In this document: positions 1 through 41,302 of the stretch, one piece after another
Position numbering within the stretch: the first letter of the stretch is position 1
How the letters are laid out: every line of letters starts with the position of its first letter
From: a virus
Lineage: Duplodnaviria; Heunggongvirae; Uroviricota; Caudoviricetes
DNA length: 41,302 nucleotides
IMG/VR virus record: IMGVR_UViG_2802429250_000004
Direction: 5' to 3' (one strand)
Notes under the pieces: generated by a model
Told to the model about the DNA's origin: nothing
Seen by the model: only the letters and a program-made list of their open reading frames with translations
Database searches by the model: none
Translations under genes and position numbers: made by a program

Positions 1-1305
1 CTATGCTTGTTTAATTACATCCGATCCCACAGCGTGGGGCATGGATGGGGCAAACTCACTCAATTTCTGGTTTAAAATTGATACTTGATCCTGATTGTTT
101 TCTGCCATCCACGATCCGTAAACGCGATAAACCATCTGAGCATCAGAGTGTCCCATTTGCTTCGCGATGAAGTTAGGGTTAGCTCCAGCGGTCAAAGACC
201 AACATGCATAAGTGTGCCTGGACTGATATGCTTTGCGGTAGCGAATCCCGGCGCGTCGCATTGCAGTTTCCCATGACTGATTAATCGACCCAACTGCATA
301 ATGGTGCCCGGCAAGGCCATTACGCGTAACGATTTGCGGATTGAAGACAAAAGTGCACGGATGCATTTCAGTTCGACCATACTCACGAAGTTTCACTTCA
401 ACCTGATACTGCTTACCAAGCCGTGTCATTTCAGCCTGATTCTTAAGCACGTCTATTGCTGGTTGAATTAGGTTGATAACACGGTTTGTTCCCGCTTCGG
501 TTTTAGGAAGAGTGAACTCTTTCGTTAATGTGTGGTTTCTTCTGATCGTCATTGTCCCTGCCTTCAGGTCTATATCTTCCCATGCCAGAGAAACCAACTC
601 CCCGTGGCGAACTCCCGTATAAACAGCTAGTGACCACATATTTTTTAACTGCTGATGCTTAAATGCGTTAATCAACCTGACAAACTCATCACGGGTTAAC
701 GGATCAGGTTCCGTTCGTGATCTCTTCAGTTGCGAAATGGCTGCGAACGGATTTTCTTTGATGTATCCGCTGTCGGCTGCGAACTGAAACATCCCCGCCA
801 TGGTGTTCATGTAGTTATTAACTGTCGGCACGGAACGTCCCTTAATGGGTGTTTTTTGCCCTCGTTTCAGAACATGATATCCGGTCAGCAAATCCTTTCG
901 TATGAACAGCAGTTCTTCCTGAGTCACAGCAGATGCAAGTCTGTTGCCTCCGATTCGGGGAACCATATTTCTTACAATGGAGCTGTAACGCCCCATCGCA
1001 TTGGTACTGATTTCCAGCTTTTTCAGATCCAGCCATTTCTCAGCCAGGTCTGCGACGGTAATTTCCTTACTTTCCGCACCAAATTTTCTCAGGTTGGGAG
1101 AGTTCGGAAACTGAGCGGCATAGTCGAAATTACCCGTCTTAATGGAAAAACAAACAGACGCTCGTAGCTCGCCAGCTATTTTCCTGTTTTTTGGTGTATC
1201 CGGCACACCGAGACTTTCCCGTACTCGTGTGCCTTTATACATAAACCATATGCGGAGTGATCCGCCATGGTTCTCAACGCCTGTTGGGTATGCTGTCTTA
1301 GCCAT
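1..1305 (-). CDS. int: Tyrosine recombinase (phage integrase)
   Basis: 434-aa ORF with a C-terminal catalytic region typical of tyrosine integrases (…RHTYACWSLTAGANPNFIAKQMGHSDAQMVYRVYGSW…); ATG at 1303-1305 preceded by AGGAGGG; position at the genome end next to xis. Confidence 0.9.
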   Translation of the reverse strand: MAKTAYPTGVENHGGSLRIWFMYKGTRVRESLGVPDTPKNRKIAGELRASVCFSIKTGNFDYAAQFPNSPNLRKFGAESKEITVADLAEKWLDLKKLEISTNAMGRYSSIVRNMVPRIGGNRLASAVTQEELLFIRKDLLTGYHVLKRGQKTPIKGRSVPTVNNYMNTMAGMFQFAADSGYIKENPFAAISQLKRSRTEPDPLTRDEFVRLINAFKHQQLKNMWSLAVYTGVRHGELVSLAWEDIDLKAGTMTIRRNHTLTKEFTLPKTEAGTNRVINLIQPAIDVLKNQAEMTRLGKQYQVEVKLREYGRTEMHPCTFVFNPQIVTRNGLAGHHYAVGSINQSWETAMRRAGIRYRKAYQSRHTYACWSLTAGANPNFIAKQMGHSDAQMVYRVYGSWMAENNQDQVSILNQKLSEFAPSMPHAVGSDVIKQA

Positions 1306-1350
1306 TGTTCCCTCCTGACGCCCAAGAGCGTATTAAGCATAAACGGTTCT

Positions 1351-1596
1351 TCATCGACGCGCACCAGGCTGTTTTTTTGACATACTTTCAACCCACTGGT
1401 CGATAGCCTTGCGGTTATACATGCATTCGCTGTTTTCTTTTGGAATACCGTCCGGTGCAACATGGAGATATTCACGACCGACAAGCCAGGATTGTTTACG
1501 TGCTCTCTCAATGGTTCCTGGGCGTAAACCTGTAATTTCGATCAGTTTTTGCTCTGTTACCCAGTCATTGGGCACAATTAAGTTAACTTCGCTCAT
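1351..1596 (-). CDS. xis: Excisionase (lambda Xis-like DNA-binding protein)
   Basis: Internal ATG at 1594-1596 with GGAG RBS; 81 aa with the motif …ITGLRPGTIERARKQSWLVGREYLHV… resembling lambda Xis (…GREYLFHESAV…); immediately upstream of int. Confidence 0.7.
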   Translation of the reverse strand: MSEVNLIVPNDWVTEQKLIEITGLRPGTIERARKQSWLVGREYLHVAPDGIPKENSECMYNRKAIDQWVESMSKKQPGARR

Positions 1597-1671
1597 TGTT
1601 TTCTCCGGTGCTGGAATGAAAGGGGGGGTGTTAACATGCCTCATTGGGTTTGAGGCTGTGTGATTCCATGG

Positions 1672-2016
1672 TTAGTCCTTGCGTAGCTCGCTGATTCTTC
1701 TGTAAGTCTCTGGCGCTTTGTTTCCGTGTATCTTCATTTCAGACTTCAACAGAGTAACGAGGGAATCCCATTCGTTGAGGATGCCTTTGAATGCCGGAAC
1801 GCGCTTTGCAACCTTGTCGAATGAATTTCTGATTTCTGGAATCTGCTCGACAAGTGCAACGCATCGCCGGAAGTCGGCTGCGTCATGTGGAGCGCCGAAG
1901 TGATGACCATAGATATTCTTTTTCAGTCCACATGCGATTGAGGCAAGAGTTGCGCTACTGATGCCGACATCGCCAGTCGTTTGCCATTTCAAAATCTTCA
2001 TAGCCAAATCTGACAT
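1672..2016 (-). CDS. Hypothetical early-left accessory protein
   Basis: 114-aa ORF, ATG at 2014-2016 with GGAGA RBS; no recognisable domain. Confidence 0.5.
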   Translation of the reverse strand: MSDLAMKILKWQTTGDVGISSATLASIACGLKKNIYGHHFGAPHDAADFRRCVALVEQIPEIRNSFDKVAKRVPAFKGILNEWDSLVTLLKSEMKIHGNKAPETYRRISELRKD

Positions 2017-2088
2017 TTCTTGTCTCCATAAAACAAAACTCGCCGTAGCGAGTTCAGATAAAAGAAATCCCCGCGAGTGCGAGGATTG

Positions 2089-2373
2089 TTATTCATTGCC
2101 GATATTCACCTTTATCGCGAACACCTTTACCGGTTTATCACCGAAGTGTGGATGTGTGATTGTCTTCACTTCATATCCGTTATACGGGACGTCAATTCTG
2201 CGACTGGAGTCGTCGCGCTTCGGATATCCCTTTGTGATAATCAGGCGGTCATATTCCCGGAACATGATTCGCTTATTCCAGTAGTCATTACACAGGCGAT
2301 ACTCTTCCGTTTTCTCTCCACGAATTATGGCATCGAAGTATTCACCTTTAACGGCTAGTTGCAGGTTAGCCAC
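2089..2373 (-). CDS. ASCH/DUF3850-like (PUA-fold) protein
   Basis: 94 aa; N-terminal …AVKGEYFDAIIRGEKTEEYR… resembles the GxKxxExR signature of ASCH/DUF3850 domains common in phage early regions. Confidence 0.5.
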   Translation of the reverse strand: MANLQLAVKGEYFDAIIRGEKTEEYRLCNDYWNKRIMFREYDRLIITKGYPKRDDSSRRIDVPYNGYEVKTITHPHFGDKPVKVFAIKVNIGNE

Positions 2374-3124
2374 GGTTAACCTCCTGCGGAGGTTCCGGTA
2401 GCGGCATCCAATTGATTACATCGCATTCAGGGATGCTGATATCATCACCAAGCCACCCTTGACCTTCAGACCAGCATTGCACGTAATACCCGTATTTTGT
2501 GTTCACTACGCACCACTGCGCGTCGTTCGGCGTCCGCTCACTACAGCTTATCCAACCATCCGGAGTTACCGGAGAGTTGCCCGATAGCGCATTACGCAAT
2601 CGCTCCAGCTTCACGTATTCCTGAACCCTGTTTCCGTCGCATGCCTGAAGCCATTGCGCAGCCTTTTGCGCATCAGTGTGAAAGGCACAAGTGCGACCGT
2701 CATCAAATTGCATTTCGTAGAGGTCAGCAACTTGTTCAAACTGCGTGTGTTGTGACTTGTAAGTTTGGCTTACAGGTTCGGCACCATGAAGCATGGCTGC
2801 GCGGCAGGCGTTCCAGCCTTCATCAAAGCCGACTATGCCATTATTTAAAGACGGACGAGCATCTGGCACCACCGGCACTGGCTTGGCTATATATAGCGGC
2901 TGAACATACCAGCCCTTTGATAACCAACTGTCAGCAATGTTTTTACTCCTCGTTATTGCCGGAATACCTAAGCCATTGTCTGAATGCAGCCATGCCACCG
3001 GTTCTGCTGCCAGCGAAGCCATGGCGATTTCATAAGCCCGACACTCAATATCATCCCGCACATCAAGGTGATTAATACGCCCCAGCATTTCGCCAAACAG
3101 CTCGTCGTTAGTTAAAGTGCTCAT
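2366..3124 (-). CDS. DUF551-domain phage protein (Eaa/Ead-like)
   Basis: 252 aa; C-terminal …PDGWISCSERTPNDAQWCVVNTKYGYYVQCW… matches the DUF551 pattern found in lambdoid ea-region proteins. Confidence 0.6.
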   Translation of the reverse strand: MSTLTNDELFGEMLGRINHLDVRDDIECRAYEIAMASLAAEPVAWLHSDNGLGIPAITRSKNIADSWLSKGWYVQPLYIAKPVPVVPDARPSLNNGIVGFDEGWNACRAAMLHGAEPVSQTYKSQHTQFEQVADLYEMQFDDGRTCAFHTDAQKAAQWLQACDGNRVQEYVKLERLRNALSGNSPVTPDGWISCSERTPNDAQWCVVNTKYGYYVQCWSEGQGWLGDDISIPECDVINWMPLPEPPQEVNRG

Positions 3125-3127
3125 GTG

Positions 3128-3568
3128 TTAGTCCTTAGCCTGTATCTGCTTCTTAACCAGTTTGCGTAGATGTGCCACGGCCATTGAAAGAGTTTCCACC
3201 GCCTGTTTATCCAGGCGTGGGGACAGAGCCACCAGTTCGTTTATTGCAATCGCTATGCCCTGTGCCTGCACTGGCGGCGCTGCGTAAAGCGGTGTTATTT
3301 CTGCCCGAAAGTCACCTATTTCATGCAGTCGCACCCACCGTTCGACTTCTGCTTTGTCAGAATACAGAGCAGTGAACGTATTATATTCATTGTCAATTTG
3401 CGTGAAGGTTGCCTTCCACGCCACTGGCTCTGCTTCCAGCGATGCCAGTGCGATACGAAACACATTGGCAAGCAGGCTGTTTGACGATTGTTTATCGTGC
3501 GCCGCGTCGCTCAGGAAACCAGTGATGAATGATTTAATCTCCGCGTTTTCTCTGGTAATAGTGGTCAT
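3128..3568 (-). CDS. Hypothetical protein
   Basis: Internal ATG at 3566-3568 (MTTITREN…) with AGGAAA RBS; 146 aa; the longer upstream extension lacks RBS support. Confidence 0.5.
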   Translation of the reverse strand: MTTITRENAEIKSFITGFLSDAAHDKQSSNSLLANVFRIALASLEAEPVAWKATFTQIDNEYNTFTALYSDKAEVERWVRLHEIGDFRAEITPLYAAPPVQAQGIAIAINELVALSPRLDKQAVETLSMAVAHLRKLVKKQIQAKD

Positions 3569-3569
3569 A

Positions 3570-3788
3570 TCAGCTTTCCTTATATGGGTTGATTTTGTTG
3601 TGCAGTGTGTTGAACGACGCCCATACCACGTCGTTATACAATTCAATAACTGGCTCAATTATTTTTCCGATTGCCCAGACAAAAATTAGCGGGGATATCG
3701 GTATCATCAACACGATAAACAGAATGAGAAACAAAAATTCTGTCGCTCTACTTTTTCGCGGATATTCTTTTCTGAATAATGTTGGCAC
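3570..3788 (-). CDS. Small hydrophobic (membrane) protein
   Basis: 72 aa, GTG start with AAGGAG 6 nt upstream; central hydrophobic stretch FLFLILFIVLMIPISPLIFVWAIG. Confidence 0.35.
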   Translation of the reverse strand: MPTLFRKEYPRKSRATEFLFLILFIVLMIPISPLIFVWAIGKIIEPVIELYNDVVWASFNTLHNKINPYKES

Positions 3789-3789
3789 A

Positions 3790-3978
3790 TCACTCTCCTT
3801 TAGTGCGCAAGTGGTTTTTCCAGCGGTTTTGTGCCGCGCTGGGCTTGTTGCAACAACTGTGACCCATCACCCCTAAAAACCCCGTCAACCTCAACCGTCT
3901 GTTACTAATCCTCAACCATCGCCAGACCCCAACACCGTTTCTGCGAGCTAACAGAATCTTTGCTTTACGGTTTTTCAT
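3790..3978 (-). CDS. Possible small basic protein (uncertain)
   Basis: ATG at 3976-3978 with AGGAG 9 nt upstream; Arg/Lys-rich N-terminus; C-terminal half looks low-quality, so this may not be a real gene. Confidence 0.25.
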   Translation of the reverse strand: MKNRKAKILLARRNGVGVWRWLRISNRRLRLTGFLGVMGHSCCNKPSAAQNRWKNHLRTKGE

Positions 3979-4096
3979 CGTTTTGCTCTCCTGCGTTTCT
4001 TTGCTGCTCGTTTCGCCGCTGCAACGCCTGTACGGCGTTTCGGTGCCGGAATTGCACGTTCTGCCGCATCACGCAGTGCCTGATAGTCAATCTTGT

Positions 4097-4342
4097 TCAC
4101 TCTTCATCCTCCAAGTCGGCAACGGCGTCCATCACATCAGAACCGCGAATAACCTCAAAAGCACGGCAGGCCATTTCAAACACCTGTTGTTCTTGCGGGT
4201 GAGGAGACTCCCAATATTTGAAGCCTGGGCGATGCGTGTACCCCATCATTGAATAAAAATCACCAGCAAGCTTAATCGCGGCATCGACAAGCTCTCTGTT
4301 AGTCATTCTTTTTCCGCTCACTGGTTGCCTCCTTTGCGCCAC
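4097..4342 (-). CDS. Hypothetical protein
   Basis: 81-aa ORF (GTG at 4340-4342; alternative ATG at 4304-4306); acidic C-terminus; co-directional with the early left operon. Confidence 0.4.
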
Positions 4343-4518
4343 ATCGCATTCAGATATTTGTTGTCATTAACAGAACCGAAACTCTTTCTCTTAAGAAATT
4401 CCTCTCTCGATGGCATTGGCTTTACGCGTTGGCGAATAATCATTTCTGCCGGAAGAATGCCGGGATTGTATGCAAGTCCTCTCATGGTAAATTCCTCAGT
4501 CATTACTGATAGCGCCAT
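4318..4518 (-). CDS. Hypothetical protein
   Basis: 66-aa ORF in operon context; no clear RBS. Confidence 0.35.
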
Positions 4519-4792
4519 AGCGTGAGCGGTAATTACGCAGGCGCGGGTCGATATATTCAGGGAATTTGTCTATTGTCGCTTTTCGCAACGGTCTCATTGC
4601 TGTTTCGTTTGTTCGGTCCTTCTCATCTTTTAACGCGAGTTGTATATCGCGTCGGTACATCCGTTCTGCTTTTGTTTCTGGTGGCAGATCAATAAACGTG
4701 TCGAAAATGTTTTTGATATTTTCCAGCACCTCCGCCTTGGAGCTACCGGAGCAATTGCGCGGGTCATCCGCACCATACAGAGGCGCTGGCAT
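4496..4792 (-). CDS. Hypothetical protein
   Basis: 98-aa ORF, ATG at 4790-4792; operon context. Confidence 0.45.
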
Positions 4793-4815
4793 AATGGGAG
4801 CCTTATTTTCAGTAA

Positions 4816-5403
4816 TCAGAAAGGAGGGTAATCGTTCTGGCTGTAACCATAATCATCTGCATGATTATGGCTTACGTTTTTAGAGCGATTGTCTTTATCT
4901 TTGAGGCTGGCAACCATGTTGGCGATAGTTTCTGGTTGCTTGCCTTCCGCCTTTTCTTTAAGGGTTTGACCTGTTTGTGCAATAAACGGGATGCGTATTT
5001 CCATCTGGTAGCTGTCTGCGCCAGTCTTTTTGTTTGTGGTTAATACTTTCTGGAGCACTAACCCGATTTTCTTTCCATGAAATTCAGGTGCAACAAATTT
5101 ACTGGCGGAAACCATATGTTGCGTTAATTGTCCAATCCCGGCACACCCCATCATAGCGTGAACGACATTTGCGCCAAATTTGTTTTCCGTGCCGTCATTT
5201 TTCTGAACACAAACGCTAAGATACTGGATTTTACGTCCGTCGTCGGATTCTCCAGAAAACTCAATAAATTTGGCTCCTTTTTCTGATTGCTTTAGTTCTG
5301 CTTCAGTAATGGTAATGATATGAGCGCCAGTTTCGTTAATAAAACCACCTTGCCCTGCGGTCAGTGCTGCTTCTTCGTTATAAGTAAAAATCACGTTGCT
5401 CAT
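4816..5403 (-). CDS. SSB-like protein partnered with Sak4
   Basis: 195 aa; start ATG overlaps the Sak4 stop (ATGA); C-terminus …DDYGYSQNDYPPF resembles the acidic SSB tail (…DDDIPF) used for partner recruitment. Confidence 0.6.
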   Translation of the reverse strand: MSNVIFTYNEEAALTAGQGGFINETGAHIITITEAELKQSEKGAKFIEFSGESDDGRKIQYLSVCVQKNDGTENKFGANVVHAMMGCAGIGQLTQHMVSASKFVAPEFHGKKIGLVLQKVLTTNKKTGADSYQMEIRIPFIAQTGQTLKEKAEGKQPETIANMVASLKDKDNRSKNVSHNHADDYGYSQNDYPPF

Positions 5404-6080
5404 GCGGCGTTTTCCTTAATTTGATGAACATTATTGATGCCGTAGTAATCACAAACAGTGGCATCGACAAAAGAGAGATCGTTATCAATCTCATTGGAAT
5501 CAAACATTCCCATTGGGGATTTAACAGTGTCTGCACCGTTGTTTTTTGTGGTGAAAAAGAACTGGTCATCACGGGTAAGGGTGCGAAGAACTATAGTAAA
5601 CATGCCTTCGACAGTGATTTTCTCGTCCAGCATTTTGCCGATAGTTTTCATTTTCACGCGCCCCATAGGGGTTTCTTCGGTGTGCGCAAGAAAATAGACT
5701 CTCAGGTCATCAGGTGCATCCTGTGCAGCCTTAATCACCTCCCATGCGTGGCGGCCTATCTCAGTAAATTTATCAAACGATTTTTCTTCTGAGCGGCGCA
5801 TAAACTCATTGCTCATCACATACTGGAAGTCATCAACAATAACGATTCTTTTCCCGTATTCGTGAGCACGCTTAATTACGGCAACTATTACGTCCCATTT
5901 GTCAGTGGTAACTACGGTTCCTTTTTTTGCACCGTAATCCCATGCAAGCCAATCTTTTGATTTAAATGGTAGCGGCTTGCCTATTGGTTTTATAAGAATT
6001 GCTTCCTCTGGATTGATATTTCTCATGCTGGTTGATTTTCCGGTGCCAGATTCACCGAGTATTAATGTCGCAGTTCCCAT
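5400..6080 (-). CDS. sak4: Sak4-family RecA-like recombination ATPase
   Basis: 226 aa with Walker A GESGTGKST near the N-terminus and Walker-B-like IVIVDDF; size and organisation of phage Sak4 single-strand annealing proteins; GAGG RBS. Confidence 0.75.
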   Translation of the reverse strand: MGTATLILGESGTGKSTSMRNINPEEAILIKPIGKPLPFKSKDWLAWDYGAKKGTVVTTDKWDVIVAVIKRAHEYGKRIVIVDDFQYVMSNEFMRRSEEKSFDKFTEIGRHAWEVIKAAQDAPDDLRVYFLAHTEETPMGRVKMKTIGKMLDEKITVEGMFTIVLRTLTRDDQFFFTTKNNGADTVKSPMGMFDSNEIDNDLSFVDATVCDYYGINNVHQIKENAA

Positions 6081-6088
6081 AATTTGCC

Positions 6089-6289
6089 TCAGAATGGTAA
6101 TTCGGATGGGGCGGAAAGAAATTCGCGCTCATTCATGCGCTCTCTTTGCGCCTGCCATAAGCAAAGTTGTTTCTTTGATTTATCTCCCGCTTTACGCCAG
6201 TAACGAGCCTCAGCAATGTGATATTCTCTTTTTAATCGACTTAACTCTGGAGTTTTCGCCAGTTCTACCGGAATCATTTTGACCTCCAT
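6089..6289 (-). CDS. Hypothetical small protein
   Basis: 66-aa ORF; a second in-frame ATG at 6275-6277 is preceded by GGAGGT and may be the true start. Confidence 0.4.
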   Translation of the reverse strand: MEVKMIPVELAKTPELSRLKREYHIAEARYWRKAGDKSKKQLCLWQAQRERMNEREFLSAPSELPF

Positions 6290-6387
6290 TTTCTGTAGGC
6301 TTCGACGGCCTCACGAAACATCTTTTCGTCGCCAATAAAAGCGGCGATAGTGAATTTAGTCTGGATAGCCATAAGTGTTTTATCCAT
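6274..6387 (-). CDS. kil: Kil-like small protein (putative host division inhibitor)
   Basis: 37 aa (MDKTLMAIQTKFTIAAFIGDEKMFREAVEAYRKWRSK), ATG at 6385-6387 with GGAG RBS; sits immediately downstream of cIII as lambda kil does; resemblance to lambda Kil is from memory. Confidence 0.45.
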   Translation of the reverse strand: MDKTLMAIQTKFTIAAFIGDEKMFREAVEAYRKWRSK

Positions 6388-6520
6388 TTTTGGGGACTCC
6401 TGGCTGATTAAGTATGTCGATAAGGCGTTTCCATCCGTCACGTAATTTACGGGTGATTCGTTCAAGTAAAGATTCGGAAGGGCAGCCAGCAACAGGCCAC
6501 CCTGCAATGGCATATTGCAT
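6380..6520 (-). CDS. cIII: CIII (FtsH inhibitor protecting CII)
   Basis: 46 aa MQYAIAGWPVAGCPSESLLERITRKLRDGWKRLIDILNQPGVPKNG, matching lambda CIII as I recall it (truncated a few residues at the C-terminus); AAGGAG RBS. Confidence 0.7.
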   Translation of the reverse strand: MQYAIAGWPVAGCPSESLLERITRKLRDGWKRLIDILNQPGVPKNG

Positions 6521-6606
6521 GGTGTGCTCCTTATTTATACATAACGAAAACGCCTCGAGTGAAGCGTTATTGGTATGCGGTAAAGCCGCCAACAGGCGGC
6601 TATTTG

Positions 6607-6840
6607 CTATTGATTCTTTTCAAGAACATCAATGATGTCGTCCGGGTTGTCTCCGTTGTCTTCACAAAATGCTTCGAATTCAGCCCATTTCGCGCTGATA
6701 AAATCAATTACTCTCATTAATTCGTATTCCATATTTTTCTCCAGACCAAAAGAATGCCGCTCATATAGAGCGGCAAGACTATCAAGGAATGATTTCCAAT
6801 AATCAGAACAAGTCGGCTCCTGTTTGGTTACGAGCGACAT
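6607..6840 (-). CDS. Hypothetical acidic protein
   Basis: 77 aa, acidic C-terminus (…FCEDNGDNPDDIIDVLEKNQ); ATG at 6838-6840. Confidence 0.45.
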   Translation of the reverse strand: MSLVTKQEPTCSDYWKSFLDSLAALYERHSFGLEKNMEYELMRVIDFISAKWAEFEAFCEDNGDNPDDIIDVLEKNQ

Positions 6841-6888
6841 TGCTCCGTGTATTCACTCGTTGGAATGAATACACAGTGCTTATTCGTA

Positions 6889-7359
6889 CTAATAAAATAC
6901 CCAATTTTCTGTTTCTTGGTTGTGTCCAAAGTTATATTCAATATCTGGTGTTGATGTATCAATATTCTTCATCCCATCAACAAGAGTTGATACAACAGCT
7001 AAATCTTGTTTGATTCTCATTAAATGGTATTTCTTCCGGCGCAATAAACTCTCAATGGCAAGTTTCTTCGTTGGGAATGCAAAAGATCTTTCTGCATTTT
7101 TTGCTACTTTCTTAATTGCATATCTATTTCTCCTTTGTTTCCATTCCTGTAACCACTGATTTGGTGCTGGTTTAAAATTAACAATCCAATGCGCAGGAAC
7201 CAACCATGCATAATGCTCTGTCTGATGAAAAGCTATATATTGAAGTGCGAATATTTTTATCCCATCTTCTTCAACTGTCGCCTGGAATCTCCAGAAAACA
7301 GGCATTCCATCATGTTCAGTTTCTGATTCAGGAAAAGGTACGCTCCATGATTTTGTCAT
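6889..7359 (-). CDS. Hypothetical protein (AT-rich cargo)
   Basis: 156 aa; ATG at 7357-7359 with GAGGTG RBS; markedly AT-rich compared with neighbouring genes. Confidence 0.5.
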   Translation of the reverse strand: MTKSWSVPFPESETEHDGMPVFWRFQATVEEDGIKIFALQYIAFHQTEHYAWLVPAHWIVNFKPAPNQWLQEWKQRRNRYAIKKVAKNAERSFAFPTKKLAIESLLRRKKYHLMRIKQDLAVVSTLVDGMKNIDTSTPDIEYNFGHNQETENWVFY

Positions 7360-7437
7360 ATCTCACCTCAAATAATTCAGTGCAGTATTTATTCTGTTAT
7401 TTATGCCAAAAATAAAGGCCGACTATGCGGCCTGAAA

Positions 7438-7887
7438 TTACTTAACCAATGATGCTGCATATTCGATAAGGTAAAGCTTTGGGGCTAGCCAAATTTTTAA
7501 CCAAGTCATATTGGTTACTACACCAATAATAAAAATCCCCCACAGAGTCAAAACTCCAACCAATGGCACGATAAGAAGATTAATATCACCTTTGCTATCC
7601 CAAACCATTGTCGGCCTGTATTTGTGATTTCCTTTCTCCCATGAATATCCTTCATCACCGATTTTACCTGTCTCAACTCTTTGGCACTGCTTCTTCATAA
7701 ACCAGAAAACTAGTGGGATTGTTAGAATGGCCATTAATGTTTTAATCAGACTGTCAACCATATTCCATAGCAGCAACTGATGAACAACATCAGGAATCTG
7801 TGCCTGGCTAAATGAAACAGCAGCATCTATTCCATTGCTGGCTTTTTGCAGTAGTTCTACGAGAATCTTGTTTGCTTGTTCTTCCAT
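7438..7887 (-). CDS. Membrane protein, possible superinfection-exclusion factor
   Basis: 149 aa with two hydrophobic segments (…LIKTLMAILTIPLVFWFM… and …INLLIVPLVGVLTLWGIFIIGVV…); ATG at 7885-7887 with AAGGTG RBS; AT-rich. Confidence 0.5.
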   Translation of the reverse strand: MEEQANKILVELLQKASNGIDAAVSFSQAQIPDVVHQLLLWNMVDSLIKTLMAILTIPLVFWFMKKQCQRVETGKIGDEGYSWEKGNHKYRPTMVWDSKGDINLLIVPLVGVLTLWGIFIIGVVTNMTWLKIWLAPKLYLIEYAASLVK

Positions 7888-8032
7888 ATATCACCTTAAA
7901 TAGTGGATTGCGGTAGTAAAGATTGTGCCTGTCTTTTAACCACATCAGGCTCGGTGGTTCTCGTGTACCCCTACAGCGAGAAATCGGATAAACTCTATTC
8001 ACCCCTACAGAGAGAATGATGGAGATTCACCG

Positions 8033-8572
8033 ATGAGTAACTGGTGGCAGGAACTGTTACGCTTCTTCCTGCGTGGTCTTACGCTACAACAGTTAATTCA
8101 TATGCTTATTATTTTAATTGCCTTGATAATAATTACCCCAGCATCAATTAAAGAGTGGGTAGATATAAGGAACCCCGAAATACTTCCAGATCACTGGATG
8201 TATTACGCAATGCTTTTGTGTATCAGTTATGTTCTGAACAGGGTGATGGAGTTTATATTTCTGGCATCTTCAGACAGATATAAAAAATATCTCAGTAAGA
8301 GAGATGAGGCTAAAGTAATTGTGGAGACTGAGCGCCTGTTCAATTCTCTGAGTATTCAGGAAAAAGAGGTTTTAGCATTTGCTGTTATGGCAAATAACAA
8401 AATCGTACTTAAGCACGGCGATCCGGTCGCTTTATCTCTTATGAGAAAAGGCCTTCTCCATCGCTCAGGTGTGACTTACAGCGCGTCAGGTAAAGAGAAA
8501 TTTGTTATACCTGACGTCTGGTTCTATGAGTGTTATATGCGCTTTGCTGGTAAAGCTGATGAGCTAATTTAG
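8033..8572 (+). CDS. Membrane protein, SieB-like superinfection-exclusion candidate
   Basis: 179 aa on the opposite strand to the surrounding operon; two N-terminal transmembrane helices followed by a soluble domain, as described for the SieB family; GGAG RBS 8 nt upstream of ATG 8033; family assignment not verified. Confidence 0.45.
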   Translation: MSNWWQELLRFFLRGLTLQQLIHMLIILIALIIITPASIKEWVDIRNPEILPDHWMYYAMLLCISYVLNRVMEFIFLASSDRYKKYLSKRDEAKVIVETERLFNSLSIQEKEVLAFAVMANNKIVLKHGDPVALSLMRKGLLHRSGVTYSASGKEKFVIPDVWFYECYMRFAGKADELI

Positions 8573-8578
8573 TTCCTC

Positions 8579-8620
8579 GACGGCGGGGGATCGTCACCTC
8601 GCCGTCAGTTGTTTTGATTT
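8579..8620 (+). terminator. Possible intrinsic terminator after the SieB-like gene
   Basis: 7-bp stem GACGGCG/CGCCGTC with a 14-nt loop followed by a T-rich tract; overlaps the 3' end of N on the other strand. Confidence 0.3.
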
Positions 8621-8800
8621 CCGGTAGCCTGCCGCGTAAATGGCTACGTTTGGCAGGCAGCACGAACCACATTCAACCTTCTTCCTATTCGCTCCTGCTA
8701 GCGAAACCACCATTGAAACACGGTCAATATTTTTACGTTTTGCTGTCGCCTCTTTGTGCTTACGAGCGCGTTCGAGTTTGCGAATCTCTCTTGCTTTCAC
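8594..8800 (-). CDS. N: N-type transcription antiterminator (P22 gp24-like)
   Basis: 68 aa from a GTG start; N-terminal arginine-rich motif KAREIRKLERARKHKEATAKRK; C-terminus …VSLAGANRKKVECGSCCLPNVAIYAAGYRKSKQLTAR resembles the P22 gene 24 product as recalled; nutL lies just upstream. Confidence 0.7.
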   Translation of the reverse strand: MKAREIRKLERARKHKEATAKRKNIDRVSMVVSLAGANRKKVECGSCCLPNVAIYAAGYRKSKQLTAR

Positions 8801-8955
8801 TGGATACCTCCGATGATTGACTTTGGTGATTTGATGTCAGGTGTCGATCTCCTGATTGCGGCTACCCATCCTGCCCCAAAGGCAGGTGCTCACCGCTAAG
8901 CGTTAGTGCATCGACCTGCGCATTCATCAAATCCCAAAGCCAACCTCTCTTTGGT

Positions 8956-8994
8956 GGGGACGAATCATCCCCATTCCATCAATGTTAAAGAGCC
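8956..8994 (-). promoter_or_regulatory. nutL (boxA + boxB)
   Basis: Minus-strand boxA GGCTCTTTAACA (8983-8994) followed by boxB hairpin GGGGATGATTCGTCCCC (8956-8972); the boxB is identical to the one at nutR. Confidence 0.65.
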
Positions 8995-9039
8995 TGCCAA
9001 TCTGTTCCGTTTGGCTTCCTGCGTCCTGCTGATGGCTTA

Positions 9040-9120
9040 AAGATAACTTAGGTTATAGGCGTGGTCAATAACTTAGTTTATATTTTGTGGTAAATAAGTT
9101 ATAAGTAATGGATAACAAAG
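9040..9120 (-). promoter_or_regulatory. PL promoter / OL operators
   Basis: Minus-strand -35 TTGACC (9063-9068), 17-bp spacer, -10 TATCTT (9040-9045); overlapping palindromes ATAACTTAGGTTAT and ATAACTTAGTTTAT share the ATAAC-N4-GTTAT motif with the OR region. Confidence 0.45.
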
Positions 9121-9254
9121 GTATTTTATTTTTGTAAATGTTGAGGATGAAGGTGATGGGCAGGGATCAGAATTGCACTGTTTAGCAAGTTGTATCTATT
9201 AGTTTTCCAATAAATACAAATGGTTATGTGTTGTTGGGAAGGGGGATCGAGAGG

Positions 9255-9290
9255 CAAAGAAAACCCGACGCTAAGGCCGGGGTGTGAGGG
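9255..9290 (-). terminator. Possible terminator ending the cI operon
   Basis: Minus-strand hairpin (CCCGGC…GUCGGG with one G-U pair) followed by UUUUCUUUG, just downstream of the 9312 stop and before PL. Confidence 0.35.
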
Positions 9291-9311
9291 ATTAATTACA
9301 GAGCAAAGAGA

Positions 9312-10316
9312 TCACGCATTAGGTTGCTGTTCATCTGGTTGTTGAATTGATACGGCTCCAGTTCTTTTTTGATCTCGTTCAGGTGCTGTTCCGCTTTTCT
9401 TGCCAGATTGCGACTTTCTTGGATCTGGCTTTCCAACATTTTGTTGAGAATTTCCATCTCCGGTTGCAGATTCTTCGGCATTAGTATTGTCCTCTTTATC
9501 TTGTGTAGTAAGAGGGAAATCCATCACCCTTGGTTTTCCAAACGTTGGGATTTCACCACTATGAATCTTATCACAGAAAAAATTATCGAGTATTTCTGTT
9601 ATACCTTTAGGACATTCAACACACTTGAAAAGTTCCTTGGCTTCTTTTCTGTCGATAACAAATCCATGTGAAGGATACGAAGCGATGAGTTTGCTTAACG
9701 CCCCTTCTTTTAGACTACTTGGCTTGTCTGCTAACCGTTGACCATAAGTGATAGCAATGCTCATCGCACGCTGATGCTCACCAAGTTTTATTGGATCTAT
9801 CTGAGCAGCCATGGGGGCTATCAATGCCTCTGTAAGTCTGGTTGCGATGTCAGCAGATATTTTAGTGCTTATCTGGTTTTCGTATTTTATCTGAACAAGG
9901 TATGAGTTAAACGCTGAAATAGAGCGCTCCTTCAGTGCATCGAGAGCTGTCATAATGGCTAAACCAGAGCTCATCTCACCTATTTCATCGTTTTTTTTCA
10001 GTTGGATATCTAATGGCCCGAGCTCACCCATGTCACCAATAACAAGTTTATTCGCAGCTATGGCTATTAGTGTACCAGCACTTTTGCACGGCCCAACAAC
10101 TAAAAGTGTTACCGTTTCATAATAGTGCTGGAGAGCCCTACCTATACGATAACCAGCATTAGGATCACCGCCATAAGTAGCAACACAGAAGATAACATTC
10201 TCTTTTAATCCATGTTGTGACTTACGCTTCTTGATTTTATTGGTTAGATCAAGATAACCATCACGATGAATATCGCCTATATACACATAAACATCATTAT
10301 TTTCAATAGTATTCAT
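9312..10316 (-). CDS. ClpP/S49-fold serine peptidase-like protein (SDH/SppA-like) in the rexAB-equivalent slot
   Basis: 334 aa; core …VIFCVATYGGDPNAGYRIGRALQHYYETVTLLVVGPCKSAGTLIAIAANKLVIGDMGELGPLD… aligns by eye to the ClpP motif block (…INSPGG…AG…GQAASMGA…) with a Ser in the nucleophile position; low-complexity charged C-terminal tail; AGGGAG RBS; co-directional and immediately downstream of cI; AT-rich. Confidence 0.6.
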   Translation of the reverse strand: MNTIENNDVYVYIGDIHRDGYLDLTNKIKKRKSQHGLKENVIFCVATYGGDPNAGYRIGRALQHYYETVTLLVVGPCKSAGTLIAIAANKLVIGDMGELGPLDIQLKKNDEIGEMSSGLAIMTALDALKERSISAFNSYLVQIKYENQISTKISADIATRLTEALIAPMAAQIDPIKLGEHQRAMSIAITYGQRLADKPSSLKEGALSKLIASYPSHGFVIDRKEAKELFKCVECPKGITEILDNFFCDKIHSGEIPTFGKPRVMDFPLTTQDKEDNTNAEESATGDGNSQQNVGKPDPRKSQSGKKSGTAPERDQKRTGAVSIQQPDEQQPNA

Positions 10317-10459
10317 TCGTTAAACTCCCTGTTGTGGTTACGATGAATGTATTCATGTTGAGGATAAGACATAGTGGTTTGTCATCATCGCTAATCTGGC
10401 GCAATTGACTTTTCATAAATCACAATTGGAATCACCCAAACGTCTCTTCAGGCCACTGG

Positions 10460-11167
10460 CTACCAGCTATGTGATGACCAGAATACTCTGCCAATAATCC
10501 TTACTGTTTCATGAAACTCATCTCTATCCATTACTTCATCAGGGTACTCTTCGCGATTTATTGATCTGATTATCACGGATGTAGGTGTGGCTATTAATGT
10601 CTTTACTCTTAGTAAATCAGATTGACAAATAGCGTAGGTTTTACCATCTCTGATGGTGGTGTCTTGCGTGTTGACTCCAACAACATCACCATCGTGAAGG
10701 GTTGGCTCCATGCTTTGGCCTATCACCCTAACCAGCTTGGCAGAGCTTTCAGATACCCCCATCTTTTTCAGATAGTACTTTCTGAAAACCAAAGAGAACT
10801 CAGATGATTCCTCTAACTCACAGCTACCACTCCCGGCGGAAAGAGAAACATTAAGAAGAGGCAATGCGACAAACTCGTCATCGTTTCTTTTTATGTCTTC
10901 CCATACCACCGCTTTTAACGATGACTCACGCACATTCGATGGCTCTTCATGTGCACCATCCCTCATTTCACCAATACCTGAGCTAAGCCATTCAGGGCGT
11001 ACTTTTAAAGCATTGGCTAATTCAACCATCTTGCGAGATCCGTTTGTTTTACCGGATGACATCTTCTGTATGGCTGGCTGAGATATTCCAACCATGTCAG
11101 CAAGCTGTGATTGCGACACACCTGCTGAGCTCATGGCTGCATTTAGTCTTTCTGCGAATGTTTTCAT
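10460..11167 (-). CDS. cI: CI-type prophage repressor (HTH-XRE plus S24 LexA-like peptidase domain)
   Basis: N-terminal HTH (…QSQLADMVGISQPAIQKM…), Ala-Gly cleavage site (LSAGSGS) and C-terminal S24 motif GQSMEPTLHDGDVV; ATG at 11165-11167 has no RBS, consistent with a leaderless PRM transcript as in lambda. Confidence 0.85.
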   Translation of the reverse strand: MKTFAERLNAAMSSAGVSQSQLADMVGISQPAIQKMSSGKTNGSRKMVELANALKVRPEWLSSGIGEMRDGAHEEPSNVRESSLKAVVWEDIKRNDDEFVALPLLNVSLSAGSGSCELEESSEFSLVFRKYYLKKMGVSESSAKLVRVIGQSMEPTLHDGDVVGVNTQDTTIRDGKTYAICQSDLLRVKTLIATPTSVIIRSINREEYPDEVMDRDEFHETVRIIGRVFWSSHSW

Positions 11168-11278
11168 ACCCACAAATCTATAACTACGGTTATCCAAAGT
11201 AAAATAATAAAGGTTATTGCTATTTTTTATAACTTGAGTTATCTTTGGTTATAAGTAATGACCACAAGAGGTATGCTC
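11168..11278. promoter_or_regulatory. OR operators with divergent PRM/PR
   Basis: Intergenic region between divergent cI and cro containing palindromes ATAACTACGGTTAT and ATAACTTGAGTTAT (same ATAAC-N4-GTTAT motif as OL); exact promoter hexamers not resolved. Confidence 0.5.
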
Positions 11279-11503
11279 ATGAATTTAGTAATTCAACGAG
11301 CCTTGAAAATTGTCGGTAGCCAAAAGCGCCTTGCCGACAAGTGTGGTGTAACGCAGCCAGCAGTACACAAATGGCTGAAAGGCGGGTTGGTCTCTCCAGA
11401 GAAAGTTACCGCCATCGTTAACGCCACTGGAGGGCAGATCAAGGCTTACGAAATTCGCCCCGATTTGCCACACCTGTTTCCAAAACCGAATCAGGCAGCA
11501 TAA
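11279..11503 (+). CDS. cro: Cro-like repressor
   Basis: 74 aa starting MNLVIQRAL… with AGAGGT RBS; HTH-like …QKRLADKCGVTQPAVHKWL…; divergent from cI. Confidence 0.65.
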   Translation: MNLVIQRALKIVGSQKRLADKCGVTQPAVHKWLKGGLVSPEKVTAIVNATGGQIKAYEIRPDLPHLFPKPNQAA

Positions 11504-11510
11504 GTAACAC

Positions 11511-11548
11511 CGCTCTTTAAACAATCAGGTCGGGGATGATTCGTCCCC
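11511..11548 (+). promoter_or_regulatory. nutR (boxA + boxB)
   Basis: boxA CGCTCTTTAAACA (11511-11523) and boxB hairpin GGGGATGATTCGTCCCC (11532-11548) between cro and cII. Confidence 0.7.
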
Positions 11549-11600
11549 ACAAAAAACGCATCAACAGATGCGTAATATTCACTATTGGAAATCATAAGAA

Positions 11601-11897
11601 ATGGAACAAACAAGTTACAGCAAACTATCACAGCGTGACGTTGATCGCGCAGAAACAGATTTACTCATCAACCTGTCAACGCTTACACAGCGCGGTCTGG
11701 CAAAGATGATTGGCTGTCATGAATCAAAGATAAGCAGAACGGACTGGAGATTTATTGCTTCGGTCTTGTGTGCTTTCGGAATGGCATCAGACATCAGTCC
11801 GATTAGTAGGGCTTTTAAGTATGCGCTTGATGGAATCACCAATAAAAAACGCCCGGCGGCAACCGAGCGTTCTGATCAAATACAAATGGAATTTTAA
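11601..11897 (+). CDS. cII: CII transcriptional activator
   Basis: 98 aa; C-terminus …TNKKRPAATERSDQIQMEF closely matches lambda CII (…TNKKRPAATERSEQIQMEF) as recalled; position after cro/nutR. Confidence 0.85.
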   Translation: MEQTSYSKLSQRDVDRAETDLLINLSTLTQRGLAKMIGCHESKISRTDWRFIASVLCAFGMASDISPISRAFKYALDGITNKKRPAATERSDQIQMEF

Positions 11898-11919
11898 TAA
11901 CATCCAACGAGGTAATTAT

Positions 11920-12063
11920 ATGCGAAAAACGCAGGAAAATAAACGCGTTAATCACCGAAAAGATGTGCTACGTGACCAGTTTTATCAGGGGGTTAATCCA
12001 GCAATAGCTGTGCCACTGAGAGAAATACTTAACAGGTACAAAACTTCGGAGAAGTCAAAATGA
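11920..12063 (+). CDS. Small hypothetical protein between cII and O
   Basis: 47 aa (MRKTQENKRVNHRKD…), GAGGTAA RBS; stop overlaps the O-like start (ATGA). Confidence 0.3.
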   Translation: MRKTQENKRVNHRKDVLRDQFYQGVNPAIAVPLREILNRYKTSEKSK

Positions 12064-12815
12064 GCATGAATCTTATGGCTAAGGCCATGAATATAAAGGT
12101 TGGCAACCCACTGAGAAAACTGGTTCTGATTAAACTTGCCGATAACGCCAATGATAATGGCGAATGCTGGCCTTCATATCAACATGTCGCTGACCAGTGT
12201 GAGGTGAGCAGATCGACAGTAAAAAGTCACATTAGGGCACTGGAAGAGATGGGGCTTTTGAAAAGGGAATTCAGAAGAAAAGGAGAGCTTAACCAGTCAA
12301 ACGTTTTTTATCTGACGCTGGATAATGCACAACAAATCCAACCAGAATCAGGTGGGGCAGGAGCTGCCCTAGGGGGTGGGGCAGGAGCTGCCCCCAGAAC
12401 CTATCACTCTTTTGAACCAGTCAATGAACCTAAAAACATTATGTTCGAACATGTCCGAACAGAGTGTGAAAAAACTCCTGACCGTCACGAAGAAACCGAC
12501 AAGGCATTCGAGGAAATATTCTGGTGTGCAGGCATGCGGAAAGCCGGGAAGAAAAACGCAGCTTCAGCATTCAGAACACAGTTCAGGGAATGGCGTAAAA
12601 CTACCAGGGGGACGGCAAGCGAGTTTGCCACGATGCTGGCAGAAGACATTGCGTGCAGGCTCGGTAAGCAGTTCGGGTTCGACAGGTTGTTACCATCGAG
12701 CTACCTGAACGGTCAACGCTGGAACGACGAGAAGCCAGAAACTATTCAACCACAATCCAAACCATCATCCGCAATCACCGTATCGAAAACTGGCTACGTG
12801 TTTTTCGACAGGTGA
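12060..12815 (+). CDS. Replication initiator (O-like, N-terminal HTH)
   Basis: 251 aa; N-terminal DNA-binding region (…LVLIKLADNANDNGECWPSYQHVADQCEVSRSTVKSHIRALEEMGLL…); two 16-bp direct repeats lie inside the gene; position upstream of the primase-helicase. Confidence 0.6.
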   Translation: MSMNLMAKAMNIKVGNPLRKLVLIKLADNANDNGECWPSYQHVADQCEVSRSTVKSHIRALEEMGLLKREFRRKGELNQSNVFYLTLDNAQQIQPESGGAGAALGGGAGAAPRTYHSFEPVNEPKNIMFEHVRTECEKTPDRHEETDKAFEEIFWCAGMRKAGKKNAASAFRTQFREWRKTTRGTASEFATMLAEDIACRLGKQFGFDRLLPSSYLNGQRWNDEKPETIQPQSKPSSAITVSKTGYVFFDR

Positions 12816-12925
12816 ACCATGAAATCCAGAATCAAATCGTTACTTATCGCTGGCTATAACCATGGCTGGCTTAGTTCTGCATTCGTTGAGTTCTGGTTTA
12901 ACCGTCTCGATCTGAGGTCAGCGTA

Positions 12926-14806
12926 ATGACTCCAAGTGAACTGAGCGACCTGCTTTGGGCGCAGGTTGACAGGGTGGCTCCGCACCTGTTGCCAAACGGC
13001 AAGAAAGAGGGGCATGAGTGGGTTGCCGGTAACGTCAACGGTGACAAGGGAAACAGCCTTAAGGTCAACATTAGCGGCAAGAAAAAATGGGCTGATTTCG
13101 CTGAGGGAGACGGCGGTGACATGCTTGATTTGTGGATGGCATGTCGTGGAATTAACCTGCATCAGGCTATGCAGGAAGCGAAAGCATTTCTCGGTATCAA
13201 GGATGACGATCACCATTTCGATGCCAAACGTGAGAAAAAATTCTCCAGACCTGACCGCAAGAAAATCGCCCGCTACGTTACCAGAACAGAATCCCATCTT
13301 GAGTACCTGCAATCGCGTGGCATATCGCCAGAAATCGTAAAGCGCTACGAGGTTGTCAGCGGCAAGGTGTGGAATGGAGAGCGGGAACTGGATGCTCTGG
13401 TGCTTCCGTACAAACGCGATGGTGAGTTGTTGCAGGTCAAGCGAATCAGCACTGAGCGCCCGGACGGGAAGAAAGTCATTATGGCAGAAGGTGATTGCGA
13501 ACCTTGTCTGTTCGGATGGCAGGCTCTGGACGCTGGCGTGAGGGCGGTTGTACTTTGCGAAGGCGAAATTGATTGTATGAGCTATGCGCAATACGGCATC
13601 TCGGCGTTATCCGTGCCGTTTGGTGGCGGGAAAGGCGCTAAGCAGCAGTGGATTGAGTTTGAGTATCACAATCTCGACAGGTTTGAGGAAATATTCATCT
13701 CGATGGACGTTGATGATGTTGGTCGTGAAGCCGCAAGGGAAATCGCAAGCCGACTCGGTGAACATCGTTGCCGTCTTGTTACACTGCCGTACAAAGACAT
13801 CAACGAATGCCTGATGAACGGTGTTACCGAGGATGAAATCTGGCAGTACATCGGCACGGCATCCTACTTCGACCCCGAAGAACTCTACAGCGCGCGAGAG
13901 TTTTACCAGGACACTATCAACGCTTTCTACGGCAAGCAGCAGTATCTGTTTAATCCACCGTGGAAATCTCTGGCAGATAAATTCCAGTTCCGTGAGGCAG
14001 AGTTGACGCTGGTCAATGGTGTGAACGGTCACGGAAAAACGGAGGTTGTCGGGCATATGGCACTTGAGGCAATGCGTCAGGGTGTGAAGACGTGCATCGC
14101 GTCACTTGAGCTGAAGCCTGGTATTCTCCTTAAGCGCCTTACCCGTCAGGCGACGTGCTGCAAGATGCCGCCAGTGCTGGAAATTGACTCTGCATTTAAA
14201 TTTTATGACGAAAGACTTTGGGTGTTTGGCCTGACCGGAACGGCGAAAGCCGACAGGCTGATCGAAATATTCGACTACGCTCGCCGCCGATACGGTATCC
14301 AGTTATTCATCATCGACAGCCTGATGAAATGTGGCATAGGCGACGATGACTATAACGGGCAGAAAGCGTTTGTTGACTCGATTTGCGACTTCAAAAACAA
14401 AACAAACTCCCACGTCATTCTCGTTACTCACTCGCGAAAAGGAGACAGCGAAGAAAAACCAACCGGGAAAATGGACGTAAAAGGCTCTGGAGCGATAACA
14501 GACCTGACAGACAACCTTTTCATCATCTGGCGTAACAAGGCTCGTGAGAGAGCGTTACAGAGAGTTCAGAGTGGTGAAAAGATGTCAGAGAAGGACGAAC
14601 AGCTACTGGCATCTCCGGCATCTGTTTTGATGCTTGAAAAACAACGTAACGGCGAAGGTTGGGAAGGTGGTGTCCCGTTGTTCCTTGACGAGCAATCGCA
14701 CCAGTTCCTGCAACTTGAATCAGGATCGCCATATAGCTACATCGCCAATATGCCGAAATCGGAATATGACGAGGCGTGGCGACAGGAAAACGTGACGGAG
14801 TATTAA
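12926..14806 (+). CDS. Primase-helicase fusion (Toprim domain plus DnaB-like helicase)
   Basis: 626 aa; Toprim-like VVLCEGEIDCMSYAQ, Walker A NGVNGHGKTE and Walker B LFIIDSLMK. Confidence 0.75.
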   Translation: MTPSELSDLLWAQVDRVAPHLLPNGKKEGHEWVAGNVNGDKGNSLKVNISGKKKWADFAEGDGGDMLDLWMACRGINLHQAMQEAKAFLGIKDDDHHFDAKREKKFSRPDRKKIARYVTRTESHLEYLQSRGISPEIVKRYEVVSGKVWNGERELDALVLPYKRDGELLQVKRISTERPDGKKVIMAEGDCEPCLFGWQALDAGVRAVVLCEGEIDCMSYAQYGISALSVPFGGGKGAKQQWIEFEYHNLDRFEEIFISMDVDDVGREAAREIASRLGEHRCRLVTLPYKDINECLMNGVTEDEIWQYIGTASYFDPEELYSAREFYQDTINAFYGKQQYLFNPPWKSLADKFQFREAELTLVNGVNGHGKTEVVGHMALEAMRQGVKTCIASLELKPGILLKRLTRQATCCKMPPVLEIDSAFKFYDERLWVFGLTGTAKADRLIEIFDYARRRYGIQLFIIDSLMKCGIGDDDYNGQKAFVDSICDFKNKTNSHVILVTHSRKGDSEEKPTGKMDVKGSGAITDLTDNLFIIWRNKARERALQRVQSGEKMSEKDEQLLASPASVLMLEKQRNGEGWEGGVPLFLDEQSHQFLQLESGSPYSYIANMPKSEYDEAWRQENVTEY

Positions 14807-15076
14807 ATGAATAAAAAACAATTAGCCATTCTCGAAAAGGCATGGGATGCACAAATATCATGCGCTTTGAAAGAACAGGCACTACCAATAATCCAGACCA
14901 AATCGAAAATAGCCAGGCAGTTATGCGATGACGGATTCCTGAACGAAGTTGAGATTACGCGCCAGATGGTAACGTTTAAAGGGTATGAGATAAATCATCA
15001 TGGTATAGCAGCGTATTGTTCCCATCTTCCTGATGACGTTGACATTGATGAAATGGAAAGGGAGATGAAGCAATGA
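14807..15076 (+). CDS. Hypothetical protein
   Basis: 89-aa ORF; start overlaps the primase-helicase stop. Confidence 0.5.
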   Translation: MNKKQLAILEKAWDAQISCALKEQALPIIQTKSKIARQLCDDGFLNEVEITRQMVTFKGYEINHHGIAAYCSHLPDDVDIDEMEREMKQ

Positions 15077-15098
15077 CCATCTACATCACTGAGCTAAT

Positions 15099-15128
15099 AA
15101 CAGGCCTGCTGGTAATCGCAGGCCTTTT
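15099..15128 (+). terminator. Intrinsic terminator ahead of the nin genes
   Basis: Perfect 8-bp stem AGGCCTGC/GCAGGCCT with loop TGGTAATC followed by TTTTTATTT. Confidence 0.55.
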
Positions 15129-15149
15129 TATTTGGGGGAGAGGGAAGTC

Positions 15150-15590
15150 ATGAAAAAACTAACCTTTGAAATTCGATCCCCAGCACATCAGCAAAACGCT
15201 ATTCACGCAGTACAGCAAATTCTTCCAGACCCAACCAAACCAATCGTAGTAACCATTCAGGAACGCAACCGCAGCTTAGACCAGAATCGAAAGCTTTGGG
15301 CTTGCCTTGGTGACGTCTCTCGTCAGGTTGAATGGCATGGTCGCTGGCTGGATGCAGAAAGCTGGAAGTGTGTGTTTACCGCAGCATTAAAGCAGCAGGA
15401 CGTTGTTCCTAACCTTGCCGGGAATGGCTTTGTGGTAATAGGCCAGTCAACCAGCAGGATGCGTGTAGGCGAATTTGCGGAGCTATTAGAGCTTATACAG
15501 GCATTCGGTACAGAGCGTGGCGTTAAGTGGTCAGACGAAGCGAGACTGGCTCTGGAGTGGAAAGCAAGATGGGGAGACAGGGCGGCATGA
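15150..15590 (+). CDS. ninB: NinB recombination protein
   Basis: 146 aa [56 protein letters not shown]…, matching lambda NinB as recalled. Confidence 0.85.
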
Positions 15591-15763
15591 GGCGACAGCG
15601 ACGAAGTTTCACCGACATCATCTGCGAAAACTGCAAATACCTTCCAACGAAACGCTCCAGAAATAAACGCAAGCCAATCCCAAAAGAATCTGACGTAAAA
15701 ACCTTCAACTACACGGCTCACCTGTGGGATATCCGGTGGCTAAGACATCGTGCGAGGAAATGA
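15587..15763 (+). CDS. ninD: NinD
   Basis: 58 aa [34 protein letters not shown]… (zinc-ribbon-like); start overlaps the ninB stop (ATGA). Confidence 0.7.
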
Positions 15764-15765
15764 CA

Positions 15766-16134
15766 ATGGATTATTCACAGTTAAGTGATTTTGAAATTAA
15801 CAGAATGGTAGGAGACATAATTTTTAAAGGCCTTTGGGCATGTAAACCGGAAACATCAGGGAATAACACCAACAAATGGTATTACGGAAATGCTGATACA
15901 ACTTTTGAGCCATTAAACCCTTTACCTGACTACTGCAATGATCCGAGCGCCTCATGGCCTGTAATCGCAAAACATCATATCAGCATATGTGCATACGAAA
16001 GAAATAATCCTGGAATGAAGAATGAATATTGGTGGGAGGCAGATAGATTTTGTGAATTTATTACCATAGACAACAACCCACTCCGCGCCGCCATGATTGT
16101 ATTTCTCATGATGCAGGACGCCAATAATGCTTAG
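15766..16134 (+). CDS. NinX/DUF2591-like protein
   Basis: About 122 aa from the ATG at 15766 (GAGG RBS); nin-region position. Confidence 0.5.
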   Translation: MDYSQLSDFEINRMVGDIIFKGLWACKPETSGNNTNKWYYGNADTTFEPLNPLPDYCNDPSASWPVIAKHHISICAYERNNPGMKNEYWWEADRFCEFITIDNNPLRAAMIVFLMMQDANNA

Positions 16135-16303
16135 CCCATCCCAATCCCTTCAATACCAGAAAGAAAGCGTCGAGCGAGCTTTAACGTGCGCTAATTGCGG
16201 TCAAAAGCTGCATTTTCTGGAAGTTCACGTGTGCTCCGATTGCTGCGCAGAACTGATGAGCGATCCGAATAGCTCAATGTACGAGGAAGAAGACGATGAA
16301 TGA
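16127..16303 (+). CDS. ninF: NinF (small zinc-ribbon protein)
   Basis: 58 aa MLSPSQSLQYQKESVERALTCANCGQKLHFLEVHVCSDCCAELMSDPNSSMYEEEDDE, translated by hand; below the ORF-track length cutoff. Confidence 0.6.
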   Translation: MLSPSQSLQYQKESVERALTCANCGQKLHFLEVHVCSDCCAELMSDPNSSMYEEEDDE

Positions 16304-17018
16304 GTTAATAAATGGCAATGCCATCAAAATGACAAGCATTGAAATCGCTGAGTTGGTGGGAAGTCGTCATGACAAGGTGAAACAATCTATTGAACGACTG
16401 GCGGCTCGAGGTGTGATCCGAAATCCCCCAATGGTGGTTTTCGAAAAAATCAATAACTTAGGATTACTTCGTGGCGTAGAGGCTTACGTTTTTGAGGGCG
16501 AACAAGGTAAGCGAGACAGTATTGTCGTTGTAGCCCAGTTGTCGCCGGAATTCACCGCTCGTCTTGTTGACCGTTGGCGAGAGCTTGAAGAAGCTGCGGT
16601 TAATATCCCCAAAACGCTACCGGAAGCGTTGCGCCTTGCTGCTGACCTTGCTGAGCAGAAAATGCAACTGGAAAACCAGCTCGCAATTGCCGCACCTAAA
16701 GTTGAGTTTGCCGATCGCGTTGGCGAGGCCAGCGGAATTTTGATTGGAAACTTTGCAAAGGTTGTCGGTATTGGTCCAAACAAACTGTTTGCATGGATGC
16801 GCGATCACAAAATCCTTATTGCTTCAGGTTCCCGGCGAAATGTGCCAATGCAGGAATATATGGATCGCGGCTATTTCACAGTGAAAGAAACAGCGGTCAA
16901 CACAAATCACGGAATACAGATATCGTTCACCACAAAAATCACCGGGCGTGGTCAACAGTGGCTGACCAGAAAGCTGCTCGATAACGGAATGCTGAAAGTA
17001 ACAGGGGAGGCTGCTTAA
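16296..17018 (+). CDS. Antirepressor-like protein (Rha/KilA-C type)
   Basis: 240 aa; N-terminal …AIKMTSIEIAELVGSRHDKVKQSIERL… (phage regulatory Rha-like) and a C-terminal region typical of KilA-C/Ant C-terminal domains. Confidence 0.6.
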   Translation: MNELINGNAIKMTSIEIAELVGSRHDKVKQSIERLAARGVIRNPPMVVFEKINNLGLLRGVEAYVFEGEQGKRDSIVVVAQLSPEFTARLVDRWRELEEAAVNIPKTLPEALRLAADLAEQKMQLENQLAIAAPKVEFADRVGEASGILIGNFAKVVGIGPNKLFAWMRDHKILIASGSRRNVPMQEYMDRGYFTVKETAVNTNHGIQISFTTKITGRGQQWLTRKLLDNGMLKVTGEAA

Positions 17019-17308
17019 TGGCTAACCTACGCAAAGAAGCGCGCGGCAGAGAATGTCAGGTACGTATTTACGGCGTATGCAATGGCAATCCTGAAACTAC
17101 AGTTCTGGCACATTACCGGATGGCTGGAATTTGCGGAACGGGAATGAAACCTGACGACCTGATCGGCGCATGGGCTTGTAGCTCGTGTCACGATGAAATC
17201 GACCGACGCACCCATAACCTCGACAACAAAGACGCCAGACTTTACCACCTCGAAGGCGTAATCAGGACGCAGGCGATACTGCTGAAGGAGGGGAAGATTA
17301 AGTCATGA
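17018..17308 (+). CDS. DUF1364-family protein (YbcO-like)
   Basis: 96 aa, Cys/His-rich (…CQVRIYGVCNGNPETTVLAHY…CSSCHDEID…); conserved lambdoid nin-region protein. Confidence 0.6.
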   Translation: MANLRKEARGRECQVRIYGVCNGNPETTVLAHYRMAGICGTGMKPDDLIGAWACSSCHDEIDRRTHNLDNKDARLYHLEGVIRTQAILLKEGKIKS

Positions 17309-17667
17309 ACGAATATCAGTTTGTGCTTCCATACCCGCCGTCGGTGAATACCTACTGGCGAAGACGGGGAAACCAATACTACATCAGCGATAAAGGCCAG
17401 AAATACCGAAAAGAAGTTCAGCAAATAATCCGCCAACTCAAGTTAGACATTTTCACCAAATCACGACTCCGCATCAAAGTCATCGCAGACGTTCCAGACT
17501 CCCGCCGCCGCGACCTCGATAACATCCTGAAAGGTTTACTCGACTCTCTTATCCACGCCGGATTTGCGGAAGACGACGAGCAATTCGATGACATTCGCGT
17601 AATTCGTGGTGTGAAAGTACCAGGCGGACGGCTTGGAATAAAAATCACCGAACTGGAGAACGTATGA
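17305..17667 (+). CDS. rusA: RusA Holliday-junction resolvase
   Basis: 120 aa …YPPSVNTYWRRRGNQYYISDKGQKYRKEV…VPDSRRRDLDNILKGLLDSL… with the RusA catalytic Asp cluster. Confidence 0.85.
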   Translation: MNEYQFVLPYPPSVNTYWRRRGNQYYISDKGQKYRKEVQQIIRQLKLDIFTKSRLRIKVIADVPDSRRRDLDNILKGLLDSLIHAGFAEDDEQFDDIRVIRGVKVPGGRLGIKITELENV

Positions 17668-17852
17668 ACGCCACAATTCAAACGATACCAGAGCTTCTTA
17701 TCCAGACACGAGGAAATCAGACCGAAGTGGCGAGGATTCTTTCCTGCGCAAGAGGAACAGTGCTCAAGTACAACCGAGACAGCAAAGGCGAGCGTCACGT
17801 AATAGTTAACGGCGTCCTGATGGTCAAACAGGGCAAGAGGGGAAGACCATGA
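17664..17852 (+). CDS. ninH: NinH
   Basis: 62 aa …YGNQTEVARILSCARGTVLKY…, similar to lambda NinH as recalled. Confidence 0.7.
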   Translation: MNATIQTIPELLIQTRGNQTEVARILSCARGTVLKYNRDSKGERHVIVNGVLMVKQGKRGRP

Positions 17853-18472
17853 GACTCGAAAGCGTAGCTAAATTTCATTCGCCAAAAAGCCCGATGATGA
17901 GCGACTCACCACGGGCCACGGCTTCTGACTCTCTTTCCGGTACTGATGTGATGGCTGCTATGGGGATGGCACAATCACAGGCCGGATTCGGAATGGCTGC
18001 ATTCTGCGGTAAGCATGAACTCAGCCAGAACGACAAACAAAAGGCTATCAACTATCTGATGCAATTTGCACACAAGGTATCGGGGAAATACCGTGGTGTG
18101 GCAAAGCTCGAAGGAAATACTAAGGCAAAGGTGCTGCAAGTGCTCGCAACATTCGCTTATGCGGATTATTGCCGTAGTGCCGCGACGCCGGGCGCAAGAT
18201 GCAGAGATTGCCACGGTACAGGTCGTGCGGTTGATATAGCAAAAACAGAGCAGTGGGGGAGAGTTGTTGAGAAAGAGTGCGGAAGATGCAAAGGCGTCGG
18301 CTATTCCAGGATGCCAGCAAGCGCCGCATATCGCGCTGTAACGATGCTAATCCCAAACCTTACCCAACCCACCTGGTCACGCACTGTTAAGCCGCTGTAT
18401 GACGCTTTGGTGGTGCAATGCCACAAAGAAGAGTCAATCGCAGACAACATTTTGAATGCGGTCACACGTTAA
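17849..18472 (+). CDS. Q: Late-gene antiterminator Q
   Basis: 207 aa MRLESVAKFHSPKSPMMSDSPRATASDSLSGTDVMAAMGMAQSQAGFGMAAFCGKHEL…, which I recognise as essentially lambda Q; followed by lambda-type PR'. Confidence 0.9.
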   Translation: MRLESVAKFHSPKSPMMSDSPRATASDSLSGTDVMAAMGMAQSQAGFGMAAFCGKHELSQNDKQKAINYLMQFAHKVSGKYRGVAKLEGNTKAKVLQVLATFAYADYCRSAATPGARCRDCHGTGRAVDIAKTEQWGRVVEKECGRCKGVGYSRMPASAAYRAVTMLIPNLTQPTWSRTVKPLYDALVVQCHKEESIADNILNAVTR

Positions 18473-18514
18473 CAGCATGATTGCCACGGATGGCAACATA
18501 TTAACGGCATGATA

Positions 18515-18543
18515 TTGACTTATTGAATAAAATTGGGTAAATT
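18515..18543 (+). promoter_or_regulatory. Late promoter PR' (with qut just downstream)
   Basis: -35 TTGACT (18515-18520), 17-bp spacer, -10 TAAATT (18538-18543); flanking sequence matches the lambda PR' region as recalled. Confidence 0.7.
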
Positions 18544-18685
18544 TGACTCAACGATGGGTTAATTCGCTCGTTGTGGTAGTGAGATGAAAAGAGGCGGCGC
18601 TTACTACCGATTCCGCCTAGTTGGTCACTTCGACGTATCGTCTGGAACTCCAACCATCGCAGGCAGAGAGGTCTGCAAAATGCAA

Positions 18686-18743
18686 TCCCGAAACAGTTCG
18701 CAGGTAATAGTTAGAGCCTGCATAACGGTTTCGGGATTTTTTA
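18686..18743 (+). terminator. tR' terminator (3' end of the lambda-type 6S transcript)
   Basis: Stem TCCCGAAAC…GTTTCGGGA followed by TTTTTT at 18737-18742; Q-dependent readthrough site upstream of the lysis genes. Confidence 0.7.
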
Positions 18744-19148
18744 TATCTGCACAACAGGTAAGAGCATTGAGTCGATAATCGTGAAGAGTCGGCGAGCCTG
18801 GTTAGCCAGTGCTCTTTCCGTTGTGCTGAATTAAGCGAATACCGGAAGCAGAACCGGATCACCAAATGCGTACAGGCGTCATCGCCGCCCAGCAACAGCA
18901 CAACCCAAACTGAGCCGTAGCCACTGTCTGTCCTGAATTCATTAGTGATAGTTACGCTGCGGCCTTCTACACATGACCTTCGTGAAAGCGGGTGGCAGGA
19001 GGCTGCGCTAACAACCTCCTGCCGTTTTGCCCGTGCATATCGGTCACGAACAAATCTGATTACTAAACACAGTAGCCTGGATTTGTTCTATCAGTAATCG
19101 ACCTTATTCCTAATTAAATAGAGCAAATCCCCTTATTGGGGGTAAGAC

Positions 19149-19472
19149 ATGAAGATGCCAGAAAAACATGACCTGTTAGCCGCCATTCTCGCGGCAAAGG
19201 AACAAGGCATCGGGGCAATCCTTGCGTTTGCAATGGCGTACCTTCGCGGCAGATATAATGGCGGTGCGTTTACAAAAACAGTAATCGACGCAACGATGTG
19301 CGCCATTATCGCCTGGTTCATTCGTGACCTTCTCGACTTTGCCGGACTAAGTAGCAATCTCGCTTATATAACGAGCGTGTTCATCGGCTACATCGGTACT
19401 GACTCGATTGGTTCGCTTATCAAACGCTTCGCTGCTAAAAAAGCCGGAGTAGAAGATGGTGGAAATCAATAA
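19149..19472 (+). CDS. S: Holin (lambda S, S107/S105 dual start)
   Basis: 107 aa [62 protein letters not shown]…, lambda S-like with the MKM dual-start motif. Confidence 0.9.
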
Positions 19473-19932
19473 TCAACGTAAGGCGTTCCTCGATATGCTG
19501 GCGTGGTCAGAGGGAACTGATAACGGACGTCAAAAAACCAGAAATCATGGTTATGACGTCATTGTTGGCGGAGAGCTATTCACTGATTACTCCGATCACC
19601 CTCGCAAATTTGTCACGCTAAACCCCAAACTCAAATCAACAGCCGCTGGACGTTACCAGCTTCTTTCCCGTTGGTGGGATGCCTACCGTAAGCAGCTTGG
19701 CCTGAAAGACTTCTCTCCCAAAAGCCAGGACGCTGTGGCATTGCAGCAGATTAAAGAGCGTGGCGCTTTACCGATGATTGATCGCGGTGACATCCGTCAG
19801 GCAATCGACCGTTGCAGCAATATCTGGGCTTCACTGCCTGGCGCTGGTTATGGTCAGTTCGAGCATAAGGTTGACAACCTGATTGCAAAATTCAAAGAAG
19901 CGGGCGGAACGGTCAGAGAGATTGAGGTATGA
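19456..19932 (+). CDS. R: Endolysin (lambda R lytic transglycosylase)
   Basis: 158 aa [51 protein letters not shown]…, lambda R-like. Confidence 0.9.
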
Positions 19933-20366
19933 GCAGAGTAACCGCGATTATCTCCGCTCTGGTTATCTGCATCATCGTCTGTCTGTCATGGGCTGTTAAT
20001 CATTACCGTGATAACGCAATCGCCTACAAAGAACAGCGCGATAAGGCCACATCCACAATCGCTGACATGCAGAAGCGTCAACGTGACGTAGCAGAACTCG
20101 ATGCCAGATATACAAAGGAGCTTGCTGATGCTAACGCGACTATCGAAAGTCTCCGTGCTGATGTTTCTGCTGGTCGTAAGCGCCTGCAAGTCGCCGCCAC
20201 CTGTGCAAAGTCAACGACCGGAGCCAGCAGCATGGGCGATGGAGAAAGTCCAAGACTTACAGCAGATGCTGAACTCAATTATTACCGTCTCCGAAGCGGA
20301 ATCGACAGGATAACCGCGCAGGTTAACTACCTGCAGGAGTACATCAGGACGCAATGCCTGAAATAA
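19929..20366 (+). CDS. Rz: i-spanin Rz
   Basis: 145 aa with an N-terminal TM segment ([18 protein letters not shown]) and a coiled-coil periplasmic domain; overlaps the R stop. Confidence 0.8.
20128..20313 (+). CDS. Rz1: o-spanin Rz1 (lipoprotein embedded in Rz, +1 frame)
   Basis: ATG at 20128 with AAGGAG RBS; signal peptide plus lipobox-like LLVVSAC and a Pro-rich mature region ([16 protein letters not shown]…); fully inside Rz. Confidence 0.7.
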
Positions 20367-20429
20367 TTTTTTTGCAAATCACAAAGTCAATTTAATGAGC
20401 CTCGCGATGCGGGGCTTTTTGCAATAAAT

Positions 20430-20457
20430 GCGTACCGCAACGCATGTTTTTTACACC
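20430..20457 (+). terminator. Intrinsic terminator after the lysis cassette
   Basis: Perfect 6-bp stem ATGCGT/ACGCAT with loop ACCGCA followed by GTTTTTTA. Confidence 0.45.
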
Positions 20458-20567
20458 GAACCGGCCCCTTTGGAATGGGCCTTTGAGGATACCAGTTAGT
20501 GCTGGCGAGCCTCGGTGGGCTGGTTTCCTGTGCGGCAAAGGTTCATTTCAAAGAGTAGGTACACGCT

Positions 20568-21002
20568 ATGAAATCATTAACCCTCTTCAATCAACCAATT
20601 CGTATCGGTGAAGATGGCATGATCTGCCTCACTGATATGTGGAAAGCCAGTGGTAAAAGTGAATCTGAATCTCCGTACCACTACCTGCGAAACAAGCAGA
20701 CCAAAGAGTTCTTAGCCGAGCTGGAGAAAAACCACGAATCTGTGGTTTTTACTGAGCGCGGTGTACACGGTGGAACATATGGCGGGAAGTTTGTTGCTTA
20801 TGATTATGCAGCATGGCTAAACCCCGGATTTAAATATGCAGCCTATAAAGTCCTGGATGACTACTTCACCGGAGAACTTCAGCATCGCAACAGCTTAAGT
20901 GCGCAGCTCAATATGAAGTGTCATGAGTTTGATCAGAAAAAAGATATGGCGAGCAGCTGCGCCTCAACGGCTGTGTCAATCATCACTTTGTTAGCTACAT
21001 GA
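20568..21002 (+). CDS. KilA-N domain protein (late-region moron)
   Basis: 144 aa with …ERGVHGGTYGGKFVAYDYAAWLNPGFKYAAY… resembling the KilA-N/APSES core; ORF may be C-terminally truncated by a frameshift. Confidence 0.55.
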   Translation: MKSLTLFNQPIRIGEDGMICLTDMWKASGKSESESPYHYLRNKQTKEFLAELEKNHESVVFTERGVHGGTYGGKFVAYDYAAWLNPGFKYAAYKVLDDYFTGELQHRNSLSAQLNMKCHEFDQKKDMASSCASTAVSIITLLAT

Positions 21003-21311
21003 TGCGGAACTCGATCATGCAGGCATTCATGGACATGGCAAAAGCCGAGAGGAAAGAAGAGCGCCGGCGTAAGCGAGCGGAAGCAAAAGCGAAGTAGCCA
21101 TTACAAAGCCCATCTACTGGTGGGCTTGATAATGAAACCGAAATTTATTCTGGGCAACCAGTTACGGCAGTACCGCGAAACAACCCAAGCCAGTAAGCGG
21201 GGAAATAACACTGGCAGCCACTGAAAGATGAACCTCCTGCCTTATGGCAAAAAAAGATTCTTTGTGGTGGCGGACTGATGGAAAGACATCCGCTGAATCG
21301 ATAACGAACAA

Positions 21312-21506
21312 GTGGAAGAGGTTGCGATGTTTTCCGTAAACAAAGACAAAGACCAGAAGGGAGGCGTTGAATACATCACTGGTGCCGATGGTGTGAAAAG
21401 GCCAATGGCTTATTACAAAGCGGCTGAAGAGAGGGCAAGAATGGAAAATACCCCTAAATGCGGATCATTTTTCGACATGCTGAACCTTCAACAATGGAAG
21501 TTGTGA
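21312..21506 (+). CDS. Hypothetical small protein
   Basis: 64-aa ORF followed by a hairpin plus T-run at about 21517-21540. Confidence 0.35.
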   Translation: MEEVAMFSVNKDKDQKGGVEYITGADGVKRPMAYYKAAEERARMENTPKCGSFFDMLNLQQWKL

Positions 21507-22092
21507 ACAACTAGCAGGTCGCTCAGGCGGCCTTTTTTATTGCCATCACAAAAGCCATTCCCTACAGAGTGGCTTTGATAATGGCTTATACCCTACACGG
21601 GATAACTTAACTGATATCCCTTTTAACGGATAAACGGAGCCAACAATGGCAGAGATTATTCCCATGACTGAAGAACAGAAATTCCAGCTAGAGATTTACA
21701 AACTGGTCATGAACCAGAACGCAGCCGCAGAAGAAGCATTTCAATTCATTGGCACTGACTAGCTGAAGCTTGAGCTATTCAAAATTCACTTCCAGTCAGG
21801 CGGCGCTAATTCGGATATCACGACCCGCACTATCGAAGCGGTGCGTAAATCGAAGGAAGCGTTAGACCTGTTCACTACCGGAGCATGATGTGATCCGTGT
21901 AATCAATTTGGGTAAGGAGAAGAAATTCCCAATTACTCAAGAGCTTTATGAGCGGCTGGAAAGCGTCATTCATGATTACGATGGTGAAATCAGTTTATGC
22001 GAGGCGATTGGCACACTCGAATTGCTGAAGCAGTCACTGATTGAAAGCGCGAAAGAGTCCTCAACCTGAAATGACAATTAAGTGAGATGAAT

Positions 22093-22581
22093 ATGGCAGC
22101 ACCAAAGGGCAACCGATTTTGGGAGGCCCGCAGTAGCCATGGGCGAAATCCTAAATTCGAATCGCCTGAGGCGCTGTGGGCTGCTTGTTGTGAATACTTC
22201 GAGTGGGCTGATGATAACCCGCTATGGGAGGGTAAGGTATTTTCATATCAGGGAGAAATAATTAAGGCTAATGTCCCTAAGATGCGAGCCATGACTATTT
22301 CAGGATTGTGTACCTTCCTTGATATCACCAGGCAAACATGGGGAACCTTCCGGTCAATGGAAGGTTTTTCTGACGTCACATCACGAGCGGAAGACATCAT
22401 CTACGACCAGAAATTCTCTGGCGCAGCCGCTGACCTTCTCAACGCTAACATCATCGCCCGTGATTTGGGCCTCAAAGAGCAGTCGCAAGTTGAAGACGTG
22501 ACACCTGATAAGGGAGATCGCGATAAGCGGCGCTCTCGTATCAAGGAGCTATTCAACCGTGGAACTGGACGCGATTCTTGA
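22093..22581 (+). CDS. gp3: Terminase small subunit (P22 gp3-like)
   Basis: 162 aa from [47 protein letters not shown]…; matches P22 gp3 in sequence and length as recalled. Confidence 0.8.
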
Positions 22582-24058
22582 TAACCTGAGCGACGAAGAG
22601 CAAATCGAGTTGCTCGAGCTACTCGAAGAAGAAGAGAACTACCGGAACACACACCTGCTATATGAATTTACGCCATACAGCAAACAGCGTGAGTTCATCG
22701 ACGCCGGGCATGACTACCCAGAGCGATGTTTTATGGCTGGTAACCAGCTTGGTAAGTCATTTACTGGTGCTGCTGAAGTCGCGTTTCACCTTACCGGGCG
22801 TTATCCGGGAACAAAAGGCTATCCGGCTGATGGTAAATATGGCGGGGAGTGGAAAGGTAAGCGTTTCTATGAGCCTGTTGTCTTCTGGATTGGTGGCGAG
22901 ACAAACGAGACTGTAACCAAAACGACTCAACGCATCCTGTGCGGTCGTATCGAAGAGAATGATGAGCCTGGCTACGGTTCCATACCGAAAGAGGACATCA
23001 TTAGCTGGAAGAAGTCTCCTTTCTTTCCGAACCTTGTTGATCATCTTCTGGTTAAGCATCACACGGCTGATGGCGTTGAAGATGGCATTTCAATCTGCTA
23101 CTTCAAACCATACTCGCAAGGCCGCGCTCGCTGGCAGGGTGACACAATCCACGGCGTGTGGTTTGACGAAGAACCACCATACAGCATTTATGGCGAAGGC
23201 CTTACCCGTACCAACAAATACGGGCAATTCTCAATTCTGACGTTTACCCCGCTGATGGGGATGTCTGACGTTGTTACCAAGTTCCTGAAGAACCCCAGCA
23301 AGTCGCAGAAAGTGGTCAACATGACCATCTATGACGCTGAGCACTATACCGACGAGCAGAAAGAGCAAATCATCGCATCCTATCCAGAGCATGAGAGAGA
23401 GGCGCGTGCTCGCGGTATTCCTACGATGGGTAGCGGTCGAATCTTCCAGATACCGGAAGAGACGATTAAGTGTCAGCCGTTCGAGTGTCCGGATCACTTC
23501 TACGTAATTGGCGGGATGGATTTCGGATGGGATCACCCACAGGCGCAGGTTCAGCTTTGGTGGGATAAGGACGCAGACATAATCTACCTTTCACGCGTGT
23601 GGAAGGCGAAAGAAAAGACAGCTGTTCAGGCGTGGGGAGCCGTTAAACCATGGGCGCATAAAGTGCCAACCGCATGGCCCCATGACGGAAACCAGCACGA
23701 GAAGGGCGGCGGTGAGCAGCTCAAAGGGCAGTATGCGGACGCTGGATTTATGATGTTGCAGGAGCATGCGACATGGCCTGATGGCGGTAATGCTGTTGAG
23801 CCTGGAATCACTGAATTGCGCGACATGATGCTAGATGGTCGCTTCAAGGTATTCAACACCTGTGAACCATTCTTTGAGGAATTCCGCCTCTATCACCGTG
23901 ATGAAAACGGGAAAATCGTCAAGCTTAACGACGACGTGCTATCCGCCGTTCGCTATGCATACATGATGCGCCGCTTCGCCAAAATGATGCGCGACATCAA
24001 AAAACCAAAAGAGAAAAAGATACCAGCCCCAATCAGGCCCATCGCACGGAGAACTTAA
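22559..24058 (+). CDS. gp2: Terminase large subunit (P22 gp2-like)
   Basis: 499 aa (GTG start, AAGGAG RBS) [37 protein letters not shown]…; P22 gp2 length and N-terminus as recalled; overlaps the gp3 3' end. Confidence 0.9.
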
Positions 24059-26224
24059 ATGGCCGACGAAAACAGACTCAATTCCATTCTGTGTAAGTTT
24101 GACGCGGACTGGATGGCGAGCGATGAAGCCAGAACCGAGGCGACAAATGACCTGTATTTTAGCCGAGTGTCGCAATGGGATGACTGGCTATCAAACTACA
24201 CGACCCTGCAATATCGCGGACAATTCGATGTTGTTCGCCCGGTGGTCAGGAAACTTGTCGCAGAGATGCGACGGAACCCTATCGACGTTCTCTTCCGACC
24301 CAAAGACGGCGCTAATCCTGATGCAGCCGATGTGTTGATGGGGATGTATCGTACTGATATGCGCCATAACACGGCAAAAATTGCCGTTAACGTTGGCGTT
24401 CGTGAGCAGATAGAGTCCGGTGTTGGTGCATGGCGTCTGGTCACGCAGTACGAAGACAACGATCCAACAAGCAACAATCAGGTAATCCGACGCCTGCCAA
24501 TCCATGAAGCCTGCTCACACGTCATATGGGACGCCAACAGCAAGCAGATGGATAAGAGCGACGCTAAGCACTGCACGGTGATTAACGCCTTGTCACGCAA
24601 TGGCTGGAAAGAGTTCGCAGAGGATTACGGTATTGATCCTGACACGCTGCCATCTTTCCAGAATCCAAACGATACATGGCTGTTTCCGTGGGTATCGAAT
24701 GATGTCGTCTACGTCGCTGAGTATTACGAGGTAGAAGAGAAGAAAGAGAAAGTCTTCATCTACCGCGACCCGCTGACAGGTGAGCCGGTCAGCTATTACC
24801 AGCAGGATATCAAAGACGTCATCGACGACCTAGCTAATCGTGGATTCATTAAGGTAGCAGAGCGCAAGGTGAAGCGTCGGCGTGTGTATAAGTCGATCAT
24901 CACCTGCACGCAGATACTGAAAGACCGCGAGAAGATAGCCGGAGAGCATATTCCAATCGTTCCAGTGTATGGCGAATGGTCATTCGCTGGTGACAAGGAG
25001 TGCTACGAAGGAGTGGTAAGGCTGACGAAAGACGGTCAGCGCCTTCGTAACATGATCATGTCATTCAACGCCGATATTGTTGCTCGTTCACCGAAGAAGA
25101 AACCGACCTTCTTCCCTGAGCAAATCGAAGGCTACGAATACATGTACGGTGGAAATGATGACTATCCGTACTATCTGCAGAACAGGACCGATGAAAACGG
25201 TAACGACCTGCCGATTGGTCCAATCTCCTACATGGAAAACCCTGAAGTGCCGCAAGCCAACGCTTACATGCTTGAGGCAGCCACCAACGCAGTGAAAGAG
25301 GTGGCTAGTCTTGGCGTTGATGCGCAGGCGGCAAATGGTCAGGTCGCTTTCGATACCGTCAATCAACTGAACATGCGGGCAGACCTTGAGACATACGTGT
25401 TTCAGGATAACCTGGCTACCGCAATGCGACGTGATGGCGAGATTTATGCCTCAATGGTCAACGATATTTATGACGTTCCTCGTCATGTAACGCTGACACT
25501 TGAAGATGGAAGCGAGAAAGACGTTCAACTCTATGCGCAAGTTGTCGATTATCAGTCCGGCAATGTGGTCACACTCAACGACATTCGCGGTCGCTATGAG
25601 TGCTATACGGACGTTGGGCCATCCTTCCAGAGCATGAAGGAACAGAATCGCGCAGAGATTCAGGAGTTGCTAACCAAGGTTCCGCAAGGTACTCCAGAGT
25701 TCCAGATGCTGATGCTGCAATACTTCACGCTGCTTGACGGTAAAGGCGTCGAGATGATGCGAGAGTACGCGAACAAGCAACTGGTGATGATGGGGCTGAA
25801 GAAACCAGAAACACCTGAAGAGATGGAGATGGTGCAGCAGGCACAACAACAGCCGCAGCAGCCATCAGCAGAGCAAATTCAGGCGCAGGGTATCCTTCTG
25901 CAAGGTCAGGCTGAATTGCTCAAGGCAGAGAACCAACAGGCGCAGATTCAGGTTGAAGCGGCCAAGGTTGAAGCCCAAAACCAACTCAACGCCGCGAAGA
26001 TTGCAGAAATCTTCAACAATATGGACCTCGACAAGCAGGCAGAACTGCGTGAGTACCTCAAGCTCGTAGGTCAATTCCAGCAACAGCGCAGCAAAGATGC
26101 TCGTGCTAACGCTGAGCTGCTTCTTAAAGATGCAGACCAGACTCATTCACAACGCATGGATTTCGCGAATCTTATGCGTCAAGTTCAAATCCCCTCCGGC
26201 GGAGTAGCCGAGACACCTCAATAA
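24059..26224 (+). CDS. gp1: Portal protein (P22 gp1-like)
   Basis: 721 aa directly after the large terminase; Gln-rich C-terminal coiled-coil barrel (…[18 protein letters not shown]…) typical of the P22 portal. Confidence 0.9.
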
Positions 26225-26237
26225 GAGAGAGTTAATC

Positions 26238-27149
26238 ATGGAACAAACCACCGACATTCAGGCTTCTGAAGAATTAACCCTGCCCGGCAATCATGCAGCG
26301 GCATCTGCTGATGGCTTAGTTGTCGATAATGCCAACGACATCGCAGGTCAGGAAGAAGGCTTCGAGATTGTCCTGAAAGACGATGAGAAACCAAAACAAG
26401 ACCCGGCAACTAATGCTGAATTTGCCCGTCGCCGCATCGAACGCAAACGCCAGCGTGAGCTTGAGCAGCAGATGGAAGCGGTTAAGCGTGGAGAGTTGCC
26501 GGAGCACCTGCGGGTGAACCCTGAGTTACCAAAACAACCAGACCCTAACGATTATCTTTCCGAAGATGCACTGGCTAAGTACGACTATGACCAGAGCCGC
26601 GCACTGGCTGCCTTCCAGCAGGCAAACAGTGAATGGCAGATCAAGGCTATGGACGCACGAAGCCAGGCTGTCGCCGAGCAGGGTCGCAAAACTCAGGAGT
26701 TCACCCAGCAATCAGCGCAATACGTCGAGGCAGCCCGTAAGCACTACGACGCAGCGGAAAAGCTCAATATCCCTGACTATCAGGAGAAAGAGGACGCATT
26801 CATGCAACTGGTGCCGCCAGCAGTCGGTGCCGACATCATGCGCCTCTTCCCGGAGAAATCCGCTGCTCTCATGTATCACCTTGGTGCTAATCCTGAGAAA
26901 ACACGCCAGTTGCTGGCGATGGACGGGCAATCCGCGCTGATTGAACTCACTCGACTGTCAGAACGTTTAACTCTCAAGCCTAGAGCCAAGCCTGTTTCAG
27001 AAGCCCCGTTACCTGATGAACCCATTCAGGGACACGCTGTTGCTGCAAATATCTCTGCGATTGAAAAGCAGATGGAGGCGGCAGCAAACAAAGGGGATGT
27101 AGAGACGTACCGCAAGCTCAAGGCGCAACTGAATAAAGGAATTCGATAA
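26238..27149 (+). CDS. gp8: Scaffolding protein (P22 gp8-like)
   Basis: 303 aa (same length as P22 gp8), charged and helical; between portal and coat. Confidence 0.85.
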
Positions 27150-28444
27150 TGGCATTAAATGAAGGTCAACTGGTCACGTATGCTCTGGATGAAATCATCG
27201 AAACCGTCCAGAACCTGACGCCAATGGCGTCCAAAGTGACAAAATACACCCCTCCGGCAGAATCCATGCAGCGTTCAAGCAACACCGTGTGGATGCCTGT
27301 TGAGCAGGAAGCGCCAACCCAGACTGGCTGGGATTTAACTGGCAACGCAACCGGGATTCTGGAACTCTCCGTGAAATGCAACATGGGCGATCCGGATAAC
27401 GATTTCTTCGAGCTTCGTGCAGATGACCTGCGTGATGAGCGTTCTTACCGTCGCCGAATCCAGGCATCCGCCAAAAAACTGGCGAATAACATTGAGTCAG
27501 CGATTGCCAAACAGGCAACTGAAATGGGCTCGCTTGTTGTTCACGATACCCGCGCAATTGGTCCATCTACTGGCCTGTCTGGCTGGGATTTTGTGTCTGA
27601 TGCAGAGCGCCTGATGTTCTCACGTGAGCTAAACCGCGATATGGGCATCAGTTACTTCCTGAACCCTGACGATTACCGCAAAGCAGGCCGCAACCTGGTA
27701 GATGGTGACATCTTTGGGCGCGTTCCTGAAGAAGCGTATCGCAACGGTACCATTCAGCGTCAGATTGCTGGCTTTGATGAAATTCTTCGCTCACCGAAAC
27801 TTCCGGCAGTTACCAAGTCAACCGCTACTGGTGTAACTGTTTCTGGTGCGCAGAAGTTTAAGCCGCAGGCATACACTCTTGATACCGATGGTAACAAAGA
27901 GAACGTCGACAACCGTGTTGCAACGGTGACCGTATCCTCCACCACCGGATTTAAGCGCGGCGACAAAATCAGTTTCACTGGTGTGAAATTCCTGTCTCAG
28001 ATGGCGAAGAACGTGCTAACTGATGATGCGACTTTCTCAATCACCCGTGTGATCGATGGTACTCACATCGAAATCACGCCGAAACCGATTGCACTGGATG
28101 ACGCGTCACTGACAAAAGAAGAGAAGGCTTACGCTAACGTAAACACCTCTCTTGCTGATACCACTCCGGTAAACGTTCTGAACGTGGCAACAACCACCGC
28201 TAACGTGTTCTGGGCTGATGACTCAATCCGCCTGCTGTCTCAGCCGATCCCGGTAACCCATGAACTGTTTGCTGGCATGAAAACGTCTTCCTTCAGCATT
28301 CCTGGTATTGGTGTTAACGGCATCTTCGCAACGCAGGGTGATATCAACACTCTGTCTGGTAAGTGCCGTATTGCTGTGTGGTATTCAGCATGTGCTGTAC
28401 GACCAGAGGCAATTGGTGTTGGTCTGCCTAACCAGACCGCGTGA
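27149..28444 (+). CDS. gp5: Major coat protein (P22 gp5-like)
   Basis: 431 aa [54 protein letters not shown]…, recognisably P22 coat-like with moderate divergence. Confidence 0.9.
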
Positions 28445-28451
28445 TAACCAG

Positions 28452-28475
28452 AGGGAGCTTCGGCTCCCTTTTTTA
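28452..28475 (+). terminator. Intrinsic terminator just after the coat gene
   Basis: Stem GGGAGC/GCTCCC with loop TTCG followed by TTTTTT, 8 nt after the coat stop. Confidence 0.6.
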
Positions 28476-28488
28476 TCTGGAGACAAGC

Positions 28489-28738
<250 letters not shown>

Positions 28739-28761
<23 letters not shown>

Positions 28762-29239
28762 TTTAGTTCTTGCGGCATTACGTAAGCTCGGTGTGGCATC
28801 AAATGCCACGTTAACCGATGTCGAACCTCAGTCCATGGAAGATGGTGTCAATGACCTTGAAATGATGATGGCGGAATGGCTTGGCGCTGATGCGTCACCA
28901 GGTATCAACGTTGGCTACATTTTCGCTGATGCAGATGTCGCTCCAGATCCGGGCGATGAGCACGGTTTATCAAATAACGCTATCAATGCCGTCATTTTCA
29001 ACCTTGCCTGCCGCATTGCTCCGGATTATGCGCTGGAAGCGTCAGCAAAACTTATAACCACTGCCAGATACGGGAAAGAGCGACTCGTCAAACTGTCTGC
29101 AATGGACAGAGCAAAAGCCGCTAAATGTAAGTCCGGTTATCCAAACCGTATGCCTGTTGGTAGCGGTAATCAGTTGGCGAAGTGGAACGGTTGGAATTAC
29201 TTCCACCGGAAGGAACCTTGCGATAACGGGAGCGAATAA
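28739..29239 (+). CDS. gp4: Tail accessory/head-completion protein (P22 gp4-like)
   Basis: 166 aa from [47 protein letters not shown]…, matching P22 gp4 in length and sequence as recalled; the in-frame QS-repeat extension upstream is not taken as coding. Confidence 0.8.
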
Positions 29240-30658
29240 ATGCCGATTCAGCAACTTCCGCTTATGAAAGGTGTCGGCAAAGACTTCCGAAACGCCGACT
29301 ATATCGACTATCTGCCAGTGAATATGTTGGCTACACCAAAAGAAATCCTGAACAGCAGCGGATATCTTCGCTCATTCCCGGGCATTGCCAAACGTTCTGA
29401 TGTGAACGGTGTATCTCGCGGCGTCGAGTACAACATGGCGCAGAATGCTGTTTATCGCGTGTGTGGTGGCAAACTGTATAAGGGCGAAAGTGAGGTCGGT
29501 GATGTTGCCGGAAGTGGTCGCGTATCAATGGCGCATGGTCGAACATCACAGGCGGTAGGCGTTAATGGTCAACTGGTCGAGTATCGCTATGATGGCACGG
29601 TTAAAACCGTCTCAAACTGGCCTACAGACAGCGGATTCACGCAGTATGAGTTAGGCTCAGTCCGCGACATTACGCGCTTACGTGGGCGTTATGCGTGGTC
29701 AAAAGACGGAACTGATTCATGGTTCATCACTGACCTTGAAGATGAATCACATCCTGACCGATACAGCGCACAATATCGTGCCGAGTCTCAGCCGGACGGC
29801 ATCATCGGTATCGGGACATGGCGAGACTTCATCGTCTGCTTTGGTTCATCGACTATTGAATATTTCTCCCTTACTGGCGCAACCACCGTTGGTGCCGCTT
29901 TGTATGTCGCACAACCATCGCTGATGGTGCAGAAAGGTATTGCCGGAACCTACTGCAAAACGCCATTCGCTGATTCTTATGCGTTCATCAGCAATCCGGC
30001 AACAGGTGCGCCGTCTGTGTACATCATCGGTTCCGGTCAGGTGTCACCAATCGCCAGCGCGAGCATTGAGAAAATCCTCCGCTCCTACACTGCTGATGAA
30101 CTGGCTGATGGTGTGATGGAATCGCTGCGATTTGATGCTCATGAGTTGCTGATTATCCACCTTCCGCGCCATGTTCTCGTGTACGACGCATCTTCAAGCG
30201 CCAATGGTCCGCAATGGTGTGTGTTGAAAACTGGCTTGTATGACGATGTGTACCGCGCTATCGACTTCATTTACGAAGGCAATCAGATAACGTGCGGCGA
30301 TAAGCTGGAATCCGTGACCGGGAAATTGCAGTTCGATATCAGCAGCCAGTACGACAAGCAGCAGGAACACCTGCTGTTTACTCCGTTGTTCAAAGCGGAT
30401 AACGCCAGAGTTTTCGACCTTGAAGTTGAATCGTCAACTGGAGTTGCGCAGTATGCTGACCGCCTTTTTCTCTCTGCAACCACTGACGGCATCAATTACG
30501 GGCGTGAGCAGATGATTGAGCAGAATGAACCGTTCGTTTACGACAAACGCGTTTTGTGGAAGCGGGTCGGACGCATCAGGAAAAATGTCGGCTTCAAATT
30601 GCGCGTTATCACTAAGTCACCTGTCACTCTCTCAGGCTGCCAGATAAGGATTGAGTAA
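29240..30658 (+). CDS. gp10: Tail accessory protein (P22 gp10-like)
   Basis: 472 aa (same length as P22 gp10), following gp4. Confidence 0.85.
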
Positions 30659-31359
30659 TGGTTGATTCATCACTGAATGATCCTGTCGTGGTTCAGGCTA
30701 CGCGCCTTGATGCTTCAATTTTGCCACGCAATATATTCAGCCAGTCTTACCTGCTGTATGTCATAAATCAGGGAGCTGATGTCGGTGCAATTGCTGGGAA
30801 GGCAAATCAGGCTGGTCAGGGCGCTTACGATGCCCAGGTAAAAAACGATGAACAGGACGTAGAACTGGCTGATCACGACGCAAGAATCACCGCAAACACA
30901 AAAGCGATAAATCTCCTTGAGGTCAGGTTAACAACCGCCGAAGGGAAGATAGTCGTACTGCGTAGCGATGTTGATTACTTGCTGGATGAGGTTATCGATA
31001 TTCAGGCGCATCTGGTCACTGTTGACCAAAGACTGGATGGCGTAGAAAGCGATGTATCTGACATTAAGAGTGATTACGTATCGAAAACCGTAACAGAATC
31101 GCAGTCTCTTGCGTCACCGCTGGATGTAAAAACATCATATTCAGTTGATGGAATTCAGGTTGTTGGAGCAAGAAATACCGGATGGACTGCAGCCACAGGT
31201 ACACCTCTTCTTGGCTCATTCAACGCTAACCAGTCATACGCGGTCGGCACTACGTACACACAATCCGAAGTCGCGGCTCTCGCTACAGGTTTGCAGCAGG
31301 CGCGGCAGCGTATTCTGGCGCTTGAAACGGCACTTAGATTACATGGGCTGATTGACTGA
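30658..31359 (+). CDS. gp26: Tail needle (P22 gp26-like)
   Basis: 233 aa; N-terminus …[31 protein letters not shown]… and C-terminus …[12 protein letters not shown] match P22 gp26 as recalled. Confidence 0.85.
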
Positions 31360-31814
31360 TGATTACATTCAAACCAACGCGAAACATCGACCTGATAGAA
31401 GCAGTCGGAAATCACCCTGACATTATCGCTGGTAGCAACAACGGTGATGGATACGACTACAAACCTGAATGCCGTTACTTTGAAGTGAATGTGCACGGGC
31501 AGTTCGGCGGCATTGTTTACTATCAGGAGATTCAGCCGCTGACATTCGATTGCCACGCCATGTACCTGCCAGAGATTCGCGGCTTCAGCAAGGAAATCGG
31601 GCTGGCGTTCTGGCGATACATTCTGACCAACACCACCGTTCAGTGCGTCACATCGTTCGCTGCGCGCAAATTCCGCCACGGTCAGATGTACTGCGCAATG
31701 ATTGGCCTTAAGCGTGTAGGAACCATCAAGAAATACTTCAAAGGCGTGGATGACGTGACTTTTTACAGCGCAACACGCGAAGAACTAATCGACTTCCTGA
31801 ATCACGGGAGATAG
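31359..31814 (+). CDS. gp14: Head assembly protein (P22 gp14-like)
   Basis: 151 aa in the conserved P22 order after gp26. Confidence 0.8.
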   Translation: MITFKPTRNIDLIEAVGNHPDIIAGSNNGDGYDYKPECRYFEVNVHGQFGGIVYYQEIQPLTFDCHAMYLPEIRGFSKEIGLAFWRYILTNTTVQCVTSFAARKFRHGQMYCAMIGLKRVGTIKKYFKGVDDVTFYSATREELIDFLNHGR

Positions 31815-31816
31815 CC

Positions 31817-32506
31817 ATGTTATATGCATTTAAGCTGGGCAGAAAACTGCGCGGCGAGGAACCTTATTACCCTGAAAAAGGCGGGAAAGGTGGCTCCGAT
31901 AAAAGCGCAAAGTATGCAGCAGAAGCCCAGAAGTATGTCGCAGACCTGCAAAATCAGCAGTTCAACACCATCATGAACAACCTGAAGCCGTTTACTCCTC
32001 TGGCTGAGAAGTATGTCGGCAGCCTCGAGAACTTATCGTCTCTGGAAGGGCAAGGTCAGGCACTTAACCAGTATTACAACTCTCAGCAGTACAAAGACCT
32101 TGCAGGTCAGGCTCGCTATCAGAGTCTGGCGGCAGCGGAAGCAACAGGTGGATTGGGTTCCACCGCAACCAGTAATCAGTTAGCAACAATCGCACCAACG
32201 CTTGGTCAGCAATGGCTATCTGGTCAGATGAACAACTACCAGAATCTGGCAAATATTGGTCTTGGCGCACTGCAAGGTCAGGCAAACGCCGGGCAAACAT
32301 ATGCCAACAACATGAGCAGCATTGCACAGCAAAGCGCAGCACTTGCCGCTGCTAATGCCAATAAACCATCAGGTCTTCAGACAGCAATTAGCGGCGGCAC
32401 GTCTGGTGCGATTGCCGGTGCAGGTCTTGCCAGCCTTTTGGGAACATCAACACCTTGGGGCGCTGGCATTGGTGCTGGTATCGGATTGCTTGGCTCGTTG
32501 TTTTAA
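31817..32506 (+). CDS. gp7: Ejection protein (P22 gp7-like)
   Basis: 229 aa (same length as P22 gp7); Gln/Ala-rich with a Gly-rich C-terminal tail. Confidence 0.8.
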   Translation: MLYAFKLGRKLRGEEPYYPEKGGKGGSDKSAKYAAEAQKYVADLQNQQFNTIMNNLKPFTPLAEKYVGSLENLSSLEGQGQALNQYYNSQQYKDLAGQARYQSLAAAEATGGLGSTATSNQLATIAPTLGQQWLSGQMNNYQNLANIGLGALQGQANAGQTYANNMSSIAQQSAALAAANANKPSGLQTAISGGTSGAIAGAGLASLLGTSTPWGAGIGAGIGLLGSLF

Positions 32507-32516
32507 GGGGTAATCA

Positions 32517-33902
32517 ATGGCTACGTGGCAACAGGGTATTAATTCTGGTGGTTTTCTGGCTGGCATCGGTGCGCAAAATGAGAATGCGCCAAAGGCAAGC
32601 GACATTAACGCAACGCTTGGTCTGATCCGCGAAAACAATGAACTGGCTCGCTCAGGTGCAAATAACGTTGGCCTGACCGCGTTACGTGGTCTGGCTGGAG
32701 TTGCTGATATTTACAATCAGGAACAGCAACAGAAAGCTATTAGTGCGTTCAATAAGGTTCACGCTGATGCATGGGCTTCTGGTGATCCATCTGGACTATT
32801 TAAGTTTGCCCAGGAAAATCCAGCGTTTATTGCACAGGCACAACAGGCGTTTTCCGGTCTTAATGATCAGCAACGCAACGATATGGGCGATTTAGCCATG
32901 AGGGCTAACGTCGCTCTTTCTCAGGGACCGGAAGCCTACAGTAAATTCATTACTGACAACAAGGACAGGTTAAATCGCGTTGGTGCTAATGCTGACTGGA
33001 TGATTCAGACAGGTATCCAGAATCCAGAGCAGTTATCACACATGCTGACTACTATGTCTCTCGGTGCGCTTGGACCAGAAAAGGCGTTTGCTGTTCAGGA
33101 TAAGATGGTTGGTCGCCAGCAGGAGCAGCAAAGAATTAACGAAACCATTCGCAATAATGACATGACGAATGCGAGGGCTATTAGGGGGCAAAACCTTTCC
33201 TATCAGTCTGCAATGACCGGACACGGACTTGCAGCAGAAAGACTGGCACTTGATAAGCAGAAATTCGGTTTTGAAGTACAACAGGCACAAAAAAAGGCCG
33301 AGGAACTTATTAATGCAGCGCCAAAATTATCAGTGAACATGGAAAAGGCTATAGAAAAATCAGCAGGTGATGCGGCAGCTAGTCGTAATGCTGCCGATTC
33401 AATGACAACGCTCGCTGACACGCTGGAGAAGGAGAAGCCAACTCCTGGTTTGTTCGGTAACGCTGAAAATATGTTCTCTAAGCTTACGGGGCAAGATAAC
33501 TACCTCCGAGATATGCGGATTAGATTCAACCAACTAGCCAATGCGCAGGCAACCAAGCTTCTCCCTCCCGGCCCTGCATCAGATAAGGATATTGAGTTTG
33601 CAAGGAAAGGCATTCCAAGCGAAACGGATAATCCAATGGTCATGGCTCGATGGTTAAGGGGTATGGCAAAAATGGAAAGTAATAACGCGAAGTTCAACGA
33701 GTTTAGGTCGGAGTGGATGAGTGCAAATGGCAGCCCAGGACAATCTGATCGCAACCGAAACATCATGGGGATGGATGTTAAGAAGGGTGAATCATTGAAC
33801 TCTGCGGCAAAACGTTTTCTTTCCTCAAGTTATGGCGATAGCCAACCTCAACAGCAATTGTCCGATGACGAATTAATTAGCAAATATCTCGGAGGGCAGT
33901 AA
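32517..33902 (+). CDS. gp20: Ejection protein (P22 gp20-like)
   Basis: 461 aa in the conserved position. Confidence 0.8.
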
Positions 33903-35812
33903 TGGCTTATAGTCGTGAACAGTTGATGACAGCATTAAGGAACGCTGATGCGGCAGGCGATACAGAAGGAGCGCGTCGCATTGCTCAGATTCTGTCCTCC
34001 AGTAATCAACCAACTCAAAACCAAAAGCAGCCTGTAGAACAGCAAGATGGATTTATGTCTGACCTCGGCGAAGCAGTAAAAGAAACTGGTCGCGGACTGG
34101 TGCAGGCTGGTGTAAATGTGGCAAATATACCAGCATCAGTTGCCGATGCTGTAACAAGCGCGGCGGCATGGGCTGGCGGTAAACTCGGTATTGGCGATGG
34201 AACATATCAACCAGCGCCACGAGTAACAACTCAGGGATTAGAGCAGGCGTTTGGACTTCAGCAAGGTGCTCTGACTCCACAAACGACAGAAGGTAGGGTG
34301 TTTGCGGAGGCATTGCCTTACCTGGCTACTGTTGGCGTTGGCGGCGCTTCAACTCAGGCGCCAACACTTGCTGGTCGAATTACTCAAGGCGCAGCCCGTC
34401 TTCTGGCAGAAAACGCAGTCGGATCGCTCGCCGCAAACAGTGAGAAAAATGATGCGGGAAAACTGGCAACAGATATAGGTGTTGGCATGCTAACAGGTGG
34501 TGCTGTTAATACTGTTGCAAAAGGGCTTGAGCGTGGAATAACTGCCTTTAAAGGTGATATTGCACCAGAAGTGGCGAAGAAAATTGCCACATCAGAATCG
34601 ATGGGCGTGACACCAATGACATCTGATGTAATCCCGCCGAAAAATGCTTTCACTCGTGGTCTTACTCAGGATGCTGAGGGTGCTTTGCTGGGAACAGGCT
34701 CAAAGCGAGCTGAGCAGTATGCAAAAAGAAGTCAGCTAGTTAAAAAACAGCTTGAGAAATATGGTGAATATAGCCCATCAGTTGTTGTTGACGATCTGTA
34801 TGGTTCTCTGAAGTCAAGGAAGGATTCGGCCGGAAGCGTTATTGAAGACATTACAGCCAAAATGGGAGACACACCAGTTGACACATCAAAATCTATTAAG
34901 GTTATCGACAACGTACTTACCAGAGCTAATAGGCTTGGGAAAGTGGCAAATAAGGATTTGATTCGCGGGTTATCCGATTTGCGAGAAGAACTTGCTAAAC
35001 CAGATATAGATTTTGGTCTATTGAGAGAGTTGCGGTCAGCCTTGAGGGAAAGTATTCAGGGAGATGCCATGGTTTTTCCTAATAGCGCGAAAGCCGCAAC
35101 TGATGCCGTGGAGAGGGCAATGGGGGCAGATTTGAGGAATAACGCAGCGCGGTATTTGGGGGCTGGAGAGGCCGCCAGATACGTCAAAGCAAACTCTGAC
35201 TACTCCAACGTCTTCAATAAGGTTCTTAATAAAAGGATTGCGAATAATCTCAACAAAGCTAAAAAAGAGTTTACTCCAGAGCTAATAAACAGCGTTGTAT
35301 TCAGCAGAAAACCATCAGATATTAAGAGGATATGGCCAGCTCTTAGTGAAGATGGAAAGAACGCTATGCGTGCTGCTTATATCAGCAAGATTGCAGAAAA
35401 AGCAGGAGACTCGCCAACAAAATTTCTTACCGAGTTAAATAAGTTGAAGTCGCAATCTGACGGTCAGATCTATAACACGATATTCAGTGGGAGACACATG
35501 AAAGAGCTTGATGCTCTTCATGAAGTTCTACAGCAAACAGCAAGGTCGGACGCCGCAAATGTAGTAACACAGACAGGACAATCGCAAGCTAACAGGATTA
35601 GAACGATTGGCGCAACTGCAACCCTTGGTGTATCACTGGGACTTGAGGCTGGTTTCGGTGCAATCATGCGCTTGTATGAGTCCAAAGCAGCAAGGAATGC
35701 TCTCTTACGTCTGGCAAACACTAAAGCTGGAACGCCAGCATATGAAAGAGCGCTGAATAACGCTGCGAATGCCATCAGGCCGCTGCTTGCCACTGAGGCA
35801 ACACAGCAGTAA
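33902..35812 (+). CDS. gp16: Ejection protein (P22 gp16-like)
   Basis: 636 aa in the conserved position; Ala/Gly-rich. Confidence 0.8.
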   Translation: MAYSREQLMTALRNADAAGDTEGARRIAQILSSSNQPTQNQKQPVEQQDGFMSDLGEAVKETGRGLVQAGVNVANIPASVADAVTSAAAWAGGKLGIGDGTYQPAPRVTTQGLEQAFGLQQGALTPQTTEGRVFAEALPYLATVGVGGASTQAPTLAGRITQGAARLLAENAVGSLAANSEKNDAGKLATDIGVGMLTGGAVNTVAKGLERGITAFKGDIAPEVAKKIATSESMGVTPMTSDVIPPKNAFTRGLTQDAEGALLGTGSKRAEQYAKRSQLVKKQLEKYGEYSPSVVVDDLYGSLKSRKDSAGSVIEDITAKMGDTPVDTSKSIKVIDNVLTRANRLGKVANKDLIRGLSDLREELAKPDIDFGLLRELRSALRESIQGDAMVFPNSAKAATDAVERAMGADLRNNAARYLGAGEAARYVKANSDYSNVFNKVLNKRIANNLNKAKKEFTPELINSVVFSRKPSDIKRIWPALSEDGKNAMRAAYISKIAEKAGDSPTKFLTELNKLKSQSDGQIYNTIFSGRHMKELDALHEVLQQTARSDAANVVTQTGQSQANRIRTIGATATLGVSLGLEAGFGAIMRLYESKAARNALLRLANTKAGTPAYERALNNAANAIRPLLATEATQQ

Positions 35813-35836
35813 CGTATTGGAAATTGGATTCAATCG

Positions 35837-36226
35837 CTAACATTTTCTTTTTACTTTTCCAACAAAAGCTTTGGTTGAATCCATATTTCCATAACCGGAA
35901 ATGGTTTTTGACATTAAAACTGTTCCAGTAGGATGTATTACCCATGAGTCGATAACGCGTTGAGTTTCGCCATTCGCGCCGATTCCTATGATGGAGTTTT
36001 TAGACAATACTTTGTAAGCCATGCCGCCCGCATCTGTCCCAGAATATGTGATGCTAGCATCTTCACCGCTTGTCTTAATGATGAATGTTCCACTAAAACC
36101 ATCTTCTTCCGGATGGAAATTATTTCGTTCTGAATAGCTTATTCCGCGCATATCTCCAACGACCCAGCACTCTGCTGTAGCCCCAAAAGATATGAATAAG
36201 AACATAGCAGCAAGAAATTGCTTCAC
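35837..36226 (-). CDS. Secreted (periplasmic) protein of unknown function, at the P22 sieA position
   Basis: GTG start at 36224-36226 with AAGGAGG 5 nt upstream; N-terminal signal peptide MKQFLAAMFLFISFGATA followed by about 110 mature residues; convergent with gp16. Confidence 0.5.
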   Translation of the reverse strand: MKQFLAAMFLFISFGATAECWVVGDMRGISYSERNNFHPEEDGFSGTFIIKTSGEDASITYSGTDAGGMAYKVLSKNSIIGIGANGETQRVIDSWVIHPTGTVLMSKTISGYGNMDSTKAFVGKVKRKC

Positions 36227-36256
36227 ACCAACCTCCTTAGTTTTGCGCAGGATACC

Positions 36257-36622
36257 ATGAAAAAAGTTAACATTGGAAACGTACCAAAGATGCTCGTACC
36301 GCTCTTTGAGAGCGGTACGATTGTATTTTGCAGAGACTTTCCAGAATGGCAACGCCTGCATCAAAAACTTGGCGTGGACGTGCGGGACTCGGATGCCAAC
36401 GGAGCGTCTCATACAATGAGCAGCGAGAATGGTGTTTTGCATGTGATAGGTGTGTTCAATGGCAAACTATCTACTATTGCCCATGAGTGCGCTCACATGG
36501 CATTCGATATCTGCTCGAGGGTCGGTGTTGATGTTGAACCAGGAAGAGCCAACGAGACTTACTGCTACTTAATGAGCAGGCTTGTTGAGTTCTGCGAGCG
36601 ACATATCAAAAAGCCGGAGTGA
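36257..36622 (+). CDS. Small HExxH-motif protein (putative zinc metallopeptidase-like)
   Basis: 121 aa from ATG 36257; contains IAHECAHMAFD (HExxH) with a downstream Glu; divergent from the secreted protein gene with about a 30-bp gap. Confidence 0.5.
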   Translation: MKKVNIGNVPKMLVPLFESGTIVFCRDFPEWQRLHQKLGVDVRDSDANGASHTMSSENGVLHVIGVFNGKLSTIAHECAHMAFDICSRVGVDVEPGRANETYCYLMSRLVEFCERHIKKPE

Positions 36623-36635
36623 ACCGGCTTGATTA

Positions 36636-36815
36636 TTACTTTTTGCTGTCTGGAGTTCGCTTATCCAATACCCAGCCATGACCTGGCTTTGTTGTTGGCG
36701 GAAGCCTTTCGTTGTCCTTGACGGTGGCAAAATTGTCTTTCTTACCGCCGCGCGGGCCAACTTCTTGGTATATTCCGCCGTTTTTTCCTGTGTTTTCACC
36801 TGGTTTTTTCGCCAT
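36636..36815 (-). CDS. YjzC-like small protein
   Basis: 59 aa MAKKPGENTGKNGGIYQEVGPRGGKKDNFATVKDNERLPPTTKPGHGWVLDKRTP… with a G-x-Y-x-E-x-G … W pattern reminiscent of the YjzC family; GAGGT RBS. Confidence 0.45.
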   Translation of the reverse strand: MAKKPGENTGKNGGIYQEVGPRGGKKDNFATVKDNERLPPTTKPGHGWVLDKRTPDSKK

Positions 36816-36905
36816 GATATACCTCAACATGCACCCGTTATTGGGCGATTAAATATTGATCTCATTTTATGAGTAGTCAATATGGTCCAAAAAAGGCAAA
36901 AATTA

Positions 36906-36928
36906 ACCCACCTTCAGGTGGGTTTTTT
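36906..36928. terminator. Bidirectional intrinsic terminator
   Basis: Perfect 7-bp stem ACCCACC/GGTGGGT with loop TTCA, flanked by T-runs on both strands; about 30 nt past the ClpP-like stop. Confidence 0.5.
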
Positions 36929-36953
36929 ATAAGGAGTAATCATGATTTACCCA

Positions 36954-37490
36954 TCAAACAACCCACCAGTTTGCCTGATTGGATACCAGCCTTGCAGTTT
37001 TTATGGAATTAATTATGCCATGCTCAAGAGCCTTGTTAGCATCCAAAATGGTCGAGTCTGCTATCAGGGATGCCCACCTAATATGGGTTCCGATGTCGAT
37101 ATTGAACGTCTCAACGAAGCGATCAAGATCGTTATCGAGGCATTTCCCGTACTCTCTCAATCTGGCATGGTCGGCGGCTGGGGTGGCAAAGCCCCATAAT
37201 AGAGGATGTAACAGGAATCTTGATAATGGGTTTGCGAAACGTTCTGAGCCAGCGAGGAAAACGATATTAGCTATGGATTCAATATTGCTTATGTTGTGAG
37301 TTCTAACGGTAACAGGGAGTGACTTAAGAAAGTTATACGCAGTAAAGCCAGCGGCAGTTTCCCCTCCCTGACTTGATATATGGATATTTAATTCAGTTGC
37401 GCCTTGAGATAATGCGGTGAGACAGTGGTTCTGAAGTTGCCCAACAGTGGCAGTATTAACGGGGCATAAGAAATGAATTGTGTGCAGCAT
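36954..37490 (-). CDS. ClpP-family serine peptidase-like protein, translationally coupled to mnt
   Basis: 178 aa; aligns by eye along most of ClpP: …ISSQGGETAAGFTAYNFL… (ClpP INSPGGVITAGMSIYDTM), …ESIANIVFLAGSERFANPLSRFLLHP… (ClpP …[30 protein letters not shown]) and …ADSTILDANKALEHGIINSI (ClpP …DRFLSAPEAVEYGLVDSI); Ser/His/Asp candidates present; its ATG overlaps the mnt stop (TAATG). Confidence 0.65.
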   Translation of the reverse strand: MLHTIHFLCPVNTATVGQLQNHCLTALSQGATELNIHISSQGGETAAGFTAYNFLKSLPVTVRTHNISNIESIANIVFLAGSERFANPLSRFLLHPLLWGFATPAADHARLREYGKCLDNDLDRFVETFNIDIGTHIRWASLIADSTILDANKALEHGIINSIKTARLVSNQANWWVV

Positions 37491-37741
37491 TATTTTTCAT
37501 CCTTACCATACATGGTCTTTAGCGTCTCAACATCATGTTCAAGATCTATCAATCGTGATGCTATAGTTGCAAGGTCTAGTGCTTGAATGTGTTTATTTTT
37601 TTCGGTCCATGCTTCAAGTGCCGCGACCATCTCAGCATTTAATGAACGAGAATTAGCCTCAGCCAGTTCAATAAGACGTTCCTTTATCTCTACAGGAAGC
37701 CTCAGATTCACTTGAGGGTTTTTGTACTTACGATCAGACAT
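37490..37741 (-). CDS. mnt: Mnt-like ribbon-helix-helix repressor
   Basis: 83 aa from ATG 37739-37741 (same length as P22 Mnt); N-terminal RHH …VNLRLPVEIKERLIELAEANSRSLNAEMVAAL… parallels P22 Mnt (…FNFRMPMEVREKLKFRAEANGRSMNSELLQIV…); divergent from arc. Confidence 0.7.
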   Translation of the reverse strand: MSDRKYKNPQVNLRLPVEIKERLIELAEANSRSLNAEMVAALEAWTEKNKHIQALDLATIASRLIDLEHDVETLKTMYGKDEK

Positions 37742-37846
37742 CGGCACATCCTGAATAATTTTTTACCACAGGATATGTAGGTATCTATTGACTATCAATG
37801 CGTACCTAAATACTATGTATGCGTACCACATACAACGGAGGATGCA
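37742..37846. promoter_or_regulatory. immI control region (divergent Pmnt/Pant with operator candidates)
   Basis: Intergenic region between divergent mnt and arc containing the palindrome ATTGACTATCAAT and a duplicated ATGCGTACC element. Confidence 0.4.
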
Positions 37847-37987
37847 ATGAAGGTAAAAACACTGCGTATGCCAGAGAAGTTAGAAAAAATCCTTGAAGAG
37901 AAAGCAAAGGAAGAGTGTCGCTCATTTAGCGCAGAAGTAATTAAACGAGTGTTGGACAGTCTGAAGAGGGAGGGGATAACGGTGTGA
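37847..37987 (+). CDS. arc: Arc-like ribbon-helix-helix repressor
   Basis: 46 aa MKVKTLRMPEKLEKILEEKAKEECRSFSAEVIKRVLDSLKREGITV, paralleling P22 Arc (…FNLRWPREVLDLVRKVAEENGRSVNSEIYQRVMESFKKEGRI…); GGAGG RBS. Confidence 0.7.
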   Translation: MKVKTLRMPEKLEKILEEKAKEECRSFSAEVIKRVLDSLKREGITV

Positions 37988-38220
37988 TTCGCTTGGATGC
38001 AGTAGTCAAAGAGATTGCGATTACCATTTTAAGACCAAATTTTGTTCATGGCGAATCATTTGGCACGAACGAAAAATTGAGAAGAGAAAGAGTATTCAGT
38101 GGCAAGCGCACGTTTTCAGAAGTGATGCTTGATGCAGCAAAGAAATCAAAACAGTGAAGCCCCAACTGCGGCAACAGTCAGGGCTTCGGTATCGTAAAAC
38201 CACGCATAGGAATTAACGAC

Positions 38221-39144
38221 ATGAAAAGTATAGCAACAGCAGTATCTACTATCAATGTACCATTCCACGGCGCAGAGCTTTATGTTGTCAATCACAACGG
38301 CGAACCGTATACCCCAATGAAACCTATCGTTGAGGGAATGGGTATGGATTGGGCTTCACAGTTTACAAAGTTAAAACAAAGATTTGCTAAAGGTATTGTG
38401 GAAATCGCAATACCTTCAGTTGGCGGTGTGCAGACCATGATTTGCCTTGCTTTACGTAAACTGAATGGCTGGCTGCAAACCATCAGTCCAAACAAAGTAC
38501 GCCCTGAAATCCGCGACAAGGTAATCCAGTATCAGGAAGAGTGTGACGATGTGCTATACGAGTACTGGACTAAAGGTCATGTAGTTAACCCACGCAAAGC
38601 TAAAAAGGCGTTGCCGGGTAAAATCACCACTGAACAGCAGGAAGCCATTAAACAACTCGTCATGAGTCGCGGTCAGTCTCTGCCAAAAGAAAAACAGGCG
38701 AAGGCGATGATCACCATGTGGTCGTCACTGAAATCCCATTTTGGATGTTCGTACAAAGAAATCAGTGAGGAGCAGTTTACCGAAGCACTGTCACTTGCTG
38801 CTCGCGTTCCGCTTGAAGGAGAGTTCATCGGCAAACAAGATAAGAAAACCAACGAGCTTTCTGCAAAAGAAGCAAACAGTCTTGTATGGTTATGGGATTA
38901 TGCCAACCGCTCACAGGCATTATTCCGCGAATTGTATCCGGCGCTAAAACAAATTCAATCGAACTATTCCGGCAGATGCTACGACTATGGTCATGAGTTC
39001 TCGTATGTTATCGGAATGGCGAGAGACGTTTTAATCAATCACACACGAGATGTTGATATCAATGAGCCAGACGGACCAACGAATCTTTCCGCATGGATGA
39101 GACTTAAGAATAAAGAATTACCTCCTTCAATACATAACTACTGA
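38221..39144 (+). CDS. ant: Antirepressor (AntA-domain)
   Basis: 307 aa; N-terminal …[39 protein letters not shown]… typical of the AntA/AntB antirepressor N-terminal domain; downstream of arc as in P22 immI. Confidence 0.7.
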
Positions 39145-39163
39145 CAGATAACCAACGCAACGA

Positions 39164-39188
39164 CCCAGCTTCGGCTGGGTTTTTTTAT
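39164..39188 (+). terminator. Intrinsic terminator after ant
   Basis: Stem CCCAGC/GCTGGG with loop TTCG followed by TTTTTTTT. Confidence 0.65.
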
Positions 39189-39322
39189 GCCCAAAATTCA
39201 CCGCAGCAACTAAGCGGCGATGGCCTTGATGGATAGCACTACGAAATTTTCGTAGTTCAAAAACCAAACAAATCCCAACCGTAGCCATGCTGCGGCGATT
39301 CCTTGTATCTGGAGCAAATTAA

Positions 39323-41302
39323 ATGACAGACATTACAGCCAATGTGATTGTATCGATGCCTTCGCAACTCTTCACTATGGCACGTTCTTTTAAAGCCGTA
39401 GCCAATGGCAAAATTTATATCGGTAAAATTGACACTGACCCGGTAAACCCTGAAAACCAGATTCAGGTTTATGTGGAGAACGAAGACGGTTCTCACGTTC
39501 CTGTTTCGCAACCCATCATCATTAACGCTGCTGGATATCCGGTATATAACGGACAGATTGCCAAGTTCGTAACTGTGCAAGGACATTCTATGGCTGTGTA
39601 CGATGCATATGGGGCGCAGCAGTTCTATTTCCCTAATGTGTTGAAGTACGACCCGGATCAGCTTCGCCAGCAGTTAGAAGATCCTGATGGTGTTATGAAA
39701 TATCCACTTCTTCAGATATCAAGATGGCGTGATGAGGGGGATGTTCGTGCTTGGGGGGCAAGAGGAGATTATATAACTGATGACACGGAAGCAATAATTG
39801 CTGCTGATGAATGGTGTGCGCAAAATGGGAAAGCACTATATTTTCCTCACGGTCAATTTAGATGCTCAAATGGGATTGAGAAAAAAGCAGCGGAATGGAG
39901 GGGGGTATTCTCTCCTAAAATGGGTGCTTTCCCAAACTGGCAGGACGATAAGAGATTTCTGAGGCCGGGATACAAAAATAAAATTCCAGGGACAACATTA
40001 ATATTCTCAGGTACTGGTATTGCGAAAGGAAGCACTGTAAGAAGTTCACCATACGATAGCTTTACTTATTGTGTAAAAGACGGAGCAGGTGACAGCTCAC
40101 CACGCTCAATGACAAATATTGCTATCGTTATGGATATGGATGTCTTAAATGAAAGTGGGGAATTAACAGGCATTTCATCTGATAATCGTTCTAATTATGA
40201 TGTTGGGCTGTTCTGCAACGATGTTACGAGGGGGAGGTACGAAAATATAACGGTGTGGGGGTATTTCCCAGTTGCAGGGGTTATTCATTATGGATCAGAC
40301 CCTGATGGTACAAAGTTCATAAACGGATCTTCGTCTGGCAATGTTGGATTTATAGTTCTTGGAACAGGCAGCCACGGTCTAAGTGAAACCAGATGGGATA
40401 ATTGGGATTTGTATGCAAACGACCATCACTCTCGGCAAACAGGACAATTTAATAGTACGGCATTAGTTATTGATGGCGGTGGGTTCTCTATTAATGGACA
40501 TTATATTACAGGCGGTCGAATTCAGCAGTATGGTAATGATGCTATAAAATTATATAGCGCCAATAATGTTGTTTTTCAAAGTGTGGTGATGGAGCTTCCT
40601 GATTACACATCTGACCCTACAGCCAATACCTCAAGGTTCGTTGGTGATGACACCACTGGCGATGTTTATTTTATTGGGTGCAGATTTACAGACGATCCAG
40701 TTTATAAGGATGCCTCATGTATTGGGAACTCCGCTGGGGGGAGTGTGATATTGGTTGGTGGCCCATCTTGGCGTGGATTTGATGTCTGGCATAAGGGTAA
40801 AGGATTGCGTGCCAGGGCAGAAACACAGACAGATGGAACTACAGATAGCTCTATTCAGTTTGGCGATTCTGCTAATTCTACTGTTAGTGGTTTAAAAATA
40901 TATCGTGATGATAGTGATGAAAATAAATTGAAGTTTAGATATGGAACTTCTGACGTAATGGTTCTTGATAAAGATGGCAATCTTAAGCCAGAAGTCAATC
41001 TAATAAAAAAACAAGTAAATGAAGCGACTACTTTACCAGTCATTTCCGGGGCAATAACTGTAACCCGCTCATTCCACCGTTTATCTGGAGGAAGGGTTGA
41101 TTTAACCACGATTAATGGTGGTACGCAATGGCAAAGGTTGCTTCTTGGGATTGCAACTTCATCAGATATCGTTACCCTGAAAGACATGTCTGGTAATTTG
41201 CGTCTCAATGGTGATTGGGTCCCTAATAGTGGTCTTGATAGAATAGAACTTCAATTTGATGGAGTTTATTGGTGTGAGATTTCACGATCAATTAATTCAT
41301 AA
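39323..41302 (+). CDS. gp9: Tailspike (P22-type N-terminal head-binding domain, divergent receptor-binding domain)
   Basis: 659 aa; N-terminus [113 protein letters not shown] matches the conserved P22-family head-binding domain; the remainder is AT-rich, Gly/Asp-rich and beta-helix-like, unlike P22 gp9. Confidence 0.85.

Follow-up and report, generated by a model that had tools for sequence, protein, structure and literature searches.

Three co-oriented genes and a predicted terminator pair beside xis in a P22-like Escherichia prophage: a probable ea/exo-xis accessory block

In the early left operons of lambdoid and P22-like phages, the described systems closest to the locus reported here are the block beside xis in phage HK022 and the proteins Ea22 of lambda and Stx phages and EaA of P22. 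Ea22 is pro-lysogenic, its C-terminal domain is mosaic and exchangeable, and one Stx-phage Ea22 variant carries a DUF551 domain. A DUF551 domain is also found in YfdS of the E. coli CPS-53 prophage, deletion of which affects sensitivity to H2O2; together with YfdQR, YfdS has been linked to replication initiation and to multicopy suppression of hda-185. The block itself is already known: it is standard and very common in lambdoid and P22-like prophages, its HK022 members gp32, gp34 and gp35 have been deposited and annotated, and RefSeq contains thousands of copies.

We analyzed one such block in a window of 41,302 nucleotides, the whole stretch of DNA under study, from a prophage integrated next to fliE in the unclassified Escherichia genome GCA_002965135.1. 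The interval at positions 1672-3124, on the minus strand, contains three closely packed genes, here called A, B and C, and a terminator pair. Its open reading frames, all on the minus strand, lie exactly where the first-pass annotation had placed them. That annotation named two of the genes but missed the terminators as well as gene A, which has the least annotation of the three. The features, in the order of transcription, are the following.

3128-3568, minus strand: gene D (flanking), 146 amino acids; phrog_60, phrog_660 and phrog_5117; a gene call of the source assembly
2366-3124, minus strand: gene C, 252 amino acids, EaA-type mosaic protein
2384-2557, minus strand: DUF551 domain of gene C, residues 190-247
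2089-2373, minus strand: gene B, 94 amino acids, ASCH/PUA-like, with a GTG start and a GGAGG ribosome-binding site
2056-2087, minus strand: predicted terminator hairpin 1 with T tract, homologue of HK022 tL4
2026-2055, minus strand: predicted terminator hairpin 2 with T tract
1672-2016, minus strand: gene A, 114 amino acids, predicted all-helical, phrog_1229; the last gene before xis
1351-1596, minus strand: xis (flanking), DUF1233 excisionase (Pfam, 2e-31), 81 amino acids in the source-assembly gene call

Judged from their sequences, genes A, B and C are real genes and not chance reading frames, because each matches a PHROG family (E-values of 1e-51 to 1e-52), each is preceded by a Shine-Dalgarno sequence, and, in A and B, substitutions relative to distant homologues are concentrated at third codon positions. 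By codon position, the substitutions numbered 26/16/59 for gene A against Cronobacter, and 20/13/59 and 24/12/64 for gene B against Erwinia and Lonsdalea, respectively. The start of gene B overlaps the stop of gene C by 8 nt (GTGGCTAA), and only 3 nt separate genes D and C.

On one strand, the gene order runs N...cIII, kil, Sak4-like, SSB-like, abc2, small accessory genes, D, C, B, the two terminators, A, xis and int. The source-assembly gene calls place the N peptide, SieB, cIII, Kil, Abc2 and DUF4014 in order on this strand, and a cIII thermoregulator RNA was detected in the operon. The Abc2/SSB-like/Sak4-like recombination module occupies positions 4496-6080, and the accessory region extends to about 4518, the interval being only its xis-proximal half. 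This layout agrees with the earlier placement of the genes in an ea-type region between xis and the recombination module, on the strand of N, cIII and kil. The promoter-distal position fits the gene order and the tL4-type terminators, as would be expected of genes transcribed late in the early left operon. Coverage of positions 1300-3700 reached 80% in none of the phage records or complete E. coli genomes, and the region is evidently mosaic, in keeping with its description as variable. The genes of the block are nevertheless present in 17-43% of complete E. coli genomes, where the copies are named only "hypothetical", "ASCH domain-containing" or "DUF551 domain-containing". We conclude, with a probability of roughly 0.7, that in identity and anatomy the interval is the xis-proximal end of the putatively dispensable ea or exo-xis accessory region of a P22-like prophage.

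Just as the first-pass annotation had held, no function is assigned to A, B or C in Pfam, NCBIfam, PHROGs or PADLOC. Profile searches with NCBIfam and PADLOC gave zero matches for the three proteins; since PADLOC does not include anti-defence proteins, it is a weak test of an anti-defence role. Searches of PDB sequences, by single sequence or by family profile, returned nothing relevant for any of the three, and a BFVD search found uncharacterised relatives only.

The 79-nt spacer between genes B and A (folding energy -27.3 kcal/mol, z = -4.8) contains two hairpins that were detected by a terminator scan. Hairpin 1 has a 9-bp stem, starts 1 nt past the stop codon of gene B and is identical at 28 of 29 nt to HK022 tL4 (X51962, 2417-2445), a single loop base being different. 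Hairpin 2 has an 8-bp stem and the tail TGTTTTATGG, which runs into the ribosome-binding site of gene A (GGAGA); it is also kept in HK022. The hairpin-plus-T-tract pattern and the folding energy suggest that both function as intrinsic terminators. No promoter-like site was found upstream of gene A or gene B, and a promoter scan of positions 1200-4400 returned a single weak match, inside gene C, versus 3.7 expected from shuffled sequence. The genes would be delayed-early and reached only by antiterminated pL transcription, and gene A, like xis and int, would lie behind terminators.

The product of gene C consists of an N-terminal helical segment ending in "...ASLAAEPVAW", middle modules and a C-terminal DUF551 domain, with module boundaries defined as the break points of homologue alignments. 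It matched phrog_60 (E 1.5e-52) and gave several partial PHROG matches. The DUF551 assignment of the first-pass annotation was upheld by profile search: PF04448 matched over its full length (residues 190-247, model positions 1-68 of 68) with 37.4 bits, the cut-off being 22 (E 4.7e-9). Precomputed PF04448 assignments are found on nearly all close homologues, and a database protein 100% identical to gene C is named "DUF551 domain-containing protein [unclassified Escherichia]". Relatives recovered by tblastn carry the depositor annotations EaA, Ea22 or DUF551, and include EaA of Salmonella phage As1 (58% over residues 34-197), EaA of PA5 (65% over residues 115-250) and eaA of BTP1 (49% over residues 126-192); the EaA proteins compared were these depositor-annotated relatives. 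Pfam Ead_Ea22 (PF13935) gave no match in gene C at E<=0.1. Elsewhere in the accessory region, a 41-aa remnant ORF at 3975-4100 showed a sub-threshold match to PF13935 (26.4 bits; cut-off 27). Genes C and D share one 15-residue segment (11/15 identical by BLASTP), and an N-terminal module "ASL(E/A)AEPVAW" is common to both. A paper on Gifsy-1 and RtcR that mentions an eaa homologue proved irrelevant.

The DUF551 domain has conserved ends, WISCSERxP ... HWMPLPEPP, and a hypervariable core. Both flanks (W-x-S-x-S-E-R-x-P and H-W-M-P-L-P-E-P-P) are present in gene C and in 102 of its 120 nearest homologues, and it is from these homologues, rather than from the Pfam seed, that they are taken as the hallmark of the domain. 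The cores of these 102 close homologues fall into 10 variants with mutual identities of 16-38%, and the 60 residues directly upstream of the domain are 93-100% identical among the same proteins. Conserved ends around a hypervariable core make DUF551 a candidate recognition module, and at least 10 unrelated-looking cores in a near-identical scaffold is the pattern that would be expected of a module tracking a variable partner. Alternatively, the variation could reflect neutral cassette shuffling at the conserved flanks rather than selection.

Gene B matched phrog_625 (E 5.5e-51) and had been described as ASCH/DUF3850-like with a PUA fold. The DUF3850 part of this description was not borne out by profile search, as PF12961 scored 13.1 bits (E 0.12), short of its cut-off of 22.9, and matched only 1 of 33 family members. 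ASCH (PF04266) also stayed below its cut-off, with 18.6 bits versus 21.2 (E 0.0032) over residues 6-28, corresponding to model positions 1-23 of 103 only; 22 of the 33 family members matched ASCH at E<=10, the best at 0.0032. When the family profile was searched against PDB sequences, no ASCH entry was found. The ASCH part of the description is favoured instead by a motif and, more tentatively, by a predicted fold. The motif GxKxxExR, reportedly defined for ASCH by Iyer, Burroughs and Aravind in 2006 and said to lie after strand 1 and helix 1, is present as G19-E-K21-T-E-E24-Y-R26. In the family alignment (n=33), the invariant residues include K21, E24 and R26 of the motif as well as E23, T47, D55 and H74, and conservation of G19 is at least 90%. 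The AlphaFold model, of only moderate confidence (pLDDT 80.6; two of five models collapsed to about 38), has a predicted beta-alpha-beta-alpha-beta4 topology forming a small barrel. In a Foldseek search of the PDB, its ranks 1-5 were all ASCH structures (probability 0.82-0.97, TMq 0.47-0.55, weak E-values of 0.024-0.15), and YTH domains, which belong to the same PUA-like superfamily, came next. Gene B thus appears to be ASCH/PUA-like by signature motif and, tentatively, by predicted fold, while remaining below the Pfam ASCH cut-off. Literature on ASCH in phages yielded no function for the protein. Relatives in Erwinia and Lonsdalea prophages are located in the nin region of the rightward operon, so linkage between the ASCH gene and the ea region is not fixed.

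On the opposite strand of gene B, the ORF at 2077-2358 (plus strand; phrog_20945, E 3.6e-55) was rejected as a gene, since substitutions fall on its first codon positions and it contains stops in Lonsdalea. As a "shadow ORF" antisense to the ASCH gene, it has been carried into a PHROG family of its own.

Gene A matched phrog_1229, whose function is unassigned in PHROGs, over residues 1-114 (profile positions 1-113 of 116; E 1.4e-51). No Pfam, NCBIfam, PADLOC or PDB match and no Pfam or InterPro name was found for it. A Pfam scan of 72 family members gave nothing, and one of 52 longer fused relatives gave no informative partner, only one L7/L12 C-terminal domain and one coiled-coil. The predicted structure is a compact all-helical domain of seven helices (pLDDT 96.5), and it had no significant fold match in the PDB. 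The family comprises about 1,800 clusters at 50% identity, from phages of Proteobacteria and Actinobacteria. Most of the invariant polar residues of gene A are located at helix N-termini (SSxT, DPxD, PExR, WDxL), where they look like capping boxes in the model. In enterobacterial prophages, gene A is always directly beside xis/int, across three excisionase types. Elsewhere, relatives occur in phages for which the 2.5-3.5 kb examined to each side of the gene contain no annotated integrase. Their neighbours in these early regions are RdgC-like genes in Salmonella phage Solent and Klebsiella phage Carvaje, genes for restriction alleviation and nuclease inhibition in Vibrio D79 and Pseudomonas D14H, and DNA methyltransferases in Gordonia, although the association is a loose one. 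Many truncated or chimeric copies in the databases are fused to Erf, Kil, Ea22 or MazG-like fragments. The label "lipoprotein" on one Stx-phage copy was rejected, as the sequence lacks a canonical lipobox (S at -3), the family does not conserve Cys29 and the model is compact, globular and helical.

The likeliest mechanism, which we put forward tentatively and at somewhat short of even odds, is that A, B and C serve host takeover or counter-defence as small binding proteins, and are not lysogeny regulators or enzymes. Gene C would act as the scaffold for an exchangeable DUF551 recognition cassette, the PUA-like cleft of gene B would accommodate RNA or a (modified) nucleotide, and gene A would bind a conserved partner through its compact seven-helix domain. 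Host takeover is preferred to lysogeny control because of the gene A relatives with no integrase annotated nearby and the early genes beside them, the nin-region ASCH copies and the variety of DUF551 cores. Binding is preferred to catalysis because of the capping-box residues of gene A and the classical GxKxxExR motif of gene B. Against a takeover role, the published phenotypes of Ea22 and YfdS point to lysis-lysogeny or stress effects. We also consider it conceivable, if unlikely, that gene A represents a large unnamed phage early family with a helical fold lacking a solved relative, whose members serve widely as inhibitors or sponges of a conserved host factor or defence pathway. A weaker companion to this idea is that an arms race has shaped the DUF551 core into an exchangeable cassette that sets specificity.

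The phenotypes just named lend themselves to a different reading, in which the genes modulate lysis and lysogeny like those of the lambda and Phi24B exo-xis region and adjust both the choice of lysogeny and prophage induction, oxidative stress being one possible setting. The interval occupies the position of the exo-xis region, whose genes have been shown in published work to change lysogenisation and induction, and the constant place of gene A beside xis/int in enterobacterial prophages, the pro-lysogenic Ea22 with its DUF551-bearing Stx variant and the H2O2 phenotype of YfdS are all in line with it. However, the characterised exo-xis genes orf60a, orf61, orf63, orf73 and ea8.5 are all absent from the interval, gene C has no Pfam Ead_Ea22 match, and both the gene A relatives in phages with no integrase annotated nearby and the ASCH genes of nin regions count against it; we regard this reading as possible but doubtful. 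A host benefit in the lysogen, such as stress tolerance, superinfection exclusion or defence, would be expected if one or more of the genes were "morons" transcribed while the prophage is repressed. Gene-plus-terminator cassettes, such as B followed by tL4 or HK022 gp33 with its own terminator, recall such elements, and the yfdS deletion phenotype in CPS-53 is consistent with them. This seems quite improbable, given that neither A nor B is preceded by a promoter-like site, that promoter matches were fewer than in shuffled sequence, that the genes all run in the direction of the pL operon and are closely packed with it, C and B even overlapping, and that PADLOC detected no defence genes.

For gene B alone, enzymatic activity must be weighed against binding. 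The protein could be an ASCH-type hydrolase acting on host or phage nucleotides or RNA, comparable either to YqfB, an ac4C/N4-acylcytosine amidohydrolase, or to ZmASCH, a ssRNA ribonuclease. YqfB (9kyh, 9kyf) and Zymomonas ASCH (5gus, 5guq) are among its best fold matches (TM about 0.53), and the invariant residues of its family also count in favour of this reading. Nevertheless, identity to these enzymes is 12-16% (E 0.08-0.5), gene B is shorter than both, and no profile reaches its curated cut-off. Moreover, the catalytic Thr24 of the YqfB amidohydrolase presumably occupies the Glu position of the motif, where gene B has Glu. An enzymatic role is therefore unlikely. Finally, the mosaic nature of the region, the truncated and chimeric gene A copies and the antisense ORF with its own PHROG family might suggest that the frames are decaying remnants or chance frames without function. 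This explanation, already disfavoured, is extremely improbable in view of the third-position bias in the A and B frames, the family-wide invariant residues kept across very distant phages, the very confident gene A model, the ribosome-binding sites and the C/B frame overlap.

No new function emerges from the interval, and its significance is small. Gene A, with a huge family, no Pfam model and no fold relative in the PDB, is a cheap target for a structure and interaction screen.

Compared with known systems, gene C shares with E. coli YfdS only the DUF551 domain family. Like P22 EaA and lambda/Stx Ea22, it is a modular early-left protein with an exchangeable C-terminal domain. Unlike Ea22, it has neither a Pfam Ead_Ea22 match nor an evident coiled-coil tetramerisation region, and the pro-lysogenic phenotype is one described for Ea22 itself. 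Gene B shares the motif and, as far as its moderately confident model goes, the topology of the ASCH structures 2z0t (PH0355), 3iuw (EF NP_814290), 1xne (PF0470), 9kyh (YqfB) and 5gus (Zymomonas), at 12-19% identity, TM about 0.5 and E 0.02-0.2. The xis/int type, a DUF1233 excisionase with a 434-aa integrase, differs from that of HK022. HK022 alone carries a gp33-plus-terminator cassette of about 195 nt, which is located between the hairpins and gp32 and flanked by repeated terminator/RBS/start sequences. HK022 gp35 matches the DUF551 end of gene C and corresponds to its C-terminal part only, gene C having added N-terminal modules. In contrast to these differences, positions 1670-2581 are 95% identical to HK022 DNA, gp32 is 96.5% identical to the gene A protein, and gp34 matches gene B, with 94 amino acids and the same 8-nt overlap on the upstream gene. 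Thus, apart from the gp33 cassette, the block of HK022 (AF069308, X51962), gp35-gp34-tL4-gp33-gp32-xis, is found here in the same order and on the same strand.

ORFs as long as the three minus-strand ORFs at 1672-3124, here genes A, B and C, commonly arise by chance throughout the window, so other evidence of their reality was needed.

1672-2016, minus strand: gene A, an ORF of 114 aa; together the three ORFs fill the interval of the first-pass annotation exactly
2089-2373, minus strand: gene B, an ORF of 94 aa with a GTG start
2366-3124, minus strand: gene C, an ORF of 252 aa

All three matched PHROG families end to end (A, phrog_1229, 1.4e-51; B, phrog_625, 5.5e-51; C, phrog_60, 1.5e-52), and each is preceded by a correctly spaced Shine-Dalgarno sequence (GGAGA, GGAGG, AGGA). 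Relative to distant homologues, substitutions were in excess at third codon positions, both in gene B (20/13/59 by codon position relative to Erwinia and 24/12/64 relative to Lonsdalea) and in gene A (26/16/59 relative to Cronobacter), and the source assembly annotation also calls the three ORFs. On these four lines of evidence, A, B and C are real genes. The C stop and B start overlap within GTGGCTAA, and 3 nt separate the start of C from the end of gene D, which lies 5' of it (3128-3568). An ORF antisense to gene B (2077-2358, plus strand, 93 aa) matched phrog_20945 (E 3.6e-55) and was rejected as a gene: substitutions fall on its first codon positions and stops interrupt it in Lonsdalea, marking it as a shadow ORF. 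The family phrog_20945 therefore looks like a propagated mis-annotation.

In the source contig (PTSE01000003.1, GCA_002965135.1; L007), the prophage adjoins fliE. Its int end abuts fliE and fliFGH (L007 9142-12759, beyond the window start), which puts the attachment site beside the flagellar region. We took the prophage to be P22-like from the lengths and order of the right-half ORFs only, and from an apparent likeness to the P22 terminase, portal, coat and tailspike. Its early left genes include the following.

same strand, last but one of the ordered genes, before int: xis (DUF1233)
4496-4792, minus strand: abc2 (anti-RecBCD), from profile matches
4816-5403, minus strand: SSB-like protein (phrog_743)
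5400-6080, minus strand: Sak4-like annealing protein (phrog_2872, ATPase)
6475-6533, minus strand: cIII thermoregulator RNA (Rfam Lambda_thermo, 88.5 bits against a gathering score of 50)

The order on this single strand is N-peptide gene, cIII, kil, Sak4-like, SSB-like, abc2 and DUF2737, then two small ORFs, a 41-aa Ead/Ea22 remnant, DUF4014, D, C, B, A, xis and int. From this order the accessory region spans approximately 1672-4518, with 1672-3124 as its xis-proximal half. The earlier proposal that these are ea-type accessory genes late in the early left operon was upheld. The Lambda_thermo match confirms a lambda-type cIII leader in an otherwise P22-like prophage. The recombination module (4496-6080, minus strand) consists of abc2 and the SSB-like and Sak4-like genes rather than Erf or Red-beta, and no abc1 was recognised in it. 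The 41-aa ORF (3975-4100, minus strand) matched only the first 30 positions of the Ead/Ea22 model at 26.4 bits, below the cut-off of 27, and looks like a truncated ea22-type remnant of mosaic recombination. The 72-aa DUF4014 protein (3570-3788, minus strand) has a hydrophobic middle segment and matches phrog_1832, whose PHROGs label, 'released from the phage upon host infection', is odd for a gene of the early left operon. At least 80% coverage of window positions 1300-3700 was found in none of 483 matching phage records and in none of the 3,832 complete E. coli genomes (of 5,426) with a match. The accessory region is a mosaic.

Gene B had been described as DUF3850-like, a label that failed the profile test (PF12961, 13.1 bits, E 0.12, cut-off 22.9). 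The accompanying ASCH assignment stood on motif and fold only, since the Pfam ASCH score (18.6 bits, aligning just the first 23 model positions) was below the cut-off of 21.2. The complete GxKxxExR signature is present (G19, K21, E24, R26); none of 33 family members deviates at K21, E24 or R26, and G19 is conserved in at least 90% of them. AlphaFold predicts a beta-alpha-beta-alpha-beta4 topology (pLDDT 80.6; two of the five models collapsed). When this model was compared with the PDB by Foldseek, the top five matches were all ASCH structures (PH0355, 3iuw, PF0470, YqfB and Zymomonas ASCH; probability 0.82-0.97, TM approximately 0.5, weak E of 0.02-0.15), with YTH domains ranking after them. 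Signature, predicted topology and fold matches thus support a probable PUA-like ASCH fold. NCBI names the family 'ASCH domain-containing protein'; we term B ASCH-like rather than a demonstrated member. The gene occurs over at least 80% of its length in 1,466 of 5,426 complete E. coli genomes. Prophages of Erwinia and Lonsdalea carry a 72-74% identical homologue between the replication genes and ninB, so the gene does not belong exclusively to the ea region.

For gene C, the DUF551 call was borne out: residues 190-247 match the full length of the Pfam model (37.4 bits, cut-off 22), and no other Pfam family matched. An identical protein is recorded from 'unclassified Escherichia', and the relatives that tblastn detected among phage records bear the names EaA, Ea22/EaE or DUF551. 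Alignment break points among 120 homologues delimit at least three modules (approximately 1-100/134, 105-197 and the DUF551 end), and variants include 269-aa proteins without DUF551, 197-aa proteins with an internal deletion and 385-411-aa proteins with extra modules. C and D share only a 15-residue '...ASL(A/E)AEPVAW' segment. In 102 homologues with both DUF551 ends (WISCSERxP and HWMPLPEPP), the intervening 39-66 residues fall into 10 variants with 16-38% identity to each other; the 60 residues directly upstream are 93-100% identical, and a precomputed PF04448 match persists in nearly all. DUF551 here therefore behaves like an exchangeable core set between conserved ends, a pattern that we did not find described in the papers examined. 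The literature on DUF551 is thin and reports no biochemical function. DUF551 occurs in one Stx-phage Ea22 variant, fused to other domains, and in E. coli YfdS, linked to H2O2 sensitivity and, together with YfdQR, to suppression of hda-185.

Gene A, a helical orphan that the first-pass annotation left unnamed, is 96.5% identical to HK022 gp32, noted as 'N15 early protein homolog'. Of 5,426 complete E. coli genomes, 915 carry it, in every one as 'hypothetical protein'. Neither it nor 72 diverse relatives had Pfam, NCBIfam, PADLOC or PDB sequence matches. Searched exhaustively with HMMER, 1.84 billion cluster representatives yielded 1,792 clusters at E<=1e-3 and 161 at E<=1e-10. In the 72-sequence alignment G18, S20, P43, D45, D48, C52 and W83 are invariant, and W11, S21, G30, R51, L55 and P60 nearly so. 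Many conserved polar residues lie at helix N-termini (SSxT, DPxD, PExR, WDxL); these are perhaps capping boxes and not parts of an active site. In BFVD, a giant-virus protein (A0A3G5AI15, Sylvanvirus sp.) resembles the gene A model structurally (TM 0.70, probability 1.0, 16% identity, E 0.018); it could be a highly diverged member of the family or just a similar helical bundle.

In enterobacterial prophages gene A is always last before xis/int (HK022 Xis, DUF1233 or TorI excisionase); in Cronobacter and Citrobacter, integrase follows directly. Many database copies are chimeric or truncated, with in-frame fusions to MazG-like pyrophosphohydrolase, Erf, Ea22 or Kil fragments, and in one Stx phage a Dam methyltransferase gene directly follows a 76-aa stub.

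database proteins P0135, P0137, P0153, P0158, P0171, P0175 and Stx-phage locus L026, 2474-2704: chimeric or truncated gene A copies

Deletions or recombination events thus seem often to end in gene A, beside xis. In distant phages, its relatives lie in early regions near RdgC-like genes (Salmonella phage Solent, Klebsiella phage Carvaje), restriction-alleviation or nuclease-inhibitor genes (Vibrio D79, Pseudomonas D14H), DNA methyltransferases (Gordonia) and recombinase and exonuclease genes (Yersinia P840).

The 72-nt B-A spacer contains two hairpin and T-tract elements (2087-2066 and 2055-2036, minus strand), and a 79-nt segment made up of the spacer and some adjoining bases folds far better than shuffled sequence (z = -4.8). 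In the HK022 int-xis record the first hairpin, matching at 28 of 29 bases, bears the annotation tL4. Judged by gene order, shared strand, the C/B frame overlap and the tL4-type terminators, A, B and C are probably delayed-early genes, transcribed from pL under antitermination; the expression of gene A would go along with that of xis and int.

What these products do can be proposed tentatively. The proposal we favour, at a probability of roughly 0.4, is that they are small binding proteins serving host takeover or counter-defence: both A and B are also found away from lysogeny modules and the ea region, in distant phages A often has anti-restriction or recombination genes nearby, and the variation of the DUF551 core resembles that of a module tracking a variable partner. 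The main alternative, which we regard as rather unlikely, is that the three tune the lysis-lysogeny decision, as has been shown for exo-xis genes of lambda and Phi24B, Ea22 included. Less likely still are the readings that the genes are morons expressed from the lysogen, that B acts as an enzyme, or that the block has no function.

The A-B-C block is ordinary. It is already public in many copies, annotated 'hypothetical', 'ASCH domain-containing' or 'DUF551 domain-containing', in keeping with the first-pass statement that no function is assigned. Interest remains in the family size and structural orphan status of gene A and in the hypervariable DUF551 core. The longest collinear match was to HK022 (95% identity, window 1670-2581), and the block corresponds to its gp35-gp34-tL4-gp32-xis arrangement. 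However, the N-terminal part of the EaA-type gene differs here and gp33 is missing: HK022 has an extra cassette of approximately 195 nt, gp33 with its own terminator (L001, the HK022 record, 2848-3053), absent at window 2017-2035. The HK022 annotation mentions a lambda homologue of gp33 without documenting it; this may be lambda orf55. Near-repeats of the terminator tail, RBS and start, TTTTAT(T)GGAGAnnAnAAATG, border the cassette, which suggests that the two phages may differ by its simple gain or loss through recombination at repeated junctions.

Follow-up and report, generated by a model that had tools for sequence, protein, structure and literature searches.

The AT-rich region between positions 7438 and 8620 of the window, that is, of the whole 41,302-nt stretch of viral DNA analysed here (IMG/VR record IMGVR_UViG_2802429250_000004), very probably represents a canonical lambdoid sieB-esc-sas cassette to which mosaic recombination has attached an accessory gene unrelated to it. 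The main value of this result is a correction, since the plus-strand orientation of sieB, which the first-pass annotation had presented as a deviation, is the textbook arrangement for both lambda and P22: lambda sieB (34482..35036, +) is opposed to N (35037..35438, -), and P22 sieB (BK000583; 29758..30336, +, with esc at 29830..30336) is likewise opposed to gene 24 (30357..30659, -). Because the orientation is the usual one and the promoter Psie, the sas region and the Esc start are kept almost base for base, the locus needs no new explanation. E. coli genomes already contain near-identical alleles that carry the SieB annotation, and the part without an existing explanation is only the 149-aa protein encoded at its left. 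The features of the locus, in window coordinates, are the following:

7416..7433, minus strand: terminator-like hairpin with T-run (AGGCCGCATAGTCGGCCT TTATTTTTGG), directly 3' of the 149-aa gene, from a consensus scan
7438..7887, minus strand: gene of the 149-aa membrane protein, ATG start, from the ORF list
7911..8037, minus strand: region equivalent to the P22 sas antisense RNA, by end-to-end alignment with P22A-sas reads
7964..7994, plus strand: sieB promoter Psie, an exact 31/31 match to the annotated P22 promoter
8033..8572, plus strand: gene of the 179-aa membrane protein (sieB), ATG start, from the ORF list
8102..8572, plus strand: predicted esc (SieB inhibitor), read in frame from the internal Met24 of sieB, by alignment
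8579..8606, plus strand: terminator-like hairpin with T-run, 10 pairs (8 G-C), 3' of sieB, from a consensus scan
8594..8800, minus strand: N-type antiterminator of 68 aa, tail-to-tail with sieB (Pfam N_peptide, 59.2 bits)
8956..8993, minus strand: putative nutL, with boxA GCTCTTTAACA at 8993->8983 and the boxB hairpin GGGGATGATTCGTCCCC at 8972->8956, read from the sequence
9040..9068, minus strand: PL-like promoter TTGACC-17-TATCTT, from a promoter scan

Both membrane-protein genes described in the first-pass annotation are thus present in the ORF list on the strands claimed for them, and they diverge from a spacer of 145 bp. The AT-richness that had been attributed to both is borne out by a GC content of 38.9% for the 149-aa gene and 39.6% for the 179-aa gene (40.7% for 7438-8620 as a whole), compared with 47.0% for the window; a GC scan along the window found 4% of all segments of 1183 bp to be equally or more AT-rich. 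The right end originally set for the region, 8620, lies 48 nt beyond the sieB stop and inside the 3' end of N. The hairpin at 8579..8606 overlaps the final codons of N and has no counterpart in P22 or lambda in the same consensus scan, so that a strong terminator-like hairpin 3' of sieB distinguishes the window from P22.

Profile and alignment matches identify the 179-aa gene as an ordinary sieB, encoding the superinfection-exclusion protein. Its product scores 72.8 bits against the Pfam SieB family PF14163 (gathering cut-off 26), with residues 23-154 aligned to profile positions 2-127 of 147, and 312 bits against phrog_1301; its identity is 49% to P22 SieB (residues 2-179) and 21% to lambda SieB, and E. 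coli RefSeq alleles with 98-99% nucleotide identity to the gene carry the name 'super-infection exclusion protein B'. Which of the two proteins, if either, is a true SieB homologue had been left undecided and a profile search of both had been proposed; on the Pfam match and the identity to P22 SieB the answer falls to the 179-aa protein, and the 149-aa protein, with no Pfam match at E <= 1 and an hhalign probability of 0.3%, drops out. The layout with two N-terminal helices ascribed to the 179-aa protein is confirmed as well, since Kyte-Doolittle hydropathy (19-residue windows, threshold >1.6) places hydrophobic segments at about residues 11-45 and 59-78 and none past residue 78, followed by a soluble part. 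The protein is predicted to be an inner-membrane abortive-infection protein with two N-terminal transmembrane helices and, by analogy with its relatives, would abort the lytic growth of superinfecting phages without esc. With 179 aa it is shorter than the P22 protein (192 aa), from which it differs by a C-terminus 13 residues shorter.

The DNA upstream of and around the sieB start strongly resembles the P22 control region. The promoter annotated for P22 sieB (BK000583 29690..29720, 31 nt), for which the RNA start is also annotated, recurs without a single change in the window, and its activity here is predicted from this exact match; an alignment with P22, lambda and an ETEC prophage places it within a block that does not vary among them. 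By equivalence with P22, transcription would start at about position 8001, giving a sieB leader of 32 nt. A consensus promoter scan of the window missed Psie, as it also did in P22, where the promoter has been mapped experimentally. On the opposite strand, the P22A-sas read sequence of 127 nt (PMC13397905, Table 2) aligns end to end with positions 7911-8037, and the RNA equivalent to sas, the function of which has been summarised (PMC12197685; PMC7067206), is complementary to the sieB leader, the Shine-Dalgarno sequence and the start codon. The core of this region (7911-8012) is identical at 101/102 positions to P22 and at 97/103 to lambda. Across 7885-8035 the identity to P22 is 93%, compared with only 58% at the nucleotide level for the sieB coding sequence. 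The likeness to the antisense control of P22 sieB, suggested by the first-pass annotation, is hence apt, as the sas-encoding DNA is nearly unchanged. Overall, the sas/Psie module of about 130 bp is conserved at 93-99%, far above the genes that flank it, SieB having protein identities of 49% (P22) and 21% (lambda). Such conservation fits a sequence that serves both as promoter and as antisense RNA and that acts as a mosaic junction.

An Rfam scan of positions 6500-12500 returned a cIII thermoregulator as its sole match and no family for the sas region, and the predicted fold of the sas-equivalent RNA was no more stable than that of shuffled sequence (z = -0.46). Inside sieB, no sigma-70 promoter for sas was found by scan, and none convincing by eye, a result compatible with either a dedicated promoter or processing of the PL transcript. 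The P22 annotation places the esc start at codon 25 of sieB, and the corresponding methionine, M24 in the window, is an invariant column in the alignment of SieB from the window, P22, lambda and H10407; translation from Met24 may accordingly yield Esc, as judged from this alignment, and reading the window sequence revealed no evident Shine-Dalgarno sequence upstream of it. As Psie, the sas region and the Esc methionine all match P22, the locus is an ordinary sieB-esc-sas cassette.

To the right of sieB, the N-type gene begins with a GTG codon preceded by GGAGG 6 nt upstream; its C-terminus (CLPNVAIYAAGYRKSKQLTAR) recurs in N peptides of E. coli and in P22 gp24, and its N-terminal KAREIRKLERARKHK aligns with the arginine-rich motif of the same proteins. 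The site putatively assigned as nutL is recognised by the resemblance of its boxA to the consensus and by its position between PL and N. The scan which found the PL-like promoter also recovers the annotated PL of P22 as well as lambda PL. Since N, nutL and the PL-like promoter all lie on the minus strand, leftward transcription from PL would be antisense to the 179-aa gene, and the claim of the first-pass annotation that PL transcripts reading through N oppose this gene stands.

From the expression pattern and the SieB/Esc/sas mechanism of P22, a phage with only 49% identity in SieB, we infer the following course of events. In the lysogen, rightward transcription of sieB would be driven by the weak promoter that the gene has for itself at 7964-7994, against the repressed PL operon, and would give rise to two products, the two-helix SieB, which would abort lytic growth of heteroimmune phages that superinfect, and Esc, started at the internal Met24, which would inhibit SieB. 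During the lytic growth of the phage itself, transcription from PL (about 9040-9068) would pass nutL and N and run antisense through sieB, and would thereby produce the RNA of the sas region (7911-8037, minus strand). The sas RNA would then cover the leader, Shine-Dalgarno sequence and AUG of sieB and leave the Esc start uncovered, so that SieB synthesis would stop, Esc synthesis would go on, and the phage would be spared from killing itself. The 149-aa gene would be the next gene on this leftward transcript, the first after the sas module, in the slot held by orf28/ral in lambda.

The closest known counterpart, the sieB-esc-sas system of P22, was reportedly described by Ranade and Poteete in 1993; lambda sieB is said to have been identified by promoter homology in a 1993 J Bacteriol paper. 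The window shares with P22 the Pfam family and the degree of SieB identity given above, the tail-to-tail position relative to the N homologue, the identical 31-nt Psie, the sas core and the internal Esc methionine. It differs in its strongly diverged sieB coding sequence and in its left neighbour, a phrog_3054 gene in the window and ral in P22. With lambda sieB (lambdap48) it shares the orientation, the abutment with N and the core of the upstream module, and even the leftward gene opens with the same ribosome-binding site and ATGGAAGAA, so that the ribosome-binding site and first codons of the 149-aa gene belong to the conserved module common to lambda orf28; here the differences are the low SieB identity and the leftward gene past the module, which is orf28/ral in lambda. 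The arrangement of N, convergent sieB, sas module, phrog_3054 gene and cIII recurs in Salmonella phage SPN9CC and related P22-like phages, and a Salmonella prophage encodes an 89%-identical 149-aa protein in the same N/sieB/sas/phrog_3054 order. In SPN9CC, however, the phrog_3054 homologue has 121 aa and 50% identity, and SieB is of the P22-type allele.

The 149-aa protein itself is, as far as profile searches indicate, an uncharacterised phage membrane protein of the family phrog_3054 and unrelated to SieB. It matches this profile with 214.2 bits (residues 1-149 on positions 1-137 of 137), and all 103 diverse relatives collected for it match the profile too; its 516 close relatives are, every one, named 'hypothetical', and the family comprises 2,481 representatives when clustered at 50% identity. 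Scans against Pfam (E <= 1), NCBIfam and PADLOC gave no match, a Pfam scan of the 103 relatives gave scattered chance matches only, a profile search of PDB sequences reached a best E of 1.5, and no informative fold match was found. Hydrophobic segments lie at about residues 43-65 and 100-130, and an AF2 model (pLDDT 80.8) consists of a helix at 2-68, a loop, a helix at 106-125 and helices at 128-148. Strongly conserved in the family are the acidic N-terminal helix and a C-terminal helix, 'WLKIWxAPKLYLIEYAASL'. The positive-inside rule, applied to the 103 members (N-terminal net charge -3.3; 3.0 K+R in the 12 residues after the first transmembrane helix), leads to the prediction that both conserved terminal helices face the periplasm and that the loop lies inside.

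The two genes are distributed independently of one another. Among 22 species-representative genomes and about 20 further loci, the 149-aa family gene directly follows N in Cronobacter, E. coli, E. albertii and others, and directly follows spanin or lysis genes in Pantoea, E. coli and Citrobacter, its start in Citrobacter overlapping the stop of a spanin-like gene; neither sieB nor sas lies beside it in any of the 22 species-representative loci (0/22). Translational coupling of the gene to a spanin or N-like gene, seen in some prophages, points to lytic-phase rather than prophage expression of the family. Members also occur in virulent phi92-like and N4-like phages, the N4-like carriers being vibriophages; across phrog_3054 as a whole, both temperate and virulent phages are represented, with Enterobacteria, Vibrio, Pseudomonas and others as hosts. 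Conversely, the sieB allele of the window has ral as its left neighbour in E. coli MMC-J-0105. Thus, the 'pair' formed by sieB and a 149-aa 'partner' in the first-pass annotation does not hold: the 149-aa protein shows no similarity to SieB, SieA or Ral, many phages carry its gene without sieB, and, as the gene elsewhere follows N without sieB, follows lysis cassettes and occurs in virulent phages, the pair is best read as a mosaic juxtaposition.

It might be argued that both membrane proteins form one two-component exclusion system, with the 149-aa protein acting as partner, sensor or antidote of SieB and expressed divergently from the common spacer. The genes are indeed adjacent and divergent across 145 bp, both proteins have two transmembrane segments, and the adjacency of sieB and phrog_3054 genes recurs in phages and prophages already sequenced, Salmonella prophages and phage SPN9CC among them. 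The spacer, however, is the pre-existing sas/Psie module, which in lambda and P22 is followed by orf28/ral or other genes, and a consensus scan found no promoter-like site for the 149-aa gene within it; moreover, sieB is absent from 22/22 of the genome loci with the 149-aa family, the family turns up behind lysis cassettes and in virulent phages, and elsewhere an identical allele of sieB is accompanied by ral in place of the 149-aa gene. The gene distribution therefore largely refutes such a system, which we consider highly improbable. Just as little credence is given to the idea that sieB of the window is a decaying, non-functional remnant. Its product is shorter than that of P22 and only 49% identical to it, and the neighbouring N is also unusually short, but the open reading frame is intact, lies well over the Pfam threshold across nearly the whole PF14163 profile, recurs as the same 179-aa allele (98-99% nucleotide identity) in numerous E. 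coli genomes, and retains its promoter, sas region and Esc methionine.

Any role of the 149-aa protein can be suggested by analogy. It might be speculated that it excludes superinfecting phages or blocks injection at the inner membrane independently of SieB, similar to P22 SieA, T4 Imm and HK97 gp15, and is made in lytic growth or by read-through in the lysogen. P22 SieA (164 aa), too, is small, encoded by a phage and located in the inner membrane, with a size close to that of the 149-aa protein; the conserved terminal helices of the two-helix 149-aa protein are predicted to be periplasmic, its gene is AT-rich like other accessory genes, and the family occupies both classic lambdoid accessory slots, beside N/sieB and after the lysis genes. 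We nevertheless regard this role as unlikely, as neither SieA nor SieB is related to the protein in sequence, no match was found in PADLOC or to an informative fold, and strictly virulent phages carry members of the family beside genes of nucleotide metabolism; the translational coupling described above, with the lytic-phase expression to which it points, also speaks against it. A lysis or envelope accessory function (such as modulating a holin, a spanin or the timing of lysis), with the gene placed in the PL operon by mosaic accident, is favoured by the Rz/spanin (6), holin (7) and endolysin (7) matches among same-strand ORFs lying up to 2.6 kb upstream in the 22 loci, by the overlap with the spanin-like stop in Citrobacter and by the position directly after the lysis cassette in Pantoea. 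This, too, appears quite unlikely: at least as many close relatives follow N in the early-left operon, the neighbours in phi92 and the N4-like vibriophages are not lysis genes, and the site after the lysis cassette hosts accessory genes generally, being a general insertion hot spot for them. Only tentatively might the family be viewed as a new, widespread class of phage inner-membrane effectors acting in the exclusion of secondary infections or in the control of envelope disruption. We favour the juxtaposition of a canonical sieB cassette with an independent mobile accessory gene, the product of which is most likely an inner-membrane protein of the lytic phase. Phage membrane proteins of this large, unstudied family, of which the gene offers one example, would be a reasonable target for a screen by cloning and plating.

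Several identities considered for the 149-aa protein were rejected. Family alignments by hhalign and the Pfam scan dismissed it as a SieB homologue; hhalign against P22 SieA, which has no detectable relation to either protein of the window, gave a probability of 0.8% for the 149-aa family; and no Ral family was matched in Pfam or NCBIfam, despite the ral/orf28 slot. An N-terminus beginning 'MEE' rather than 'MNE' was considered as a marker of sas-linked copies and is only partly valid, since several MEE copies occur without sas; the leftward gene of SPN9CC begins with MEEQANK. In the prophage of ETEC H10407, a separate ral gene lies between the 149-aa family gene and sieB.

The locus carries a canonical superinfection-exclusion cassette, consisting of sieB, its inhibitor gene esc with an internal start and the antisense RNA sas, in canonical orientation. 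The finding is real and ordinary; in E. coli, near-identical prophages already have this gene under the annotation SieB. Both membrane-protein genes are located where the first-pass annotation had placed them, in agreement with the ORF list, and their neighbours are consistent with the early-left region of a lambdoid phage:

6500-6533, minus strand: cIII thermoregulator match (Rfam Lambda_thermo, 40.5 bits; truncated where the searched range ends)
7433..7416, minus strand: terminator-like hairpin past the 149-aa gene (scan)
7438..7887, minus strand: 149-aa gene (ORF list, ATG start)
8033..8572, plus strand: 179-aa gene, sieB (ORF list, ATG start)
8594..8800, minus strand: N-type antiterminator, right of sieB (Pfam N_peptide, 59.2 bits)
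8956-8993, minus strand: nutL (boxA/boxB), read from the sequence
9068..9040, minus strand: PL-like promoter (promoter scan)
10460..11197, minus strand: cI, right of the PL-like promoter, with a 334-aa gene and cro (ORF list)

The promoter scan that yielded the PL-like site also picks up the authentic PL promoters of P22 and lambda, and the C-terminus of the N-type antiterminator is shared with P22 gp24. To the left of the two genes, the cIII thermoregulator match shows the PL operon carrying on with its usual gene order. An ORF at 6380..6592 (minus strand) contains the lambda-like CIII sequence MQYAIAGWPVAGCPSESLLERITRKLRDGWKRLIDILNQPGVPKNG. Overall, the window represents an E. coli phage of mosaic P22-like/HK620-like composition. 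Each of the two proteins has two hydrophobic segments of membrane-spanning length (about 43-65 and 100-130 in the 149-aa protein, about 11-45 and 59-78 in the 179-aa protein). The AT-richness ascribed to both genes was confirmed, with a GC content of 38.9% (149-aa gene) and 39.6% (179-aa gene) versus 47.0% for the window; the region of the finding, at 40.7% GC, is among the lowest 4% of same-sized windows.

Judged by its sequence, the 179-aa protein is SieB. It matches the Pfam SieB model (PF14163) with 72.8 bits at a gathering cut-off of 26 and phrog_1301 with 312 bits, and it is 49% identical to P22 SieB (residues 2-179 aligned) and 21% identical to lambda SieB. Many complete E. coli genomes harbor 98-99% DNA-identical alleles annotated 'super-infection exclusion protein B'. 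Thus, the proposed SieB-likeness holds, and the SieB-family profile search of both proteins is matched by the 179-aa protein and not by the 149-aa protein.

SieB has been described in reviews to halt macromolecular synthesis in superinfecting P22-like phages midway through their lytic cycle, and sas to switch translation between two sieB-encoded peptides (PMC12197685, PMC7067206). In an alignment of the window, P22, lambda and the ETEC H10407 prophage, a block of ~130 bp in the spacer between the two genes (7888-8032) is almost invariant. The 31-nt P22 sieB promoter, Psie, is matched exactly at 7964-7994, which puts the corresponding start of transcription near 8001, and the P22 sas RNA sequence (PMC13397905) aligns to the minus strand from 8037 to 7911. 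The core at 7911-8012 is identical to P22 at 101 of 102 positions and to lambda at 97 of 103; the sieB coding sequence shares only 58% nucleotide identity with that of P22. With its 5' part, the sas region spans the start codon of sieB and its Shine-Dalgarno sequence, a GGAG located 8 nt ahead of the ATG, and the methionine at which P22 Esc starts (codon 25) falls in an invariant alignment column, as Met24 in the window (nt 8102). All elements required by the SieB/Esc/sas scheme are present and, as read from the DNA, intact. The suggested resemblance to the antisense control of P22 sieB is therefore sound, the sas region and Psie being near-unchanged. No unusual RNA structure was detected in the sas region, the fold of which is unremarkable (z = -0.46).

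The sas/Psie module also contains a 15-nt direct repeat at 7968-7982 and 8002-8016 (plus strand; CCCCTACAGCGAGAA / CCCCTACAGAGAGAA), one copy overlapping the promoter annotated in P22, in its upstream part, and the other the transcript start. P22 and the ETEC prophage retain both copies; lambda retains the first and only part of the second. In a prophage of E. coli 19AR1724 (locus L041, 3112-3207), where sieB is absent, 96 nt match the sas core with 91.7% identity; this copy precedes a 149-aa gene with 95% identity and is abutted by an 'antitermination N domain protein' gene. Thus, the module can persist without sieB, which fits a recombination joint or a remnant.

The first-pass annotation treated the plus-strand position of sieB as an oddity. 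This is not the case, as lambda and P22 share the geometry:

lambda (NC_001416): sieB 34482..35036 (plus), N 35037..35438 (minus)
P22 (BK000583): sieB 29758..30336 (plus), esc 29830..30336, gene 24 30357..30659 (minus)
window: sieB 8033..8572 (plus), N 8594..8800 (minus)

For P22, BK000583 further lists a promoter of sieB (29690..29720) and an RNA start (29727). In the window the sieB and N stop codons are 21 nt apart, tail-to-tail as in both reference phages; this plus-strand arrangement is defining for sieB and no departure. Just past sieB, and overlapping the final codons of convergent N, there is a strong terminator-like hairpin (8579-8606, plus strand; 10 pairs, 8 of them G-C, with a T-run behind); in P22 and lambda, the scan yielded no such hairpin past sieB. 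The N protein is short, with 68 aa versus 100 aa for P22 gp24 and 90 aa for common E. coli N peptides. It begins at a GTG with GGAGG 6 nt upstream and retains an N-terminus rich in arginine and lysine, KAREIRKLERARKHK, as well as the conserved C-terminus, but most of the middle is missing.

The 149-aa protein is neither SieB nor SieA nor Ral. It matched no Pfam, NCBIfam or PADLOC model, and hhalign gave probabilities of 0.3% against the SieB alignment and 0.8% against P22 SieA. It is a full-length member (214 bits) of phrog_3054, a large family of unknown function; its 516 relatives in a 90%-identity collection are all named 'hypothetical', and 2,481 representatives occur at 50% clustering (E <= 0.001). 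All 103 sampled relatives matched phrog_3054 and none had a convincing Pfam match. The AlphaFold model from a deeper alignment is confident (pLDDT 80.8), with a single long helix (2-68) in which a soluble N-terminal part runs into TM1, a loop modelled poorly (69-105), TM2 (106-125) and two short C-terminal helices (128-148). Conservation across the family resides in the N-terminal 42 and C-terminal 23 residues (mean frequency of the commonest residue 0.61 and 0.76, compared to 0.24 for the loop). An acidic N-terminus (net -3.3) contrasts with a cluster of basic residues just past TM1 (3.0 K+R in 12 residues); by the positive-inside rule, this suggests periplasmic termini and a cytoplasmic loop.

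Genes of this family occur in several contexts:

Salmonella prophages, phage SPN9CC: N, convergent sieB, sas module, then the family gene (window order)
ETEC H10407 prophage: window order, with ral between sieB and the family gene
Cronobacter, E. coli 19AR1724, E. albertii, others: directly past N or an N-like gene, without sieB
Pantoea, E. coli, Citrobacter: directly past the lysis cassette
virulent phages (phi92 gp220, N4-like vibriophages): beside unrelated early genes

The start of the family gene overlaps the stop of the upstream gene in Cronobacter and that of a spanin-like gene in Citrobacter. Neither sieB nor the sas core was found at any of 22 species-representative genome loci, where upstream ORFs gave 6 spanin, 7 holin, 7 endolysin, 4 N-peptide and 5 S24-repressor matches. 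Conversely, E. coli MMC-J-0105 carries the window sieB allele (98.7% nucleotide identity) with a frameshifted ral on its left. The conserved module ends in the RBS and first codons of the leftward gene, AAGGTGATATATGGAAGAA, shared with lambda orf28, and the junction to the 149-aa gene thus looks like an ordinary lambdoid mosaic joint. The first-pass reading is partly supported: SieB-likeness and antisense control are retained, whereas an unusual strand and a pairing of the two genes are rejected. The 149-aa gene is an unrelated accessory gene beside the cassette.

The scan found no promoter-like site for the 149-aa gene in the spacer, and we infer that PL drives its expression along with the early-left genes. 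In other genomes the gene is coupled to lytic genes, and virulent phages carry it too, which argues for a part in lytic growth rather than lysogenic conversion. The reading ranked as most likely, though with low confidence, is that the protein acts at the envelope in the lytic phase, in exclusion of secondary infection or lysis modulation. Directly downstream of the 149-aa gene and hairpin lies a 156-aa gene (6889-7359, minus strand; phrog_1636, function unknown; 35.9% GC), and in E. coli 19AR1724 a 471-nt hypothetical gene of this size is in the equivalent place beside the 149-aa homologue.

Between PL and cI, in the rexA/rexB slot of lambda, the 334-aa gene (9312-10316, minus strand) is followed by a terminator-like hairpin (9281..9264). 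It had no PADLOC match and matches phrog_21683 (unknown function) with 580 bits; residues 38-114 show weak, sub-threshold similarity to ClpP-like/SDH-type serine proteases. We regard it as a candidate for an accessory or defence gene expressed from the prophage.

What the first reader, a model, noticed from the sequence alone, without database searches (positions are those of the whole stretch)
9250..10460. ClpP/S49-fold peptidase-like gene in the rexAB-equivalent slot next to cI
A single 334-aa gene sits immediately downstream of and co-directional with cI, ahead of a terminator and PL. This is the position lambda uses for rexAB and other lambdoid phages use for lysogen-expressed exclusion genes. 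The protein has a ClpP-fold core with a Ser at the nucleophile position (…GPCKSAGTLIAIAANKLVIGDMGELGPLD…) and a long charged, low-complexity C-terminal tail. The gene is AT-rich relative to the phage backbone. A protease of this fold is not a recognised lambdoid exclusion gene to my knowledge, so this is a candidate single-gene defence or abortive-infection factor.
Basis: partly seen in the sequence, partly recalled or inferred. Interest (0 to 1): 0.8.

Follow-up and report, generated by a model that had tools for sequence, protein, structure and literature searches.

The report
Prophage protease gene behind the repressor
A P22-like E. coli prophage carries, directly behind its cI repressor in the slot where lambda keeps rexAB, a mobile single-gene cassette for a ClpP-fold serine protease with an intact catalytic triad; it belongs to a large, uncharacterised family that usually sits in this position and is a plausible but untested anti-phage factor.

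Summary
Window 9312..10316 (minus strand) encodes a real 334-aa protein. It lies 143 bp downstream of, and co-directional with, cI, and is followed by a terminator-like hairpin, then OL/PL, a boxA-like element and an N-like gene.

The protein is an SDH-type (PF01972-like) ClpP-fold serine protease, not an S49 peptidase. Ser79, Asp103 and His217 are invariant across relatives only 30-51% identical. The last ~65 residues are disordered and not conserved.

The family is large (1,388 clusters at 50% identity with E<=1e-30) but rare in E. coli (28 of 5,426 complete genomes). In 42 of 80 viral loci the upstream neighbour is a co-directional repressor. No other partner gene is conserved.

The cassette moves between unrelated repressor alleles: 99% identical proteases sit beside repressors about 13% identical. 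It also occupies other prophage cargo slots. This argues against a repressor-specific role and for lysogen-expressed cargo.

A defence or exclusion role is the best inference, but nothing here tests it. There is no PADLOC model and no accessible literature on the family. From memory only, a two-gene PICI defence system ("FS_HP_SDH_sah") contains a domain of this family.

In passing: the same prophage carries a second, unrelated ClpP-fold gene directly behind its Mnt-like repressor.

The parts
9312..10316 (-). Gene for a 334-aa SDH-type ClpP-fold serine protease. Folded part is about residues 1-270 (catalytic candidates Ser79, Asp103, His217); disordered variable tail is about 271-334.
10317..10459 (-). 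143-bp cI-protease spacer. No terminator; AGGGAG ribosome-binding site before the ATG. Its first 27 nt (10433-10459) are an in-frame relic of a lambda-type cI 3' end (QWPEETFG*).
   Evidence: Sequence read; no terminator-like site; RNA fold z=+0.59. The spacer travels with the gene between prophages (one search matches span window ~9163-10477).
9254..9281 (-). tIMM-like intrinsic terminator: CCCGGC-loop-GUCGGG hairpin followed by UUUUCUUU, 31 nt after the stop codon.
   Evidence: Corresponds in position to the annotated tIMM of HK620.
10460..11197 (-). cI-type repressor (HTH_3 + Peptidase_S24). The true start is probably the ATG at 11167.
   Evidence: Pfam S24 E=3e-17 and HTH_3; phrog_4.
9040..9081 (-). 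OL operators (ATAAC-N4-GTTAT at 9043-9056 and 9068-9081) overlapping a PL-like promoter (TTGACC-17-TATCTT).
   Evidence: 17 motif matches against 4.7 expected; homology to the HK620 pL/OL region.
11180..11242 (+). OR operators carrying the same ATAAC-N4-GTTAT motif, between cI and the cro-like gene.
8985..8994 (-). boxA-like element of nutL (GGCTCTTTAA).
   Evidence: Sequence; aligns with the annotated boxA of mEpX2 and nutL of HK620.
8594..8800 (-). N-like antiterminator, first gene of the PL operon. It marks the end of the immunity-region slot.
   Evidence: phrog_271, E=1.8e-13.

Best explanation
The gene is a mobile, single-gene cargo cassette (about window 9163-10477: spacer, gene, terminator) inserted in the immunity region of a P22-like prophage.

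It has no terminator or convincing promoter of its own between it and cI. It is therefore most likely transcribed with cI from the maintenance and establishment promoters, and so made in the lysogen, as lambda rexAB is.

Its product is a cytoplasmic, ATP-independent ClpP-fold serine protease of the SDH type, with a Ser79-Asp103-His217 triad and a disordered acidic-then-basic C-terminal tail.

The most likely biological role is to protect the lysogen against other phages. It would do this by cleaving either a protein of the incoming phage (exclusion) or a host target once infection is sensed (abortive infection). The tail may act as a regulatory or self-inhibitory element, by analogy with the SppA C-terminus that occupies its own active sites.

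Shown: gene, fold, conserved triad, position, cassette mobility, independence from repressor allele.
Inferred: co-transcription with cI, protease activity, anti-phage role, role of the tail.
For: Fold and family:
- Pfam, NCBIfam and PHROG matches.
- Best viral structural matches are 'Serine dehydrogenase proteinase'.

Active site:
- Ser79 aligns with the ClpP/NfeD nucleophile.
- S79 and D103 are 148/148 and H217 is 147/148 in relatives 30-51% identical.

Lysogen-expression logic:
- The gene lies between cI and a terminator, upstream of OL/PL.
- The same slot holds unrelated genes in HK620/mEpX2 and SH2026Stx1, and rexAB in lambda (established knowledge).

Cargo behaviour:
- Low GC and GC3.
- Present in 28 of 5,426 E. 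coli genomes and 2 of 50,697 phage records.
- Relic of a lambda-type cI end at the joint.
- 99% identical proteases sit next to repressors about 13% identical; 40% of protease pairs >=85% identical have repressors <30% identical.
- It sits next to HTH-only repressors in Klebsiella, at int-dinI in a Mu/P2-like prophage, at a prophage edge in Malonomonas and stand-alone in Neisseria.
- It is retained with a repressor in what looks like a prophage remnant in Bartonella.

Family-wide synteny:
- 42 loci have a co-directional upstream repressor, and 28 of 47 distinct upstream neighbours carry Peptidase_S24.
- No other conserved partner.
Against: - No experiment or defence-model hit supports an anti-phage role: PADLOC gives nothing for the protein.
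- Only sporadic candidate-defence hits occur among 150 neighbour clusters.
- No literature was found.
- Co-transcription with cI is inferred only from the lack of a terminator or promoter in a simple scan.
- The sequence matches to PF01972 and NF047768 are below the curated cut-offs for this protein (26.1 against 31.3 bits; 33.4 against 250 bits).
- Catalytic geometry could not be measured because model coordinates are not exposed.
- The very frequent pairing with S24 repressors could also reflect a functional link to the lysogeny switch.
Confidence: 0.5

Rival explanations
1. Lysogeny-switch accessory protease. It acts on phage regulators (repressor fragments after self-cleavage, CII, Cro or an antirepressor) to tune maintenance or induction, in the way ImmA acts on ImmR in ICEBs1-type elements.
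For: - A co-directional repressor lies immediately upstream in 42 loci, and 28 of 47 distinct neighbours carry S24.
- This holds across relatives only 40-50% identical and across several proteobacterial classes.
- One Klebsiella phage places it beside an XRE + ImmA/IrrE pair.
Against: - Protease identity is decoupled from repressor identity (99% against 13%).
- It occurs next to repressors that lack S24 and in slots with no repressor at all.
- It is rare among otherwise similar lambdoid prophages (28 of 5,426 genomes), and the slot holds unrelated genes elsewhere. That is not expected of a core switch component.
Confidence: 0.18
2. Lysogenic-conversion or host-fitness protease unrelated to phage defence, for example stress proteolysis, processing of a host or competitor protein, or a virulence-related function.
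For: - Cargo behaviour and lysogen-expression position fit any moron.
- A stand-alone chromosomal copy lies between fimbrial and catabolic genes in Neisseria.
- There is no defence-island association.
Against: - The overwhelming prophage association.
- The specific use of the slot that lambda uses for exclusion genes.
- There is no signal peptide or membrane segment that would suggest an extracytoplasmic target (sequence read).
Confidence: 0.15
3. Counter-defence or establishment factor. Made from the establishment promoter early after infection, it would degrade a host defence or restriction component to help the phage settle.
For: - Transcripts from PRE-type promoters would also read through cI into this gene (by analogy with lambda; a cII homologue is present).
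- Proteases are plausible anti-defence effectors.
Against: - Anti-defence genes are normally in early lytic operons, not inside the immunity region behind the repressor.
- Retention with a repressor in an apparently decayed element (Bartonella) and stand-alone in Neisseria fits host benefit better.
Confidence: 0.07
4. Virion (head) maturation protease or scaffold-processing enzyme.
For: Weak N-terminal matches to head-maturation protease families (phrog_1684 E=8e-7; NF045542 31.7 bits against a cut-off of 120).
Against: - These matches cover only the generic ClpP-fold N-terminus and are far below the cut-offs.
- The gene is in the immunity region, on the strand opposite to the late genes, and is bounded by a terminator.
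- The head module is terminase-portal-scaffold-coat with no protease, as in P22.
- The gene is absent from nearly all related phages.
Confidence: 0.02
5. Catalytically dead or decaying relic with no current function.
For: It scores below the curated family thresholds and has a long non-conserved tail.
Against: - The ORF is intact.
- The candidate triad and about 40 other positions are invariant across 30-51% identical relatives.
- A 99% identical copy exists in an independent contig and in 8 genomes.
- The model is confident.
Confidence: 0.03

Closest known systems
SDH-type ClpP-fold serine proteinases (Pfam PF01972 SDH_protease; NCBIfam NF047768 Clp_like_SDH)
   Same: - Best sequence family for this protein and for all 77 aligned relatives.
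- ClpP/crotonase fold.
- Ser-Asp-His order of invariant residues.
- Best viral structural matches carry this name.
- PGAP already uses this name for the E. coli copies.
   Different: - Scores below both curated cut-offs; only profile positions about 97-161 of 286 align significantly.
- This branch has a near-invariant Cys77-Lys78 just before the Ser, a long helical insertion (about residues 118-197) and a ~65-residue disordered tail.
- No biological role is assigned to the family in the libraries used.
Lambda RexAB and other lysogen-expressed exclusion genes in the cI-tIMM slot (functional and positional analogue)
   Same: Same position and orientation: downstream of cI, a spacer of about 130-145 bp, ended by a terminator before OL/PL (lambda layout from established knowledge). 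Cargo-like and variable between related phages.
   Different: No sequence or fold relationship; one gene instead of two; a soluble protease, not a sensor plus a membrane protein; no PADLOC hit. Function untested.
FS_HP_SDH_sah, a two-gene PICI-borne anti-phage system (Fillol-Salom et al., Cell 2022; DefenseFinder). Recalled from memory, not verified here.
   Same: As I recall, one component is a PF01972 ('SDH_sah') domain protein carried by a mobile element and shown to protect against phages. If so, a protease of this family already has a defence precedent.
   Different: - That system has a second 'HP' gene and sits in phage satellites.
- Here there is no conserved partner and the carrier is a prophage immunity region.
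- Sequence relationship could not be tested: the paper and the models are not available.
SppA (S49) and 1510-N/NfeD membrane proteases
   Same: Among the best solved-structure matches (3rst/4kwb, 2deo). The SAGT motif around the Ser is shared with NfeD. The SppA C-terminus occupying its own active sites (4kwb title) is a possible analogy for the tail.
   Different: - Those use a Ser/Lys dyad; here the candidate Lys108 varies (130 of 148) while Asp103 and His217 are invariant.
- No Peptidase_S49 Pfam hit.
- No membrane anchor.
Lit protease of prophage e14 (functional analogue, established knowledge)
   Same: A prophage-encoded protease expressed in the lysogen that aborts infection by cleaving a host protein once a phage peptide is sensed. 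This is the type of mechanism proposed here.
   Different: Lit is a zinc metalloprotease of unrelated fold, and its trigger and target are known; here neither is known.

Membership tests
SDH-type ClpP-fold serine proteinase (PF01972 / NF047768) | Sequence score at or above the curated family cut-off | tested here: not met
   PF01972: 26.1 bits against gathering 31.3. NF047768: 33.4 bits against 250.
SDH-type ClpP-fold serine proteinase (PF01972 / NF047768) | PF01972 is consistently the best-matching family across relatives | tested here: met
   77 of 77 aligned relatives hit PF01972, best E=3.7e-10; NfeD1b_N 19 and CLP_protease 6.
SDH-type ClpP-fold serine proteinase (PF01972 / NF047768) | ClpP/crotonase alpha/beta fold | tested here: met
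SDH-type ClpP-fold serine proteinase (PF01972 / NF047768) | Catalytic residues in the order Ser, Asp, His, all conserved | tested here: met
   S79 148/148, D103 148/148, H217 147/148 (one gap) in representatives 30-51% identical. S79 aligns to the ClpP/NfeD nucleophile.
SDH-type ClpP-fold serine proteinase (PF01972 / NF047768) | The three residues form a triad in space; peptidase activity | not testable with these tools
   Model coordinates are not exposed; no biochemistry.
Peptidase S49 (SppA) | Ser/Lys catalytic dyad with an invariant Lys, and a Peptidase_S49 sequence match | tested here: not met
   No PF01343 hit. Candidate K108 is only 130 of 148 (R10, N6).
ClpP (S14) | Ser-His-Asp order, with His about 25 residues after the Ser; CLP_protease above cut-off | tested here: not met
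   CLP_protease 18.4 bits against 20.2. By my own reading of the motifs, the position corresponding to the ClpP His motif is occupied by the invariant GPLD(103)IQ motif.
Known anti-phage defence systems (PADLOC-DB v2.0.0) | Match to any defence protein model | tested here: not met
   0 families at E<=0.1.
FS_HP_SDH_sah (PICI defence system; from memory) | Adjacent conserved 'HP' partner gene | tested here: not met
   The only widely conserved neighbour is the upstream repressor. The small ORF before the Klebsiella copy has no domain and is not conserved.
FS_HP_SDH_sah (PICI defence system; from memory) | Homology of the protease to the system's SDH_sah component | not testable with these tools
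   DefenseFinder models and the paper are not available.
Lysogen-expressed cargo in the cI-tIMM slot (rexAB-like position) | Co-directional with cI, no intervening terminator, terminator before OL/PL, slot variable among relatives | tested here: met
Lysogen-expressed cargo in the cI-tIMM slot (rexAB-like position) | Transcript present in the lysogen | not testable with these tools
   Needs RNA-seq or 5' RACE of a lysogen.
Phage head-maturation protease | Located in the head module; score above family cut-off | tested here: not met
   NF045542 31.7 bits against 120. The head module has terminase-portal-scaffold-coat with no protease, and the gene is in the immunity region.
ImmA-like repressor-specific protease (functional class) | Co-variation with, or strict dependence on, the cognate repressor | tested here: not met
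   99% identical protease beside a repressor about 13% identical. Occurs without any repressor.

The most novel reading that the evidence does not exclude
This is the founding example of a widespread class of single-gene, repressor-coupled protease immunity modules. Each would be an ATP-independent SDH-type ClpP-fold protease made in the lysogen. It would be held inactive by, or would sense through, its variable disordered tail, and would abort or exclude superinfecting phages by targeted proteolysis. The second, unrelated ClpP-fold gene behind the Mnt-like repressor of the same prophage would then show that coupling a ClpP-fold protease to a lysogeny repressor is a recurrent design.
Probability: 0.3. 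Interest if true: 0.75.

Novelty: new variant of a known kind. Interest (0 to 1): 0.55.

Why it matters
Prophage genes expressed from the repressor transcript are a proven source of anti-phage systems, yet what fills the rexAB slot in most lambdoid and P22-like prophages is unknown.

This analysis shows that one occupant belongs to a very large family: at least 1,388 clusters at 50% identity. The family has an intact protease triad and sits behind a prophage repressor in about two thirds of the informative loci, across several proteobacterial classes. Yet it has no assigned role and is missing from a major defence-model library.

If it is a defence protease, it would add an ATP-independent ClpP-fold enzyme to the short list of protease-based bacterial immunity. 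It would also give a one-gene system that is easy to dissect for trigger, substrate and tail function. If instead it tunes the lysogeny switch, it would be a new type of accessory regulator. Either outcome can be tested directly with a small cassette and three point mutants.

Tried and rejected
- Zn-finger-like hits of residues 226-258 to C2H2 fingers. Rejected: the Cys/His positions are not conserved in the family.
- PADLOC on the protein and on 150 neighbour-cluster representatives. No systematic defence association, so uninformative.
- Search for a conserved partner gene by clustering 1,675 neighbour ORFs. None apart from the repressor and the lambdoid backbone genes.
- Small ORF preceding the Klebsiella phage copy. 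No domain and not conserved.
- Literature searches: 'SDH family Clp fold', 'serine dehydrogenase proteinase' with defense or phage, PF01972, ClpP-like with prophage, SppA with prophage, SDH_sah. Nothing relevant. One apparent SppA hit was a text artefact.
- Brenes & Laub 2025 and Fillol-Salom 2022 are not held.
- Own promoter for the gene. Only a 9/12 match that overlaps the start codon and another inside cI; total promoter-like sites are below the shuffled expectation. No evidence.
- Rfam scan of 8500-11700: nothing.
- Co-travel of the two ClpP-fold genes. The second is in 261 genomes and the first in 28, with no overlap among the 60 listed records, so they look like independent cargo. Only 60 of the 261 were listed.
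- afdb50 fold library was unavailable.
- I did not run the costly genome contigs or metagenome scans. Five look-ups plus 80 viral loci already gave the context pattern.
Full report
**1. The observation**

The window is a nearly complete P22-like prophage. Its layout is:
- integrase at 1..1305 (minus strand);
- Sak4 and SSB recombination genes;
- SieB;
- the immunity region;
- replication genes and a Q-like antiterminator;
- terminase, portal, scaffold and coat;
- ejection proteins;
- an immI-like region;
- tailspike.

Within the immunity region:
- The ORF 9312..10316 (minus strand) encodes 334 aa containing the quoted motif.
- Upstream, on the same strand, 10460..11197 encodes an HTH_3 + Peptidase_S24 repressor. 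Its probable true start is the ATG at 11167.
- A cro-like gene (11258..11503) and a cII gene (11601..11897) diverge from it.
- The 143-bp spacer between cI and the ORF has a good ribosome-binding site (AGGGAG) and no terminator-like structure.
- Thirty-one bases after the stop codon there is a GC hairpin followed by UUUUCUUU (9281..9254).
- Next come two ATAAC-N4-GTTAT operators overlapping a TTGACC-17-TATCTT promoter-like site (9040..9081), a boxA-like GGCTCTTTAA (8985..8994) and an N-like gene (8594..8800).
- The same operator motif occurs three times between cI and cro. The motif gave 17 matches against 4.7 expected by chance.
- The PL/nutL segment is homologous to the annotated pL, OL1-3, tIMM and nutL of HK620 and mEpX2.

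It has 40.5% GC (GC3 29.9%), against 47.0% for the window.

**2. What the protein is**

Sequence family:
- It matches phrog_21683 (function unknown) end to end (E=1.7e-174).
- Its best Pfam and NCBIfam matches are the SDH-type ClpP-fold serine proteinases: PF01972, 26.1 bits against a cut-off of 31.3; NF047768, 33.4 bits against 250.
- All 77 aligned relatives hit PF01972 as their best family, with best E=3.7e-10.
- PGAP already names the E. coli copies 'SDH family Clp fold serine proteinase'.

Structure:
- An AlphaFold2 model built on 77 sequences is confident for about residues 5-105 and 190-270. It is intermediate in a helical insertion (118-197) and disordered after about 270.
- Foldseek against PDB puts SppA, ClpP and 1510-N on top, with modest TM-scores.
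- In the viral structure library the best and longest matches are giant-virus proteins named 'Serine dehydrogenase proteinase'.

Catalytic residues:
- A profile search of solved structures aligns Ser79 with the nucleophile Ser of ClpP (AASMGT) and of 1510-N (AASAGT).
- In 148 cluster representatives only 30-51% identical to the query, Ser79 and Asp103 are invariant and His217 is present in 147, the exception being a gap.
- His181 is not conserved, and Lys108 is only 130 of 148.
- This is the Ser-Asp-His order that defines the SDH type. It is not the Ser/Lys dyad of S49, nor the Ser-His-Asp order of ClpP.
- Cys77 and Lys78, just before the Ser, are nearly invariant and are particular to this branch.

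The tail:
- Its length is similar across relatives (median 94 residues after position 236).
- Its composition is also similar: an acidic/polar stretch, then a short Lys/Arg patch.
- Its sequence is not conserved.
- The weak Zn-finger-like hits fall on non-conserved residues and are chance.

**3. How the gene behaves across genomes**

Family size and frequency:
- The exhaustive search finds 1,388 representatives (50% clusters) at E<=1e-30 and 5,758 at E<=1e-3.
- Named members come from many Enterobacterales and from Bartonella, Neisseria, Gilliamella, Alishewanella and Malonomonas.
- In E. coli it is rare: 28 of 5,426 complete genomes, always single-copy and chromosomal. There are two alleles, at >=99% (8 genomes) and about 90.5% (20 genomes).
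- Only 2 of 50,697 phage records carry it.

Neighbours in 80 viral contigs carrying a relative:
- The only widely conserved neighbour is a co-directional gene ending just upstream, found in 42 loci.
- 28 of 47 distinct upstream neighbours carry Peptidase_S24, and others are HTH-only regulators.
- CII-like, N-like and replication genes follow at lower counts, as expected of lambdoid backbones.
- No partner gene is conserved.

Independence from the repressor:
- The protease is not tied to a particular repressor. The copy in L013 is 99% identical, yet its repressor is about 13% identical to the one here.
- Among protease pairs at least 85% identical, 40% have repressors below 30%.
- E. coli genome matches run from about 9163 to about 10477. 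So spacer, gene and terminator move together.
- Directly after the resident cI stop lies an in-frame relic, CAG TGG CCT GAA GAG ACG TTT GGG TGA (QWPEETFG*). This is the C-terminus of lambda-type cI, and it marks a recombination joint.

Other contexts for relatives:
- behind a short HTH-only repressor in Klebsiella Rac-like prophages;
- behind an HTH-S24 gene in what looks like a prophage remnant in Bartonella;
- between int-dinI and the invertase/tail-fibre genes of a Mu/P2-like prophage in E. coli;
- at a prophage edge in Malonomonas;
- beside an XRE + ImmA/IrrE pair in a Klebsiella phage;
- alone between fimbrial and catabolic genes in Neisseria.

The cI-PL slot itself is variable. It holds an unrelated 122-aa gene in HK620 and mEpX2, three unrelated genes in SH2026Stx1, and rexAB in lambda (established knowledge).

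**4. Most likely function and mechanism**

Shown:
- a real, conserved, probably active SDH-type serine protease gene;
- packaged as a one-gene cassette;
- placed where it should be read through from the cI transcript and stopped before PL;
- with the composition and patchy distribution of cargo.

Inferred:
- It is made in the lysogen.
- It benefits the lysogen by interfering with other phages, either by cleaving an incoming phage protein or by cleaving a host target after sensing infection. The Lit protease of e14 is the established precedent for the second mode.
- The variable disordered tail could be a self-inhibitory or sensing element. The analogy is the SppA structure in which the protein's own C-termini occupy the active sites (4kwb). 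This is speculation.

I put this overall reading at about 0.5.

The main rival (0.18) is a role in the lysogeny switch itself, suggested by the very frequent pairing with repressors. Against it:
- the protease is decoupled from the repressor allele;
- it occurs with repressors lacking S24 or with none;
- it is rare among otherwise similar prophages.

The other rivals:
- A phage-unrelated fitness role: 0.15.
- A counter-defence role during establishment: 0.07.
- A virion-maturation role is effectively excluded. The head module is P22-type without a protease, and the matches to head-protease families are generic and far below the cut-offs.
- A dead relic is unlikely, given the invariant triad.

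The guilt-by-association test was uninformative. Among 150 neighbour-cluster representatives, only sporadic PADLOC hits appeared: one each of PDC-S22, PDC-M41B, PDC-M30B and DpdH, plus methyltransferases and HTH regulators.

**5. Comparison with what is known**

As a protein, it is a divergent branch of a named family (SDH-type, PF01972). It meets the fold and catalytic-residue criteria but scores below the curated cut-offs.

As a genetic element, it works like lambda rexAB in position and in its presumed expression, without any homology.

It is not in PADLOC-DB v2.0.0. I found no paper on it in the held library.

From memory only: DefenseFinder lists 'FS_HP_SDH_sah', a two-gene system from E. 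coli phage-inducible chromosomal islands (Fillol-Salom et al., Cell 2022). I recall its name as referring to the former Pfam short name of PF01972. If that is right, a protease of this family already has a defence precedent. The present cassette would then be a single-gene, prophage-immunity-region variant. It lacks the partner gene. I could not retrieve the paper or the models, so this remains a lead and not a test.

**6. Novelty and verdict**

The fold assignment is already known. The position-specific, family-wide coupling to prophage repressors, the intact triad across the family and the cassette mobility are, as far as I could find, undescribed. The function is open.

I classify it as a new variant of a known kind: lysogen-expressed prophage cargo in the rex slot, possibly related to a known SDH-containing defence system. 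Interest is 0.55. A specialist would expect a defence gene in this slot, so the surprise is moderate. But the family is large, single-gene and immediately testable.

**7. Seen in passing**

The same prophage has a second, unrelated ClpP-fold gene (36954..37490, minus strand):
- It scores 44.9 bits against Pfam CLP_protease, above the cut-off.
- By eye, it has ClpP-type Ser, His and Asp motifs.
- It starts at the stop codon of an Arc-domain, Mnt-like repressor (37490..37747, minus strand). That repressor diverges from an Arc-like gene and Ant. This is the slot where P22 carries sieA (established knowledge).
- The pair occurs in 261 of 5,426 E. coli genomes.

So both lysogeny repressors of this prophage are followed by a ClpP-fold protease gene. 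This may be coincidence or a recurrent design, and it deserves the same experiments.

Noticed in passing
window 36954..37490 (-), with 37490..37747 (-), 37847..37987 (+), 38221..39144 (+): A second, unrelated ClpP-fold gene: 178 aa, Pfam CLP_protease 44.9 bits (above cut-off), with ClpP-type Ser/His/Asp motifs by eye. It starts at the stop codon of an Arc-domain Mnt-like repressor, which diverges from an Arc-like gene and Ant; this is the P22 sieA slot. It has no PADLOC hit. PGAP annotates it as 'ATP-dependent Clp protease proteolytic subunit' next to an 'Arc family DNA-binding protein' in 261 of 5,426 E. coli genomes, and six phage records carry a near-identical copy. So both lysogen-expressed repressors of this prophage are followed by a ClpP-fold protease gene.
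   Followed up: partly
window 10433..10459 (-): Directly after the resident cI stop codon lies an in-frame relic encoding QWPEETFG*, the C-terminus of lambda-type cI. The same ending is seen on the repressor upstream of the protease in L030. It marks the recombination joint by which the cassette moved between immunity regions.
   Followed up: partly
window 36218..36622 (+); L060 4030..4401 (+): A small HExxH-motif ORF (134 aa; phrog_1365, function unknown; no Pfam hit) lies near the second protease. It is 64% identical (E=1e-52) to an ORF about 600 bp upstream of the SDH-type protease in loci L060/L061. The two cargo families therefore recur near each other in unrelated phages.
   Followed up: partly
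window 8033..8572 (+) and 7438..7887 (-), 6889..7359 (-): A SieB superinfection-exclusion homologue (Pfam SieB E=3e-20) sits just beyond N. Next to it are a 149-aa ORF with hydrophobic stretches (by eye; phrog_3054, unknown) and a 156-aa ORF (phrog_1636, unknown). The left arm therefore carries further exclusion-type cargo.
   Followed up: no
L094 5483..5731 (dinI) and L099 979..1212 (DinI): In two unrelated contexts where the protease is not behind a cI-type repressor, a DinI gene lies close by: int-dinI-protease in an E. coli Mu/P2-like prophage, and about 1.8 kb away in Klebsiella phage ST13-OXA48phi12.4. The latter also has an XRE + ImmA/IrrE pair divergent from the protease. This may hint at an SOS-related theme or may simply reflect shared cargo hotspots.
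   Followed up: no
window 10460..11197 (-): The mechanical cI ORF starts at a TTG (11197) that overlaps the third OR operator (11180..11193). The more likely start is the ATG at 11167 (MKTFAERL...), giving 235 aa and a very short or absent leader, as for lambda cI transcribed from PRM.
   Followed up: no

What the first reader, a model, noticed from the sequence alone, without database searches (positions are those of the whole stretch)
35837..36815. Three-gene cargo block replacing P22 sieA between gp16 and mnt
Where P22 encodes sieA, this genome has three small genes of unknown function: a signal-peptide periplasmic protein on the minus strand, a divergently transcribed 121-aa HExxH-motif protein only about 30 bp away, and a YjzC-like 59-aa protein with its own RBS. 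This slot is a known variable moron position in P22-like phages and none of the three is needed for virion assembly. A HExxH protein beside a secreted protein could be an exclusion or lysogenic-conversion module.
Basis: partly seen in the sequence, partly recalled or inferred. Interest (0 to 1): 0.6.

Follow-up and report, generated by a model that had tools for sequence, protein, structure and literature searches.

The report
Hex-like exclusion gene in sieA slot
Only one of the three genes really replaces P22 sieA: it encodes a secreted beta-barrel protein distantly related to the phage 434 Hex protein (genetically tied to exclusion of P22), while the HExxH gene and the small YjzC-like gene are ordinary conserved backbone that P22 itself also carries.

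Summary
The three ORFs are real, at the stated coordinates, and under purifying selection. The "three-gene block replacing sieA" reading is wrong.

- **HExxH gene and orf59a.** The HExxH gene (HK620 hkcC) and the 59-aa gene (P22 orf59a) lie in DNA about 97% identical to P22 and HK620. P22 has an intact, unannotated hkcC copy.
- **Gene A.** Only the minus-strand gene (35837-36226) replaces sieA. The swap junction is exactly the shared GTG start codon, behind the conserved PsieA region and ribosome-binding site.
- **The slot.** Among 82 hkcC-bearing loci it holds about ten unrelated cassettes. All begin with a signal peptide or membrane helix.
- **What gene A encodes.** A signal peptide (ATA|ECW), an eight-stranded beta-barrel and two conserved terminal cysteines. 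It is a distant homologue (27% identity, hhalign 98%) of phage 434 Hex / Sf6 gp38. Hex was named because a lambda-imm434 lysogen excludes P22 and a hex mutant does not.
- **Best reading of gene A.** A prophage-expressed periplasmic exclusion protein. This is inferred, not shown.
- **hkcC.** It belongs to a large phage family of about 120-aa proteins with invariant H, E and a downstream E (mini-zincin-like). In enterobacterial temperate phages it usually sits convergent with orf59a.

Modest interest: a new member of a known kind.

The parts
35726..35764 (-). Two terminator-like hairpins, inside the 3' end of gene 16, downstream of gene A on the minus strand. Candidate end of the leftward cassette transcript.
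   Evidence: Consensus scan only. Function not shown.
35837..36226 (-). Gene A, the cassette that occupies the sieA slot. It encodes a 129-aa precursor: signal peptide residues 1-18 (nt 36173-36226), then a 111-aa mature beta-barrel starting E-C-W and ending in Cys129. Hex / Sf6 gp38 family.
36227..36311 (-). Shared leader, ribosome-binding site and the stretch corresponding to the putative PsieA promoter of P22. The P22-annotated PsieA maps to window 36257-36287. It overlaps the first 18 codons of hkcC on the other strand.
   Evidence: P22 annotation. Three-way alignment nearly identical from the CAC start-codon complement rightwards. In P22, 85 bp upstream of sieA sufficed for single-copy exclusion (PMC10883804). 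Promoter activity here is inferred from conservation.
36257..36622 (+). Gene B (HK620 hkcC homologue), 121 aa. HECAH is at nt 36482-36496 and the invariant Glu100 at 36554-36556. It has the same orientation as gene 16 and the structural genes.
   Evidence: phrog_1365. One residue different from the unannotated P22 copy. 549 representative clusters in the family. H76, E77 and E100 invariant and H80 in at least 90% of 92 diverse members. AF2 pLDDT 83.6. Third-codon-position polymorphism.
36611..36630 (.). Bidirectional terminator-like hairpin shared by the convergent 3' ends of hkcC and orf59a.
   Evidence: Scan hits on both strands. Annotated as a bidirectional terminator tORF59A in HK620 and as t mnt in P22.
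36636..36815 (-). Gene C (P22 orf59a / HK620 hkcD homologue), 59 aa, YjzC-like.
   Evidence: phrog_3202. Pfam YjzC at 19.4 bits, below the gathering score of 25. 108 homologue clusters, some named YjzC family, with distant ones carrying PF14168. Invariant G6, G14, E18, G20, P21, R22, G23 and P39.
36852..36880 (-). Promoter-like site upstream of orf59a (TTGACT, 17 nt spacer, AATATT).
   Evidence: Consensus scan only. The number of sites in the region is not above shuffle expectation, so this is weak.
36905..36924 (.). Bidirectional terminator-like hairpin separating orf59a from the mnt / ClpP-like operon.
36954..37490 (-). Context, outside the finding. A ClpP-like 178-aa gene whose start overlaps the stop of mnt (37490-37747). 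It is absent from P22.
   Evidence: Pfam CLP_protease at E 1.6e-11. PDB 9uxt (PpClpP1) at E 6e-35. Present in 6 of 82 hkcC loci.

Best explanation
The region is a composite, not one inserted block.

**1. Gene A is a single-gene cassette in the slot where P22 has sieA.**
- The conserved leftward region (putative PsieA), the ribosome-binding site and the GTG start codon are shared by all phages of this group.
- Everything after the start codon is exchangeable.
- Here the cassette encodes a Sec-exported protein, probably cleaved after A-T-A.
- The mature protein would be a soluble eight-stranded beta-barrel of 111 residues, probably closed by a disulfide between its second and last residues.
- It is a distant member of the phage 434 Hex / Sf6 gp38 family.
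- I infer that the prophage makes it, that it sits in the periplasm, and that it interferes with infection by incoming P22-like phages.
- The likeliest step is outer-membrane or periplasmic DNA delivery, that is, the ejection-protein conduit or cell-wall penetration.
- In that sense it would be a soluble functional counterpart of the inner-membrane protein SieA.

**2. Genes B (hkcC) and C (orf59a) are conserved backbone also present in P22 and HK620.**
- They form a convergent pair around a shared bidirectional terminator.
- The pair recurs in several different enterobacterial temperate phage architectures.
- B is a cytoplasmic mini-zincin-like protein (HExxH plus a Glu 20 residues on), oriented with the structural or lysis genes wherever I looked.
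- I infer it is a late-expressed metallopeptidase of unknown substrate.
- C is a very conserved YjzC-like 59-residue protein on the opposite strand, flanked by terminator-like hairpins.
- Whether C is B's partner, substrate or inhibitor is unknown.

**Shown:** gene structure, homologies, the cassette junction, family conservation and the co-occurrence statistics.
**Inferred:** export, the disulfide, expression pattern, the exclusion function and peptidase activity.
For: **Cassette swap**
- Similarity to P22 and HK620 begins at window 36224, the start-codon complement.
- In 82 hkcC loci the ORF starting at that point falls into about ten unrelated types. They are SieA, Hex-like, two hkcB-like types, and proteins of 75, 62, 106, 68, 99 and 149 aa. 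A further 161-aa type brings its own ATG.
- Every type begins with a hydrophobic signal or membrane segment (sequences).
- Behind the window-type gene 16 end, three different cassettes occur, with only 17-24 nt between the gene 16 stop and the cassette stop.

**Hex family**
- tblastn gives 26-27% identity over the full length.
- hhalign gives probability 98.15% and E 6e-14.
- The shared invariants include C20, W21 and C129.
- Both proteins have a hydrophobic N-terminus, small residues at -3/-1 and a hydrophilic mature part.
- The AF2 barrel starts at residue 19, and residues 1-18 have low confidence.

**Function lead**
- PMC3564112 reports that a lambda-imm434 lysogen of S. Typhimurium excludes P22 and a hex mutant does not.
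- The stable Hex fragment in that paper starts at E43 of the 158-aa ORF. That is exactly the residue after A-N-S in the 134-aa form.
- Slot precedent: SieA is prophage-expressed and blocks DNA injection (PMC10883804).

**B and C**
- P22 carries both genes.
- B family: 549 clusters, with invariant H76, E77 and E100.
- The only sub-threshold PDB profile hits that align on the HExxH helix are metallopeptidases.
- Two of 92 relatives hit Pfam SprT-like.
- BFVD matches are small phage proteins, a few of them named SprT-like or metalloprotease.
- B and C are convergent in Klebsiella, Rosenbergiella, two metagenomic sets, Morganella, Xenorhabdus and Proteus.
- B and C are also adjacent in 71 of 82 P22-like loci.
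Against: - There is no experimental or expression data for this phage.
- Identity to Hex is only 27%.
- The mechanism of Hex exclusion is unknown. The only biochemical study assigns Hex a cytoplasmic role, inhibition of RecA-stimulated repressor cleavage (PMC3564112).
- The signal peptide was judged by hydropathy and the -3/-1 rule, not by a trained predictor.
- The disulfide and the closed barrel could not be measured on the model.
- Promoter assignment rests on conservation with P22. The consensus scan is not above shuffle expectation.
- The B-C pairing is not universal.
  - Only 2 of 55 species-level C loci have B next door.
  - 11 of 82 P22-like loci have B without C.
  - One B homologue lies beside an integrase without C.
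Confidence: 0.6

Rival explanations
1. The three genes are one cargo module that replaced sieA, and the HExxH protein works together with the secreted protein as an exclusion or conversion system.
For: The starts of A and B are only 30 nt apart and divergent. All three genes lie between gene 16 and mnt.
Against: B and C are present, about 97% identical, next to sieA in P22 and next to hkcB in HK620. The same B sits beside about ten different cassettes. In vB_SemP_Emek, similarity to the window stops about 31 nt past gene A's start and the annotated neighbours are different proteins, so A occurs there without B and C. B has no signal peptide, so the two proteins would be in different compartments.
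Confidence: 0.04
2. Gene A acts like published 434 Hex. It would be a cytoplasmic factor that stabilises lysogeny by blocking RecA-stimulated autocleavage of the prophage repressor, rather than an envelope exclusion protein.
For: PMC3564112 reports three things. A hex mutation raises spontaneous induction in a recA-dependent way. A 61-residue Hex fragment inhibits cleavage of the 434 and P22 repressors in vitro. Gene A is a Hex homologue.
Against: - Both proteins have a signal-peptide-like N-terminus and a conserved N- and C-terminal Cys pair, typical of exported proteins.
- The active fragment in that paper was a cytoplasmically expressed piece of a barrel.
- Here the gene is uncoupled from the repressor gene and sits in an exclusion slot whose other cassettes are all envelope proteins.
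- Canonical Hex directly follows 434-type cI in 80 of 80 loci. That linkage is absent here.
Confidence: 0.12
3. Gene A is a lysogenic-conversion factor for the host rather than a phage-exclusion protein. It could be a periplasmic binding or inhibitor barrel, for example against lysozyme or another envelope stress.
Against: The only homologue with a phenotype is tied genetically to phage exclusion. The only characterised occupant of the slot is an exclusion protein. No specific similarity to a known inhibitor family was found: no Pfam, NCBIfam or PADLOC hit and no PDB sequence hit.
Confidence: 0.15
4. The B-C adjacency is only hitch-hiking of two independent morons on one mobile DNA segment. 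B and C have unrelated functions.
For: C occurs alone in 53 of 55 species-level loci. B occurs without C in 11 of 82 P22-like loci and beside an integrase in a metagenomic contig. The two genes are on opposite strands with separate signals.
Against: The convergent arrangement, with the stop codons a dozen or so nt apart, persists while B diverges to 43-60% identity. It also persists across different backbones: P22-like, siphovirus tail operons, and beside a lysis cassette.
Confidence: 0.35

Closest known systems
Phage 434 Hex ('heterologous exclusion') / Shigella phage Sf6 gp38 / HK446 and HK633 homologues
   Same: - Homologous over the full length (hhalign 98%, E 6e-14).
- Same size.
- Same signal-like N-terminus ending in small-x-small|ECW.
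- Same C-terminal FVGxV...C with a conserved Cys pair.
- Carried by temperate enterobacterial phages in a position expressed from the prophage.
   Different: - Only 26-28% identical.
- Hex immediately follows the 434-type cI gene in the PRM operon (80 of 80 loci). Gene A sits after gene 16 behind the PsieA region.
- Exclusion of P22, and any effect on repressor cleavage, are untested for gene A.
P22 SieA (superinfection exclusion A)
   Same: Same genomic slot, same strand, same upstream region, ribosome-binding site and GTG start codon. An envelope-targeted product. An expected prophage-expressed exclusion role.
   Different: No sequence relationship. SieA is a 164-aa multi-pass inner-membrane protein with the motif FxRYPxEAxxFNK. 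Gene A encodes a soluble secreted barrel with no membrane helix in the mature part.
HK620 hkcC / unannotated P22 ORF between sieA and orf59a (phrog_1365)
   Same: Gene B is this gene: 98-99% identical protein, same position, same orientation.
   Different: Nothing material. No function has been assigned to any member.
Zincin metallopeptidases (gluzincin-type HExxH...E; SprT-like mini-proteases)
   Same: - HExxH on a long helix preceded by a beta-sheet.
- An invariant Glu 20 residues after the second His, in an N-E motif on the next helix.
- A few relatives are recognised as SprT-like.
   Different: - Only 121 residues.
- No significant sequence or fold match to any solved peptidase.
- SprT/Wss1-type enzymes use a third His rather than Glu.
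- Activity is untested.
P22 orf59a / Pfam PF14168 YjzC-like
   Same: Gene C is orf59a (98% identical). It shares the GxYxEVGPRGG core with proteins that sources name YjzC family.
   Different: It scores below the Pfam threshold. The family has no known function.

Membership tests
434 Hex / Sf6 gp38 family (gene A) | Sequence homology across the whole protein | tested here: met
   tblastn at 26-27% identity and 100% coverage, E 9e-5 to 1e-3. Profile-sequence hhalign probability 98.15%, E 6.3e-14, 128 aligned columns. Twenty-four invariant columns in a six-sequence alignment.
434 Hex / Sf6 gp38 family (gene A) | N-terminal export signal ending small-x-small before E-C-W, plus a C-terminal Cys | tested here: met
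   A-T-A|ECW here against A-N-S|ECW in Hex. Cys at 20 and 129 here, 20 and 132 in Hex. Actual cleavage is not testable here. The reported N-terminus of the stable Hex fragment (E43 of the 158-aa ORF) coincides with this site.
434 Hex / Sf6 gp38 family (gene A) | Location directly downstream of a 434-type cI in the PRM operon | tested here: not met
   Canonical Hex directly follows cI in 80 of 80 loci. Gene A lies after gene 16. This is a feature of the canonical subfamily's context, not of the protein.
434 Hex / Sf6 gp38 family (gene A) | Exclusion of superinfecting P22 by the lysogen | not testable with these tools
   Known only for lambda-imm434 in Salmonella (PMC3564112, citing Susskind and Botstein 1980).
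SieA (gene A) | Multi-pass inner-membrane protein related to SieA types A-C, with the motif FxRYPxEAxxFNK | tested here: not met
   No similarity to P22 SieA beyond the start codon. The most hydrophobic 19-residue window of the mature protein scores 0.77, so no membrane helix. The motif described in PMC10883804 is absent from the sequence.
Moron in the PsieA slot (gene A) | Exchangeable gene between conserved flanks, with its own promoter and terminator, opposite to the structural genes | tested here: met
   Sharp junctions at the GTG and 17-24 nt after the gene 16 stop. About ten alternative cassettes. The promoter region is conserved with P22. Terminator-like hairpins were found by scan only. 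Transcription was not tested.
Zincin / gluzincin metallopeptidase (gene B) | Conserved HExxH | tested here: met
   H76 and E77 are invariant, and H80 is present in at least 90% of 92 diverse members.
Zincin / gluzincin metallopeptidase (gene B) | Third metal ligand (Glu) about 20 residues downstream on the next helix | tested here: inconclusive
   E100 is invariant and lies at the start of predicted helix 100-117. Its position relative to H76 and H80 could not be measured.
Zincin / gluzincin metallopeptidase (gene B) | Significant sequence or fold match to a characterised peptidase family | tested here: not met
Pfam PF14168 YjzC-like (gene C) | Score at or above the gathering threshold | tested here: not met
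   19.4 bits against a cut-off of 25. However, homologues at 47-60% identity carry PF14168, and UniRef names closer ones YjzC family. This points to a related subfamily.
Known anti-phage defence systems (all three genes) | Match to a PADLOC model | tested here: not met
   No hit at E up to 0.1 for A, B, C or the ClpP-like protein.

The most novel reading that the evidence does not exclude
- The PsieA slot would be a plug-in library of at least ten unrelated envelope proteins. Each would be a distinct superinfection-exclusion device.
- Hex-family barrels, including classical 434 Hex, would be periplasmic blockers of podovirus DNA delivery rather than cytoplasmic RecA modulators.
- Separately, hkcC and orf59a would form a two-part system: a late-expressed mini-metalloprotease and a prophage-expressed small protein that is its substrate or inhibitor. 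That would be a new phage defence or counter-defence module, present even in P22.
Probability: 0.15. Interest if true: 0.7.

Novelty: new member of a known kind. Interest (0 to 1): 0.4.

Why it matters
- The 2024 SieA study reports sieA in only 22 of 66 P22-like phages and does not say what the others carry in that slot.
- This analysis shows the slot is a start-codon-fused cassette site holding about ten kinds of envelope protein. One kind is related to Hex, which is tied genetically to exclusion of P22 but has no known exclusion mechanism.
- That yields a cheap, direct experiment using the same single-copy assay already used for sieA.
- It also raises the possibility that Hex itself is exported, which would call for a second look at its published cytoplasmic role.
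- The HExxH and YjzC-like pair is of interest mainly because it sits unannotated or uncharacterised in P22, one of the best-studied phages, and belongs to a large phage protein family.

Tried and rejected
- **Defence-system and curated family libraries.** PADLOC gave nothing for any gene. NCBIfam gave only noise for A, B and C.
- **Solved structures by sequence.** Nothing for B with the narrow profile. Only sub-threshold hits with the wide profile. Nothing meaningful for A or C.
- **Foldseek against AFDB50.** The library was not available.
- **The search for related loci with the 92-sequence B alignment.** The narrow alignment returned only 99%-identical copies. These were useful for the cassette census but not for distant context.
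- **Literature.** The search for 'hkcC' returned only unrelated acronyms. The search for 'orf59a' found no functional study.
- **Lipoprotein reading of gene A.** Rejected: Glu at position -1 before the Cys does not fit a lipobox.
- **B as an ORF artefact antisense to the sieA leader.** Rejected on third-position polymorphism and a 549-cluster family.
- **My own errors.** Two scripts used a coordinate for hkcC that was off by one. They were corrected.
Full report
**Context**

The window is a P22-like (Lederbergvirus) genome of the E. coli / Salmonella group. Its structural half is closest to IME10, HZ41, APC_JM3.2 and vB_SemP_Emek. The gene order after gene 16 (33902-35812, +) is as follows:

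| Feature | Coordinates | Strand |
|---|---|---|
| Gene A | 35837-36226 | - |
| Gene B | 36257-36622 | + |
| Gene C | 36636-36815 | - |
| ClpP-like gene | 36954-37490 | - |
| mnt | 37490-37747 | - |
| arc | 37847-37987 | + |
| 57-aa ORF | 37984-38157 | + |
| sar RNA | 38153-38219 | - |
| ant | 38221-39144 | + |

Yes for the three ORFs.
- A starts at a GTG five nt after AAGGAGG. Its N-terminus is MKQFLAAMFLFISFGATA|ECW.
- B is 121 aa with HECAH at residues 76-80.
- C is 59 aa and is preceded by GAGG.
- Each belongs to a PHROG family of unknown function: 2651, 1365 and 3202.
- B is clearly coding. Among 37 distinct DNA variants from 82 loci, polymorphic sites by codon position are 2/1/28. There are 27 synonymous-only codons against 2 with amino-acid change, and no copy is disrupted.
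- C shows 49 synonymous against 13 non-synonymous codon differences.
- The 201-aa ORF that a mechanical scan lists for A is an artefact. Its upstream part is the antisense of B.

**Does the block replace sieA?**

No.
- A megablast of 35700-37600 shows that window 36224-36928 is 96.6% identical to P22 and HK620.
- P22 annotation has sieA, a PsieA promoter, a terminator, orf59a and mnt.
- HK620 has hkcB, hkcC, a bidirectional terminator and hkcD.
- P22 carries an intact, unannotated 121-codon copy of B that differs by one residue. It also carries orf59a.
- So B and C are conserved backbone, and only A differs from P22.

**The junction and the slot**

- A three-way alignment shows the window, P22 and HK620 are unrelated to the left of CAC, the complement of the GTG start. 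From there rightwards they are nearly identical.
- I fetched 80 IMG/VR loci whose hkcC is about 99% identical and read the minus-strand ORF that starts at that GTG. With the P22 and HK620 loci this makes 82.
- The ORF falls into unrelated classes, listed below with their locus counts.

| Cassette | Loci |
|---|---|
| SieA, 164 aa | 14 |
| Hex-like, 129 aa | 12 |
| Two hkcB-like types (membrane helix plus coiled coil), 109 aa | 13 |
| 75 aa | 8 |
| 106 aa | 5 |
| 62 aa | 4 |
| 68 aa | 2 |
| 99 aa | 2 |
| 149 aa | 2 |
| About 161 aa, with its own ATG and ribosome-binding site | 18 |

- Every class begins with a signal peptide or membrane helix (sequences).
- Behind the window-type 3' end of gene 16 I found three different cassettes, with only 17-24 nt between the gene 16 stop and the cassette stop.
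- This is therefore a two-sided, sharply bounded cassette site whose promoter region, ribosome-binding site and start codon are shared.
- The SieA paper reports that only 22 of 66 P22-like phages have sieA. It shows that 85 bp upstream of sieA suffices for exclusion in single copy. It does not describe what the other phages carry there (PMC10883804).

**What gene A is**

- It has no Pfam, NCBIfam or PADLOC hit.
- Homologues are few and enterobacterial: 22 clusters.
- At DNA level the gene is in phages ST-35 and vB_SemP_Emek only, out of 50,697 phage records.
- It is in 147 of 5426 complete E. coli genomes.
- tblastn finds full-length matches at 26-27% identity to a gene next to the repressor of phages 434, Sf6 (gp38), HK446 and HK633. 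In phage 434 records this gene is annotated 'repressor protection protein'.
- That gene is hex. A profile of the A family aligns to 434 Hex with probability 98.15% and E 6.3e-14.
- The joint alignment keeps C20, W21, V23, G28, W95, the FVGxV motif and the last Cys.
- Both proteins have a hydrophobic N-terminus, small residues at -3 and -1, and Glu-Cys-Trp at +1 to +3. Both have a hydrophilic mature part without a membrane helix, and exactly two cysteines, near the mature N-terminus and at or near the C-terminus.
- The AF2 model (pLDDT 86) is all-beta from residue 19, with low confidence for residues 1-18.

**What is known about Hex**

- PMC3564112 states that a lambda-imm434 lysogen of S. Typhimurium excludes P22 and a hex mutant does not. 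Hence the name 'heterologous exclusion'.
- The same paper proposes a cytoplasmic role, inhibition of RecA-stimulated cleavage of the 434 and P22 repressors. This rests on a 6-kDa fragment running from E43 to N103 of a 158-residue ORF.
- I translated that ORF. It is the 134-residue protein plus 24 upstream codons that overlap cI.
- E43 is exactly the residue after A-N-S, the predicted signal-peptidase site.
- The paper never mentions a signal peptide.
- This coincidence fits export of Hex-family proteins. It does not prove it.
- Canonical Hex directly follows a 434-type cI in 80 of 80 viral loci, so gene A is a divergent subfamily in a different prophage-expressed slot.

**Mechanism proposed for A (inferred)**

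1. Transcription from the conserved PsieA region in the lysogen.
2. Sec export and cleavage after Ala18.
3. A disulfide between Cys20 and Cys129 closing the barrel.
4. A soluble periplasmic protein that interferes with DNA delivery by incoming P22-like phages.

It would be a functional counterpart of membrane-bound SieA, which blocks injection and is escaped by changes in gp16 and gp20 (abstract of PMC10883804).

**What gene B is**

- It has no Pfam hit.
- An exhaustive profile search finds 549 representative clusters at E up to 1e-3, and 153 at E up to 1e-10. Nearly all are stand-alone proteins of 110-140 aa.
- In 92 diverse members H76, E77 and E100 are invariant, and H80, P15, G49 and Y104 are kept in at least 90%.
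- This is the HExxH plus Glu spacing of gluzincin-type peptidases (from general knowledge of the family).
- The AF2 model (pLDDT 83.6) has a small sheet, a helix carrying HExxH (74-88) and a helix starting at E100.
- Support for a peptidase fold is weak.
  - PDB profile hits have E 0.16-0.7. Those that align on the HExxH helix are metallopeptidases.
  - Two of 92 relatives hit SprT-like.
  - BFVD matches are small uncharacterised phage proteins from many lineages, a few named SprT-like or metalloprotease.
- B has no signal peptide or membrane helix.

**What gene C is, and its link to B**

- C is P22 orf59a. It has 108 homologue clusters, some named YjzC family by UniRef, and the distant ones carry PF14168.
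- It is unusually conserved: 65-80% identity across alpha-, beta- and gammaproteobacterial genomes.
- In every enterobacterial context I opened, a B homologue and a C homologue are convergent, with the stop codons a dozen or so nt apart. The contexts are:
  - Klebsiella oxytoca, Rosenbergiella and JGI siphovirus-type prophages, between the tail-assembly genes and the tape measure;
  - a Logan metagenome set in which B is only 43% identical;
  - Morganella P22-like prophages;
  - Xenorhabdus, beside a lysis cassette;
  - Proteus.
  
  These were confirmed by local hmmsearch.
- In each longer prophage context B has the orientation of the neighbouring structural or lysis genes, and C the opposite.
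- The link is not universal.
  - Only 2 of 55 species-level C loci have B.
  - 11 of 82 P22-like loci have B without C.
  - One B homologue lies between a Sequestin-domain gene and an integrase.
- So B plus C is a compact module of enterobacterial temperate phages. Functional coupling is plausible but unproven.
- No paper in the library addresses either gene functionally.

**Expression logic (inferred)**

- B is co-oriented with gene 16 and has only 30 nt of conserved DNA upstream. A dedicated promoter would therefore have to lie inside the variable cassette.
- Read-through from the late operon is the simplest source of its transcript.
- From general knowledge of P22, late transcription continues through this region to gene 9.
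- A strong terminator-like hairpin on the plus strand inside B's 5' end (36294-36320) might restrict B to antiterminated late transcripts.
- A, C and the mnt / ClpP-like operon are leftward. Each has terminator-like hairpins downstream.

**Verdict**

- The real finding is smaller and more specific. A Hex-family secreted barrel occupies the sieA cassette site, next to two conserved genes that P22 also has.
- None of this is categorically new. The slot, the Hex family, hkcC and orf59a are all on record, and the Emek annotators had already noted the similarity of orf129 to Sf6 gp38.
- Three points appear not to have been stated:
  - the link from this cassette to Hex and its P22-exclusion phenotype;
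  - the start-codon-exact cassette architecture with about ten envelope-protein alternatives;
  - the likely export of Hex-family proteins.
- All are directly testable.

Noticed in passing
window 36954-37490 (-), with mnt at 37490-37747 (-): A 178-aa ClpP-like gene overlaps the stop of mnt, so it is probably co-transcribed from Pmnt in the lysogen. It is absent from P22 and present in 6 of 82 hkcC loci and in phage phiv205-1, where it is mis-annotated as a head maturation protease. Its closest solved relative is PpClpP1 (PDB 9uxt, E 6e-35), an N-terminally truncated ClpP paralog with low activity that forms mixed rings with the canonical ClpP (PMC12900304). A prophage-expressed ClpP subunit that could join the host ClpP is arguably more intriguing than the three genes of the finding.
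   Followed up: partly
window 36816-36953 and the equivalent interval in L015-L094: The interval between orf59a and mnt is a second variable slot. It measures about 100 bp in P22-type loci and up to 2.5 kb elsewhere. Contents include the ClpP-like gene, an XhlA-family gene plus a 69-aa ORF (E. coli strain 165, L160), and Emek orf61, orf69 and orf77.
   Followed up: partly
L005 1429-1905 (phage 434 hex): The published stable, active Hex fragment begins at E43 of the 158-aa ORF. That is exactly the residue after the predicted signal-peptidase site A-N-S|E-C-W of the 134-aa form. The paper does not consider export. If Hex is periplasmic, its proposed direct action on RecA-stimulated repressor cleavage needs re-examination.
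   Followed up: partly
window 36294-36320 (+): A 12-bp-stem terminator-like hairpin followed by a T-rich tail lies inside codons 13-22 of hkcC, on the sense strand, just beyond the PsieA region. The stem is shorter in P22 and HK620. It might limit hkcC expression to antiterminated late transcripts.
   Followed up: no
L105-L159 (genome-contig loci): The YjzC-like orf59a family is 65-80% identical between Proteus, Maricaulis, Psychrobacter, Azospirillum, Sphingopyxis, Pseudomonas and others. That is unusually high for a 59-residue protein of unknown function. It suggests either a very conserved target or frequent horizontal transfer. The neighbourhoods of these loci were not examined.
   Followed up: no
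L095 147-1192; L101 3206-6183: A distant hkcC-family gene sits directly after a Sequestin-domain gene and before an integrase (L095). In a Xenorhabdus prophage the hkcC/orf59a pair is about 2 kb from a Tad2-like gene (L101). This is an anecdotal association with anti-defence genes.
   Followed up: no
window 37984-38157 (+) and 38153-38219 (-): A 57-aa ORF lies between arc and ant. It has counterparts in phiv205-1 and possibly in Emek orf73, and is absent from the P22 annotation. Its 3' end overlaps the sar antisense RNA (Rfam RF00262, 75.6 bits).
   Followed up: no
P0012 (E. coli, 642 member sequences): A common E. coli variant of gene A has a different C-terminus after residue about 112 (…GYRRVKSPNAGTNQHW…) and lacks the terminal Cys. 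This suggests a frameshifted or recombined, possibly inactive, allele that is widespread.
   Followed up: no

Follow-up and report, generated by a model that had tools for sequence, protein, structure and literature searches.

Accessory ClpP subunits that work only in mixed barrels include ClpP2 of Pseudomonas aeruginosa, the Ser-His-Asn ClpP1 of Listeria, and the ClpP1P2 systems of mycobacteria and chlamydiae; they have an altered active site or ATPase-docking face, and their function is gained by pairing with a canonical ring. The closest relative with a solved structure of the protein analyzed here is PpClpP1, a truncated subunit from Pseudomonas plecoglossicida (PDB accession number 9UXT) that does not bind ClpX (PMC12900304). 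Alone, PpClpP1 assembles into a homo-14-mer with a pore of 42.7 Å and has weak peptidase activity, 13-fold below that of canonical ClpP, for which Ser and His are required and the third residue is dispensable (PMC12900304). Mixed with canonical ClpP, it yields a complex of ~300 kDa, as expected for a 7 + 7 assembly, and this hybrid binds ClpX via the canonical subunit and degrades substrate faster (PMC12900304).

A second point of reference is phage P22, in which sieA, orf59a, and mnt are neighboring genes and SieA, a membrane protein with its own putative promoter, blocks DNA injection (PMC10461980). Here, we analyze the gene that follows mnt in a 41,302-nucleotide stretch of a P22-like Escherichia coli prophage of the Caudoviricetes (IMG/VR record IMGVR_UViG_2802429250_000004; the whole stretch is termed the window), which a sequence-only reading had described as a ClpP-family gene translationally coupled to an Mnt-like repressor.

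RESULTS

The ORF behind mnt encodes a short ClpP paralogue

The ORF at 36954..37490 on the minus strand encodes 178 amino acids and matches Pfam family PF00574 (CLP_protease) with an E value of 1.6e-11 and 44.9 bits, well over the curated cutoff of 20.2, which upholds its proposed place in the ClpP family. Its best match among solved structures is 9uxt_A (E value of 6e-35), a full-length match spanning residues 3 to 175; the known accessory ClpP paralogues either rank far lower than 9UXT or are missing from its sequence matches. In Foldseek comparisons, an AF2 monomer model of the protein (pLDDT of 94.2) aligns to 9UXT with a TM score of 0.94, an rmsd of 1.5 Å, and 38% identity and to Escherichia coli ClpP with a TM score of 0.83, a probability of 1.00, and 21% identity, such that the structure prediction suggested earlier returns a ClpP fold. 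A dN/dS of ~0.08 (0.078) relative to a copy from Pectobacterium denotes strong purifying selection. The GC content near the gene (0.40 to 0.46) resembles that of its surroundings, so that composition gives no hint of a recent arrival. The 178-aa ORF is a genuine gene under selection, and its product is a short PpClpP1-type paralogue of ClpP, with the size (~180 aa), truncated N terminus, Ser-His pair, nonacidic third residue, and match to 9UXT that mark this type.

The protein had been said to align to ClpP across the catalytic Ser, His, and Asp regions, and this holds for the first two: S72 and H95 occupy the positions of ClpP S97 and H122 and do not vary in any of 182 sequences (66 from the prophage clade and 116 from the Pseudomonas clade). 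The column of the catalytic Asp (ClpP Asp171), by contrast, is occupied by S146, leaving the triad incomplete; across the 66 prophage-clade sequences, it holds Ala in 34, Ser in 29, Thr in 2, and Gly in 1, and in the Pseudomonas clade, it is Pro in 104 of 116. D145, which adjoins this column, is variable across relatives. ClpP residues 1 to 23, the N-terminal axial loops, have no counterpart in the 178-aa protein, and these gating loops are missing in every family member. Whether elements for docking ClpX and ClpA are retained had been raised as a question, and the answer is negative: at the positions that we take, from ADEP and IGF-loop structures, to form the docking pocket, Y60, Y62, F82, I90, and L114 are replaced by N, H, S/T, H, and N, so that the pocket is mostly polar and the protein has neither the axial loops nor the hydrophobic IGF-type pocket of the ClpP family. 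The prophage clade also has a conserved C-terminal N-W-W-V tail, predicted to be a beta-strand. Judged by its residues, the protein is a ClpP core and handle with a Ser-His pair, devoid of the catalytic Asp, the gating loops, and most docking residues. Its RefSeq label, “ATP-dependent Clp protease proteolytic subunit,” masks both the prophage origin and the atypical active site.

The loss of docking-pocket residues and N-terminal loops could be that of a poison or decoy subunit, which would co-assemble with host ClpP into a hybrid barrel able to take an ATPase at a single face; as the other ring offers the ATPases no docking site, ClpXP and ClpAP activity would be lowered and particular phage or host proteins would be stabilized in the lysogen. 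The invariance of Ser72 and His95 over all 182 sequences argues, however, for retained catalysis, and in the PpClpP1P2 hybrid, activity rises rather than falls, which makes a decoy improbable.

The gene is coupled to mnt and occupies a variable cargo slot

Immediately upstream on the minus strand (37490..37741/37747) is a gene for an Mnt-type ribbon-helix-helix repressor (Pfam Arc, 3.3e-10), whose DNA shares 97% identity with the gene of phage CUS-3 that is annotated as mnt. Read from the GTG at 37747, its product has 85 aa, but the likely true start is the ATG at 37741 (83 aa), which has an AGGA 7 nt upstream. The mnt stop codon TAA (37492..37490) shares bases with the ATG (37490..37488) of the 178-aa ORF, forming a TAATG overlap at 37488..37492. 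The identical junction is present in the Pectobacterium copy, in which synonymous sites are near saturation relative to the window, and in PhiR12_1 and phiv205-1, and it recurs in 33 viral contigs from IMG/VR, in which about six different Mnt alleles precede it. A junction kept through such divergence and in so many contigs and allelic contexts is not due to chance, and the coupling originally read from the window within the immI region is borne out. The last ~13 codons of mnt (..ETLKTMYGKDEK; 37493..37530, minus strand) are conserved according to megablast match ranges, alignment, and the list of Mnt alleles, and it is here that the window changes from CUS-3-type mnt to DNA common to all ClpP-linked cassettes.

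The pair ends, as had been claimed, at a terminator-like element that reads in both directions: a G+C-rich hairpin at 36905..36924 (AACCCACC-TTCA-GGTGGGTT), which terminator scans and RNA folding find terminator-like on both strands, is predicted to end the mnt/ClpP-like transcript as well as a convergent one and is shared by phage Emek, the annotation of which lists it as a terminator. At the other end of the pair, a consensus scan places divergent, overlapping promoter-like sites at 37798..37770 (minus) and 37788..37816 (plus), and an 18-nt imperfect palindrome (37774..37791/37795..37812) falls within the same region. We consider 37770..37816 a consensus-level candidate for Pmnt, Pant, and their operator, noting that the window contains 7 promoter-like sites versus 5.6 expected in shuffled sequences, which is no enrichment. 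Beyond it on the plus strand are an arc-like gene of 46 aa (37847..37987; Pfam Arc, 3.7e-08) and the antirepressor gene ant of 307 aa (38221..39144), whose product matches Pfam P22_AR_N (8.5e-45), P22_AR_C (1.1e-29), and phrog_245 anti-repressor Ant (4.5e-99).

The premise that mnt stands alone in P22 does not hold: P22 has sieA and orf59a at this site, which presumably share the orientation of mnt; the order in Emek is mnt, orf77, and orf69; and in CUS-3, another mnt and a further three genes come after mnt. The slot 3′ of mnt is a variable cargo space, the contents of which differ in the window, P22, Emek, and CUS-3, and the position after mnt can be regarded as a general cargo slot in immI cassettes. 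The ClpP-like gene shares with morons and lysogenic-conversion cargo a variable slot, a terminator, an orientation independent of its flanks, and a putative lysogenic promoter.

The same location bears on the annotation of the gene in phage phiv205-1 as a prohead or virion maturation protease. The best PHROG match is indeed phrog_94, “head maturation protease” (1.8e-20), but the score against NCBIfam NF045542 is 49 bits versus a cutoff of 120, the gene is part of the immI repressor operon, which runs opposite to the virion genes, the head module of the window (portal, scaffold, and coat; 24059..28444) contains no such gene, and relatives are antisense to late operons. P22-type heads mature without a protease. 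On the NCBIfam cutoff and genomic position, we exclude the gene from the head-protease family and consider a role in head maturation scarcely credible, in agreement with the original view that morphogenesis does not explain it.

Repressor linkage is confined to one clade of a prophage-borne family

Of 5426 complete E. coli genomes, 128 carry a copy with at least 95% identity, and many of these isolates are of clinical or animal origin. Four of the IMG/VR loci (L060, L062, L063, and L073) have truncated copies, from which it follows that the gene is dispensable in some prophages. In the clade delimited by at least 80% identity, about six mnt alleles serve as coupling partners, in P22-like and lambda-like genomes alike, and the gene always accompanies the mnt-arc-ant cassette, even when this is inside a lambda-like tail operon; the immI cassette as a whole thus transfers between genomes of the podovirus and lambda types. 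In contrast, at 73% identity or less, the gene stands alone and is mostly antisense to its neighbors, with no Mnt-type partner within 1.5 kb at any of 43 IMG/VR loci. Co-occurrence with mnt was therefore found in the first clade and fails in the second, and repressor linkage is not a property of the family as a whole. Stand-alone relatives are flanked by gaps of ~100 nt and are located between lysis and terminase genes, between tail-fiber and lysis genes, or at the position and orientation held in the window by sieB (between N and erf/ssb). The ORFs upstream of them are heterogeneous, with no conserved same-strand partner, and a search of the upstream regions for the sigma-70 consensus gave no convincing promoter. 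In seven near-identical loci, the upstream ORF is one of 182 aa. In Enterobacterales, the ClpP-like family is prophage cargo.

The constant association of the first clade with mnt-arc-ant, including within the tail operon, raises the prospect of an immI-specific regulator, a protease that would remove Ant (or Arc or Mnt) post-translationally, put a layer of proteolysis on top of antirepressor control, and guard lysogeny against the Ant of superinfecting relatives. Yet Mnt, Arc, and Ant are all absent within 4 kb at the 43 stand-alone loci, from which we conclude that the function of the family does not need immI, and a protein without docking sites has no evident means of choosing a folded substrate; a dedicated immI regulator is therefore doubtful at best.

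A ribbon-helix-helix gene with an overlapping stop and start is also the usual layout of type II toxin-antitoxin systems, and since the protease gene is accompanied by the 13 conserved final codons of mnt, the two genes might constitute a toxin-antitoxin or abortive-infection system in which the Mnt-like protein is the antitoxin and an ungated protease the toxin. Most family members, however, have no ribbon-helix-helix gene or any other conserved partner, the C-terminal motif is also found in Mnt proteins without a protease gene (CUS-3), about six Mnt alleles precede one nearly identical protease, and Mnt has a known role of its own. Searches of PADLOC-DB 2.0 with the protease, Mnt, and neighboring ORFs returned no match at E values up to 0.1, a result that also speaks against such a pair but, the library being dated 2023, is weak evidence. 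We rejected a type II pair on the ground that co-occurrence is not obligate, the protease being found without a partner, and view this explanation as very improbable.

The genomic distribution is also relevant to whether the protein might act as a stand-alone, chaperone-independent peptidase, forming its own open-pore 14-mer without host ClpP and digesting, in the lysogen, peptides or polypeptides that are not folded, such as the unfolded proteins that an infecting phage ejects. The family occupies slots known for exclusion genes, none of its members has gating loops, and PpClpP1 alone forms such an open 14-mer (42.7-Å pore) with measurable activity (PMC12900304). That activity, however, is 13-fold below the canonical level, and an ungated protease in the cytoplasm should burden the cell, yet the gene persists in 128 of 5426 E. 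coli genomes. We regard a purely autonomous peptidase as unlikely.

A further claim was that a ClpP-fold gene lies downstream of each of the two repressors in the window. The cI-adjacent gene (9312..10316) does have a Clp/crotonase fold, its product being of the SDH/SppA type, but the two genes are not a conserved pair. The SDH-type gene is present in 28 of 5426 E. coli genomes, versus 128 for the ClpP-like gene, and no genome among the accessions listed carries both, on which basis pairing was rejected. In strain E308, the SDH gene is in a different type of prophage, with no immI genes in the stretch where the window places them. The cI-adjacent Clp-fold gene is real and assorts independently of the ClpP-like gene.

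DISCUSSION

The ClpP-like gene is most likely cargo that is expressed in the lysogen and acts on or through the host Clp protease. Being last in the mnt operon, it would rely on the mnt promoter for transcription and on coupling to mnt for translation, with the transcript stopping at the 36905..36924 hairpin, and it would therefore be made in the lysogen alongside the maintenance repressor, from the variable slot that in P22 holds sieA. Its most probable mode of action would be the assembly of subunits into heptameric rings of the ClpP type that stack on a ring of the housekeeping ClpP of the host, with ClpX or ClpA docking solely on the host ring; in the lysogen, the hybrid barrel would then alter how fast Clp-dependent proteolysis runs or which substrates it covers. 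The prophage might benefit through exclusion of or defense against incoming phages or through control of lysogeny and induction. Taken jointly, a lysogen-made subunit of the PpClpP1 type, a hybrid barrel with host ClpP, and altered Clp proteolysis make up the model that we tentatively prefer, at slightly less than an even chance. Points that weigh against it are the lack of matches in PADLOC, the promoter-like sites being no more frequent than in shuffled sequences, and the truncated copies in some prophages.

Within this hybrid-barrel model, we infer that the lysogen expresses the gene, that the product forms rings and assembles with E. coli ClpP, and that the prophage benefits; the joining of host ClpP rings, an idea raised in the earlier reading, is supported by the analogy to PpClpP1. 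With 38% identity and orthologues of PpClpP1 residing in chromosomal stress loci, the transfer of its function to the prophage protein is an extrapolation. Our literature search returned no reports of expression, assembly, or phenotype for the prophage ClpP-like clade and no description of a prophage supplying an alternative ClpP subunit.

Phages are known to counter host proteases with inhibitors, such as PinA of T4 and gp4.5 of T7, which act on Lon, and CIII of lambda, which acts on FtsH. A broader and less probable reading of our results is that temperate phages infecting Enterobacterales bring a ClpP subunit of their own, which would stack on the host ring in the lysogen and rewire ClpXP and ClpAP for exclusion of other phages or control of induction. 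Under this broader reading, the protease would be taken over by subunit replacement rather than by an inhibitor and, in one lineage, would have been wired to the immI repressor Mnt. If hybrids with host ClpP form, the behavior of ClpXP and ClpAP substrates would be altered in carrier strains, possibly including RpoS, SOS proteins, and phage replication proteins. Hybrids would also be relevant to antibacterials that target ClpP, given that bortezomib works via the short ClpP paralogue in P. plecoglossicida (PMC12900304).

How the prophage protein relates to described systems can be summarized as follows. It resembles PpClpP1 in its length of ~180 aa, in missing the N-terminal ~20 to 35 residues of ClpP, in keeping Ser and His with a third position other than Asp, and in the Asp-His that opens the handle helix and does not vary in either clade. 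The two differ in that orthologues of PpClpP1 are chromosomal, beside genes for KGG stress proteins and DUF6555 (a stress-type locus that led us to reject a prophage origin for PpClpP1 itself), whereas the gene described here is prophage-borne; in the third position, which is mostly Pro (104 of 116) rather than Ala or Ser; and in the N-W-W-V tail, a feature of the prophage clade. With canonical E. coli ClpP (MEROPS S14), the prophage protein shares the fold (TM score of 0.83), the catalytic Ser and His positions, and the handle helix, but it has no propeptide or axial loops, Asp171 is replaced by Ser or Ala, Arg170 is not conserved, and the ATPase-docking pocket is largely polar. The accessory ClpP paralogues are encoded by host chromosomal genes, whereas the gene in the window is carried by a phage and tied to a repressor operon. 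From the phage head maturation proteases (phrog_94 and NF045542), with which it shares the ClpP fold and a PHROG match of 1.8e-20, it is separated by its score below the cutoff, by module and strand, and by the lack of a scaffold or capsid fusion partner. Its positional counterparts are sieA and orf59a of P22, unrelated in sequence to the ClpP-like gene but situated in the same slot, between an ejection-protein gene and mnt, and likewise presumed to be expressed from the prophage; whereas sieA has a putative promoter of its own, the ClpP-like gene has no intergenic space and is predicted to depend on the transcription and translation of mnt.

A short ClpP gene coupled to mnt

The mnt gene of the window, an 85-codon ORF on the minus strand (37490..37747), matches Pfam Arc (3.3e-10), and its translation probably starts at the ATG at 37741 (AGGA 7 nt 5'), giving an 83-aa product in agreement with the annotation of phage CUS-3, whose mnt DNA is 97% identical. 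Directly 3' of mnt on the same strand is the ClpP-like gene, a 178-codon ORF (36954..37490); the two meet at a TAATG stop/start junction (37488..37492, minus strand; CATTA on the plus strand), in which the TAA stop of mnt and the ATG of the ClpP-like gene have one base in common. A G+C-rich hairpin, terminator-like on both strands, lies 3' of the pair (36905..36924). Upstream of mnt, divergent, overlapping promoter-like sites (minus, 37798..37770; plus, 37788..37816) lie around an 18-nt imperfect palindrome, and beyond them come an Arc-like gene (37847..37987) and then the Ant antirepressor gene (38221..39144). The sequence-only reading was correct on the anatomy of the pair (Arc match, TAATG overlap, two-way terminator-like hairpin): translation of the ClpP-like gene is coupled to that of the maintenance repressor, and a terminator closes the pair. 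The P22 prophage expresses Mnt, which represses ant.

The same reading held that mnt stands alone in P22, which is not the case: sieA and orf59a adjoin it, sieA having a putative promoter (PMC10461980), and genes follow mnt in phages Emek and CUS-3 as well. Those in Emek are two small coupled ORFs, succeeded by the same hairpin terminator as in the window, and those in CUS-3 are a second mnt and three more genes. P22 sieA, orf59a, and mnt share one orientation. Given the varied genes in these three phages, the slot 3' of mnt, here with the ClpP-like gene, is a known variable cargo position, where the best-studied gene is one of superinfection exclusion.

Two features of this region lie to the side of the pair. 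The tandem mnt genes of CUS-3 (locus L003, 3707..4236) are different, one being the window's allele and the other P22-Mnt-like, and may provide dual immI specificity. Between its gp16-like ejection-protein gene and the terminator, the window has three small cargo-type ORFs at 35837..36830 (phrog_2651, minus; phrog_1365, plus; and phrog_3202, YjzC-like, minus), part of this region being common to Emek and ST-35, and extra hairpin terminators occur at 36294..36320 and 36611..36630.

Identity and active site of the ClpP-like protein

The protein scores 44.9 bits against Pfam Clp_protease, above the curated threshold of 20.2, and AlphaFold2 predicts its structure with confidence (pLDDT 94.2, pTM 0.90), the model matching E. 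coli ClpP at a TM score of 0.83 and 21% identity. The ClpP1 of Pseudomonas plecoglossicida (PpClpP1; 9UXT) ranks first in the PDB in both a sequence search (E 6e-35, residues 3-175) and a structure search (TM 0.94, 38% identity). The kind of protein is already known, since it is annotated in hundreds of genomes (in RefSeq, as "ATP-dependent Clp protease proteolytic subunit") and has in this 38%-identical relative a counterpart with structure and biochemistry.

Residues were compared in an alignment of E. coli ClpP and 24 members of the family, and in larger alignments of 66 prophage-clade and 116 Pseudomonas-clade proteins. The catalytic Ser, His, and Asp regions had all been said to align; the first two do, S72 and H95 being invariant, but the Asp171 column holds Ser146 in the window, Ala, Ser, Thr, or Gly in the prophage clade as a whole, and Pro in most of the Pseudomonas proteins (104 of 116), and Asp145, next to it in the window, is variable. 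Retention of the ClpX/ClpA docking elements, a check named in the sequence-only reading, came out negative: the axial loops (ClpP residues 1-23) have no counterpart in the aligned family members, and most of the aromatic and aliphatic residues of the ClpX/ClpA/ADEP pocket have polar replacements, with N, H, S/T, H, and N at ClpP positions Y60, Y62, F82, I90, and L114. The prophage clade conserves an N-W-W-V tail at the C terminus, predicted to be a beta-strand. With a dN/dS of 0.078 against the Pectobacterium copy (dS about 1.6), the gene is under strong purifying selection. The gene encodes a short ClpP, maintained by selection, that has a Ser-His pair but no ATPase-docking face. That it could be a head protease is barely conceivable, as it fails the head-protease model (49 bits against a cut-off of 120) and is encoded outside the head module, which upholds the earlier view that morphogenesis does not explain the gene.

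Distribution of the Mnt-coupled clade

Of 5426 complete E. coli genomes, 128 carry the ClpP-like gene at 95% identity or more, chromosomal every time, and in 38 of the 40 E. coli rows sampled a protein named "Arc family DNA-binding protein" overlaps the match. It is also present in six isolated coliphages. One carrier, phiv205-1, is classified as Lederbergvirus (P22-like); EC.P3 and E212 have immI and tailspike-region DNA in common with the window; and the tail genes of the PhiR12 phages are of lambda type, the entire immI cassette (ClpP-like, mnt, arc, ant) of PhiR12_1 (L001, 4048..6060) lying between tail genes L and K.

An IMG/VR scan for the gene returned 80 loci. Within the clade of at least 80% identity, a Mnt-type ORF ends TAATG on the protease start codon in 33 loci, 10 of which are flanked by the lambda L and K tail genes, whereas most of the remainder have gp16 and/or tailspike genes nearby. 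Because L/K flanks occur in these ten loci and in PhiR12_1, the cassette moves between podovirus-type and siphovirus-type genomes. The clade contains 13 distinct Mnt sequences of about six DNA-binding types, and all of its mnt alleles have an identical endpoint, the last ~13 codons (..LKTMYGKDEK), at which the DNA of the window ceases to be CUS-3-like and becomes that common to all ClpP-linked cassettes. The layout of the window recurs in a Pectobacterium prophage (80% protein identity). Copies in L062, L063, L073, L060, and E. coli matches H19 and H79 are 5'-truncated (residues 40-178, 56-178, or 62-178), shortened, or interrupted, and thus the gene is lost or decaying in some prophages.

Stand-alone relatives

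Co-occurrence with mnt, a further check proposed at the outset, holds in the 33 loci but not in more distant relatives: at 73% identity or less, a Mnt-type gene within 1.5 kb is absent at 43 of 43 IMG/VR loci, among which no conserved upstream partner was found. There, the ClpP-like gene is alone, usually antisense to both neighbors with gaps of about 100 nt, and occupies sites (i) in lambdoid prophages, with the lysis cassette on one side and terminase genes on the other, (ii) between N and erf/ssb of Proteus prophages, which is the position and orientation of sieB in the window (8033..8572), and (iii) between the tail-fiber and lysis genes of a Chromobacterium prophage. The family behaves as lysogenic-conversion cargo (a moron), not as an immunity component. 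An immI-specific protease acting on Ant or Arc is improbable, given an immI-free clade, and a toxin-antitoxin pair formed with Mnt is very hard to credit for a protease also found partnerless.

In the near-identical loci L087-L093, a 182-aa same-strand ORF, not seen in other clades, ends 79 nt upstream of the gene. Two clades whose proteins are only 52-59% identical to that of the window, L004-L006 (about 4910..4940) and L011-L012 (about 4925..4945), have in common a motif, AATATTTCATGTTGAAT, located about 60-90 nt 5' of the start codon and preceded in L004-L006 by a hairpin terminator. No good sigma-70 consensus was found upstream of these genes, and AATATTTCATGTTGAAT is possibly a promoter or regulatory site.

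A second Clp-fold gene beside cI

The SDH gene (9312..10316, minus; 334 aa) adjoins cI (10460..11197), directly downstream of this cI-type repressor. Its protein contains ..TYGGDPNAGYRI..GPCKSAGT.., and has a sub-threshold SDH_protease match and no PADLOC match; its family, whose members are named "SDH family Clp fold serine proteinase" or "SppA protein," numbers at least 1565 proteins. The model, confident for the N-terminal ~100 residues, comes closest in structure to the 1510-N stomatin-specific protease, SppA, ClpP, and crotonases, and Cys77-Lys78-Ser79 and Gly49-Gly50 are invariant. Both genes being confirmed as Clp-fold, the window does place one downstream of each of its two repressors, as first noted. 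The two genes nevertheless assort independently, since none of the listed accessions has both the SDH gene (28 of 5426 E. coli genomes and only 2 isolated phages) and the ClpP-like gene (128 genomes), and since in strain E308 the prophage that carries the SDH gene (99.4% identical) has baseplate genes of myovirus type and no immI genes in the stretch corresponding to the window's immI.

Proposed function and comparison with PpClpP1

PpClpP1 is a ClpP truncated at the N terminus with a Ser-His-Pro arrangement, in which Ser and His are required for activity and the third residue is dispensable (PMC12900304). Alone, it forms a homo-14-mer with a pore of 42.7 Å, has a peptidase efficiency 13-fold below that of the canonical paralogue, and does not bind ClpX (PMC12900304). 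That the phage-borne protein is a self-sufficient open-pore peptidase seems to us rather unlikely. With canonical ClpP, PpClpP1 yields an assembly of about 300 kDa, as expected if each contributes seven subunits. In this assembly the canonical subunit binds ClpX, and model substrates are degraded faster than by canonical ClpP on its own (PMC12900304).

It is quite possible, though short of probable, that the ClpP-like protein would be made in the lysogen together with Mnt, assemble into ClpP-type rings, and, by analogy with PpClpP1, pair with a host ClpP ring into a hybrid of altered activity. The prophage would gain either exclusion or defense, as the sieA-like and sieB-like positions of the genes suggest, or a tuning of lysogeny and induction. 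That the subunit instead poisons host Clp and lowers its activity is improbable, the Ser and His being invariant and the PpClpP1P2 hybrid more active. We found no description of Enterobacterales gaining a PpClpP1-type subunit through temperate phages, of one such lineage hard-wired to Mnt across numerous immunity alleles and in two kinds of virion, or of a short ClpP subunit placed in exclusion-gene slots; the PpClpP1 paper does not mention phages (PMC12900304).

The two PpClpP1 orthologues whose genomic context was inspected are chromosomal, neither located in a prophage, and adjoin genes for KGG-repeat stress proteins and for a DUF6555 protein. Conservation of this neighborhood in Pseudomonas chromosomes (L017-L022, around 6001..6552) suggests a stress or stationary-phase role for the orthologues, which the 9UXT paper does not discuss. 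The third triad position is Pro in PpClpP1 and Ser146 in the ClpP-like protein of the window, and whereas the PpClpP1 orthologues are chromosomal, the ClpP-like gene of Enterobacterales is phage-borne.
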